Of a stretch of DNA of 30,859 nucleotides, positions 1 through 30,859 are shown piece by piece. Made by a program: the position numbers and the translations under genes. Under the pieces are notes generated by a model. The model saw only the letters and a program-made list of their open reading frames with translations, did not search any database and was not told the origin of the DNA. Within the stretch, counting starts at the first letter, position 1, and each line of letters opens with the position of its first letter. The DNA is from Acidimicrobiales bacterium (GTDB lineage Bacteria > Actinomycetota > Acidimicrobiia > Acidimicrobiales > RAAP-2), in the NCBI GenBank assembly GCA_036560685.1, contig DATBQT010000049.1:1-30859 (forward strand). The letters run 5' to 3'.

Positions 1-2
1 GT

Positions 3-767
3 CCGTCCAACGTCGGGCTCATCGCCGGCACGCTTGTCGCGGCGGCTGTCGGCGGCCTGGTCGGCTTGCTCCTCGCCTTCATGGCCCTGCGCTACCGGGC
101 GAACCAGGTGATCGTGGGCGTCGTCATCGTCGCGTTCTGCACGGGCATGACGACGTTCCTCAATGACCAGGTCCTCGTGCCACACGCCTCGCTCAACCAG
201 ACGATCCAGGCACTTCCCATCGCCATCCCTGTGCTCTCTCGGATCCCGATCCTCGGACCTGCGCTCTTCGATCAGCCCTACTTCGTGTACCTCGCGCTCG
301 CGCTCGCCGCACTCATCAACTTCGGACTGTTCCGGACCCGCTGGGGCCTGCGCGTCCGGTCCGTGGGTGAGAAGCCGCGAGCATCCGAGACCGTCGGCAT
401 CAACGTCATCCGGACCAGATACTCGAACGTCATCCTTGGCGGGATGGTGGCCGGCATCGGCGGCGCAACATTTACCATCGGGTCCGGGATCAACTTCGGC
501 GTCGGGATGACGCAGGGCTACGGCTTCATCGCGCTGGCGATCATGATCGTCGGACGCTGGAAGCCGTGGGGTGCGGTCGCCGGCACGCTGCTCTTCGGCT
601 TCACGCTCTCGCTCGCCGCAAACATCAGCGTCTACTCATCGCAGGTCGCGATCCCCAGCCAGTTCTTGAATGCGTTGCCCTACATGGTCACCATCGCGGT
701 GGTCGCCGGGCTCGCGGGTCGGGTTCGCGCGCCCGCGGCAGACGGCATCCCCTACTCGCGCGAGTAG
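3..767 (+). CDS. ABC transporter permease, BMP/nucleoside (simple sugar) family; 5'-truncated by window edge
   Basis: Frame is open from position 3 (PSNVGLIAGTLVAAAVGG...). It is multi-TM and carries family motifs 'T.WGLRVRSVGEKP..SETVGINV' and 'G.GFIALAIMIVGRWKP', ending 'LAGRVRAPAADGIPY'. It sits beside nucleoside catabolic genes. Confidence 0.9.
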   Translation, partial: PSNVGLIAGTLVAAAVGGLVGLLLAFMALRYRANQVIVGVVIVAFCTGMTTFLNDQVLVPHASLNQTIQALPIAIPVLSRIPILGPALFDQPYFVYLALALAALINFGLFRTRWGLRVRSVGEKPRASETVGINVIRTRYSNVILGGMVAGIGGATFTIGSGINFGVGMTQGYGFIALAIMIVGRWKPWGAVAGTLLFGFTLSLAANISVYSSQVAIPSQFLNALPYMVTIAVVAGLAGRVRAPAADGIPYSRE

Positions 768-1682
768 TCAGCGCCAGGTGCGCGCGCCGACCGACGCGAC
801 GGCGCTCGACGCTGCCAGCGCGGCATCCGCGAGCGCCTCGTCGATGCCTCTCCGGCAGAGCCGGCGTGCGAGATACGTCGCGCAGAACGCGTCGCCTGCG
901 CCAGTCGTGTCCGTGACCACCGGAGCGTTCGCGGTCGCCCGGACCGACCGGCCGTCGCTTCTCTTGACCAGCACACCACTCGCGCCCAGAGTGAGCACTG
1001 CCTCACCTACGTCCTCCGCGAGACGCTCGACGATGTCTTCCGCACGCTCGAGTGACGTCAGTGCTGCCCCTTCGTCGAGATTTGCCAAGAGGTAGTCCGC
1101 GCCGGCGACCCACGACAGGAATGCGCCCGCCTCGAGCGACCGCAAGGGGGCGGCCGAGCTTGCGTCGACGGACAACGACGTGCCGGCCGCGCGGGCCCAC
1201 TCGACGGCACGGAGGCCCGCTGGCCGGGTCGACTCGTCCAGGAGGCAGTAGCCCGACACGTGCACGTGCGTGACACGTGCCATGGCGCTGAGCGCCCCAT
1301 CAACCATCTCGGGGGTCAGCTCGAGGTTTGCGCCCCGGTCCGTGAGCATCGAACGCTGCCCGTCTGGCTCGACGAGCGCGACCACCACGCCGGTGGCGCG
1401 CCGAACACGTCGCACCTTCTCGACCTGCACGCCTTCTGCGGCCAGGGTCCGCAGCGCCGCGTCGCCAACCGGGTCGTCCCCGATTGATGCAGCGATCGTC
1501 ACCGCCAGACCTGCGCGGGCTAGCCAGACCGCTTGATTCGCAGCCGATCCGCCCGGGGCGGTCGTGATCATCGACGGCGTGTCGGACGCATGCGCGAATG
1601 GCGCCGACACCAAGACGACGACATCCACCATCACGTCGCCGACGACCGCGACGGAGGGCGTGCTACGTGACTCGCCCGTCAC
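768..1682 (-). CDS. PfkB/ribokinase-family sugar kinase, probable pseudouridine kinase (PsuK-like)
   Basis: PfkB signatures 'PGGSAANQA' and 'DTTGAGDAF'. The GTG start overlaps the psuG TGA (GTGA). Substrate is inferred from linkage to psuG only. Confidence 0.85.
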   Translation of the reverse strand: MTGESRSTPSVAVVGDVMVDVVVLVSAPFAHASDTPSMITTAPGGSAANQAVWLARAGLAVTIAASIGDDPVGDAALRTLAAEGVQVEKVRRVRRATGVVVALVEPDGQRSMLTDRGANLELTPEMVDGALSAMARVTHVHVSGYCLLDESTRPAGLRAVEWARAAGTSLSVDASSAAPLRSLEAGAFLSWVAGADYLLANLDEGAALTSLERAEDIVERLAEDVGEAVLTLGASGVLVKRSDGRSVRATANAPVVTDTTGAGDAFCATYLARRLCRRGIDEALADAALAASSAVASVGARTWR

Positions 1683-2623
1683 GCGCTCGGCGCTGCCCCT
1701 CCATGAGCGACGAGCGCGACGGCCACCATCCCTGCCAGCGTCGCGTTGCCAAGCACCAGTGCGACGTTCGCACGTACGCTCGCCCCGCCGGTCGTCTGGG
1801 CGAAGTGATCCAGCAGGAACGGCGTCACGTCGGCTCCCGTCAGCCCGCGCTCTGAGGCGAGCTGGAGACCCTCTGCGAGTGCCCGGTCGTGCAGGGCGAG
1901 ATCCATCTGGTCGTCCTGTGGCACCGGGTTCGCGAGCAGCATCCCCCCGCCGCCGAAGCCGTTGTGCGCGGCGAACGCGGACGCGACCAGCTCAGGTGAG
2001 TCCACGGACCACTCGACGTGCAGCCCGGAGTCGACGACGTAGAAGCCCGGGAAGGACGTCGAGCCGTACGCAGCCACGGGAACGCCGAGCGTGTCGAGGC
2101 GCTCGAGGGTCGCGGCGACGTCCAGGATCGACTTCACCCCCGACGCGACGACGAGCACCGGTGTCCGCGAGAGCGCCACGAGGTCGGCCGACTCGTCGAA
2201 GGTGTCCCTCGCACCTAGGTGCACGCCGCCGATGCCGCCGGTTGCCATGACGCGGATCCGGGCAGCGGCGGCGAGTGCGACGGTGGCGGCGACGGTGGTC
2301 GCACCGTCGCTCCGCGACGCGGCGGCGAGCCCCAGGTCCCTTGTCGAGAGCTTGCGCACGGTCGCTCGCTGCTCGACGAGGCGGTCGATCTCGGCGCCCG
2401 CGAGTCCGACGACCGCGACGCCCTCGAGCATGCCGACAGTGGCGGGCACCGCGCCAGCCGCACGGACCGCCTGCTCGAGGTCAGCTGCGACCTTCACCGC
2501 GTCTTCGGGAGGGAGTCCGTGGACGAGCAGCGTCGTCTCCAGCGCCACCACACCTCGCCGGTCCGTGATCGCGTCGCGGACCTCGTCGGCGATCCGCACC
2601 GGCGTCTCCTCGGCGTGGCCCAC
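1679..2623 (-). CDS. psuG: pseudouridine-5'-phosphate glycosidase (IndA/PsuG family)
   Basis: Motifs 'VVALETTLLVHGLP', 'KLSTRDL', 'ATGGIGGVH', 'SADLVAL', 'GVKSILDV', 'VTPFLL'. Start moved from 2806 to the GTG at 2623, because the extension overlaps cdd antisense and a TACACT -10 lies just upstream. Confidence 0.92.
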   Translation of the reverse strand: MGHAEETPVRIADEVRDAITDRRGVVALETTLLVHGLPPEDAVKVAADLEQAVRAAGAVPATVGMLEGVAVVGLAGAEIDRLVEQRATVRKLSTRDLGLAAASRSDGATTVAATVALAAAARIRVMATGGIGGVHLGARDTFDESADLVALSRTPVLVVASGVKSILDVAATLERLDTLGVPVAAYGSTSFPGFYVVDSGLHVEWSVDSPELVASAFAAHNGFGGGGMLLANPVPQDDQMDLALHDRALAEGLQLASERGLTGADVTPFLLDHFAQTTGGASVRANVALVLGNATLAGMVAVALVAHGGAAPSA

Positions 2624-2651
2624 GATCGTCGAAGTGTAGTGTTCGCGCCTG

Positions 2652-3086
2652 ATGGCGGCTGGGCCCACGAGCGCGGATGCCGTCGACTGGCCGCGTCTTC
2701 GCAGCGCCGCCGACGACGTCGCGACTCGTGCACACGCGCCGTACTCCGGGCTGCGCGTCGGCGCCGCTGGCCTCGCAGAGGACGGGACGATGGTTACGGG
2801 CTGCAACGTGGAGAACGCGTCCTACGGCCTCACGCTCTGCGCTGAGTGCGGGCTCGCCTCGGCACTCGTCGCCGGCGCGCACGGACGCCTCGTCGCGCTG
2901 AGCGTGACCGCGGGCGACGGCCGCCCACTCGCACCATGCGGGCGGTGCCGCCAGATCCTCATGGAGCATGGCGGGCCGGAGCTCTTGGTAGACGCCGGTG
3001 CGGGTCGTGAGCCGCTGTCGCTCTCGTCGCTGCTGCCCGGCGCGTTCGATCGCGACGAGCTCGAGGCCCGGCGGCCCGACGCGTGA
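2652..3086 (+). CDS. cdd: cytidine deaminase
   Basis: Motifs 'APYS..RVGAA', 'GCNVENASYGLTLCAE' and 'PCGRCRQ' (Zn ligands). Confidence 0.95.
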   Translation: MAAGPTSADAVDWPRLRSAADDVATRAHAPYSGLRVGAAGLAEDGTMVTGCNVENASYGLTLCAECGLASALVAGAHGRLVALSVTAGDGRPLAPCGRCRQILMEHGGPELLVDAGAGREPLSLSSLLPGAFDRDELEARRPDA

Positions 3087-4375
3087 CAGGCGGCGGACAG
3101 TTCGACGCGGTCGAGATCATCCGCGCGAAGCGGGACCGACTCGAGCTCGCCGATGAGGAGATCCGCTGGATCCTGGAGGAGTACGTGCGTGGCGGCGTCG
3201 CCGACTACCAGGTCTCGTCGCTGCTCATGGCGGTGCTCCTGAACGGCCTGTCGAGCCGTGAGCTGTCCACGTGGACCTCAGCGATGATCGAGTCTGGCGA
3301 GCGGCTCGACCTGTCGCGGCTCTCGCGACCGACGGTGGACAAGCACTCGACCGGTGGTGTCGGCGACAAGGTGTCGCTGATCCTCGCGCCACTGGTCGCC
3401 GCCTGCGGCGCGGCGGTGCCGCAGCTCTCAGGACGGGGCCTCGGCCACACCGGCGGCACCCTTGACAAGCTCGAGTCCATTCCCGGGTGGCGCGCCACGC
3501 TCACGAACGACGAGGTGCTCGACCAGCTCGAGTCCGTGGGCTGTGTCATCTGCGCGGCGAGTGACGGGCTCGCGCCGGCCGACCGCAAGCTCTACGCCCT
3601 GCGCGACGTCACGGGCACCGTGGAGTCGATCCCGCTCATCGCCGCGTCGATCATGTCCAAGAAGATCGCCGAGGGCACCGCGTCGCTGGTCCTGGACGTG
3701 AAGGTCGGCACCGGGGCGTTCATGCGCGACCGCGTGCAGGCCACTGAGCTCGCTCGGACGATGGCGGGGCTCGGGCGCGACCACGGGGTCGCCACGGTCG
3801 CGCTCCTCACCGCGATGGACACGCCGCTCGGTCGTGCGGCTGGTAACGCCCTCGAAGTCCAGGAGTCGATCGACGTGCTCCAGGGCGGTGGACCTGCCGA
3901 CGTGGTGGAGGTCACCATCGCCCTCGCTGGCGAGATGCTCGCGCTCGCCGGCCTGCACGGCGAGGACCCCGCAACACGGCTGCGTGACGGGACCGCGTAC
4001 GACACCTATCGCACGATGATCGCCGCCCAGGGCGGCGATCCCGACGCCCCGATGCCGAAGGCTCGCGTGGTCCACACGCTGACAGCCGAGCGAGGTGGCA
4101 CGCTGCAGCGGCTCGACGCGATGGGCGTGGGCGTTGCGGCATGGCGACTGGGTGCCGGTCGCGCTCGCAAGGAGGACGCGGTGAGCGCGACCGCCGGGGT
4201 CGTCTGCCTCGCCAAGCCGGGCGACCTCGTGTCGGTGGGCCGGCCCCTCCTCGAGCTGCACACCGACGATGACGAGCTGATCCCGAGAGCGCTCGCGGCG
4301 CTCGAGGACGCGGTCGGCATCGACGACACCCCGTGGGCGGCGCCGCCGCTCCTCCTCGATCGCGTCGTCGGCTGA
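3083..4375 (+). CDS. deoA: thymidine / pyrimidine-nucleoside phosphorylase
   Basis: Motifs 'DKHSTGGVGDKVS', 'SGRGLGHTGGTLDKLESIPG', 'SIMSKKIAEG', 'LDVKVGTGAFM'. GTGA overlap with cdd. Confidence 0.95.
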   Translation: MTGGGQFDAVEIIRAKRDRLELADEEIRWILEEYVRGGVADYQVSSLLMAVLLNGLSSRELSTWTSAMIESGERLDLSRLSRPTVDKHSTGGVGDKVSLILAPLVAACGAAVPQLSGRGLGHTGGTLDKLESIPGWRATLTNDEVLDQLESVGCVICAASDGLAPADRKLYALRDVTGTVESIPLIAASIMSKKIAEGTASLVLDVKVGTGAFMRDRVQATELARTMAGLGRDHGVATVALLTAMDTPLGRAAGNALEVQESIDVLQGGGPADVVEVTIALAGEMLALAGLHGEDPATRLRDGTAYDTYRTMIAAQGGDPDAPMPKARVVHTLTAERGGTLQRLDAMGVGVAAWRLGAGRARKEDAVSATAGVVCLAKPGDLVSVGRPLLELHTDDDELIPRALAALEDAVGIDDTPWAAPPLLLDRVVG

Positions 4376-4828
4376 CTATGCCGGCGGCCCGGGCACCCCG
4401 AGCGCCGTCTGGAGCATCGACGCGGTCCTTCCGGCGAGCGACGTCGTCGGACTTCGCCGGTGCGCCCGGAGCGACGATGAGAAGTCCCCGAGCCGACACG
4501 GCCTGCCTGCGCGCACCGCGATGACGGGTGCCACGCGCCGGTAGGGGAACTGCCGGGCCTCGAGGCCAACGCCGACGATCGCAGCCCTCGAGATCCTCCG
4601 TGAGCGCACCTCGGTGCGCACGATGACGGCATCGTCGTCGACCTGCACGGAACCCATGCGAAGCACGCCAACGCCGAGCCAAAGGACGCCGGCTGCGAAC
4701 ACCCACACCGCAGCGCGAGCGAACCCAGGCATCGTCACGAGCAGGCCAACGACGACCAGCGATGCGCACAGCAGGCCGAGCGAGATCGCGAGCAGGACCC
4801 TGGGCTGCCACGGGCTCCTCGTCACCAC
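4376..4828 (-). CDS. small membrane protein: two N-terminal TM helices followed by a possible bacterial PH-like beta domain
   Basis: Two hydrophobic segments, then '[12 protein letters not shown]...RRISRAAI' resembling bPH domains. GGAGGT SD 8 nt before the GTG. It fills the gap between deoA and add exactly. Confidence 0.6.
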
Positions 4829-4911
4829 CTTGGCGCACCTCCCGTGCCAATCATGTCGCGCACGAGCGGCGCATCGCGGATGCGCCAGAGGTCCGGCGAC
4901 GACCCACCCAT

Positions 4912-4917
4912 TACGAT
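4912..4917 (+). promoter_or_regulatory. -10 hexamer TACGAT, leaderless add promoter
   Basis: TANNNT 6 nt before the ATG and no SD present. Confidence 0.55.
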
Positions 4918-4923
4918 TCGACG

Positions 4924-6036
4924 ATGCCGACGGGCGACCAGCTGCTGCGAGCCCCGAAGGTGCTTCTCCACGACCACCTCGACGGTGGACTCCGCCCGGC
5001 GACGGTCATCGACCTCGCCGCCGAGTGCGGGCACACCGGGCTCCCGACGACCGACCCCGTCGCGCTCGGCGAGTGGTTCTCGAGCGACACCCCGAGGCGC
5101 GACCTCGTCCGCTACCTCGAAGGGTTCGCCCACACCGTGGCGGTGATGCAGCACAAAGACGCCATCTCGAGGGTCGCGACCGAGTGCGTGGAGGATCTCT
5201 CGCGTGACGGCGTGGTCTACGCAGAGGTCCGGTTCGCGCCGGAGCTGCACACCGAGGGCGGTCTGGACCTCGACGCCGTCGTCGAGGCGGTCCTCTTCGG
5301 CTTCGAGGCCGGCGCCGCCGAAGCGGCCCTCGCAGGGCGTCCGATCGTGGTCCGCGCGCTGCTCACCGCGATGCGCACGGCGGCGCGATCCCGTGAGATC
5401 GCCGAGCTCGCCGTGTCCTACCGCGATGCGGGGGTCTGCGGGTTCGACGTCGCAGGGGCCGAGGCGGGCTACCCGCCGACGCGGCACCTCGACGCGTTCC
5501 AGCTCATCCAACGGGAGAACTTCCACGCCACGCTGCACGCCGGCGAGGCGTTCGGGCTGCCCTCGATCTGGGAGGCGCTGCAGTGGTGCAACGCCGAGCG
5601 CCTCGGCCATGGCGTGCGGATCGTCGACGACATCCAGGTTGCAGAGGACGGGTCAGTCTCGCTCGGTCGCCTCGCGAGCTACGTGCGGGACCGACGCGTG
5701 CCACTCGAGATGTGCCCGACCTCCAACGTGCACACCGGCGCGGTCCGCACGCTCGCAGAGCACCCGATCGAGCTGCTGCGGCGCCTGCGGTTCCGCGTCA
5801 CGTTGAACACCGACAACCGGCTCATGAGCGGCGTCTCGATGACCTCGGAGATGGCGGCGCTCTGTCGCGTCTTCGACTGGGGGTTCGCCGACCTCGAGTG
5901 GCTGACGCTGAACGCGATGAAGAGCGCGTTCTACCCTTTCGACCACCGCCTCGCGCTCATCGACTCGGTGATCAAGCCGCGCTACGCGGCGCTCACCGCG
6001 GAGTCCGTCCGCACCGCAGGCGGCGCGAGGGCGTAG
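4924..6036 (+). CDS. add: adenosine deaminase
   Basis: Motifs '[15 protein letters not shown]', 'HAGEA', 'RLGHG', 'LEMCPTSN', 'NTDNRLMS'. Start set at ATG 4924, 6 nt after TACGAT. Confidence 0.95.
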
Positions 6037-7725
6037 TCAGCCGCAGATCGCGTCGACGTCGGCGACGACGGCATCGAGGATCGCTCGTGCCCGCTCGCGC
6101 GACGTCACCACGTCGCCTCGTGGGACCGGCGGCTGGACGACCTCGACGTAGGCCTTCAGCTTCGGCTCGGTGCCACTCGGCCGGACCACCACGCGGATGA
6201 CCGACGCGCATCGAAGCCGCACCCCCTCGGTCGCCGGGAGCCCGTCGACGCCCATTGCCAGATCCTCGACGTCGCTGACCGCGGCCCCGCCGAGCGACGT
6301 CGGCGGGCTCGTGAGGAGCCCCTCGACCGTCGCGGCGATCGCGTCCTGGCCGCCTGCGCCCTCGCGCCGATACGAGCGCTGCACGGTGGCGTGCACGCCG
6401 AATCGGCTCGACAGCTCATCGAGCGCCTCGAGCAAGGAAGAGCCGTCTGCCTTGCGCTGTGCGGCGACCGCGCACGCGAGCAGCGCCGCGGACATGCCGT
6501 CCTTGTCAGCGACCGCATCGCTGACCGCGTAGCCGAGGGCCTCTTCGTAGGCGAAGACGAGCCGCCGGCCCCGCTCGGCGCCGGCGCGACCAAGCCACTT
6601 GAACCCCGTGAGCGTCTCGGCGAAGGCCACACCGTGAGACGCCGCGATCTCTGCGAGCATCGACGACGACACGATCGTCGTGGCGGCCAGCCGGTCCTCG
6701 CCCGAGGTCGCGGCGCACCGCACGTCGCCCAGGATCGCCCCCAGCTCGTCGCCCGAGAGCGGCCGGAACGACCCTCGGTCGGGCACCGCGACGCAGAGTC
6801 GATCGGCATCGGGGTCGTTCGCCACCACGAGGTCGGCGCCGATGCGCCTCGCGAGTGCGATGGCGAGGTCGAGCGCGCCGGGCTCTTCGGGGTTGGGGAA
6901 CGGCACGGTCGGGAACGCCGGGTCGGGCTCGGCCTGCTCGGCGACCTCCTCGACGGTGAAGCCCGCCCGGCGGAGCAGGCCGGGGACGACGGCACCACCG
7001 ACGCCGTGCAGTGGCGTGTAGGCGACGAGGAGGTCTCGGGGTCCCATGGGATCAACCAACGTGGCGAGGCGGGCCTCGTACGCGGCGAGCAGCGCCTCGT
7101 CGTCGATCGTCGCCACCACACCGGGCACGCTCGCCTGGGGCGGGGGCTCCACCGCTCGGCGCCGCGCAGCGGCCTCGATCTGCTCGTCGACGGGCGGGAC
7201 GATCTGGGATCCGTCTTCGTCGTAGACCTTGTAGCCGTTATCCCGCGCGGGGTTGTGGCTCGCGGTGACGACCACGCCGCCCGCCGCGCGCAGGTGGCGA
7301 ACCGAGAACGCGGCGAGTGGCGTGGGAAGCGGCCGGGCGAACTCGTGCACCGCGATGCCGCCGCGGCTGAGCACGTCGGTCGTCTCGCGTGCGAACGCAG
7401 CCGAGCCCCGTCGGGCGTCGCGGCCCACGACCACGCCGGCCCGCATCGCCGCGTCGCCCTTGCTCGTGATCCAGTCGGCCACTCCCTGGGCGGTGCGGCG
7501 CACGACCAAGCAGTTCATCGCGCCAGGTCCCGCCCCCTCGACGCCGCGAAGGCCCGCCGTCCCGAACGTGAGCGGGTGGTCGAACCGCTCGTGCAGGACC
7601 GTGGCGTCGCTGTCTGCGAGGAGGCGCTCGAGCTCCTCGCGCGTCGCAGGATCGGGATCAGCGGCGATCCAGTCGCGCGCGACTCGTTCGAGGTCGGGAT
7701 CGAGAGGTGAGGCGGTCCCGTTCAC
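6037..7725 (-). CDS. alpha-D-phosphohexomutase superfamily phospho-sugar mutase (PGM/PMM), probably acting as phosphopentomutase
   Basis: Motifs 'FGTAGLRG', catalytic 'TASHNP', metal loop 'DPDADR', 'YEEALGY', '[11 protein letters not shown]'. GTGA-coupled to punA. Confidence 0.9.
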
Positions 7726-8546
7726 AGCCGCTCGACGACCGCGCGCAGCAGCGTGCCGAGGCCGGGAGCGGCGGCGGCGCCGGCCTCCAGGACCTCGGCG
7801 TGGTTGAGCGGCGTCGGCGAGACGCCGGCCGCGAGGTTGGTCACGAGCGAGATCCCGAGCACCTCGGCGCCGAGGTGTCGCGCCGCGATCGCCTCGAGCG
7901 CCGTTGACATGCCGACGAGGTCTGCGCCGAGCGCGCGGAGCATCGTGATCTCGGCGGGGGTCTCGTAGTGCGGGCCCCGCAGCGCGGCGTAGACGCCCTC
8001 TGCGAGGCCGGGGTGCACGGCCCTGGCGATCCCGCGCAGGCGCGCGGAGTAGACCTCCGAGAGGTCGACGAACCGCGAGGCGTACCCGTCGGGAGGCGGC
8101 GGTCCCGACAGCGGCGAGCGGTTCGTGAGGTTGAGGTGGTCCCTGATCGCCACGGGGGTGCCGGGCGCCCAGTCCGGGTCGAGCCCACCCGCGGCGTTCG
8201 TGAGCACGACCGTGGCGCAGCCCGCGAGGACCGCCGCCCTGACCCCGTGGACCACCTCGTGCTCGGTGCGGCCCTCGTAGAGGTGCACGCGACCCACCAG
8301 CACGAGGACGCGCGCCCCTCCGACGTCGAGTGCGCGGATCGACCCGGCGTGCCCCGCGACGGTGGGCGCGGCGAAGCCCGTCAGCTCGGCGGTGGGCACC
8401 TCGGCCGCCGGCGCGCCGAGGGTGTCCGCCGCGGGGAGCCAGCCCGAGCCGAGCACGATGGCGACGTCAGGGCGGCTGCCACCCGTGCGCTCGACGATCT
8501 CGAGCGCTGCGACCTCTGCCAGTGCGTACGGATCAGCAGACGGCAC
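7722..8546 (-). CDS. punA: purine nucleoside phosphorylase (trimeric PNP / XapA type)
   Basis: Motifs 'IVLGSG', 'GRVHLYEG', 'LTNAAGG', 'GPHYETPAE', '[10 protein letters not shown]', 'SLVTNLAAG'. Confidence 0.95.
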
Positions 8547-8552
8547 CGCAGA

Positions 8553-8558
8553 AGCGTA
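8553..8558 (-). promoter_or_regulatory. -10 hexamer TACGCT, leaderless punA promoter internal to the deoC cluster
   Basis: TANNNT 6 nt before GTG 8546. Confidence 0.5.
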
Positions 8559-8584
8559 GCCACGGCCCTCTGTAGGCCCCGTGG

Positions 8585-9454
8585 TCAGATCCCGATCGGG
8601 TGCCAGACCGTCTTGGTCTCGACGAACCGGAGCAGTCGCGAGGTCCCGGGGTCCTTCGACCAGTCGAAGCCCACCGGCGCGGGCCGCGCGACGCGCTTGA
8701 TGTTCGTCGCACCAGCTGCCTCGAGCGCGCCGGCCGCCTCACCCGGCGCGCCAGCGAGGTCGAGCCCGTCGACGTCACGGTGGGCGGCGAGGACCGGGGC
8801 GAGCTCGTCGACCGGGCCGGTGAGCAGGTTGACGACGCCGCCAGGGACGTCAGACGTCGCGAGCACCTCGGTGAGTGTGACCGCGGGGAGCGGGCGCCGC
8901 TCGTCGGCGACGACGATCACGGTGTTCGCGGTGGCGACGACGGGGGCGACGACCGCGACGAGGCCGAGCAACGACGAGTCGGTCGGCGCGACGATACCGA
9001 CGACCCCCGTCGGCTCGGGCACTGAGAAGTTGAAGTAGGGGCCGGCCACGGGGTTCGACGACCCCGCCACCTGCGCCACCTTGTCGGTCCACCCCGCGTA
9101 CCAGACCCACAGGTCGATCGAGGCGGCGACCTGCGCCGATGCCGACCGCTGCGTCGCGCCCTCGGCGTCGCGGACGGCCGCCACGAACTGGTCGCGACGG
9201 TCCTCGAGCAGCTCGGCGACGCGGTAGAGGACCTGTCCGCGGTTGTACGCGGTCGCCGCTGACCACTTCGACAGGGCGGCACGCGCCGCCACGACCGCCT
9301 CGCGGACGTCCTTTCGCGACGCCCACGCCACGTTGGCGAGGAACCGCCCGTCGTGCGACTCGACGACGTAGGACCGACCCGACTCCGAGCGCGGGAACGC
9401 GCCCGCGATGAACAGCTTGTAGGTCTTCTTCACCTCGAGGCGCGGCTCAGACAT
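8585..9454 (-). CDS. truncated aldehyde dehydrogenase-family protein (NAD-binding-type domain only, no catalytic domain)
   Basis: Starts '[27 protein letters not shown]' and ends '[10 protein letters not shown]'. It lacks the PWNFP, ELGG and catalytic Cys motifs. It has its own GGAGG SD (9464-9468) and an 8-nt overlap with the upstream ALDH. Confidence 0.85.
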
Positions 9455-10913
9455 CGAGGTACGCCTCCAGCCCGTGACGGCCGCCCTCGCGGCCGAAGCC
9501 CGACTCCTTGAACCCGCCGAACGGGCTCGCGGGGTCGAACCGGTTGAACGTGTTCGCCCAGACCACACCCGCACGCAGGCGCTCGGCCATCGCCAGGATT
9601 CGGCTCCCCTTCTCGGTCCACACGCCCGCCGACAGCCCGTAGGTGGTGTTGTTCGCCTTCTCGACCGCCTCGTCGGGCGTGCGGAAGGTGAGGACCGAGA
9701 GCACCGGTCCGAAGATCTCCTCGCGCGCGATGCGGTGCGACGGCGAGACGTCGGTGAAGACCGTGGGCGGGAACCACCACCCCTTCTCCGGCAGCACGCA
9801 CGCAGGGCTCCAGCGCTCCGCGCCCTCGTCGACCCCGGCGTCGGCGAGCGCGACGATCCGACCGAGCTGCTCGGCGGAGTTGATCGCGCCGATGTCGGTG
9901 TTCTTGTCCATGGGGTCGCCGAGCCGCAGCGTGGCGAGCCGTCGCTTGAGCATGTCGACGACCGTCGAGGCGACGGACTCTTCGACGAGCAGCCTCGACC
10001 CCGCGCAGCACACGTGGCCCTGGTTGAAGAAGATCCCGTTCACGATCCCCTCGACCGCCTGGTCCAGCGCAGCGTCGGCGAACACGATGTTCGCGGCCTT
10101 CCCCCCGAGCTCGAGCGTCAGGCGCTTCGAGGTCCCGGCCACCATCTCGGCGATCCGGCGCCCGACGTCGGTCGATCCGGTGAAGGCGACCTTGTCGACG
10201 TCGTCGTGCGCGACGAGCGACGCGCCGGTCGACCCGTCGCCGGTGAGCACGTTCACGACGCCATCGGGCAGCTCTGCCTGCTGGAGGATGTCGGCGAGGA
10301 CCAGCGCGGACAGCGGTGTGGTCTCGGCCGGCTTGAGCACGCACGTGTTGCCGGTGGCGAGCGCCGGAGCGAGCTTCCATGCCGCCATGAGCAGGGGGAA
10401 GTTCCACGGGATGACCTGGGCCGCCACGCCGAGCGGCTTGGGCCGCGCGCCGAAGCCCGCGTGCTCGAGCTTGTCGGCCCAGCCCGCGTAGTAGAAGAAG
10501 TGCGCCGCGGCGAGCGGGATGTCGACGTCGCGCGACTCGCGGATCGGCTTGCCGTTGTCGAGCGTCTCGACGACGGCGAGCTCGCGGGAGCGCTCCTGGA
10601 TCAGCCGGGCGATGCGGAACAGGTACTTCGCGCGCTGCCGCCCGGGCATCGAGCCCCACGGCCCGTCGAACGCCGCGCGCGCGGCGGTGACCGCGGCGTC
10701 CACGTCGCGCGGACCGGCCTGTACGACCTCGGCGAGCACCTCTTCGCTCGAGGGGCTCACGGTCTTGAACACCGTCCCGTCGATGGGCTCTCGGAACGCC
10801 CCGTCGATGAAGAGGCCGTAGGAGCTTTGCAGTCGCGCGACCGCGCGTGACTCCGGCGCGGGCGCGTACTCGATCGCCTCGGGCGCGGCCCGTGGCTCGG
10901 TGGTGTCGGTCAC
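9447..10913 (-). CDS. NAD-dependent aldehyde dehydrogenase (probably acetaldehyde from DeoC)
   Basis: Motifs 'IPWNFP', 'KPAETTP', 'FTGST', 'LELGGK', 'FFNQGHVCCAGS' (catalytic Cys), 'EEIFGP', 'PFGGFKESG.GREGG'. Confidence 0.93.
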   Translation of the reverse strand: MTDTTEPRAAPEAIEYAPAPESRAVARLQSSYGLFIDGAFREPIDGTVFKTVSPSSEEVLAEVVQAGPRDVDAAVTAARAAFDGPWGSMPGRQRAKYLFRIARLIQERSRELAVVETLDNGKPIRESRDVDIPLAAAHFFYYAGWADKLEHAGFGARPKPLGVAAQVIPWNFPLLMAAWKLAPALATGNTCVLKPAETTPLSALVLADILQQAELPDGVVNVLTGDGSTGASLVAHDDVDKVAFTGSTDVGRRIAEMVAGTSKRLTLELGGKAANIVFADAALDQAVEGIVNGIFFNQGHVCCAGSRLLVEESVASTVVDMLKRRLATLRLGDPMDKNTDIGAINSAEQLGRIVALADAGVDEGAERWSPACVLPEKGWWFPPTVFTDVSPSHRIAREEIFGPVLSVLTFRTPDEAVEKANNTTYGLSAGVWTEKGSRILAMAERLRAGVVWANTFNRFDPASPFGGFKESGFGREGGRHGLEAYLDV

Positions 10914-10914
10914 G

Positions 10915-11922
10915 TCACTCCACGCTCACGTCGTCGGCGCCCGCATAGGCGCCGGTGAGCTGCTTTCGGCGCTGCAAGAGCAGGTCGTTGAGCAAACTCG
11001 AGGCGCCGATCCGGAACAGGTCGCTGGTGAGCCAGCGTGCCCCGACGGTCTCGTTGACCGCGACGAGGTACCGGATCGCGTCCTTGGTGGTCCGGATGCC
11101 GCCTGCGACCTTGACTCCGACCGCTCGGCCGCTCACCGCCTCGTAGTCACGGACCGCCTCGAGCAGCACGAGCGCGACGGGCACGGTCGAGGCGGGCGAC
11201 ACCTTTCCGGTCGAGGTCTTCACGAAGTCCGCGCCGGCGAGCATCGCGAGCCATGCCGCGCGACGCACGTTGTCATAGGTCGAGAGCTCGCCGGTCTCGA
11301 GGATCACCTTGAGATGCGCACCACCGCAGGTCTCCTTGACGGCCACGATCTCCTCGGCGACCCTGCCGTAGCGGCCCTGGAGGAACGCGCCGCGGTCGAT
11401 CACCATGTCGACCTCGTCGGCACCGGCGGCGACGGCGTCCGCCACGTCGGCGAGTTTGACCGCGAGCGAGGCGCGGCCGGACGGAAAGGCGGTCGCCACC
11501 GAGGCGACCGCCACGGTGCTGTCGGCGAGCGCGCGCCGCGCCATGGTGACCAGGTCGGGGTAGACGCAGACGGCGGCCACGGCGGGCACCGTGTCGTCGG
11601 CGGGCTCCGGCCGGCGCGCCTTCGCGCAGAGGTTCTTGACCTTGCCGTCGGTGTCAGCGCCCTCGAGCGTCGTGAGGTCGATCATCGAGATCGCGAGGTC
11701 GATGGCACGGAGCTTGGACGTCGTCTTGACCGACCTCGTGGCCAGCATCGCGGCCCGGGCCTCGCAGCCCACCTGGTCGACGCCTGGAAGCCCGGCCAAG
11801 AATCGAGCGAGGCGCTCCTCGGAGGCCACGATCGCTCCCCCGTCGAGCGAGCTCGCCGCCAAGTAGCGCTGCGCTGCAGCGGGGATCGACGCCGACGCCC
11901 TCGCCTGCTCGGCAGTCTGCAT
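10915..11922 (-). CDS. deoC: deoxyribose-phosphate aldolase (long actinobacterial type)
   Basis: Motifs 'IDLTTLEG.DT', 'SVATAFPSG', 'GADEVDMVI', 'LKVILETGEL', 'GADFVKTSTGK', 'VKVAGGIR', 'RIGASSLL'. Start at ATG 11922 with a GGAGG SD. The longer ORF runs antisense through ychF. Confidence 0.95.
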   Translation of the reverse strand: MQTAEQARASASIPAAAQRYLAASSLDGGAIVASEERLARFLAGLPGVDQVGCEARAAMLATRSVKTTSKLRAIDLAISMIDLTTLEGADTDGKVKNLCAKARRPEPADDTVPAVAAVCVYPDLVTMARRALADSTVAVASVATAFPSGRASLAVKLADVADAVAAGADEVDMVIDRGAFLQGRYGRVAEEIVAVKETCGGAHLKVILETGELSTYDNVRRAAWLAMLAGADFVKTSTGKVSPASTVPVALVLLEAVRDYEAVSGRAVGVKVAGGIRTTKDAIRYLVAVNETVGARWLTSDLFRIGASSLLNDLLLQRRKQLTGAYAGADDVSVE

Positions 11923-11956
11923 GCTCGCCCCTCCGGTGCACGCGCCCGCGAAACGG

Positions 11957-11973
11957 ACGTGGACCACGTTAAC
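11957..11973. promoter_or_regulatory. palindrome ACGTGG-A-CCACGT overlapping a minus-strand TAACGT -10 of the deoC operon; candidate operator
   Basis: Inverted repeat at 11957-11969 read directly. TANNNT hexamer at 11966-11971 on the minus strand. Confidence 0.35.
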
Positions 11974-12027
11974 AAGGGGCCGCAGGCACGATCTCGGCCA
12001 CTGCAGCGGCGCGTAGCCTCGGCGCCC

Positions 12028-13113
12028 ATGGGACTCTCGATCGCGATCGCCGGCCTGCCGAACGTCGGCAAGTCGACGCTGTTCAACGCGCTCACCCAGA
12101 ACGAGGTGCTCGCCGCCAACTACCCGTTCGCGACGATCGAGCCGAACGTCGGGATCGTCGAGGTCCCCGATCGGCGGCTCGTGCCGCTCGCCAAGCTCTA
12201 CGACGCGCCCAAGGTCATCCCCGCTGCGGTCACCTTCCTCGACATCGCCGGGATCGTCCGCGGCGCGAGCGAGGGCGAGGGGCTCGGCAACCAGTTCCTC
12301 GCCGCCATCCGCGAGACCGACGCGATCTGCGAGGTCGTCCGGGCCTTCGAGGACGACGACGTCATCCACGTGGAGGGCCGGCTCAACCCCTCCGACGACA
12401 TCTCGACGATCGAGACCGAGCTGATCCTGGCCGACCTCCAGACCGTCGACAAGGCGCTCCCCCGCATGGAACGCGACGCCAAGCGCCCCGGCGCCGGCGC
12501 GCCCGGACCGCAGCTCGCCGCGACGCACGCGGCCCGAGCGGTGCTCGACGACGGCCGGACGATCGCGTCGGCGGCGCACGAGCTCGACCTCGAGGCGCTG
12601 GGCGACCTGCACCTGCTCACGTCGAAGCCGTTCATCTACGTCTTCAACGTCGACGAGGCGACGCTCGCCGATGACGAGGCGAAGGCGCGCCTCACCGCAC
12701 TCGCCGCACCCGCCCCGAGCGTGATCCTGTCCGCGAAGCTCGAGTCGGAGCTCTCCGGGCTCGACCCCGACGAGGCGGCCGAGCTGCTCGCCGAGTACGG
12801 CCAGCATGAATCGGGGCTCTCGCAGCTCGCCCGCGTCGGCTTCGAGACCCTCGGGCTGCAGACGTTCCTCACGGCGGGACCGAAGGAGGCGCGAGCCTGG
12901 ACGATCCACAAGGGCGCGACCGCGCCAGAGGCGGCCGGCGTCATCCACTCAGACTTCGAGACGCACTTCATCAAGGCAGAGGTCGTCTCCTACGACGACC
13001 TCGTCGAGGCGGGATCGGTCGTCGCGCTTCGGTCGTCGGGCAAGGCGCGGATCGAGGGCCGCGACTACGTCATGCAGGAGGGCGACGTCGTCGAGTTCCG
13101 AGTGGGCGTCTGA
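12028..13113 (+). CDS. ychF: Obg-family ATPase YchF
   Basis: Motifs '[15 protein letters not shown]', '[11 protein letters not shown]', '[24 protein letters not shown]', '[10 protein letters not shown]', '[12 protein letters not shown]'. Confidence 0.97.
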
Positions 13114-13138
13114 ACCGACGGCACCGTACGCTGGCGCG

Positions 13139-13600
13139 ATGGTCACACTCCGCGAAAAGTCAAAAGAAGAGCTCGTCACGTGGATCCCCGAGACGTTCGC
13201 CGGCTACATCGAAGAGCGGATCGGCGCGGGCGAGAGCCGTGCGTCCGCGGAGACGAACGGCAAGGCCCAACAAGAGCAGCTCTTCCCTGGGGGCCTGCCC
13301 GCCGAGGGGCAGCACGCGATGAACGTGCTCGACGGCGACGAGGTCGTCGGCACCCTGTGGATGGGCAAGCCGTTCGGGAACCTCGAGAGCACCTGGTTCG
13401 TCTTCTACGTCGAGATCGATGAGGCGCACCGGGGTCGCGGCCTCGGTCGCGCGGCGATGCAGGCAGCCGAGGACTGGACCAAGGAGCACGACGGGACGCG
13501 GGTCGCCCTCAACGTCTTCGGCCCCAACGTGGTCGCGCGCTCGCTCTACGACTCGCTCGGCTACCAGGTGATGGCGACGGCGATGTTCAAGGACCTGTAG
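13139..13600 (+). CDS. GNAT family N-acetyltransferase
   Basis: Acetyl-CoA motif 'IDEAHRGRGLGRAAM' and 'LNVFGPN.VARSLYDSLGY'. ATG is 6 nt after TACGCT. Confidence 0.9.
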   Translation: MVTLREKSKEELVTWIPETFAGYIEERIGAGESRASAETNGKAQQEQLFPGGLPAEGQHAMNVLDGDEVVGTLWMGKPFGNLESTWFVFYVEIDEAHRGRGLGRAAMQAAEDWTKEHDGTRVALNVFGPNVVARSLYDSLGYQVMATAMFKDL

Positions 13601-14746
13601 CTACGCCCCAGCGCCGGTGAGCAGCTCGGCCATGTTGTGGTGGAAGAAGCGCTCCTTGGCGAGCTCGGGCGTCGACGACATGGCGTCCTCGAACTTTGCG
13701 AGCGGGTCCCTCCCGCCCTCTGGGTGCGGGAAGTCCGTCGAGAACATGAACAGCTCGTCGCCGGCCTGCTCGATCATCCAGCCCACGTCCTCGCCTGGGA
13801 ACGGCGTGAACTTGAGGTGCCGACGCACGTAGCTCGAGGGCCTGTCGGCGAGGTGCTGAAGGGGCTCCTCGGTCCGCTTGAACGCGCGCTGGCCGTAGTC
13901 GAGGTGGCGCAGCCACGAGACCACCCAGCCCGCGCCCTGCTCGATGCACGCGCCACGGAGGGCGGGGAAGCGGTCGAACAGGCCGTCGTAGATGAGCGCG
14001 CCCAAGAAGACCTCCGGGGAGTGGTGGATCGCGAGGTAGTCCTTCGACCGCACGTTCTCACCGCCGCCCAGGTGGTCGGTCACGGGCATCCCGTTGTCGT
14101 GGAACGCGGGGTCCAAGAGTCGGCCCCCGCCGCCGACGTGCAGGACGAACGGCACGTTGGACGCTTCGAGCTCTGCCCAGAAGGGGTTCAGGTCCGGGTG
14201 CGTGGGCGCGCGGTCGCCCGCGGCCGTCGACGGCACCATGACGGCAGCGACGCCGAGCGAGAGCGCCTCTCGCAGGGCGGCATGGGCGCGCGCAGGGTCC
14301 GCGAGCGAGACGAACCCGACGGGCAGCAGTCGGTCGTCGCCGGCACAGAAGCCCACGACGGCGCGGTTCTGCGCGCGACAGCCCGCGTAGAGCAGGTCGA
14401 GGTCGCGCCCGAGGAACATCGTGGTGGCGAACGTGGCGAAGACGAGCTGGCCCTCGAAGCCGAAGAGGTCGAGCGCGTGGCTGCGCTCGGCCACGTCGAA
14501 CGCCCCGAGCGCGTGCCACCCCTTGTCCTGCAGGAGGCGCTCGTCGGCCACCTCGGCCGCCCGGGGATCGCTCAGGCGCTTCTCCCGGCGCGAGACCGCA
14601 TCGTCGAGGACCGGCTGGAGCTTGGCCATGCCGCCCTTGCGGAGCCGGTCTCGCTGGTCGGCGTCGATGTAGTCGTCGAGGAAGTCGGCCATCTCCATCA
14701 GGTGGCTGTCCGCGTCAAGGATGGTCCTGGTCCCGGCGTAGGTCAT
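13601..14746 (-). CDS. amidohydrolase family protein (Amidohydro_2 type)
   Basis: N-terminal 'ILDADSH', 'FVLHVG', 'IEQGAGW', C-terminal 'FSTDFPHPEG'. GGGGAG SD before ATG 14746. Substrate unknown. Confidence 0.85.
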   Translation of the reverse strand: MTYAGTRTILDADSHLMEMADFLDDYIDADQRDRLRKGGMAKLQPVLDDAVSRREKRLSDPRAAEVADERLLQDKGWHALGAFDVAERSHALDLFGFEGQLVFATFATTMFLGRDLDLLYAGCRAQNRAVVGFCAGDDRLLPVGFVSLADPARAHAALREALSLGVAAVMVPSTAAGDRAPTHPDLNPFWAELEASNVPFVLHVGGGGRLLDPAFHDNGMPVTDHLGGGENVRSKDYLAIHHSPEVFLGALIYDGLFDRFPALRGACIEQGAGWVVSWLRHLDYGQRAFKRTEEPLQHLADRPSSYVRRHLKFTPFPGEDVGWMIEQAGDELFMFSTDFPHPEGGRDPLAKFEDAMSSTPELAKERFFHHNMAELLTGAGA

Positions 14747-14841
14747 GGTCTCCCCTAACAACGATGTGCCGGAAGTCTGGCACCCCGTCGGCCGACGGTC
14801 ACTCGGCGAGACATCCCCCTGGAACCCGGCGCGCGAACGGC

Positions 14842-14929
14842 TAGGATGCGGGTGCTCAAGCGTGCAGCGACAGAGGTCGGCGCCGAGCTCCATCGAGACG
14901 AGCGCGCACGCGCTCAAGGAGGCTCCGCC
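14842..14929 (+). promoter_or_regulatory. ahcY promoter (-10 TAGGAT) and structured 5' leader; possible variant SAH riboswitch
   Basis: TAGGAT at 14842-14847. Hairpin GAGCGC/GCGCTC (14900-14915) lies directly 5' of the SD AAGGAGG (14916-14922). An alternative pairing GCGTGC (14860-14865)/GCACGC (14906-14911) exists. The canonical consensus is not matched. Confidence 0.3.
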
Positions 14930-16369
14930 ATGACCACGCACGACTTCAAGGTTGCCGATCTCTCGCTCGCCGGGTTCGGCCGCCGCGAGATCGCCCTCGC
15001 CGAGCACGAGATGCCGGGGCTCATGGCGATGCGCGCCGAGCACGGCGCGGCCAAGCCGCTCACCGGTGCGCGCATCACCGGCAGCCTTCACATGACCGTC
15101 CAGACGGCGGTGCTGATCGAGACGCTGACCGCGCTCGGCGCGGACGTCCGCTGGGCGAGCTGCAACATCTTCTCCACCCAGGACCACGCCGCCGCCGCGG
15201 TCGCGGTCGGCGCCGACGGCACCGAGCACGACCCCGCGGGGGTCCCGGTCTTCGCGTGGAAGGGCGAGTCGCTCGAGGAGTACTGGTGGTGCACCGAGCA
15301 GGCGCTGACCTGGCCCGGCCACGATGGCCCGACGATGATCCTGGACGACGGCGGCGATGCGACGCTGCTCGTGCACAAGGGCGTCGAGTTCGAAAAGGCG
15401 GGCGCGGTCCCAGAACCCACGAGCGAGGACTCCGAGGAGTTCGCGATCGTGCTCTCGGTGCTCGCGAGGAGCCTGGGAACGCACCCGGGCAAGTGGACGA
15501 CGATGGCGTCCGGGATCAGGGGGGTCTCGGAGGAGACGACCACCGGCGTGCACCGCCTCTACGAGATGGCCCGTGACAACGCGCTCCTCTTCCCCGCGAT
15601 CAACGTGAACGACGCGGTGACCAAGTCGAAGTTCGACAACAAGTACGGGTGCCGCCACAGCCTCATCGACGGCATCAACCGCGCGACGGACGTGCTCATC
15701 GGCGGCAAGGTCGCCGTCGTCTGCGGCTACGGGGACGTCGGCAAGGGCTGCGCGGAGAGCCTCCGGGGCCAGGGCGCGAGGGTCATCGTGACCGAGATCG
15801 ACCCGATCTGCGCGCTGCAGGCGGCGATGGACGGCTACCAGGTCGCGACGCTCGAGGACGTGCTCGGCACCTGCGACCTGGTGATCACCGCGACCGGCAA
15901 CAAGGGCGTCGTCACCGCCGACCAGATGTCGCGCATGAAGCACCAGTGCATCGTGGGCAACATCGGGCACTTCGACAACGAGATCGACATGTCGGGGCTC
16001 GCGGCGTACCCCGGCGTCGTCCGCGAGACCGTCAAGCCGCAGGTCGACCTGTGGACCTTCCCCGACGGCCACGCGATCATCGTGCTGTCAGAGGGACGAC
16101 TCCTCAACCTCGGCAACGCGACGGGCCACCCGAGCTTCGTGATGTCCAACTCCTTCACCAACCAGGTGATGGCGCAACTCGAGCTCTACCGCTCTGGTGC
16201 TGACTACGCGACAGCCGTGCACACGCTGCCCAAGCACCTCGACGAGAAGGTGGCGCGCCTGCACCTCGACGCGCTCGGCGTGCGGCTCACGACGCTGCGC
16301 GACGACCAGGCCGCGTACCTCGGCATCTCCGTCGACGGTCCCTACAAGCCCGACACCTACCGCTACTAG
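14930..16369 (+). CDS. ahcY: S-adenosylhomocysteine hydrolase
   Basis: Motifs 'EMPGLM', '[16 protein letters not shown]', '[13 protein letters not shown]', 'EETTTGV', '[14 protein letters not shown]', 'GYGDVGKG', '[10 protein letters not shown]', 'GPYKP..YRY'. Strong SD AAGGAGG. Confidence 0.97.
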
Positions 16370-16397
16370 CCACAGCGGCGCCCGGTCGTCGCCGAGC

Positions 16398-17579
16398 TCA
16401 GCGGAGCGCGTCGGCCAGCTCTCTGGCGCGCGCCTCGGGGGTCACGCGGTCGACGACGACGTCGTCGCAGCCGACCCACGTGGCCGCCTCGCGCAGGGCG
16501 GCGGCCACGTGGCGCGGCGCGTCGCGGGTGTGCAGCACGACGTGTCGCGCGTGCAGCGTCGACTTCAGGCGCTTCGGGTCGACGAGGGCGACGAGCCGGT
16601 CGCCCGCGAGCACCGGCATGGCGAAGTACCCCGCGACGCGCAGGTGCTTCGGCACGTAGGCCTCGAGGCGGTAGCGAAGCGAGAACAGCCGCTCGGTGCG
16701 GCCCCGGTCCCACACGAGCGAGTCGAAGGGCGACAGGAGCACCGTGCGGCCGCGCGGCCGGGCATCGAGCGCGCCGAGTGCGCCCCGCGCCGCCCACGCG
16801 GGTTGGTCCCAGCCCTCGACCTCCACGGCTTCGAGCCCCGCGTCGTCGATCGCTCCTCGCACCGACGCCTGGAGCATGCCGTGGTAGGCGGCGAGGTCGG
16901 CGACCGTGGCCACACCGAGCGCGCTCGCCGCCGACGCGACGAGCCCGGCGGCGCACTCCTGGTCGCTCGGCGCTTCCTCGAGCAGCGCTCGGGGAACGGC
17001 TCGCTCCGCGAGGTCGTAGACGCGCTCGAAGCCCCGTCGCTCGCGCGCCACCACCTCGCCGATGTCCAAGAGCCACTCGGCTGCGATCTTGACGTCGGAC
17101 CAGTCCCACCACGACCCGCCTGCCTTCGCGCCACCGAGCTGGCGTGCGGTGAGCGGGCCGTCGGCGACGAGCCGGTCGCGCACGACGCGGCACGCAGCCT
17201 CGCGGTCGTCGAGGTCGTGCCACCGGCGGCCCTTCGCGAGCCGCGCCCGTCGCTTTGCCGCGTACAGCGGCCAGGTCTCGAGCGGGAGCACGCACGCGGC
17301 GTGGGACCAGAACTCGAAGGTCTGCGACGACGGGCCCCAGAAGGCGTCGTCGATCGAGCTGCGGCGAACCGCGCCGAGCCGGGCGTAGGCGACGAGCTCA
17401 TGGGAGCGCGCCAGCACCGAGATCGTGTCGAGCTGCACCGCGCGCAACCGTTGGAGGACCCCCGTCGGGCCGCCCTTGATCCTCGCGCCGAGGAGCCCCT
17501 GTGCGGCGAGTGCGACGCGGCGCGCCTCGCGGGCCGAGAGCGGCGTCGGGTGCGCGCGACCGGGGTCGGTGCTCGTCAG
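16398..17579 (-). CDS. YcaQ/AlkZ-family (HTH_42) winged-helix DNA glycosylase, interstrand crosslink repair type
   Basis: 'ARRVALAAQG', catalytic-type 'VQLD' (QxD as in YcaQ), 'RSHELV..ARLG', 'FEFWSHAA', 'LLSPFD.LVWDR.R..LF...YRLE.YVP...R..GYF'. Start uncertain: CTG 17579 or GTG 17651. Confidence 0.85.
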   Translation of the reverse strand: MTSTDPGRAHPTPLSAREARRVALAAQGLLGARIKGGPTGVLQRLRAVQLDTISVLARSHELVAYARLGAVRRSSIDDAFWGPSSQTFEFWSHAACVLPLETWPLYAAKRRARLAKGRRWHDLDDREAACRVVRDRLVADGPLTARQLGGAKAGGSWWDWSDVKIAAEWLLDIGEVVARERRGFERVYDLAERAVPRALLEEAPSDQECAAGLVASAASALGVATVADLAAYHGMLQASVRGAIDDAGLEAVEVEGWDQPAWAARGALGALDARPRGRTVLLSPFDSLVWDRGRTERLFSLRYRLEAYVPKHLRVAGYFAMPVLAGDRLVALVDPKRLKSTLHARHVVLHTRDAPRHVAAALREAATWVGCDDVVVDRVTPEARARELADALR

Positions 17580-18397
17580 TCGCGCCAGGGTGCGAAGAGG
17601 TCGTCGTCGACGCCGACCCGCCCGAAGGGGTCCACCGCTCGGGTGAACCACTCGTTGCCGAAGACCTGGCGGAACCGGTCGCGTCCCATCTTCAAGAAGA
17701 ACGAGTTGTCGGTCTGGCTCGAGTGCGCGGACAGCGCGTCGAACTTCGCGTCGGCGGCCCCCGAGACGTCGACGATGACCCCGATCGCCTCGTCCGAGGT
17801 GCCGAACGGCGGGTCCTCGCCGTCCGAGCCCGGCCCTTCGATGCCCGCCTCCTCCATGATCTGGCGGAACCGCTTGAATGCGGACTTCGGGATCGCGGTG
17901 TAGTACAGGCTCGCCGTCAGCCCGGACTGCTCGAGCGCGGCGCGCGTGACGCGATTCGCCTGGATGTGGTCGGGGTGGCCGTAGAACCCGTTCTCGTCGT
18001 AGGTGACGACGACCTGCGGGCGCTCCTCGAGCAGGATCGGCACGAGCTTCGCAGCGGCCTCGTCGACGGGCGTCGACCAGAACGAGCCGGGCGCGTCGTT
18101 CTGCGGCCAGCCCTCCATGCCCGAGTCGGGGAACCCCAGCATCTCGAGCCGCGTGACGCCCAGGATCGCGGCCGCGGTCGCGAGCTCGGTGGCGCGGTGC
18201 GCGGCGACCTCGCCAGGCTCATGGTGCTCGAGGTCTGGCGTGGTGCCGTCGGGCGAGTCGCCGAGCGCGCCGTCGGTGCAGGTGACGAGCACGGTCCGGA
18301 TCCCCTGGTCCGCGTAGGTGCGGAGCACCCCGCCCGTCGAGGACGACTCGTCGTCCGGGTGCGCGTGGACGCACAGCATGGTCAGCTGGTCGGTCAT
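17576..18397 (-). CDS. PIG-L/LmbE family Zn deacetylase/amidase (MshB/Mca-like), copy 2
   Basis: Motifs 'VHAHPDDE', 'VTCTDG', 'YDENGFYGHPDH', 'AH.SQ'. ATGA-coupled to copy 1. Confidence 0.9.
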   Translation of the reverse strand: MTDQLTMLCVHAHPDDESSSTGGVLRTYADQGIRTVLVTCTDGALGDSPDGTTPDLEHHEPGEVAAHRATELATAAAILGVTRLEMLGFPDSGMEGWPQNDAPGSFWSTPVDEAAAKLVPILLEERPQVVVTYDENGFYGHPDHIQANRVTRAALEQSGLTASLYYTAIPKSAFKRFRQIMEEAGIEGPGSDGEDPPFGTSDEAIGVIVDVSGAADAKFDALSAHSSQTDNSFFLKMGRDRFRQVFGNEWFTRAVDPFGRVGVDDDLFAPWRD

Positions 18398-19209
18398 CTC
18401 ACTCCTTGGAAGAGGTCGTGCTCGGGCAGCGGCGTGCCCGTCGTGTCGAGGCCGCGCACGTAGCGCTCGACGCCGAAGACGGCGTCGAAGACCTCATCGG
18501 GCATGCCGACGAGGTCCGCGTTGTCCACCTGCGTGGCATGCGCGGCGAGGGCGGCGTGCTTGAGCCGCACCCACTTGGTGCAGTCCACCTCAGTGCCGAC
18601 CAGCTCGTCGGGGGTCCCCCAGTCGGGTGCTTCGAGCCACTCTGGCAGCACCATGCCCGCGTCGCGGGCGAGCTGGAGGAATCCGGCGAGCAGGGACTCG
18701 GGGATCGCGGGGAAGTAGACCTTGGCCGCGGATCCGGTGCGCTCGACCGCCACCATCGTGGCGCGATGGGCGAAGACGTGGTCGGGATGGCCGTAGAAGC
18801 CGCGCTCGTCGTAGGTGACGACGACCTGCGGGCGCTCTTGGTCGATGACCGCGGCGATGCGGTCGGCGACCTCGTCGAGGGGCTGGTTGATGAACGCGGT
18901 CGCGAGCTCGTTCTCGGGCCACCCGAGCATCCCCGAGTCGCGGTAGCCCAGCATCTCGAGGCGGTCCACGCCCAAGAGGCTCGCGGAGGCCTCGAGCTCG
19001 ACTTGGCGCGCCTTGGCGACCGCGGTGCGGTCGTGGCCGTCTTCGTGCGGGCCGATGCCGTCAGGGCCGAACCCGAGGCTGCCGTCGGTGCAGGTCACGA
19101 GCACGCTGCGGACGCCGTCGGCGGCGTACCTCGCCATGACGCCGGCGCTGAACAGCGCCTCGTCGTCGGGGTGTGCGTGGACGCACAGGAGGCACCGCTC
19201 GGCTTGCAC
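18394..19209 (-). CDS. PIG-L/LmbE family Zn deacetylase/amidase (MshB/Mca-like), copy 1
   Basis: Motifs 'VHAHPDDE', 'VTCTDG', 'YDERGFYGHPDH', 'AHATQ'. GTG is 6 nt after TAGGGT. Confidence 0.9.
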   Translation of the reverse strand: MQAERCLLCVHAHPDDEALFSAGVMARYAADGVRSVLVTCTDGSLGFGPDGIGPHEDGHDRTAVAKARQVELEASASLLGVDRLEMLGYRDSGMLGWPENELATAFINQPLDEVADRIAAVIDQERPQVVVTYDERGFYGHPDHVFAHRATMVAVERTGSAAKVYFPAIPESLLAGFLQLARDAGMVLPEWLEAPDWGTPDELVGTEVDCTKWVRLKHAALAAHATQVDNADLVGMPDEVFDAVFGVERYVRGLDTTGTPLPEHDLFQGVR

Positions 19210-19247
19210 CGCGTCACCCTACGGGGTCGGCTCGGAGCGTCGACGCG

Positions 19248-20846
19248 TCAGGCGACCGCGAGCCGGACGACCCGGATCACCAGCAGCACCGTGGAGGCCG
19301 CGAGGTACAGCCCGATGAGGCCGAAGAGGATGCGCCGCCCCAAGGACTGGGGCGGTTGGGCGAGCAAGGTCAGCCGCGGGGTCCGCCAGTTGAACTTGTC
19401 ACCGTAGGAGTCCGGTGGCGGGGCGGTTGCCGAGCTGCGCGCGAGCAGCGGCGCGAGGACGCAGAACGCCACGACCGCGGCGATCCCGAGCGCCTCGAGG
19501 AGCGGGATCACCGGCGTGCCCGGCAGCACGGTCGTAGCCATGAGCGTCGCCGAGAGCGCGAAGAGCGCGAGGACGATCGCGAGCGAGACGAGGTTCTGGC
19601 CACGCCCGTTGGTCCATGGTCCGAGCACCTCGCGGTCGTTGCACAGCACGAGCGCGAACACCGTCGTCGCTGGCAGCAGGATCCCGCAGGCGGCCTGCAC
19701 CGCGAGCGTGATGATCCCCTGGGCGCGCGGATCGGTCGCGAGCACGGTCGCGCCGGCGACCGCGATGAGGCCCGCGATCATGCCGTAGAAGACCTTGGCG
19801 TCGCGCACCCGCGAGTTGAGCGACTGGCGCAGCCCCGAGACGTCGCCGATCGCGTAGCTGCTGGCAAGCGTGACCGTCGCCGCACCGATAACCGAGGCGT
19901 TGAGCAGCAGGATCGCGAAGAAGGCCCCGGCCCACGGGCCGACGTAGTGCTGCAGGGTCTGTGCGACGCCGAGCGCGTCGGTGTACATGCCCGACGCGGG
20001 CGTCCCCGCGACCCCCGCCGCGACGGCGGCGACGATCATGATGGCCGTGACGATGACGACGAACGCGCCGATGACGGTGTCGGCGCGCTCGTAGTTGAGC
20101 CACCTCGTCGTGATCTTCTTGTCCACGATGTTGGACTGCTGGAAGTACAGCTGCCACGGCGCGACCGTCGTGCCCACGATCGAGATCGTGAGCAGCACCG
20201 CGGGCGGCTTGAAGCCGCCCGCGGCGCCGGGGACGAACAGGCCGTGGAGCACGCCGCCCGAGGGGTGCGACAGCACGAGCAGCGGGATGGCGAGGAGGCT
20301 GACCACGATGAAGACGAACATGATCCGCTCCCAGCGGCGATAGCTGCCCGTCGCGATGATCGCGAGCAGCCCGAGTCCCGCGATCGGGACCGAGATCTCC
20401 GGGCGAACGCCGAAGTAGGTGAGCGAGAGCGCGACGCCGATGAACTCGGTGATGATGATGAGGAAGTTGACCGCAAGGATGCTCGAGACCGCGACGGCCC
20501 CCCAGAGCCGCCCGAAGCGCTCTCGGATCAGGCGGGCGTGGCCGACGCCGGTGACGGCGCCCAGGCGCGCGACCATCTCTTGGTTGACGATGAGGACGGG
20601 GATGCACAGCATCAGGGTCCACAGGAGGGTCAGCCCGTAGTCCTGGCCCGCCTGCGCGTACGTCGAGATTCCGCCGGCGTCGTTGTCGCCGACCGTGACG
20701 ATGAGCCCGGGGCCGATGATCGCGAGAAGCGTGAGCAGGCGTGCGCGTGCGCCGACGCGCGCGCCGACGTCGTGCTCCTGGATGGTCCCGAACGCGCCGA
20801 GGATGTCCTCGGCGCCCCTGCGGTCGTGGCCGCTCTGCGCAGGCAT
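19248..20846 (-). CDS. NRAMP-family divalent metal transporter of the NRMT (Mg2+-type) clade
   Basis: TM1 motif is 'GDNDAGG' rather than the MntH 'DPGN'. TM6 is 'GTTVAPWQLYFQQS'. About 12 TM segments. Strong SD GAGGAGGTG. Confidence 0.9.
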   Translation of the reverse strand: MPAQSGHDRRGAEDILGAFGTIQEHDVGARVGARARLLTLLAIIGPGLIVTVGDNDAGGISTYAQAGQDYGLTLLWTLMLCIPVLIVNQEMVARLGAVTGVGHARLIRERFGRLWGAVAVSSILAVNFLIIITEFIGVALSLTYFGVRPEISVPIAGLGLLAIIATGSYRRWERIMFVFIVVSLLAIPLLVLSHPSGGVLHGLFVPGAAGGFKPPAVLLTISIVGTTVAPWQLYFQQSNIVDKKITTRWLNYERADTVIGAFVVIVTAIMIVAAVAAGVAGTPASGMYTDALGVAQTLQHYVGPWAGAFFAILLLNASVIGAATVTLASSYAIGDVSGLRQSLNSRVRDAKVFYGMIAGLIAVAGATVLATDPRAQGIITLAVQAACGILLPATTVFALVLCNDREVLGPWTNGRGQNLVSLAIVLALFALSATLMATTVLPGTPVIPLLEALGIAAVVAFCVLAPLLARSSATAPPPDSYGDKFNWRTPRLTLLAQPPQSLGRRILFGLIGLYLAASTVLLVIRVVRLAVA

Positions 20847-21042
20847 GTCACCTCCTCTGGTCGTTGTGCGGGCGCCGCCGCACGCGTCACGACGAGGAGG
20901 AGGCGAACCCCCTTCTTCGGCGTGCAGCGCGAGGCAGCATCGGTTCGAGCCGCCAGCGGCGGCTCGGTCTACTTGGGGGTTGCAGCTGCCCCCCCTTCGC
21001 TCGGCGCAGGATCCCGCCGACGGCGCACCTCGACGACGGCGG
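20847..21042 (-). promoter_or_regulatory. structured intercistronic leader of the NRAMP-type transporter; candidate translational riboswitch/attenuator
   Basis: Anti-SD CCUCCUC(CUC) (20894-20903) is complementary to the SD (20851-20857) within a three-segment hairpin. There is a 9-bp hairpin at 20946-20966 and two crossing helices. See findings. Confidence 0.55.
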
Positions 21043-22302
21043 TCACTCCTCGACCGCCGTCATGCCGAAGTCGCGCCGCCAGCCCTGCGGCAACAGGAGC
21101 TCGAGCAGGTCGTCGACGGTGACCACACCGAGGACGCGCCCATGGCTCTCCTCGAGGACCGGGACGACGGTCAGGTTGAAGTCGCTCATGGTCCGAGCGA
21201 TGCGGTGCACGTCCCAGTGGGGGTGGACGTGGGCGGGGTCCGCCCGCATGACGTCGGCCACGTGGGCGGTCGGGCGCGAGCGGACGAGGGTGACGACGGG
21301 CACGGAGCCGGCGAGGCGACCGTCGTCGTCGAGGGCGAACACGACGTTCAGCGCCTCGATCGGCGCGGTCGCGGTGCGCGTCGCGTCGAGCGCCTCCTCG
21401 ACGGTGGCGGTCGCGGCGACGCCCACGTAGTCCGGGCTCATGAGCCCGCCGGCCGACTCGGCGGGATAGCTGAGCAGATTGCGCACCTTGCGCTGCTGTG
21501 GCTCGGCCATGAGCTCGAGCAGCGGGAGTCGGCGCTCCTGGTCCACCTCGCTGATCAGGTCGGCCGCGTCGTCCGGGGCCATCCGCGAGAGCAGCCGCGC
21601 CGCGTCGTCATCGGAGCGCTGGTCGATGAACTCCAGCTGGTGCTCGGTGTCGAGCTCTTCGAACACGTCCGCCTCGAGCTCCCGGTCGAGCCCGACGGCC
21701 TCGATGATCTCCTCACCCTCCTCGTGGCTCGCCGCCTCGACGAGGTCGGCGATCTGGGCTGGGTGCAGCTTGGACAGCCGCCGGTAGGGGATGCGCAGCC
21801 TGGCCGAGGGCACGTGGCCCACGAACGGCTCGATCTGTGCGAAGTCGACGAGCGACGTCGTCGCCACCTTGCTCCCGAGGCGGCCACCGAGCAGGCGCCG
21901 CAGCAGCGGGCGGCGACCGACGTCGACGCCCACCACCTCCCAGGTGCCCTCGACGTTGGCGAGCTCGATCTCATTGGCGGTGATCAACCGCCCTCGGACG
22001 AAGTTGATGAGGTGGCGCGCCAGCAGGTCGTGCGCGAGCAGCACCTCGCCGGGGCGACGCTCGAAACGGCGCAGGTCCACTCTCTTGCCCTCGAAGCGCG
22101 CGCGGCCCCGCTCGAACGAGGCGACCTTGCGGATGGGCACGAACAGGTCGCGGCCCTCGATGCGAACGACGACGCCGACCACGGGCGGGTGCGAGCCGCC
22201 GAGCCGCGCGACGACGTCCTCGATGCGCCCGATGCGCTCGCCGTCGCGGTCGACGAGCGGTCGGTGGATGACAGAGGAGAGGTGGAGGAGCTCGAGGGGC
22301 AT
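21043..22302 (-). CDS. soluble PRC-barrel + MgtE N-terminal + tandem CBS domain protein (no membrane domain)
   Basis: 'RPLVDRDGERIGRIEDVV' (PRC), 'LSKLHPAQIADLVE' and 'MAPDDAADL' (MgtE_N repeats), 'AGGLMSPDYV' and 'MSDFNLTVVPV...GVVTVDDLLE' (CBS). No hydrophobic TM stretch. Start at ATG 22302. Confidence 0.88.
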   Translation of the reverse strand: MPLELLHLSSVIHRPLVDRDGERIGRIEDVVARLGGSHPPVVGVVVRIEGRDLFVPIRKVASFERGRARFEGKRVDLRRFERRPGEVLLAHDLLARHLINFVRGRLITANEIELANVEGTWEVVGVDVGRRPLLRRLLGGRLGSKVATTSLVDFAQIEPFVGHVPSARLRIPYRRLSKLHPAQIADLVEAASHEEGEEIIEAVGLDRELEADVFEELDTEHQLEFIDQRSDDDAARLLSRMAPDDAADLISEVDQERRLPLLELMAEPQQRKVRNLLSYPAESAGGLMSPDYVGVAATATVEEALDATRTATAPIEALNVVFALDDDGRLAGSVPVVTLVRSRPTAHVADVMRADPAHVHPHWDVHRIARTMSDFNLTVVPVLEESHGRVLGVVTVDDLLELLLPQGWRRDFGMTAVEE

Positions 22303-22363
22303 GTCGTGGGTCCTGTCGACGCCCGCACAGGGCGACGCAAGGCTACCCGTTCGCCCTCGTGCC

Positions 22364-23374
22364 TCAGAGGGTGCGGAGGGCGGCAATGGCCGCGTCGAGC
22401 TTGTCGTCATCGACGTCGGCGTGCGTGACGAGTCGCGCGAGACGCGGCCCGACGGTCCCGATGAGCACGTTGCTCGCGGCCAGTCGCTCGACGAGCTCGT
22501 CGACGTGAGGGTGCTCGAAGACCACGATGTTCGTGCGGCACGCCCCTGGGTCGTAGTCGGGCGCGACGGTGTCGGCGACCGCCTCGGCGAGCCGTCGCGC
22601 GCGTGCGTGGTCGTCCGCGAGTCGCTCGACCATGGTGCGCAGCGCCACGAGGCCGGCGGCTGCGATGACGCCCGCCTGGCGCATGCCGCCGCCCAGGCGC
22701 TTGCGCTCGTCGCGGCTCTCGGCCATCACGTCGGACCCACCTGCGAGCAGCGAGCCGACCGGCGCGCAGAGCCCCTTGGACAGACAGCTCATGACCGTCG
22801 TCGCGGGTGCCGCGAGCTCGGCGGCACCGCACTCGAGCGCGATGGCGGCATTGAAGAGGCGTGCGCCGTCGAGGTGCACGGGCACGCCCTGCGCTGCAGC
22901 GACCATCGCTGCGGTCTGGGGGGCGGTGACGGGCACCCCGCCCGATGCCATGTGGGTGTTCTCGAGCGCGAGGAGCCCCACGGCGGGCTGGTGGTAGGCC
23001 TCGGCGTCGACCGCCGCGCGGATCGCGTCGGGATCGAGAGGGCCGGTCGTGTCGTCGAGAGTCCGAAACTGGACGCCCGCGTTCCTCGCCGCGGCACCCA
23101 TCTCGAAGGCGACGACGTGGTGCAGCGTGCCGGCGACCACGACGTCGCCGGGTCGCGTGAGCAGGCGCAGGGCGATCTGGTTCGCCATCACCCCGGAGGG
23201 AACGAAGACCGCGGCGGGCTTGCCGACCATCTCGGCGTAGAGCTCTTCGAGCTGGGTGACCGTCGGGTCCTCGCCCCAGCCGTCGTCGCCGACCTCGGCG
23301 TCGGCCATCGCCGCGCGCATCGCGGGCGTGGGCTTGGTGACCGTGTCGCTTCGCAGGTCCACGACGGGTGACAC
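22364..23374 (-). CDS. ltaE: low-specificity L-threonine aldolase (PLP)
   Basis: Motifs 'DLRSDTVT.PT..MR.AM..AEVGDD..GEDPTV', 'LENTH', 'HLDGARLFNA', 'CLSKGL.APVGS', 'GGGMRQAG'. Confidence 0.93.
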   Translation of the reverse strand: MSPVVDLRSDTVTKPTPAMRAAMADAEVGDDGWGEDPTVTQLEELYAEMVGKPAAVFVPSGVMANQIALRLLTRPGDVVVAGTLHHVVAFEMGAAARNAGVQFRTLDDTTGPLDPDAIRAAVDAEAYHQPAVGLLALENTHMASGGVPVTAPQTAAMVAAAQGVPVHLDGARLFNAAIALECGAAELAAPATTVMSCLSKGLCAPVGSLLAGGSDVMAESRDERKRLGGGMRQAGVIAAAGLVALRTMVERLADDHARARRLAEAVADTVAPDYDPGACRTNIVVFEHPHVDELVERLAASNVLIGTVGPRLARLVTHADVDDDKLDAAIAALRTL

Positions 23375-23380
23375 GCGCCG

Positions 23381-23422
23381 ATGCTACCGGCGAGGTTCGA
23401 GGCGCCCCGTGGGTCCTACACT
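23381..23422. promoter_or_regulatory. divergent leaderless promoters for ltaE (TAGCAT, minus, 23381-23386) and the thioesterase (TACACT, plus, 23417-23422)
   Basis: TANNNT hexamers 6 and 7 nt before the respective GTG starts. Confidence 0.5.
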
Positions 23423-23429
23423 CGCCGCC

Positions 23430-23843
23430 GTGGCCGACCGGGAGCGTGACCTCGCGGCGATGGCGTCCGGCGGGATCCACGCGATGCTCGGCGTCGAGAT
23501 CGTCGAGGCGAGCGCGCAGCGCGTGGAGCTCCACCTCGAGGTCGGACCGAAGGTGCACCAGCCATTCGGGATCCTCCATGGTGGCGTCTCGGCGCTGCTG
23601 GCGGAGTCCGCGGCGAGCATCGGCGGCTCGTTCGCCGCGCCTGAGGGGCACATGGTCGTGGGCATCGAGCTCAACGCGAACCACGTTCGATCCATGCGCG
23701 ACGGCACCCTCACGGCGGTCGCGACGCCGGTGCACGCCGGGCGACGGATCCAGGTCTGGAACATCGAGCTCACCGACGACCTGGGCCGGACCATCTGCGT
23801 CTCGAGGTGCACGCTCGCGGTGCTCGAGGCCGCTCGCGAGTAG
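23430..23843 (+). CDS. PaaI/hotdog-fold thioesterase (YdiI/MenI-like)
   Basis: Motifs 'HQPFGILHGGVSALLAES.AS', 'VGIELNANH.R', 'H.GRR.QVW'. GTG is 7 nt after TACACT. Confidence 0.88.
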   Translation: MADRERDLAAMASGGIHAMLGVEIVEASAQRVELHLEVGPKVHQPFGILHGGVSALLAESAASIGGSFAAPEGHMVVGIELNANHVRSMRDGTLTAVATPVHAGRRIQVWNIELTDDLGRTICVSRCTLAVLEAARE

Positions 23844-23905
23844 CCCGGTCCCACCAGACCAGCCACCTATGCTCGCGAGGTGACCTCGACGCGCAGGGGC
23901 GCCGC

Positions 23906-24832
23906 GTGAGCGGCCTCCGACTGATCGGCTGGGGCACGGCCCTGCCGGACCGGGTGGTCACGAACGACGAGCTGTCCGAGACGCTCGACACGTCCGACGC
24001 GTGGATCGCAGAGCGCACGGGCATCCGCCAGCGCCACGTGGGCGGGAGCGCCTCGACACTCGGGCTTGCGGCGGCCAGAACGGCGCTCGAGCGCGCCGGC
24101 GTCACCGCAGACGGCCTCGACGCGATCCTCCTCGCGACGACCACCCCGGACCGGCTCATCCCCGCGACGGCGCCCCTGATCCAAGACGCCCTCGGCGCGG
24201 AGTGCCCGGCGATGGACCTGAACGCGGCGTGCAGCGGCTTCATGTACGGCCTGTGGGTTGCCCGCGGCCTGCTCGCGACGGGCTCTCGGCGGGTGCTCCT
24301 CATCGGCGCCGAGCACCTGACCCGGTGGCTCGACTGGCAGGACCGATCGTTGGCCGTCCTCTTCGGCGACGGCGCTGGCGCGGTCGTCCTCGAGGCCACG
24401 AGCGACGCGGGCGACCTGCTGGGCTTCGACATCGGGGCAGACGGCAGCCTCGTGCACCTGATCAAGTGCGAGCATGGCGGCACGATCGAGATGGACGGCA
24501 AGGAGACCTTCCGCCGGGCAGTGCGCATCATGGTGGACTCCGCGCAGCGTGCACTGAAGGACGCGTCGATGTCGATCGAGGACGTCTCGCTCGTGGTCCC
24601 CCACCAGGCCAACCTTCGAATCATCCAGGCGGCGTGCGAGCGCCTCGGCGTGGACGAGAGTCGCGCGGTCTCGGTGATCGACCGCTACGGCAACACCTCC
24701 AGCGCGTCGATCCCGCTTGCGCTCGTCGACGCGCACGCAGAGGGGCGCATCGCGCCCGGCGACGTCCTGCTCCTCACGGGCTTCGGCGCCGGGATGACGT
24801 GGGCGAGCGCCGTGCTGCGGTGGCCCGCGTGA
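23906..24832 (+). CDS. fabH: beta-ketoacyl-ACP synthase III
   Basis: Cys-His-Asn triad motifs 'LNAACSGF', 'PHQAN' and 'GNTSSAS', plus 'LFGDGAGA' and 'GFGAGMTW'. Confidence 0.93.
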   Translation: MSGLRLIGWGTALPDRVVTNDELSETLDTSDAWIAERTGIRQRHVGGSASTLGLAAARTALERAGVTADGLDAILLATTTPDRLIPATAPLIQDALGAECPAMDLNAACSGFMYGLWVARGLLATGSRRVLLIGAEHLTRWLDWQDRSLAVLFGDGAGAVVLEATSDAGDLLGFDIGADGSLVHLIKCEHGGTIEMDGKETFRRAVRIMVDSAQRALKDASMSIEDVSLVVPHQANLRIIQAACERLGVDESRAVSVIDRYGNTSSASIPLALVDAHAEGRIAPGDVLLLTGFGAGMTWASAVLRWPA

Positions 24833-25683
24833 CCGCCTTCGTCATCCTCGCCGCAGGCCGCGCACGTCGCTACGGCGGCGTCAAGCCGCTCGCGCCGATC
24901 GGGCCGAACGACGAGGCCGTCATCGACCTGCTCGCGGGCGACGCCGTGCGCGCAGGATTCGACCGCCTGGTGCTCGTCATCAACCCCGACACCGGGAACC
25001 TGATCCGCAACCACGTGACGAGCGCGTGGCCCTCGAGCGTCGAGGTCTCCTATGCGGTGCAGCGCCGCCCGATCGGCACCGTCGACGCGGTCCTCGCCGC
25101 GCGCGACGACGCGGACGACGAGCACGCCTTCGCGGTGGCCAACGCGGACGACCTCTACGGCGTCGACGCGCTCTCGGTGCTCGCGACGCACCTGCGAGCG
25201 CACGGCACCAACAGCCTGGTGGGCTTCCGCCTCGACCGCGCGCTCGTCGGCGACCTGGGGGTCACCCGGGGGGTGTGCGAGGTGGCAGACGGCCGCCTCG
25301 TGTCGATCGTTGAGCGCCGCGACGTGCGCCAGGACGGCGGCGCCTTCCTGTCCGACGACGGCCTCGAGCCCAAGGAGCTGGACGCGTCGGCGCTCGTCTC
25401 GATGAACCTCTGGGGGTTCGATCCGCGCATGTGGCAGGTCTTCGCCGACGCGATGGACATGTCGTCCGACGCCCACGAGGACAATGAGGTCCTGCTCCCC
25501 GAGCTCGTGAGCCGCGTGGTGCAGGGCCTCAGGGGCGATGAGGCGCTGCGCTCGGTCAACGTGCTGGCCACGACGAGCCGGTGCATCGGGGTCACGCACC
25601 CCGACGACCTCGCCCTCGTCAAGGCCGACATCGCCGCGCAGATCGCCGCCGGCGAGCGACCGCTCGAGGCGTTCCCGGCCTGA
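24829..25683 (+). CDS. sugar-phosphate nucleotidyltransferase (NTP_transferase family)
   Basis: Motifs 'ILAAG...RYGGVK', 'PIGT.DAV', 'NADDLYG', 'TRGVC', 'SMNLWGF', 'GVTHPDD'. GTGA overlap with fabH. Confidence 0.85.
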   Translation: MTAFVILAAGRARRYGGVKPLAPIGPNDEAVIDLLAGDAVRAGFDRLVLVINPDTGNLIRNHVTSAWPSSVEVSYAVQRRPIGTVDAVLAARDDADDEHAFAVANADDLYGVDALSVLATHLRAHGTNSLVGFRLDRALVGDLGVTRGVCEVADGRLVSIVERRDVRQDGGAFLSDDGLEPKELDASALVSMNLWGFDPRMWQVFADAMDMSSDAHEDNEVLLPELVSRVVQGLRGDEALRSVNVLATTSRCIGVTHPDDLALVKADIAAQIAAGERPLEAFPA

Positions 25684-25716
25684 GCCCCGCGGGCCGCACT
25701 TGGCCCGGACATGACG

Positions 25717-26100
25717 AAACCCCGAGTGACCGGTCAGCCGCAGCCTTCCAGCCCCTCGGGGCTCGTCTGGTGACCTCCGACGAGCCAGGTCGTGTCGGAC
25801 AACCTGGTCACCGCACCGACCCCGGTCCCTTTCGGTCCCAGACCCGGTGGCGGGCCACCACCGTGTGCACCCCTTGCCTCTTGCGCCCGGTCCCTTTCGG
25901 TCCCGAGCGCTGGTGCCGCTTCGTCCCTCCTTTCGGAGGTCCCCTGCGGTCCCCGTCTCCGGGGCCCCTTGCGGGTCCCCTTCGTCGCTTCGGCGGGTGG
26001 TGCGCACCCGGCGTTGAAGGCACTCTGCCGGAGCCGCCCACGGCATGCAACCCGAAACGGCGATATCCCCGGGATATCCACGACTTGCTTGTTGCTGTCC
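25717..26100 (-). ncRNA. candidate large structured non-coding RNA, family unassigned; ends approximate
   Basis: Largest gap in the window. At least five GNRA-capped hairpins, with loops reading GNRA only on the minus strand. Duplicated 19-nt module. A closing stem AGCCCCGAG/CUCGGGGUU is followed by U residues. No credible ORF. Confidence 0.6.
25821..25904. repeat. exact 19-nt direct repeat CCCGGTCCCTTTCGGTCCC (two copies)
   Basis: Copies at 25821-25839 and 25886-25904, read directly. Confidence 0.9.
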
Positions 26101-26147
26101 ACCGACGCGGCGAGGTAACCCACCGGTAGCGACGACGTTCTCCAGAG

Positions 26148-27125
26148 CTAATCCACAGCGGCGTCGGCAACTGCCGGGAGCGCGCGCAACGTGCGGCGTG
26201 GGAGCAGCGCCGCGAGCGCGCCGCCGACCCGCGCCGCGCCCGCGGCGACGAGGTTCCGAAGCCCCATCGCGCGCACGCGCAGCGAGCCCGCGCCCCTTCG
26301 CTGCGTGAACAGCTCGAGGTGGTAGGCCTCGATGCCGTGCGCGAGGCGTCGGGCCTCTCGGGCACTCGGCGCGGCGCGCAGCATCACCCACAGGGCGTGG
26401 CCGCGGCCCCAGCGGCGCCTCGTCGTCGCGGCGCTCCGCTGTGCGTCGTGGCGGCGGTAGTCCAAGACGACCCGATCGACGGTGACCACCGAGCCGGCCG
26501 CCGCGAGGCGGACGAGGAACTCGAGGTCCTCGCTCCTGCGCGCGGCGGGGTCGAAGCCGCCCAGCGCCCTCGCACAGGCCGTGTCGACGAGCCACGCGCC
26601 CGGTGGCGGGGACACGAGGCGAGTGACGAGCGCCTCGGGCACGAGACCGTCTGGGCTCTCGATCACCCTGCCGTGGCGCCGGACGACGGCACGAAGCTGG
26701 TCGTCGGCCCAGCGGCCCACGTCGACGCTGGCCCCGGCGTCGTCGACCGCACGAAACCGGCCCAGCGCGACGACCGCCCCGCGGTGGGCGGCGAGCGCCT
26801 CGTCCAGCACGCCCAAGGCGTCGTCCGCGAGCACGTCGTCGGCGTCGAGGAAGCAGACCCGGGTGCCCTTCGCCCGGGAGAGCCCGTCGTTGCGCGCGGC
26901 GGCCGGACCGCCCCGGACCGGCCGCGAGACCAGCTCGACACGGGGGTCCTCGGCGCCCAGCGCCGCGGCCACCGCGGCAGTGTCGTCGTCGCTCGCGTCG
27001 TCGACGACGACGCACTGGCCGACCGCGACCGACGCCAGTGCGGAGCGGACCGCGCCACCGAGCGTCGCCGAGGCGTTCCTCGCCGCCACGACGACGGTGA
27101 CCCCGCCGCCGGCATGCCCCCTCAT
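26148..27125 (-). CDS. glycosyltransferase family 2
   Basis: Motifs 'VTVVVAARN', 'VVVDDASDD', 'GPAAARN.G', DxD 'FLDADD', 'SEDLEF'. Confidence 0.9.
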   Translation of the reverse strand: MRGHAGGGVTVVVAARNASATLGGAVRSALASVAVGQCVVVDDASDDDTAAVAAALGAEDPRVELVSRPVRGGPAAARNDGLSRAKGTRVCFLDADDVLADDALGVLDEALAAHRGAVVALGRFRAVDDAGASVDVGRWADDQLRAVVRRHGRVIESPDGLVPEALVTRLVSPPPGAWLVDTACARALGGFDPAARRSEDLEFLVRLAAAGSVVTVDRVVLDYRRHDAQRSAATTRRRWGRGHALWVMLRAAPSAREARRLAHGIEAYHLELFTQRRGAGSLRVRAMGLRNLVAAGAARVGGALAALLPRRTLRALPAVADAAVD

Positions 27126-27197
27126 CGTCGCGCCCGCATGGCTCGATCATTGCCCACGCACGACGGCGCACCGCCGTGTGTGCCTACGATCCGCGTC

Positions 27198-27776
27198 GTG
27201 GCGACCGCAACGCTCCCCCGCCACGCACCTGTGTCCCCGCGCGTCGAGGTCGACGAGCTCGTGCTCACCCGGTGGTCGCTCGGGGACCTCGACGAGCTGG
27301 CGGCGCTGCACGCCGAGCCTGAGACGATGGCGCCCTTCGGCGGCCCGTTCGCGACCCGGGCCGAGAGCGACGCGTTCGCTGTCCGCGTCGACGGCTGGTT
27401 CGACGAGCACGGCTTCGGGCTCTTCGCGGTCCACGCCGACGCACGGCTGCTCGGCGCGGTCGGGCTCGCGCCCATCCCCCCTGACATCGCGGTGCCCTTC
27501 GAGGCCGAGGTGGGCTGGCGACTGCGGCGGTCCGCGTGGGGTCGGGGCGTGGCGACCAGAGCCGCGCTCGCGGTGCTCGCCTGGGCCGAGGCGACGGGCG
27601 GGCCGACGCAGGTGTGCAGCTTCACGGCGACGACCAACGAGCGATCGGCCGCGACCATGCGCCGCGTCGGGCTGCACCGTCGAGCCGACCTCGACTTCTT
27701 GCACCCGAGGATCGACGAGGGCGACCCGCGGCGGCCCCACGTCGTCTACGCGTCGACGCCCGCGCCGTCGCAGTAG
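27198..27776 (+). CDS. RimJ/RimL-type GNAT N-acetyltransferase
   Basis: Motifs 'LTRW..GDLD.LAAL...PETM', 'EVGWRL..SAWGRGVAT.AA', 'N.RSAA.MRRVG'. GTG is 7 nt after TACGAT. Confidence 0.88.
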   Translation: MATATLPRHAPVSPRVEVDELVLTRWSLGDLDELAALHAEPETMAPFGGPFATRAESDAFAVRVDGWFDEHGFGLFAVHADARLLGAVGLAPIPPDIAVPFEAEVGWRLRRSAWGRGVATRAALAVLAWAEATGGPTQVCSFTATTNERSAATMRRVGLHRRADLDFLHPRIDEGDPRRPHVVYASTPAPSQ

Positions 27777-27789
27777 CGGACCAGCCGGC

Positions 27790-28671
27790 CTAGGGAGAGC
27801 TCCGCACCGCCAGGCTCCAATAGCCCGAGACGTCGATCTCCAGGTAGTACGGGTTCGGGAGCCCGAGCAGCGTCACGGTCTTATGGACGAAGATCCGCCC
27901 GGCGAACGGGGTCAACACGTCCACGCCCTTCTGCGAGACGACGTGGACGAAGACCGTGCCGTTGGAGAGCGACAGGAACCTGAACGAGAGGTACTTGTCC
28001 GCGGCCGAGAACGGCCCCACCACCGACTGGCTCGTGGAGTAGTACGTGAAGGGCGTCTGGATCACCGGCACCGTGGGGCCGGGCTGGAGCACCTGCACCA
28101 CCCAGGGGCCGTCGCCGACGACGGTCAGGTCGTACCGGCCGAGGGGCACCGGCACGTGGAAGGTGCCGTTGAAGCTCGCAGAGGTGTTGTCGACCGGCAG
28201 GGCCACCACGTTTCCGGTCGGGTCGGTGACCGTCACGACGAAGGTGTAGGTGCACGCGCACGAGGCGTGCAGGAGCAGCAGGTTGCCGGTGGCCGTGAAC
28301 GGCATGCCCGTGCGGTTCGAGCTGCCCGTGAACGTCTTGACCGACGAGCCCGGCCCCGTGACCACCGGGGTGAACGCCGGCTGGGGGTGCTTTCCTCGCG
28401 GCAGGGTGTGGCCCGCCTTGTGGTGGACCGTGTGCGGTCGGTAGTGCCAGACGACCGCGGACAGGAACCCGAGGACGATGACGCAGGTCAGCAGGACACC
28501 CGGCCAGCGGCGCGGGCGCTTCCAGTCGTCCCAGGCGGGGTCGTAGCGGCGCCGGGACCGCCCCTCCTCGGGCGGCGCACCCTCGGCCGGGGGCTCGATC
28601 GTGCCCACGCCAGCCGCGTCGGGGCCCGGCGTGGCCTGCCCTTTCGAGCCGACTCGGCGGAGCGGGCGCAT
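27790..28671 (-). CDS. single-pass membrane protein with two tandem beta-rich extracellular repeats, function unknown
   Basis: Basic N-tail, TM 'WPGVLLTCVIVLGFLSAVVW', then two ~90-aa Thr/Val/aromatic-rich units, each ending 'Y.L.V/I..G.W..V'. Strong GC3 codon bias. ATG 28671 is 7 nt after TACGAT. Confidence 0.75.
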   Translation of the reverse strand: MRPLRRVGSKGQATPGPDAAGVGTIEPPAEGAPPEEGRSRRRYDPAWDDWKRPRRWPGVLLTCVIVLGFLSAVVWHYRPHTVHHKAGHTLPRGKHPQPAFTPVVTGPGSSVKTFTGSSNRTGMPFTATGNLLLLHASCACTYTFVVTVTDPTGNVVALPVDNTSASFNGTFHVPVPLGRYDLTVVGDGPWVVQVLQPGPTVPVIQTPFTYYSTSQSVVGPFSAADKYLSFRFLSLSNGTVFVHVVSQKGVDVLTPFAGRIFVHKTVTLLGLPNPYYLEIDVSGYWSLAVRSSP

Positions 28672-28719
28672 CGGTCGCATCGTACTCGTGGGGCCGTCAG
28701 GGACCCCCGGGGCGGTCGG

Positions 28720-29655
28720 CTACAGCCCGACGTCGGGCTTGAGCGCGGCCTGCAGGACCACCGAGAGGTACTCGGCGTAGGTCGCCGTGACGTGGAACGC
28801 GTCGTAGTACGCCACCATGTTCCCGATCACCGCCGAGCAGGTCTTGGTGCACAGCCATGGCTGGGGGTTGACGTAGGGAACGCCCACTGCGGCGGCCGCG
28901 GCCATCTCGGCGGCGAAGTGCTGGTGGGTCTTCGGGTTCGGGTTCGGGATGGTGCAGGTCTGCACCGCCTTGGGATACGCCGCAAGGCAGCTCGGCGGGT
29001 TCACGTTGTACACCGAGATGTCACCGATGACCGCGACCTTGGTCTTCGGACCCTTCAGCTGGGCGAGCGAGTTCTTCAGGCCGGACTGCCACGCCGCGTC
29101 CGTGGTGAGCACGTTGCCCGCCCCGGGGATGTCCGACGTCCGGTCGGCGACCAGCACGACCGTAGGGGCGAGCGTCTTGATCTGCGAGATCATCGACGAG
29201 CGGAACTTGGTGCACGCGGCGTTCACGGAGTGCGTGCTCGCGTCCCAGACCCCGATGTTCGCCACCGGGCAGCCCGCCATCCACACCAGCACCAGGCGAT
29301 CGCCGTCGCGCTGGGCGATCGGCACGAGCGCGGTGAGCCACATCTGGGCATGCGAGTCGCCGAACAGCACGATCGTCCTCTTGCTGGTCTTGATCCCGAA
29401 GACGCACTTGGTCACCCCCGCGCACGTGCGGCCTGCCACCCCGTCATAGGTCCCCGGGCTGTCCCTGCTCGCCTCGGACAGCGGCGGCAGCAAGTTCGTG
29501 GGAAGCGACTTGATCGACGACGAGGCCGCGACGAGCGCGGCGACCTGGGACGCGGTGCCCGGCTTTGGCAGCTTGGAGGTTGCCGCGGCCAGCGTCGCGG
29601 CGCCTGCGATCCCAGCGATGACCGCGAGCGCCACCAGCGTCCGTCGAACGCGCAT
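28720..29655 (-). CDS. secreted SGNH-fold domain of the AT3-associated (OafA/OatA C-terminal-like) type
   Basis: Signal peptide, block I 'LFGDSHA', 'GCP', block V 'YDAFH' (DxxH), several Cys pairs. SD AGGGGAGG. Confidence 0.85.
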   Translation of the reverse strand: MRVRRTLVALAVIAGIAGAATLAAATSKLPKPGTASQVAALVAASSSIKSLPTNLLPPLSEASRDSPGTYDGVAGRTCAGVTKCVFGIKTSKRTIVLFGDSHAQMWLTALVPIAQRDGDRLVLVWMAGCPVANIGVWDASTHSVNAACTKFRSSMISQIKTLAPTVVLVADRTSDIPGAGNVLTTDAAWQSGLKNSLAQLKGPKTKVAVIGDISVYNVNPPSCLAAYPKAVQTCTIPNPNPKTHQHFAAEMAAAAAVGVPYVNPQPWLCTKTCSAVIGNMVAYYDAFHVTATYAEYLSVVLQAALKPDVGL

Positions 29656-29728
29656 CGGTCCTCCCCTGGTCGGTTGTCGCCGCGAGCGTAACGCGGCTTC
29701 GCGCCGGGATTCGAGCGCCCCGTCAGGG

Positions 29729-30859
29729 CTAGTAGGAGAAGCCCTTCTGCAGCAGCGCCGACACCAAGAACGCGGCGGCGACGAACGTGAGGCCCATCGC
29801 GATGCTCGCCCACGGGCGCACCGCGAGCTGTCGTGACCGGCGGATCGGCTTCTCGAGCAGGGCGTACATGATGAAGGCGACGACGAGCGTGACCGCGGCG
29901 ATCAGCAGCCGCTCGTGGACCGGCAGGGGCCCTGACGACGGGAGGGCGCCTATCAAGAGGATCATGGGCGGGTAGTGCAGCAGGTACCACCCGTAGGACA
30001 CGCGCCCGACCGCGCGCACGGGAGGAAGCGAGAGCGCGTGGCCGGCTCCGATCCCCGACGCCCCGCCCACGATCACCGCGACGGCCCCGAGGACCGGAAG
30101 GAGCGCCGCGGGTCCCGGGAACACCGTCAAGGGCCCGTAGATATGGGAGCTGACCACGATCGCGATCATCCCGGCCCAGGCAAGGGCGAAGCCCGCCCAG
30201 CGGGGCAGCCTCGCGGCGTAGGCGACGCAGGTGGCGGCGATGGCCCCGATGCCGAGCTCCCAGCCCCTGGTCCACGGGGAGTAGTACGCCCACGTTGCGT
30301 TGAGACTGCTCGCGTGGTCGGCCCACCAGTACGACGCGATCGTCGCGACGAGGGCCGCCACGAAGACCGAGAGGCGGATCGGGATGCGCCTCGTGAGGAG
30401 CCCCACCACCAGCACGAGCGTCGGCCACACGAAGTAGAACTGCTCTTCGACCGCGAGCGACCAGTAGTGCAGCAGGGGGGACGCCTTGAGCGGGTCGGTG
30501 CTCTGGAGGAAGTAGTCCGTGCCCACGTTGGCGAAGTGGACGTTGGCGGCGAACAGCGCTGCCCACTTGCCGTCCTGGGTGGTGTAGCTGTACGCGATGA
30601 TGTTCTGGTAGTGGTGCGCCATGAGGAGGGTCCCGATGATGACGAGCATCCCTGCGGGCAGGATCCTGCGGGATCGGCGCGCGTAGAAGCCAGGGAGGGA
30701 CACCGAGCGTCGCTTGTCGTGCTCGCGCAGCAAGAGGCCGGTGATCAGGAAGCCGGAGATCACGAAGAAGACGTCGACGCCGACGAACCCTCCTGACGCC
30801 CACTTGATGTTGCAGTGGTACAGCACGACGAGGACCACGGCGACGCAACGAAGGCCCTC
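29729..30859 (-). CDS. acyltransferase-3 (OafA-like) membrane O-acyltransferase; 5'-truncated by window edge
   Basis: Motifs 'EGLR.VAV..VVLYH', 'GGFVGVDVFFVISGFLIT', 'FYARR.RRILPA', 'HYWSLAVEEQFY', 'G.VSYGWYL.H.P'. Confidence 0.93.
   Translation of the reverse strand, partial: EGLRCVAVVLVVLYHCNIKWASGGFVGVDVFFVISGFLITGLLLREHDKRRSVSLPGFYARRSRRILPAGMLVIIGTLLMAHHYQNIIAYSYTTQDGKWAALFAANVHFANVGTDYFLQSTDPLKASPLLHYWSLAVEEQFYFVWPTLVLVVGLLTRRIPIRLSVFVAALVATIASYWWADHASSLNATWAYYSPWTRGWELGIGAIAATCVAYAARLPRWAGFALAWAGMIAIVVSSHIYGPLTVFPGPAALLPVLGAVAVIVGGASGIGAGHALSLPPVRAVGRVSYGWYLLHYPPMILLIGALPSSGPLPVHERLLIAAVTLVVAFIMYALLEKPIRRSRQLAVRPWASIAMGLTFVAAAFLVSALLQKGFSY

Follow-up and report, generated by a model that had tools for sequence, protein, structure and literature searches.

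What controls an NRMT-type transporter gene that is separated by less than 200 nt from an upstream gene for an MgtE_N/CBS protein? In the window (the whole stretch of DNA analyzed, 30,859 nt), the gap between these two genes spans 196 nt on the minus strand (20847-21042), and a preliminary description had read it as a riboswitch for a metal ion. The source genome is an incomplete (69%) MAG of Acidimicrobiaceae type, and the listed sequencing runs that contain this stretch are all DNA metagenomes, with no RNA run among them. The upstream gene (21043..22410, minus strand; stop codon TGA at 21045-21043) encodes a soluble protein of 455 aa with PRC-barrel, MgtE_N, and CBS domains (Pfam PF05239, PF03448, and PF00571) and no membrane domain; it aligns with only positions 27-251 of 450 of the NCBIfam mgtE model (the cytoplasmic part), at a score below the cut-off. 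The downstream gene (19248..20846, minus strand; ATG at 20846-20844) encodes a 532-aa protein of the NRAMP family (Pfam Nramp, 2e-72). Its closest solved relative is the NRMT of Eggerthella lenta (7QIA, 4.8e-54), with MntH-type NRAMPs matching at 2e-18 or weaker, and the Pfam and 7QIA matches bear out the description of the gap as lying directly before an NRMT-type transporter gene. The transporter sequence carries DAGG and APW motifs, which we take to stand where canonical NRAMPs have DPGN and MPH; the meaning of these metal-site motifs in NRAMPs and NRMTs was reportedly set out by Ramanadane et al. in 2022. By sequence, the product falls within the NRMT clade of the SLC11/NRAMP family, with an altered metal site and predicted transport activity. 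The same gene order, with a gap of ~150-200 nt between the MgtE_N/CBS gene and the NRMT gene, was found in ~100 Acidimicrobiales MAG loci. A terminator scan retrieved no terminator from the gap, and a scan limited to the sigma-70-type consensus retrieved no promoter.

The absence of a visible M-box or yybP-ykoY consensus, pointed out in the preliminary description, was corroborated by the Rfam search, in which a NiCo match was likewise absent. The cmscan comparison with Rfam that had been proposed as a check yielded no family at gathering thresholds over the whole window, and within the gap only chance matches to unrelated families were retrieved at E<=10. As a control for this search, the M-box was found at 131-152 bits in five other loci.

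The predicted fold of the 3′ end of the gap agrees with the switch logic proposed earlier. In the MFE structure, the anti-SD tract CCUCCUCCUC (20894..20903, minus strand), which in the window coincides with the last codons of a leader ORF (uORF; see below), pairs with positions 20851-20857. Here, CCUCCUC (20900-20894) lies opposite the NRMT Shine-Dalgarno (SD) sequence GAGGAGG (20857-20851, minus strand), of which AGGAG is invariant in 58 leaders and whose predicted unpaired probability has a median of 0.06-0.08. The helix is extended through an inner stem-loop (20860..20893, minus strand), composed of GUCGU/ACGAC and the inner hairpin GUGCGG/CCGCAC, which is found in the MFE structure, shows covariation, and holds the uORF stop codon. 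The complete hairpin of the window (20841-20906; 66 nt) has a predicted folding energy of -34.6 kcal/mol (z = -3.68 relative to dinucleotide shuffles, of which 1/200 folds as well), and the median z over 72 sequences is -3.0.

Among related leaders, the NRMT SD was paired over at least 4 nt in 57/68 local folds. Its partner starts 0-5 nt past the uORF stop in 45/57 of these folds and 4-15 nt before the stop in 9/57, among them the window's clade (-14 to -15). From clade to clade, the inner hairpins change in sequence but not in architecture. In a model-based alignment (A5), 74.6% of the cells were paired, compared with at most 55% for slid controls, and the covariation score was 0.143, compared with at most 0.094 for the slid controls; none of 500 shuffles reached this score. 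When a longer folding context was used, the SD partner in 24/59 sequences was a different C-rich tract, located within the uORF but further upstream, and the SD was still sequestered. Because these 24 folds pick other C-rich partners within the uORF, uORF length and anti-SD position are weakly correlated in the wider context (r = 0.28). In these predicted structures, masking of the NRMT SD by an anti-SD is conserved in nearly all of the ~70 related leaders.

The upstream half of the proposed riboswitch fared differently when the orthologous leaders were compared: the SD hairpin covaries, but conservation does not extend to the pseudoknot helices. Among the five members of the window's clade, just 48% of the cells of the first pseudoknot helix (GGGGCAGC/GCUGCCUC) are paired; for the second (AACCCCC/GGGGGUU), the figure is 74%, without covariation. 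The 9-bp hairpin that the pseudoknot was thought to enclose (20946..20966, minus strand; uORF codons 7-13) does exist and is 100% paired in the same five sequences, but it is confined to the window's clade and never varies. At its site, other clades have different short hairpins (e.g., GGCC/GGCC and GUGACC/GGUCAC). A further candidate pairing, between the 5′ flank GGUCACG and the hairpin arm CGUGGUU, is complementary in several clades with no covariation shown and was dropped. The helix proposed for the ON state, in which the G-run captures the anti-SD, is paired in 72% of the cells, compared with 54-69% when the register is slid by 1-3 columns; such values are expected of a G-run facing a C/U-run in any register. 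The original observation is thus partly confirmed, as a conserved regulatory leader in which the pseudoknot part is not borne out.

What the aligned gaps share upstream of the hairpin is a core consisting of GUUC[A/U]AAGGGGG, a spacer of 4-6 nt, and CUGAAACCCCCNAGUACC. On its 3′ side lie a conserved CUAG with a C-rich tract and then, ~55 nt downstream, the invariant SD GAAAGGAGG; conservation is poor over the ~55 nt that separate core and stop. Read in frame, the core of most relatives is AAA CCC CCN AGU ACC, or (M)KPPST, which in the window becomes (M)QPPSR. The window's leader ORF (20887..20985, minus strand) would start at CTG (20985-20983), contain 32 sense codons (LQPPSRPSRRWRLEPMLPRAARRRRGFASSSS), and end at TGA (20889-20887); the same frame is present in 71 unique relatives. 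CTG is a rare and weak start codon in bacteria. It is listed as a start in NCBI table 11, and initiation at this codon would make Met the first residue. The SD-like purine run AAGGGGGGG (20989..20997, minus strand), nearly invariant in leader alignments A1 and A2, precedes the CTG by 3 nt in the window (CAG, 20988-20986). Spacers between the G-run and the start are 4-6 nt in 69/71 unique relatives, as measured with a shorter regex match. The codons that follow the start in the window (CAA CCC CCA AGT; 20971..20982, minus strand) encode Q-P-P-S, which places consecutive Pro residues at codons 3 and 4.

Codon usage across the 71 unique sequences argues for translation of this frame. Codon 1 is CTG in 69 sequences and ATG in two. 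Codon 3 is CCC (n = 65), CCT (n = 5), or CCG (n = 1), and codon 4 runs through all four Pro codons (CCT, 37; CCA, 23; CCC, 6; CCG, 4) with a single exception (ACT). The conserved CUAG corresponds to the uORF stop, which occupies the same alignment position as TAG (n = 48), TGA (n = 16), or TAA (n = 7), and near relatives differ there only by TGA versus TAA. The uORF is 24-25 codons long in 49/71 sequences (full range, 16-33) and 32 codons long in the window. Only the first five or six residues of the peptide are conserved, and the ~20 residues past residue 6 diverge freely. Inside the motif, the remaining two frames are closed immediately by TGA and TAG; in the ORF body, frame +1 has a stop in 52/71 sequences, and frame 0 has none before the terminal stop, by construction. 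In the window's clade, indels within the uORF are 3 and 6 nt long, and the stop is either TGA or TAG. Over the whole alignment, gap lengths were multiples of 3 in 4/7 gap events inside the uORF versus 12/52 outside it, a weak difference that is only suggestive. An in-frame canonical start upstream of the uORF is absent in 64/74 sequences. Read-through of the upstream gene's stop codon was also considered; the uORF frame varies relative to that stop (52, 20, and 2 sequences in the three frames), and read-through is therefore excluded. Taken together, the comparative signs of coding are strong, and the uORF looks translated. The AAA/CAA and AGT codons have no synonymous alternative in any of the 71 sequences; therefore, the sequence pattern also indicates some constraint on the core at the nucleotide level besides coding.

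A small hairpin, P1, is formed by GGGGG (20995-20991) and CCCCC (20979-20975) in the window's MFE structure (20975..20995, minus strand). P1 is the only helix that RNAalifold calls on 58 whole leaders, a set whose variable hairpins MAFFT does not align, and its pairs are kept in 56-58 of the 58 sequences, with three G-U pairs and one compensatory double change (GGAGG/CCUCC, in leaders L064 and L081). A column-pair scan of the same alignment for long-range helices returned only P1 and a weak 4-bp pairing between the G-run and a GCCC past the stop. The 3′ arm of P1 is made up of Pro codon 3 and two bases of Pro codon 4, and the CTG start lies in the loop. The codon 3 wobble position, which is inside P1, is constrained, while the codon 4 wobble position, just outside, is free. 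Thus, the P1 region seems to combine a coding role with base pairing, and in the predicted structure the SD of the uORF itself would be masked by P1.

The distribution of the core was assessed with a covariance model (R1), which was searched against 151 genomes of the family and 148 from the rest of the class. R1 matched 26/151 family genomes, belonging to a few genera, with one copy each and always between the MgtE_N/CBS gene and NRMT; in the 148 other genomes of the class, no match was found. The wider leader architecture, with a masked NRMT SD, recurs with covariation in ~70 Acidimicrobiaceae genomes, although the leader sequences come from related MAGs and such counts overstate independence. 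Other genera of the family are without the KPPS core and have, in the same place, ATG-started uORFs encoding M(M)EPPDT or MEPPHS. Still other genera have uORFs of the form SD-N5-6-CTG-AGT-ACC at the equivalent place.

The predicted relation between ribosome position and SD access was examined by equilibrium folding, in which a 28-31-nt ribosome footprint was held single-stranded. Without a ribosome, or with a ribosome elsewhere in the uORF, the median unpaired probability of the SD was 0.01-0.07; with a ribosome on the last three uORF codons, it rose to 0.20. In the window, the corresponding change was from 0.18 to 0.25-0.37 with the ribosome on the last codons, and SD opening was predicted only for ribosomes in that position. 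A stall-activated variant, in which a Pro-Pro stall frees the G-run to capture the anti-SD, found no support in equilibrium folding, which gave no SD opening (0.03-0.07 unpaired). Under such a stall, the pairing probability of the G-run with the anti-SD was 0.09, and equilibrium folding produced no alternative structure that would convert a Pro-Pro stall into SD release.

We propose, with a probability of roughly 0.65 on the comparative evidence, that the gap is a leader-peptide translational control element in which ribosomes on the uORF unmask the NRMT SD, and not a ligand-binding RNA. The putative element would have three parts: the short CTG-started uORF with its own G-run SD, hairpin P1, and the long hairpin that buries the NRMT SD. 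The uORF would encode (M)-[K/Q]-P-P-S-[T/R] and ~20 poorly conserved residues, with a CCUCC-type anti-SD at its very end or 0-5 nt past its stop. The helicase and entry channel of the ribosome reach ~11-13 nt ahead of the P site. Because of this reach, a ribosome that has arrived at the final codons or the stop would have to melt the anti-SD:SD helix. Melting would transiently free the NRMT SD, so that NRMT synthesis would depend on the number of ribosomes completing the uORF. That flux may in turn be set at the 5′ end by the weak CTG, by masking of the uORF SD in P1, and by the Pro-Pro codons at positions 3 and 4. At these codons the nascent chain would be only 3-4 residues long, and the peptidyl-tRNA might stall or drop off unless EF-P, prolyl-tRNA, and Mg2+ are all adequate. 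Consecutive Pro residues on a short nascent chain are known to promote peptidyl-tRNA drop-off that is relieved by EF-P (PMC8934632), and CCC-C is a frameshift-prone sequon in Escherichia coli (PMC8129111).

The riboswitch reading, in which an upstream aptamer, pseudoknotted or not, senses Mg2+ or Mn2+ and controls anti-SD:SD pairing through its ligand state, draws on several of the same observations. The expression platform, which sequesters the SD, is genuine and conserved; the core, too, is highly conserved and contains a hairpin; and the downstream Mg2+ transporter type is riboswitch controlled elsewhere (PMC4072509). Leader-peptide switches have such a platform as well. There is no Rfam match; the pseudoknot helices, at 48% and 74% of cells paired, show no covariation, and the ON helix has no advantage over slid registers. 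RNAalifold calls a single 5-bp helix upstream, where an aptamer would generally present several covarying helices around conserved unpaired nucleotides, whatever the reading frame. The conserved positions follow the logic of codons (variation at wobble positions, interchangeable stops, and a CTG/ATG swap), the ~55 nt between core and stop are poorly conserved, and the element is restricted to one copy per genome in a single gene context. The 3′ switch logic of that reading was right and is conserved, but it is very unlikely that the sensor is a ligand-binding aptamer.

Two other explanations keep the conserved sequence and change its role. The core could be an untranslated RNA element whose G-run/C-run hairpin serves as a protein-binding or processing site, with an incidental open frame; the co-encoded PRC-barrel/MgtE_N/CBS Mg2+-sensor protein could, for example, act on it as a translational autoregulator. 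Invariance of AAA and AGT at the nucleotide level, a codon 3 wobble constraint that fits P1, the constant position 3′ of the MgtE_N/CBS gene, and the poor CTG start all agree with this explanation, which we nonetheless consider improbable. It leaves unexplained why codon 4 varies four ways at its wobble position, why a TAG, TGA, or TAA stop is kept at one position, why the length of 24-25 codons is conserved, why CTG can change to ATG, why the spacing is SD-like, and why other genera have ATG-started MEPP uORFs. Alternatively, the small ORF might encode a trans-acting small protein, such as a transporter regulator like MgtR or MgtS. Regulation of Mg2+ transporters by small proteins has precedents (MgtR and MgtU; PMC8092293), and the ORF length is conserved. 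Only the first 5-6 residues are conserved, however, and the peptide is hydrophilic and basic, with no membrane segment. The tie between the ORF end and the anti-SD position further argues for a role in cis, and we regard a trans-acting product as highly unlikely. Control in cis by ribosomes that translate the uORF remains our preferred reading.

The leader has the makings of a leader-ORF switch, namely a short ORF equipped with an SD and a start codon and an RBS stem-loop that is overlapped or abutted by that ORF. The nearest functional parallel is mgtQ of Salmonella, an intergenic ORF of eight codons whose translation frees the RBS of mgtB, a Mg2+ transporter gene, from sequestration (Choi et al., mBio 2021, PMC8092293). 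Both systems place a short intergenic ORF within an operon, directly before a Mg2+ transporter gene, and in both an inhibitory stem-loop holds the RBS of that gene. In both, ribosomes on the ORF release the RBS, and difficult N-terminal codons matter (presumably so, on both counts, in the present case). The differences are considerable. mgtQ has eight codons, an ATG start, critical acidic residues (Asp2/Glu5), and a dispensable Pro codon, whereas the uORF described here has 16-33 codons, a CTG start, and K/Q-P-P-S. The anti-SD lies at the ORF end here, in contrast to the 1:2/2:3 alternative of mgtQ-mgtB. The transporter is an NRMT instead of a P-type ATPase, the host belongs to the Actinomycetota, and there is no sequence relation.

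Pro-containing leader peptides also precede Mg2+ transporter genes in the case of MgtL (mgtA) and MgtP (mgtCBR) of Salmonella and E. coli, where ribosome behavior at Pro codons reports Mg2+, EF-P, or prolyl-tRNA (PMC8092293, PMC8934632). MgtL and MgtP act on transcription elongation and Rho termination in the 5′ leader; in contrast, the present leader is predicted to act through SD masking and has no terminator-like site. In addition, MgtL relies on intrinsic ribosome destabilization by acidic and Pro residues, and the window's peptide lacks an acidic residue, in which it differs from MgtQ as well. Homology with mgtQ or MgtL is not apparent, as the window encodes (M)QPPSR and the main clade (M)KPPST, and MEPP[D/H] occurs in two other genera only. 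Translation attenuation at erm and cat likewise combines a leader ORF with a hairpin that sequesters a downstream SD, access to which is decided by ribosome position. There, a drug-stalled ribosome in mid-ORF refolds the RNA, whereas no conserved alternative helix between the stall site and the anti-SD was found here.

The M-box (ykoK, RF00380) occupies the same regulatory niche at NRMT-type genes in Clostridium and at four Mycobacterium-type loci. Clostridial NrmT is under M-box control (PMC4072509), and at the four Mycobacterium-type loci with NRMT homologues, cmscan places an M-box 400-650 nt upstream (148-152 bits). The window contains no three-helix aptamer, and the sensor here would be the ribosome and not the RNA. 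The M-box at Mycobacterium NRMT homologues makes a link of the present leader to Mg2+ plausible, by context and analogy. In its simplest form, coupling of NRMT synthesis to uORF translation would have the wrong sign for homeostasis, since slower Pro-Pro translation at low Mg2+ would give less importer. The sign could be reversed by effects of Mg2+ on the stability of P1 or the hairpin, or a "translation-capacity" logic could apply in its place. In the Acidimicrobiaceae loci, no M-box was found, and the leader is combined with a separately encoded protein predicted to be an MgtE-type cytoplasmic sensor. More tentatively, the leader may be an independently arisen, ribosome-based sensor of Mg2+ or translation capacity that has, in the Acidimicrobiaceae, the task of the M-box in other Actinomycetota; stalling or drop-off at the Pro-Pro of the CTG-initiated peptide, dependent on Mg2+, EF-P, or prolyl-tRNA, would set anti-SD melting and hence the NRMT level. 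It would act beside the separate MgtE-type sensor protein, which might gate the transporter posttranslationally. We view this extended scenario as possible but well short of probable.

For motif searches, this locus offers a caution, as what looks like a strongly conserved, GC-rich "hairpin" may consist of an SD and Pro-Pro codons. The leader would also provide a compact system for studying the part that weak starts, and Pro-Pro codons at the very beginning of an ORF, play in setting translational coupling. It would bear on how the M-box is replaced where it is absent and on how RNA-level control is combined with a split MgtE-type sensor. If the proposed reading is true, leader peptides read by ribosomes before Mg2+ importers would extend past the enterobacterial mgtA and mgtCB genes, reaching the NRMT class of transporters and an actinobacterial lineage of high GC content. 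Such leaders would have arisen independently and would be marked by a non-AUG start, Pro-Pro at the N terminus, and placement of the anti-SD at the stop codon.

In the putative CTG-started leader ORF between the MgtE_N/CBS gene and the gene for the NRAMP-family transporter (NRMT), neither AAA/CAA (Lys/Gln) nor AGT (Ser) gives way to a synonymous codon in any of the 71 sequences compared (window 20971-20982 and relatives). Because these codons lack synonymous variation although they are GC-poor and the genome is GC-rich, the sequences hint at a codon- or nucleotide-level constraint, such as initiation context, slow decoding, or structure. The body of the leader ORF in the main clade also contains a moderately conserved stretch, GACACAACYUCGC (columns 108-120 of the leader alignment A1; codons T-Q-L/P-R). 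This conservation is explained neither by coding nor by any helix found, and the window has no equivalent of the stretch.

ATG-started upstream ORFs lie 3' of the MgtE_N/CBS gene in other genera, encoding M(M)EPPDTDSY... in one (intergenic offset 21-92, about L016:1141-1212) and MEPPHSRQ... in another (offset 60-206, about L009:1141-1287); the locus coordinates are inferred ones and, like their strand, provisional. Their acidic, proline-containing N-termini much resemble that of Salmonella MgtL (MEPDPTP). Because a distance of 180-290 nt separates the ends of these ORFs from the start of NRMT, these leaders must work somewhat differently.

Loci L023, L094, and L129 all belong to one genome, G006, a close relative. 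The G006 NRMT match is split in two (residues 6-196 and 193-532), and its ATG is replaced. G006 may have a broken transporter gene behind an intact leader ORF and hairpin.

Five M-box riboswitches (131-152 bits) were detected at other NRMT loci. Four lie upstream of an NRMT homologue (L098:2349-2522, L100:2428-2601, L103:2418-2591, and L104:2264-2437), at 400-650 nt, in Mycobacterium gordonae, M. asiaticum, Mycobacterium sp., and a related MAG. The fifth (L097:4699-4908) is found 3' of its NRMT gene, and its target is presumably the next gene.

Directly 3' of the window's NRMT are two tandem PIG-L genes (GlcNAc-PI de-N-acetylase family, MshB/Mca-like; 17576-19209, minus strand), the first beginning 38 nt beyond the NRMT stop. 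On the other side, a 442-aa ORF (22407-23735, minus strand) had no Pfam or NCBIfam match. Because its stop overlaps the MgtE_N/CBS start by 4 nt (ATGA), the arrangement suggests an operon longer than the pair, comprising, in order, the unknown gene, the sensor protein, the leader ORF, and NRMT.

What the first reader, a model, noticed from the sequence alone, without database searches (positions are those of the whole stretch)
25717..26100. Unassigned ~380-nt, GNRA-tetraloop-rich structured RNA candidate in the only large gap of the window
Other convergent gene pairs here are 0-28 bp apart, but this one is 464 bp apart. On the minus strand I read consecutive hairpins closed by GNRA loops: CCC-GCAA-GGG (25966-25975), CCCCG-GAGA-CGGGG (25951-25964) and CCUCC-GAAA-GGAGG (25926-25939). 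Two copies of a module 'stem-GA-CC-GAAA-GG-GA-stem' follow, e.g. GCGCUCGG-GA-CC-GAAA-GG-GA-CCGGGCGC at 25883-25910, with tandem G.A pairs. Further hairpins are GGGUG/CACCC (25995-26009), CGGUGG/CCACCG (25845-25863) and CCAGGUUGU/ACGACCUGG. A final stem AGCCCCGAG/CUCGGGGUU is followed by U residues. The loops are GNRA on one strand only, which gives the orientation. I do not see the hallmark motifs of RNase P, tmRNA, SRP, M-box or c-di-AMP RNAs. That this is a stand-alone transcribed RNA (RNAP-binding Ms1/6S-like decoy, protein scaffold or new class) is inference.
Basis: partly seen in the sequence, partly recalled or inferred. Interest (0 to 1): 0.9.

Follow-up and report, generated by a model that had tools for sequence, protein, structure and literature searches.

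The report
Abundant new structured sRNA, Acidimicrobiia
The 464-bp gap holds a real, separately transcribed gene for a highly folded non-coding RNA of about 300 nt. It belongs to an uncatalogued family spread across the class Acidimicrobiia, is abundant in soil metatranscriptomes, and sits behind a promoter preceded by a phased row of DnaA-box-like sites. Its function is still unknown.

Summary
Only the minus strand folds better than shuffles (z -4.9 against -0.14), and GNRA-capped hairpins occur on that strand only.

The RNA is shorter than flagged, about 26015 to 25713 (about 300 nt). The rest of the flagged span (26016-26100) is promoter DNA: -35 TTGCAT, a 17-nt spacer and -10 CAGAGT. Upstream lie six same-orientation DnaA-box-like 9-mers spaced 11, 22, 21, 21 and 11 bp.

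Four metatranscriptomes cover only 25749-26009, at depths up to about 2850. Both flanks, including the promoter region, are silent or nearly so, and adapter junctions lie at 26002-26009.

Homologues are single-copy in all six sister species. An exact 3' motif occurs in at least 120 Acidimicrobiales species genomes, and a covariance model finds the core in other orders of the class. Compensatory base changes far exceed shuffled controls.

No Rfam 15 family matches. RNase P, tmRNA, SRP and raiA RNAs lie at other loci in relatives, and 6S is not detected. The features that define Ms1 are not met.

This scan has noted the same family at least eight times on other genomes. I found no publication describing it.

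Function is inferred only. My best guess is a modular protein-binding RNA whose synthesis is set by DnaA.

The parts
26063..26157 (-). Array of six same-orientation DnaA-box-like 9-mers: 26157-26149 TGTGGATTA (overlaps the GT2 stop codon), 26146-26138, 26124-26116, 26103-26095, 26082-26074 and 26071-26063. Start-to-start spacing is 11, 22, 21, 21 and 11 bp.
   Evidence: Read. Four of the six boxes lie within 2 mismatches of TGTGGAYAA. The 26000-26199 bin has the highest density of such 9-mers in the window (4, against about 0.2 expected), all on one strand. Across the family, TGGGGA occurs 256 times on this strand against 5 on the other, at fixed offsets of about -85, -75, -55 and -35 from the -35 hexamer. 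More distant lineages carry canonical TGTGGACAA / TTGTCCACA boxes. The same TGGGGA and TGTGGA variants lie next to dnaA in relatives. No such array precedes raiA in relatives.
26022..26050 (-). Promoter: -35 TTGCAT (26050-26045), a 17-nt spacer and -10 CAGAGT (26027-26022). The predicted start is about 26015.
   Evidence: It aligns with the family consensus TTGACC-N17-CAnnnT, found 174-318 nt upstream of the invariant loop in most of 135 loci. The promoter is invariant or nearly so in the six sister species.
25713..26015 (-). The sRNA gene, about 300 nt.
   Evidence: Contigs from four metatranscriptomes cover 25749-26009 only. Summed word depth reaches 406 (X14), 217 (X22) and 2852 (X23). Depth is 0 over 26029-26139 and near 0 over both flanking genes. 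Adapter read-through occurs at 26002, 26003 and 26009. The last 35-55 nt are not covered, so the 3' end is not mapped.
25994..26010 (-). 5' hairpin CGGGUG-CGCAC-CACCCG.
   Evidence: Compensatory changes occur at two stem positions in related lineages: GGGUU/AACCC in L017, GGGUC/GACCC in L047 and GAGUU/AACUC in L053. RNAalifold run on the near-invariant genus set alone prefers a long-range pairing here instead. I consider that pairing less likely.
25966..25975 (-). GNRA hairpin CCC-GCAA-GGG.
   Evidence: One compensatory pair within the genus. The loop stays GNRA (GAAA, GCAA or GAGA).
25912..25953 (-). Long hairpin capped by CCUCC-GAAA-GGAGG (25939-25926).
   Evidence: Five pairs have compensatory changes among the seven genus sequences, for example CCUCC/GGAGG against UCCUC/GAGGA and CUUCC/GGAAG.
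25883..25910 (-). Module 1: stem, tandem G.A/A.G, CC-GAAA-GG, stem.
   Evidence: One compensatory and two one-sided changes. The tandem GA and the GNRA loop are kept in sister species.
25815..25848 (-). Module 2: the same design, with GAAA at 25833-25830.
   Evidence: Two compensatory pairs within the genus.
25778..25813 (-). Hairpin with the invariant apex UGU-CCGAC-ACG (loop CCGAC at 25798-25794).
   Evidence: Three compensatory pairs within the genus. In subtype C the lower stem covaries strongly (for example CG:23/UA:7, and GU/UA/GC/CG) while the apex never varies. One caution: the pattern scan required GTCCGACACG exactly, so invariance within that set is partly by selection. The model search shows variants such as GUCCGACC in distant orders.
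25713..25767 (-). Nearly invariant 3' hairpin, which probably also serves as the terminator. The outer stem is CCCCGAG/CUCGGGG, with a G.A mismatch, an inner stem and a UNCG-type cap. It is followed by UUUCGUC.
   Evidence: No variation within the genus. At family level the inner stem covaries (AU:23/GC:4; CG:12/UG:9/UA:9). It is the core of model R1.
26148..27125 (-). Upstream neighbour: a family-2 glycosyltransferase gene, not part of the RNA.
   Evidence: Pfam PF00535, E 6e-23. The upstream neighbour differs between lineages: GH43, GatB, SDR or DUF480.
24001..25683 (+). Convergent downstream neighbour with an NTP_transferase domain. The true start is probably later than 24001.
   Evidence: Pfam PF00483 / PF12804. 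A homologue lies downstream in 76 of 135 loci.

Best explanation
SHOWN (about 0.93 confidence).
- This is an independent gene for a stable, abundant, strand-specific structured RNA of about 300 nt, at about 26015-25713 on the minus strand.
- It is transcribed from its own sigma-A-type promoter and ends in a nearly invariant 3' hairpin.
- It belongs to an uncatalogued RNA family that is usually single-copy per genome and found across the class Acidimicrobiia.
- It is not a leader, a 3' UTR or a coding region.

INFERRED (the confidence of 0.4 given here is for this mechanism).
- The RNA acts in trans as a modular protein-binding RNA, either sequestering a protein or scaffolding one. It does not act as a base-pairing regulator.
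- Its body is a string of near-identical short hairpins, each capped by a GNRA loop and flanked by tandem G.A pairs and purine-rich linkers. The number of these hairpins changes between lineages.
- The 5' hairpin, the CCGAC-loop hairpin and the 3' hairpin stay fixed.
- Synthesis is probably set by a protein that oligomerises on the phased array of 9-mers just upstream of the -35 hexamer. That protein is most likely DnaA, because the boxes match the DnaA-box consensus and the same variants lie next to dnaA in relatives.
- RNA level would then follow the state of the replication initiator.
For: Gene reality.
- The promoter is conserved in position and sequence.
- Transcript contigs are confined to the RNA in four independent metatranscriptomes, with adapter junctions at the predicted 5' end.
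- At least 23 RNA runs from many studies hold its 31-mers, including runs of only 8-35 million letters.
- Full-length homologues occur in 6 of 6 sister species, and the 3' motif occurs in at least 120 species genomes.
- Model R1 hits 46 of 151 genomes of the order and 16 genomes in other orders of the class.

Structure.
- In subtype C, 28 of 74 predicted pairs are compensatory.
- Consensus energy against column-shuffled controls is -253 vs -180 (A), -177 vs -98 (B), -179 vs -106 (C) and -264 vs -197 (D).
- Compensatory pairs against shuffled means are 28 vs 14 (A), 31 vs 15 (B), 31 vs 7 (C) and 12 vs 3 (D).
- The reverse complement gives a weaker consensus energy in every subtype.

Modularity.
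- Counts of GNRA hairpins per RNA range from 0 to 7 and differ by subtype. Means are 4.3, 1.7, 1.6 and 5.3.
- Lengths run from about 250 to 410 nt.
- Some genomes carry tandem or divergent duplicate genes.

Promoter array.
- The array is specific to this gene: GGATTTC-N11-TTGAC occurs once per genome, at the RNA locus.
- It is absent upstream of raiA in relatives.
Against: - No partner protein is identified. CsrA is present in only 2 of 5 carrier genomes and Hfq in 0 of 5.
- The loops are GNRA rather than a known protein-binding motif. They could equally build a compact tertiary fold or RNA-RNA contacts.
- DnaA binding is inferred from sequence likeness alone. In most lineages the commonest box, TGGGGA, differs from the canonical TGTGGA.
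- The metatranscriptome contigs carry no strand information.
- The last 35-55 nt (the 3' hairpin) are not covered, so the mature 3' end is unknown.
- Higher-order helices in this genus are not resolved. These are the helix closing the GNRA domain and the three-way junction around 25859-25769.
Confidence: 0.4

Rival explanations
1. RNA-polymerase-binding RNA, the functional counterpart of 6S or Ms1. The RNA would bind RNAP core or holoenzyme and store or inhibit it.
For: - 6S (RF00013) is not detected in 5 of 5 related genomes, while RNase P, SRP, tmRNA and raiA all are. The RNAP-binding role is therefore unfilled.
- The size (about 300 nt) is like Ms1, and the RNA is very abundant.
- It has its own sigma-A-like promoter, as Ms1 does (PMC4191392).
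- Ms1 has not been reported in Acidimicrobiia (PMC9130861).
Against: - The consensus fold is a multi-hairpin, multi-domain RNA. It is not a long rod with a central bubble, which is the element needed for Ms1 and 6S binding.
- There is no HAD-IB hydrolase or oxidoreductase synteny.
- The gene lies 33-47% of the chromosome away from dnaA in four closed genomes, not next to the origin.
- There is no Rfam match, even at E up to 10.
Confidence: 0.2
2. Base-pairing trans-acting sRNA. The invariant apical loop (CCGAC, with its UGU/ACG closing pairs) or another invariant single-stranded stretch would serve as a seed for mRNA targets.
For: An apical loop that never varies across more than 100 species sits on a stem that covaries. 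Actinobacterial sRNAs act without Hfq, which is absent here.
Against: - The RNA is very long and almost fully paired for a seed-type sRNA.
- Its abundance is stoichiometrically unusual for this mode of action.
- No consistent complementary site was found in five dnaA regions. The seeds are too short (5-7 nt) for a meaningful genome-wide prediction.
- The invariance is partly imposed by the search pattern.
Confidence: 0.15
3. Self-assembling or purely architectural RNA. The GNRA loops and tandem-GA helices would mediate intra- or intermolecular tertiary contacts, giving a compact or multimeric particle. This is what has been reported for other orphan bacterial RNAs (my own recollection, not checked here).
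For: There is a high density of GNRA loops on one strand only. Tandem sheared G.A motifs are conserved next to the loops.
Against: The number of modules varies from 0 to 7 between lineages, which argues against one precise three-dimensional architecture. No 11-nt-type tetraloop receptor is evident in the sequence (read).
Confidence: 0.15
4. The functional element is the DNA: a DnaA-titrating or DnaA-reactivating box cluster, like datA or DARS. On this reading the transcript is a by-product, or only serves to modulate DnaA occupancy.
For: The array is a phased, same-orientation row of weak DnaA-box-like sites, an arrangement like the low-affinity arrays of oriC (the oriC comparison is from general knowledge).
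Against: Selection clearly acts on the RNA structure: compensatory changes, strand-specific G.U pairs and conserved loops. The RNA also accumulates to high levels.
Confidence: 0.05
5. Cis-acting element (3' UTR of the GT2 gene, or a leader or riboswitch), or an unannotated small protein gene.
For: It lies directly 3' of the GT2 stop codon on the same strand. One reading frame has no stop codon in all seven genus sequences.
Against: - It has its own promoter.
- There is no transcript coverage between the GT2 stop and 26029.
- The upstream gene differs between lineages.
- The downstream gene is convergent.
- There are 27 single-base indels among seven close relatives.
- The candidate ORFs have no Pfam hit.
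Confidence: 0.02

Closest known systems
Ms1 RNA (M. smegmatis Ms1, M. tuberculosis MTS2823, S. coelicolor scr3559), which binds RNAP core
   Same: It occurs in the same phylum (Actinomycetota). It is about 300 nt, very abundant, a single-gene unit with a sigma-A-like promoter and a terminator hairpin, and poorly conserved in sequence outside close relatives. Genomes that carry it lack a recognisable 6S RNA.
   Different: Ms1 folds as a long hairpin with a central bubble. It lies near the origin, is transcribed toward it, and sits next to a HAD-IB hydrolase gene (PMC4191392, PMC9130861). This RNA is a multi-domain string of hairpins. It lies 33-47% of the chromosome away from dnaA and has other neighbours. 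Ms1 is reported only in orders of the Actinomycetia.
Csr/Rsm-type protein-sequestering sRNAs (CsrB/C, RsmX/Y/Z)
   Same: It has repeated, near-identical hairpin modules whose number varies between lineages. Some genomes carry sibling gene copies. A conserved upstream sequence array is specific to the sRNA promoter.
   Different: The loops are GNRA, not GGA. CsrA is found in only 2 of 5 carrier genomes. The conserved 5' and 3' domains have no Csr/Rsm counterpart.
6S RNA (RF00013)
   Same: It is an abundant housekeeping-type sRNA, usually single-copy. No other candidate for this role is detectable in these genomes.
   Different: There is no model match, no rod-and-bubble fold, and the RNA is about 100 nt longer.
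raiA motif RNA (RF03072) and other orphan large structured bacterial RNAs
   Same: It is a single-copy, trans-acting, highly structured RNA of unknown biochemical function that is present in Acidimicrobiia (PMC10861870).
   Different: raiA is a separate gene at other loci in the sister genomes. Its promoter lacks the box array. No sequence or structure match was found.

Membership tests
Ms1 RNA | [quoted passage not shown] | tested here: not met
   The RNAalifold consensus of four subtypes gives a multi-branched 5' domain plus two 3' hairpins, with no rod and bubble.
Ms1 RNA | Synteny with a HAD-IB hydrolase / phosphoserine phosphatase gene and an oxidoreductase gene (PMC9130861) | tested here: not met
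   The neighbours are GT2 and NTP_transferase here. Elsewhere they are GH43, GatB, SDR, DUF480 or SRAP.
Ms1 RNA | Position close to the origin, transcribed toward it | tested here: not met
   In four closed genomes the RNA lies 33-47% of the chromosome away from dnaA. dnaA is used as a proxy for the origin.
Ms1 RNA | Sequence or profile similarity to known Ms1 RNAs | tested here: inconclusive
   No Rfam 15 family matched at E up to 10. I could not confirm that an Ms1 model is in the library, and I had no Ms1 sequence to compare directly.
Ms1 RNA | Binds RNAP core without sigma A | not testable with these tools
   Needs RIP or a pull-down.
6S RNA | Match to RF00013, with a closing stem, central bubble and terminal stem | tested here: not met
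   No match in the window or in 5 related genomes. The fold is not rod-like.
raiA motif RNA | Match to RF03072 | tested here: not met
   No match in the window. raiA scores 145-154 bits at different loci in G006, G022 and G016.
RNase P RNA / tmRNA / SRP RNA | Match to RF00010, RF00023 or RF00169 | tested here: not met
   Where detected in the relatives searched, these RNAs lie at loci other than the RNA gene. SRP RNA and tmRNA were found in 5 of 5 relatives and RNase P RNA in 3 of 5. There is no hit in the window.
Csr/Rsm sponge RNAs | Multiple GGA motifs in hairpin loops, with CsrA/RsmA encoded in the genome | tested here: not met
   The loops are GNRA. CsrA is present in 2 of 5 carrier genomes.
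Csr/Rsm sponge RNAs | Variable number of repeated hairpin modules, and an sRNA-specific upstream activating sequence | tested here: met
   There are 0-7 GNRA modules per RNA. The phased box array is unique to this promoter. This is a likeness in design only.
Uncatalogued Acidimicrobiia sRNA family (defined here and in earlier notes of this scan) | Promoter design: boxes, then GGAT(A/T)TC about 12 nt before the -35 hexamer, then -35, N17 and CAnnnT | tested here: met
   Window positions 26157-26022 align to the family consensus. The -35 is TTGCAT rather than TTGACC in this genus.
Uncatalogued Acidimicrobiia sRNA family (defined here and in earlier notes of this scan) | UGU-CCGAC-ACG hairpin followed by the CCCCGAG...ACUCGGGG hairpin | tested here: met
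   Exact pattern match at 25800-25721. Model R1 scores 86.1 bits, E 5e-16.

The most novel reading that the evidence does not exclude
A class-wide, highly abundant regulatory RNA whose transcription is read out from an oriC-like, phased array of low-affinity DnaA boxes. Its level would report the ATP-DnaA / replication-initiation state. Through its variable set of GNRA hairpin modules it would sequester or scaffold a still unknown protein, possibly RNA polymerase. That would couple chromosome replication to global gene expression in Acidimicrobiia. No DnaA-driven sRNA of this type has been described, to my knowledge.
Probability: 0.2. Interest if true: 0.85.

Novelty: new variant of a known kind. 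Interest (0 to 1): 0.7.

Why it matters
Acidimicrobiia are among the commoner Actinomycetota in soils, peat, freshwater and seawater. Almost nothing is known about their RNA biology, because most are uncultured.

An RNA that is conserved across the class and assembles even from metatranscriptome runs of about ten million letters is likely to be a central housekeeping or regulatory molecule. It has no homologue in Rfam. It also occurs in genomes where no 6S RNA is detectable.

The promoter design is a row of DnaA-box-like sites at helical phasing that is unique to this gene in each genome examined. That gives a concrete, testable link between the replication initiator and an abundant RNA.

Because closed genomes carry the RNA, the question can be tested by northern blot, pull-down and DnaA binding assays once a cultured carrier is identified.

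Tried and rejected
- **Rfam 15.** Run at gathering thresholds on the whole window, and at E up to 10 on the region. The only result was a junk mir-762 match (E 8).
- **Repeat or mobile element.** Rejected. The region is single-copy in the window's own genome.
- **RNase P, tmRNA, SRP or raiA identity.** Rejected. Where detected, they lie at other loci in relatives.
- **oriC.** Rejected. dnaA lies 33-47% of the chromosome away in four closed genomes.
- **CsrA or Hfq as partner.** CsrA is found in 2 of 5 carrier genomes and Hfq in 0 of 5.
- **A wider regulon with the same promoter design.** The pattern GGATTTC-N10-16-TTGAC gives one true site per genome. The other six matches lie in coding sequence without box arrays.
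- **A generic stable-RNA promoter element.** raiA promoters in relatives have no such boxes.
- **Pairing of the invariant loop with dnaA regions.** No consistent site was found.
- **Functional linkage to the NTP_transferase neighbour.** It is conserved in 76 of 135 loci, but other genes intervene in several lineages and subtype C has SRAP instead. I read this as inherited gene order.
- **Coding potential.** Rejected on frameshifting indels and the absence of any Pfam hit.
- **RNAalifold long-range helix 26012-25992 / 25878-25860.** Distrusted. Related lineages show compensatory changes for the local 5' hairpin instead.
- **Literature.** Six full-text searches found no description of this RNA.
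Full report
**1. The observation.**
The flagged gap is real. A family-2 glycosyltransferase gene (26148-27125, minus strand; PF00535) and a gene with an NTP_transferase domain (ending at 25683, plus strand) converge and leave 464 bp. The minus strand of 25700-26147 folds to -240.9 kcal/mol, against -211.6 +/- 6.0 for dinucleotide shuffles (z -4.9). The plus strand gives z -0.14. GNRA-capped hairpins, counted strictly as three closing pairs plus a GNRA loop, number 4 on the RNA strand and 0 on the complement. Across 118 family members the means are 1.6-5.3 against 0.1-0.3.

**2. It is a gene with its own promoter.**
Full-length homologues (79-85% identity) exist once in each of the six other species of the genus. 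Eight other genera of the family matched by BLAST in the 3' 100 nt only. The window's own assembly (1.38 Mb, 69% complete) has one copy.

All are Acidimicrobiales / Acidimicrobiaceae MAGs from soil, peat and freshwater.

In most of these loci a promoter of the form TTGACC-N17-CAnnnT lies 174-318 nt upstream of the invariant loop. One subtype instead has an extended -10 (tcTGG-CACAGT). The window aligns to this with TTGCAT (26050-26045), 17 nt, and CAGAGT (26027-26022), which predicts a start near 26015.

**3. It is transcribed, alone and abundantly.**
31-mers of the RNA occur in at least 23 metatranscriptome runs from many studies (soil, rhizosphere, wetland, freshwater sediment). Some of these runs hold only 8-35 million letters.

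I laid four of them on 25400-26500. Contigs at 85% identity or better cover 25749-26009 and nothing else of note.
- Summed word depth peaks at 406 (X14), 217 (X22) and 2852 (X23).
- Depth is zero over 26029-26139.
- Depth is zero over both flanking genes in three runs. X23 shows only a few short, low-depth pieces there.
- These silent flanks serve as the DNA-contamination control.
- Thirteen contigs in X23 and one in X14 are at least 99% identical to the window.
- Illumina adapter sequence abuts the contigs at 26002, 26003 and 26009, that is 6-13 nt inside the predicted start. That is the usual loss at RNA 5' ends, or it reflects processing.

Two caveats apply. Contigs carry no strand information, so the strand rests on the promoter, the strand-specific fold and the G.U pairs. 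The last 35-55 nt (the 3' hairpin) are not covered, which may reflect under-representation of the 3' end and the hairpin, or 3' trimming.

**4. The structure is under selection.**
- Among the seven genus sequences, 12 of 135 predicted pairs show changes on both sides. The loops stay GNRA, and all 27 internal gaps are single bases, which excludes a conserved reading frame.
- In subtype C (30 distinct sequences, about 255 nt), 28 of 74 pairs are compensatory. These include a long-range helix joining the 5' end to the segment before the 3' domain (UA:22/CG:7; UA:19/CG:9; CG:14/UA:13).
- Against 20 column shuffles per subtype, consensus energies are -253 vs -180 (A), -177 vs -98 (B), -179 vs -106 (C) and -264 vs -197 (D).
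- Compensatory pairs are 28 vs 14 (A), 31 vs 15 (B), 31 vs 7 (C) and 12 vs 3 (D). The reverse complement always gives a weaker consensus energy.
- These controls do not correct for phylogeny, so they are not P-values.

**5. Anatomy in the window.**
- A 5' hairpin lies at 26010-25994. It is supported by compensatory changes in three related lineages. RNAalifold on the invariant genus set prefers a long-range alternative there, which I distrust.
- A domain of GNRA hairpins follows: 25975-25966, 25953-25912, and the two tandem-GA/GAAA modules at 25910-25883 and 25848-25815.
- Next comes a hairpin with the invariant apex UGU-CCGAC-ACG (25813-25778).
- The RNA ends in a nearly invariant 3' hairpin (25767-25713).
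- The GGTCCC hexamers noted separately on this stretch (e1-5292481) are simply the plus-strand view of the GGGACC arms of these modules.
- Across subtypes the number of GNRA modules changes (0-7) and lengths run from about 250 to 410 nt. The promoter, the CCGAC hairpin and the 3' hairpin persist.

**6. Distribution.**
A covariance model of the 3' core (R1, 118 positions, 30 pairs) finds one match in each of 46 of 151 sampled genomes of the order, spread over many families. It finds matches in 16 genomes of other orders of the class, and only two weak matches among about 137 genomes of the rest of the phylum.
- These searches used strict filters, so the counts are lower bounds.
- One of the 46 genomes, G162, is unpublished. 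No claim here depends on it, and I did not read its locus.
- Some genomes carry tandem or divergent duplicates (G308, G290, G196). In G308 the second copy has a changed apical loop.

**7. What it is not.**
- No Rfam 15 family matches.
- In relatives, SRP RNA and tmRNA (5 of 5 genomes each), RNase P RNA (3 of 5) and raiA (3 of 5) lie at other loci. 6S is not found in 5 of 5.
- Ms1, the closest analogue by size, abundance and phylum, is defined by a rod-and-bubble fold, a position next to the origin and HAD-IB hydrolase synteny. It is reported only in orders of the Actinomycetia (PMC4191392, PMC9130861). None of these features holds here. The fold is multi-branched, the neighbours differ, and dnaA is 33-47% of the chromosome away in four closed genomes.
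- CsrA occurs in 2 of 5 carriers and Hfq in none.

**8. The promoter array.**
Upstream of the -35 hexamer the family carries same-orientation 9-mers with the consensus yTG(G/T)GGAnRA.
- TGGGGA occurs 256 times on this strand and 5 times on the other in 127 upstream regions.
- The boxes sit at fixed offsets of about -85, -75, -55 and -35 from the -35 hexamer.
- A conserved GGATTTCGCG lies about 12 nt before the -35 hexamer.
- The window has six boxes at 26157, 26146, 26124, 26103, 26082 and 26071, spaced 11, 22, 21, 21 and 11 bp. Four of them are within two mismatches of TGTGGAYAA, in the densest such cluster of the window.
- More distant lineages have canonical TGTGGACAA or, in the opposite orientation, TTGTCCACA.
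- The regions around dnaA in ten relatives contain the same mix of TGTGGA and TGGGGA variants. In several of them the boxes on the dnaN side of dnaA are spaced about 22 bp apart.
- The design is unique to this gene in each genome examined and is absent from raiA promoters.

DnaA binding is therefore a reasonable inference, which I put at about 0.5, but it is not shown.

**9. Mechanism.**
Nothing computational fixes the function.
- I favour a modular protein-binding RNA (0.4), on three grounds: the module number varies around fixed end domains, sibling copies exist, and the promoter has a dedicated upstream array.
- An RNAP-binding role like Ms1 or 6S is the main rival (0.2). It is attractive because that role is unfilled, but the fold does not support it.
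- Seed pairing through the invariant loop (0.15) and a self-assembling architectural RNA (0.15) remain open.

**10. Novelty.**
Full-text searches found no description of this RNA. Earlier notes of this scan describe what is evidently the same family in at least eight other Acidimicrobiia genomes, one of them with the DnaA-box reading. Those are unchecked AI notes. I reached the same features independently here. This report adds the transcript evidence, the class-level model search, the exclusion of raiA and the other housekeeping RNAs, and the test that the promoter design is unique to this gene.

Noticed in passing
L158 (G308:C5) 1011-1114 and 1501-1604; G290:C12 30682-31220; G196:C1 21638-22235: Some Acidimicrobiia carry two copies of the RNA gene about 490 bp apart, either in tandem or divergent. 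In G308 the upstream regions and bodies are almost identical, but the second copy's apical loop is changed (CCCUGUG in place of UCCGACA).
   Followed up: partly
G022:C5:1683569-1684060: Three CsrA-domain matches lie in a single open frame of 252 codons. A triple CsrA repeat protein would be unusual for a family that normally forms small homodimers.
   Followed up: no
L168-L170 (G006:C1:352067, G022:C5:3400016, G016:C2:1151724): raiA motif RNA (RF03072, 145-154 bits) is present in the sister genus and family. Its first 20 or so nucleotides are identical in three genera, and its upstream region has no box array.
   Followed up: partly
window 24685-27171 (minus strand): An 828-codon stop-free frame spans the end of the NTP_transferase gene, the whole RNA gene and the GT2 gene. 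It is an artefact of high G+C and could mislead gene callers.
   Followed up: partly
window 25713-25749: The 3' arm of the terminal hairpin has no metatranscriptome contig coverage, although it is the most conserved part of the family. Either the 3' end and hairpin are under-represented in the libraries, or the mature RNA is trimmed.
   Followed up: no
L127, L056 and 27 other subtype-C loci: In the short (about 255 nt) subtype with the extended -10 promoter, the convergent downstream neighbour is an SOS-response-associated peptidase (SRAP, PF02586). Its stop codon lies a median of about 31 nt from the end of the RNA's 3' motif.
   Followed up: partly
L181-L185 (dnaA loci of G015, G016, G010, G022, G009), about 1040-1140 and 2520-2750: Both flanks of dnaA carry clusters of TGTGGA/TCCACA boxes mixed with TGGGGA/TCCCCA variants. 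This suggests the clade's DnaA tolerates C at the seventh box position.
   Followed up: partly
Subtype A/B RNAs, 5' end; subtype C, columns 111-118 of A2: The motif AGUUCGG sits at the very 5' end in subtypes A and B. In subtype C it forms the loop of an internal hairpin (GCGGA-GUUCGG-UCCGC). The domain order may differ between subtypes, or the motif may take part in a tertiary contact.
   Followed up: no
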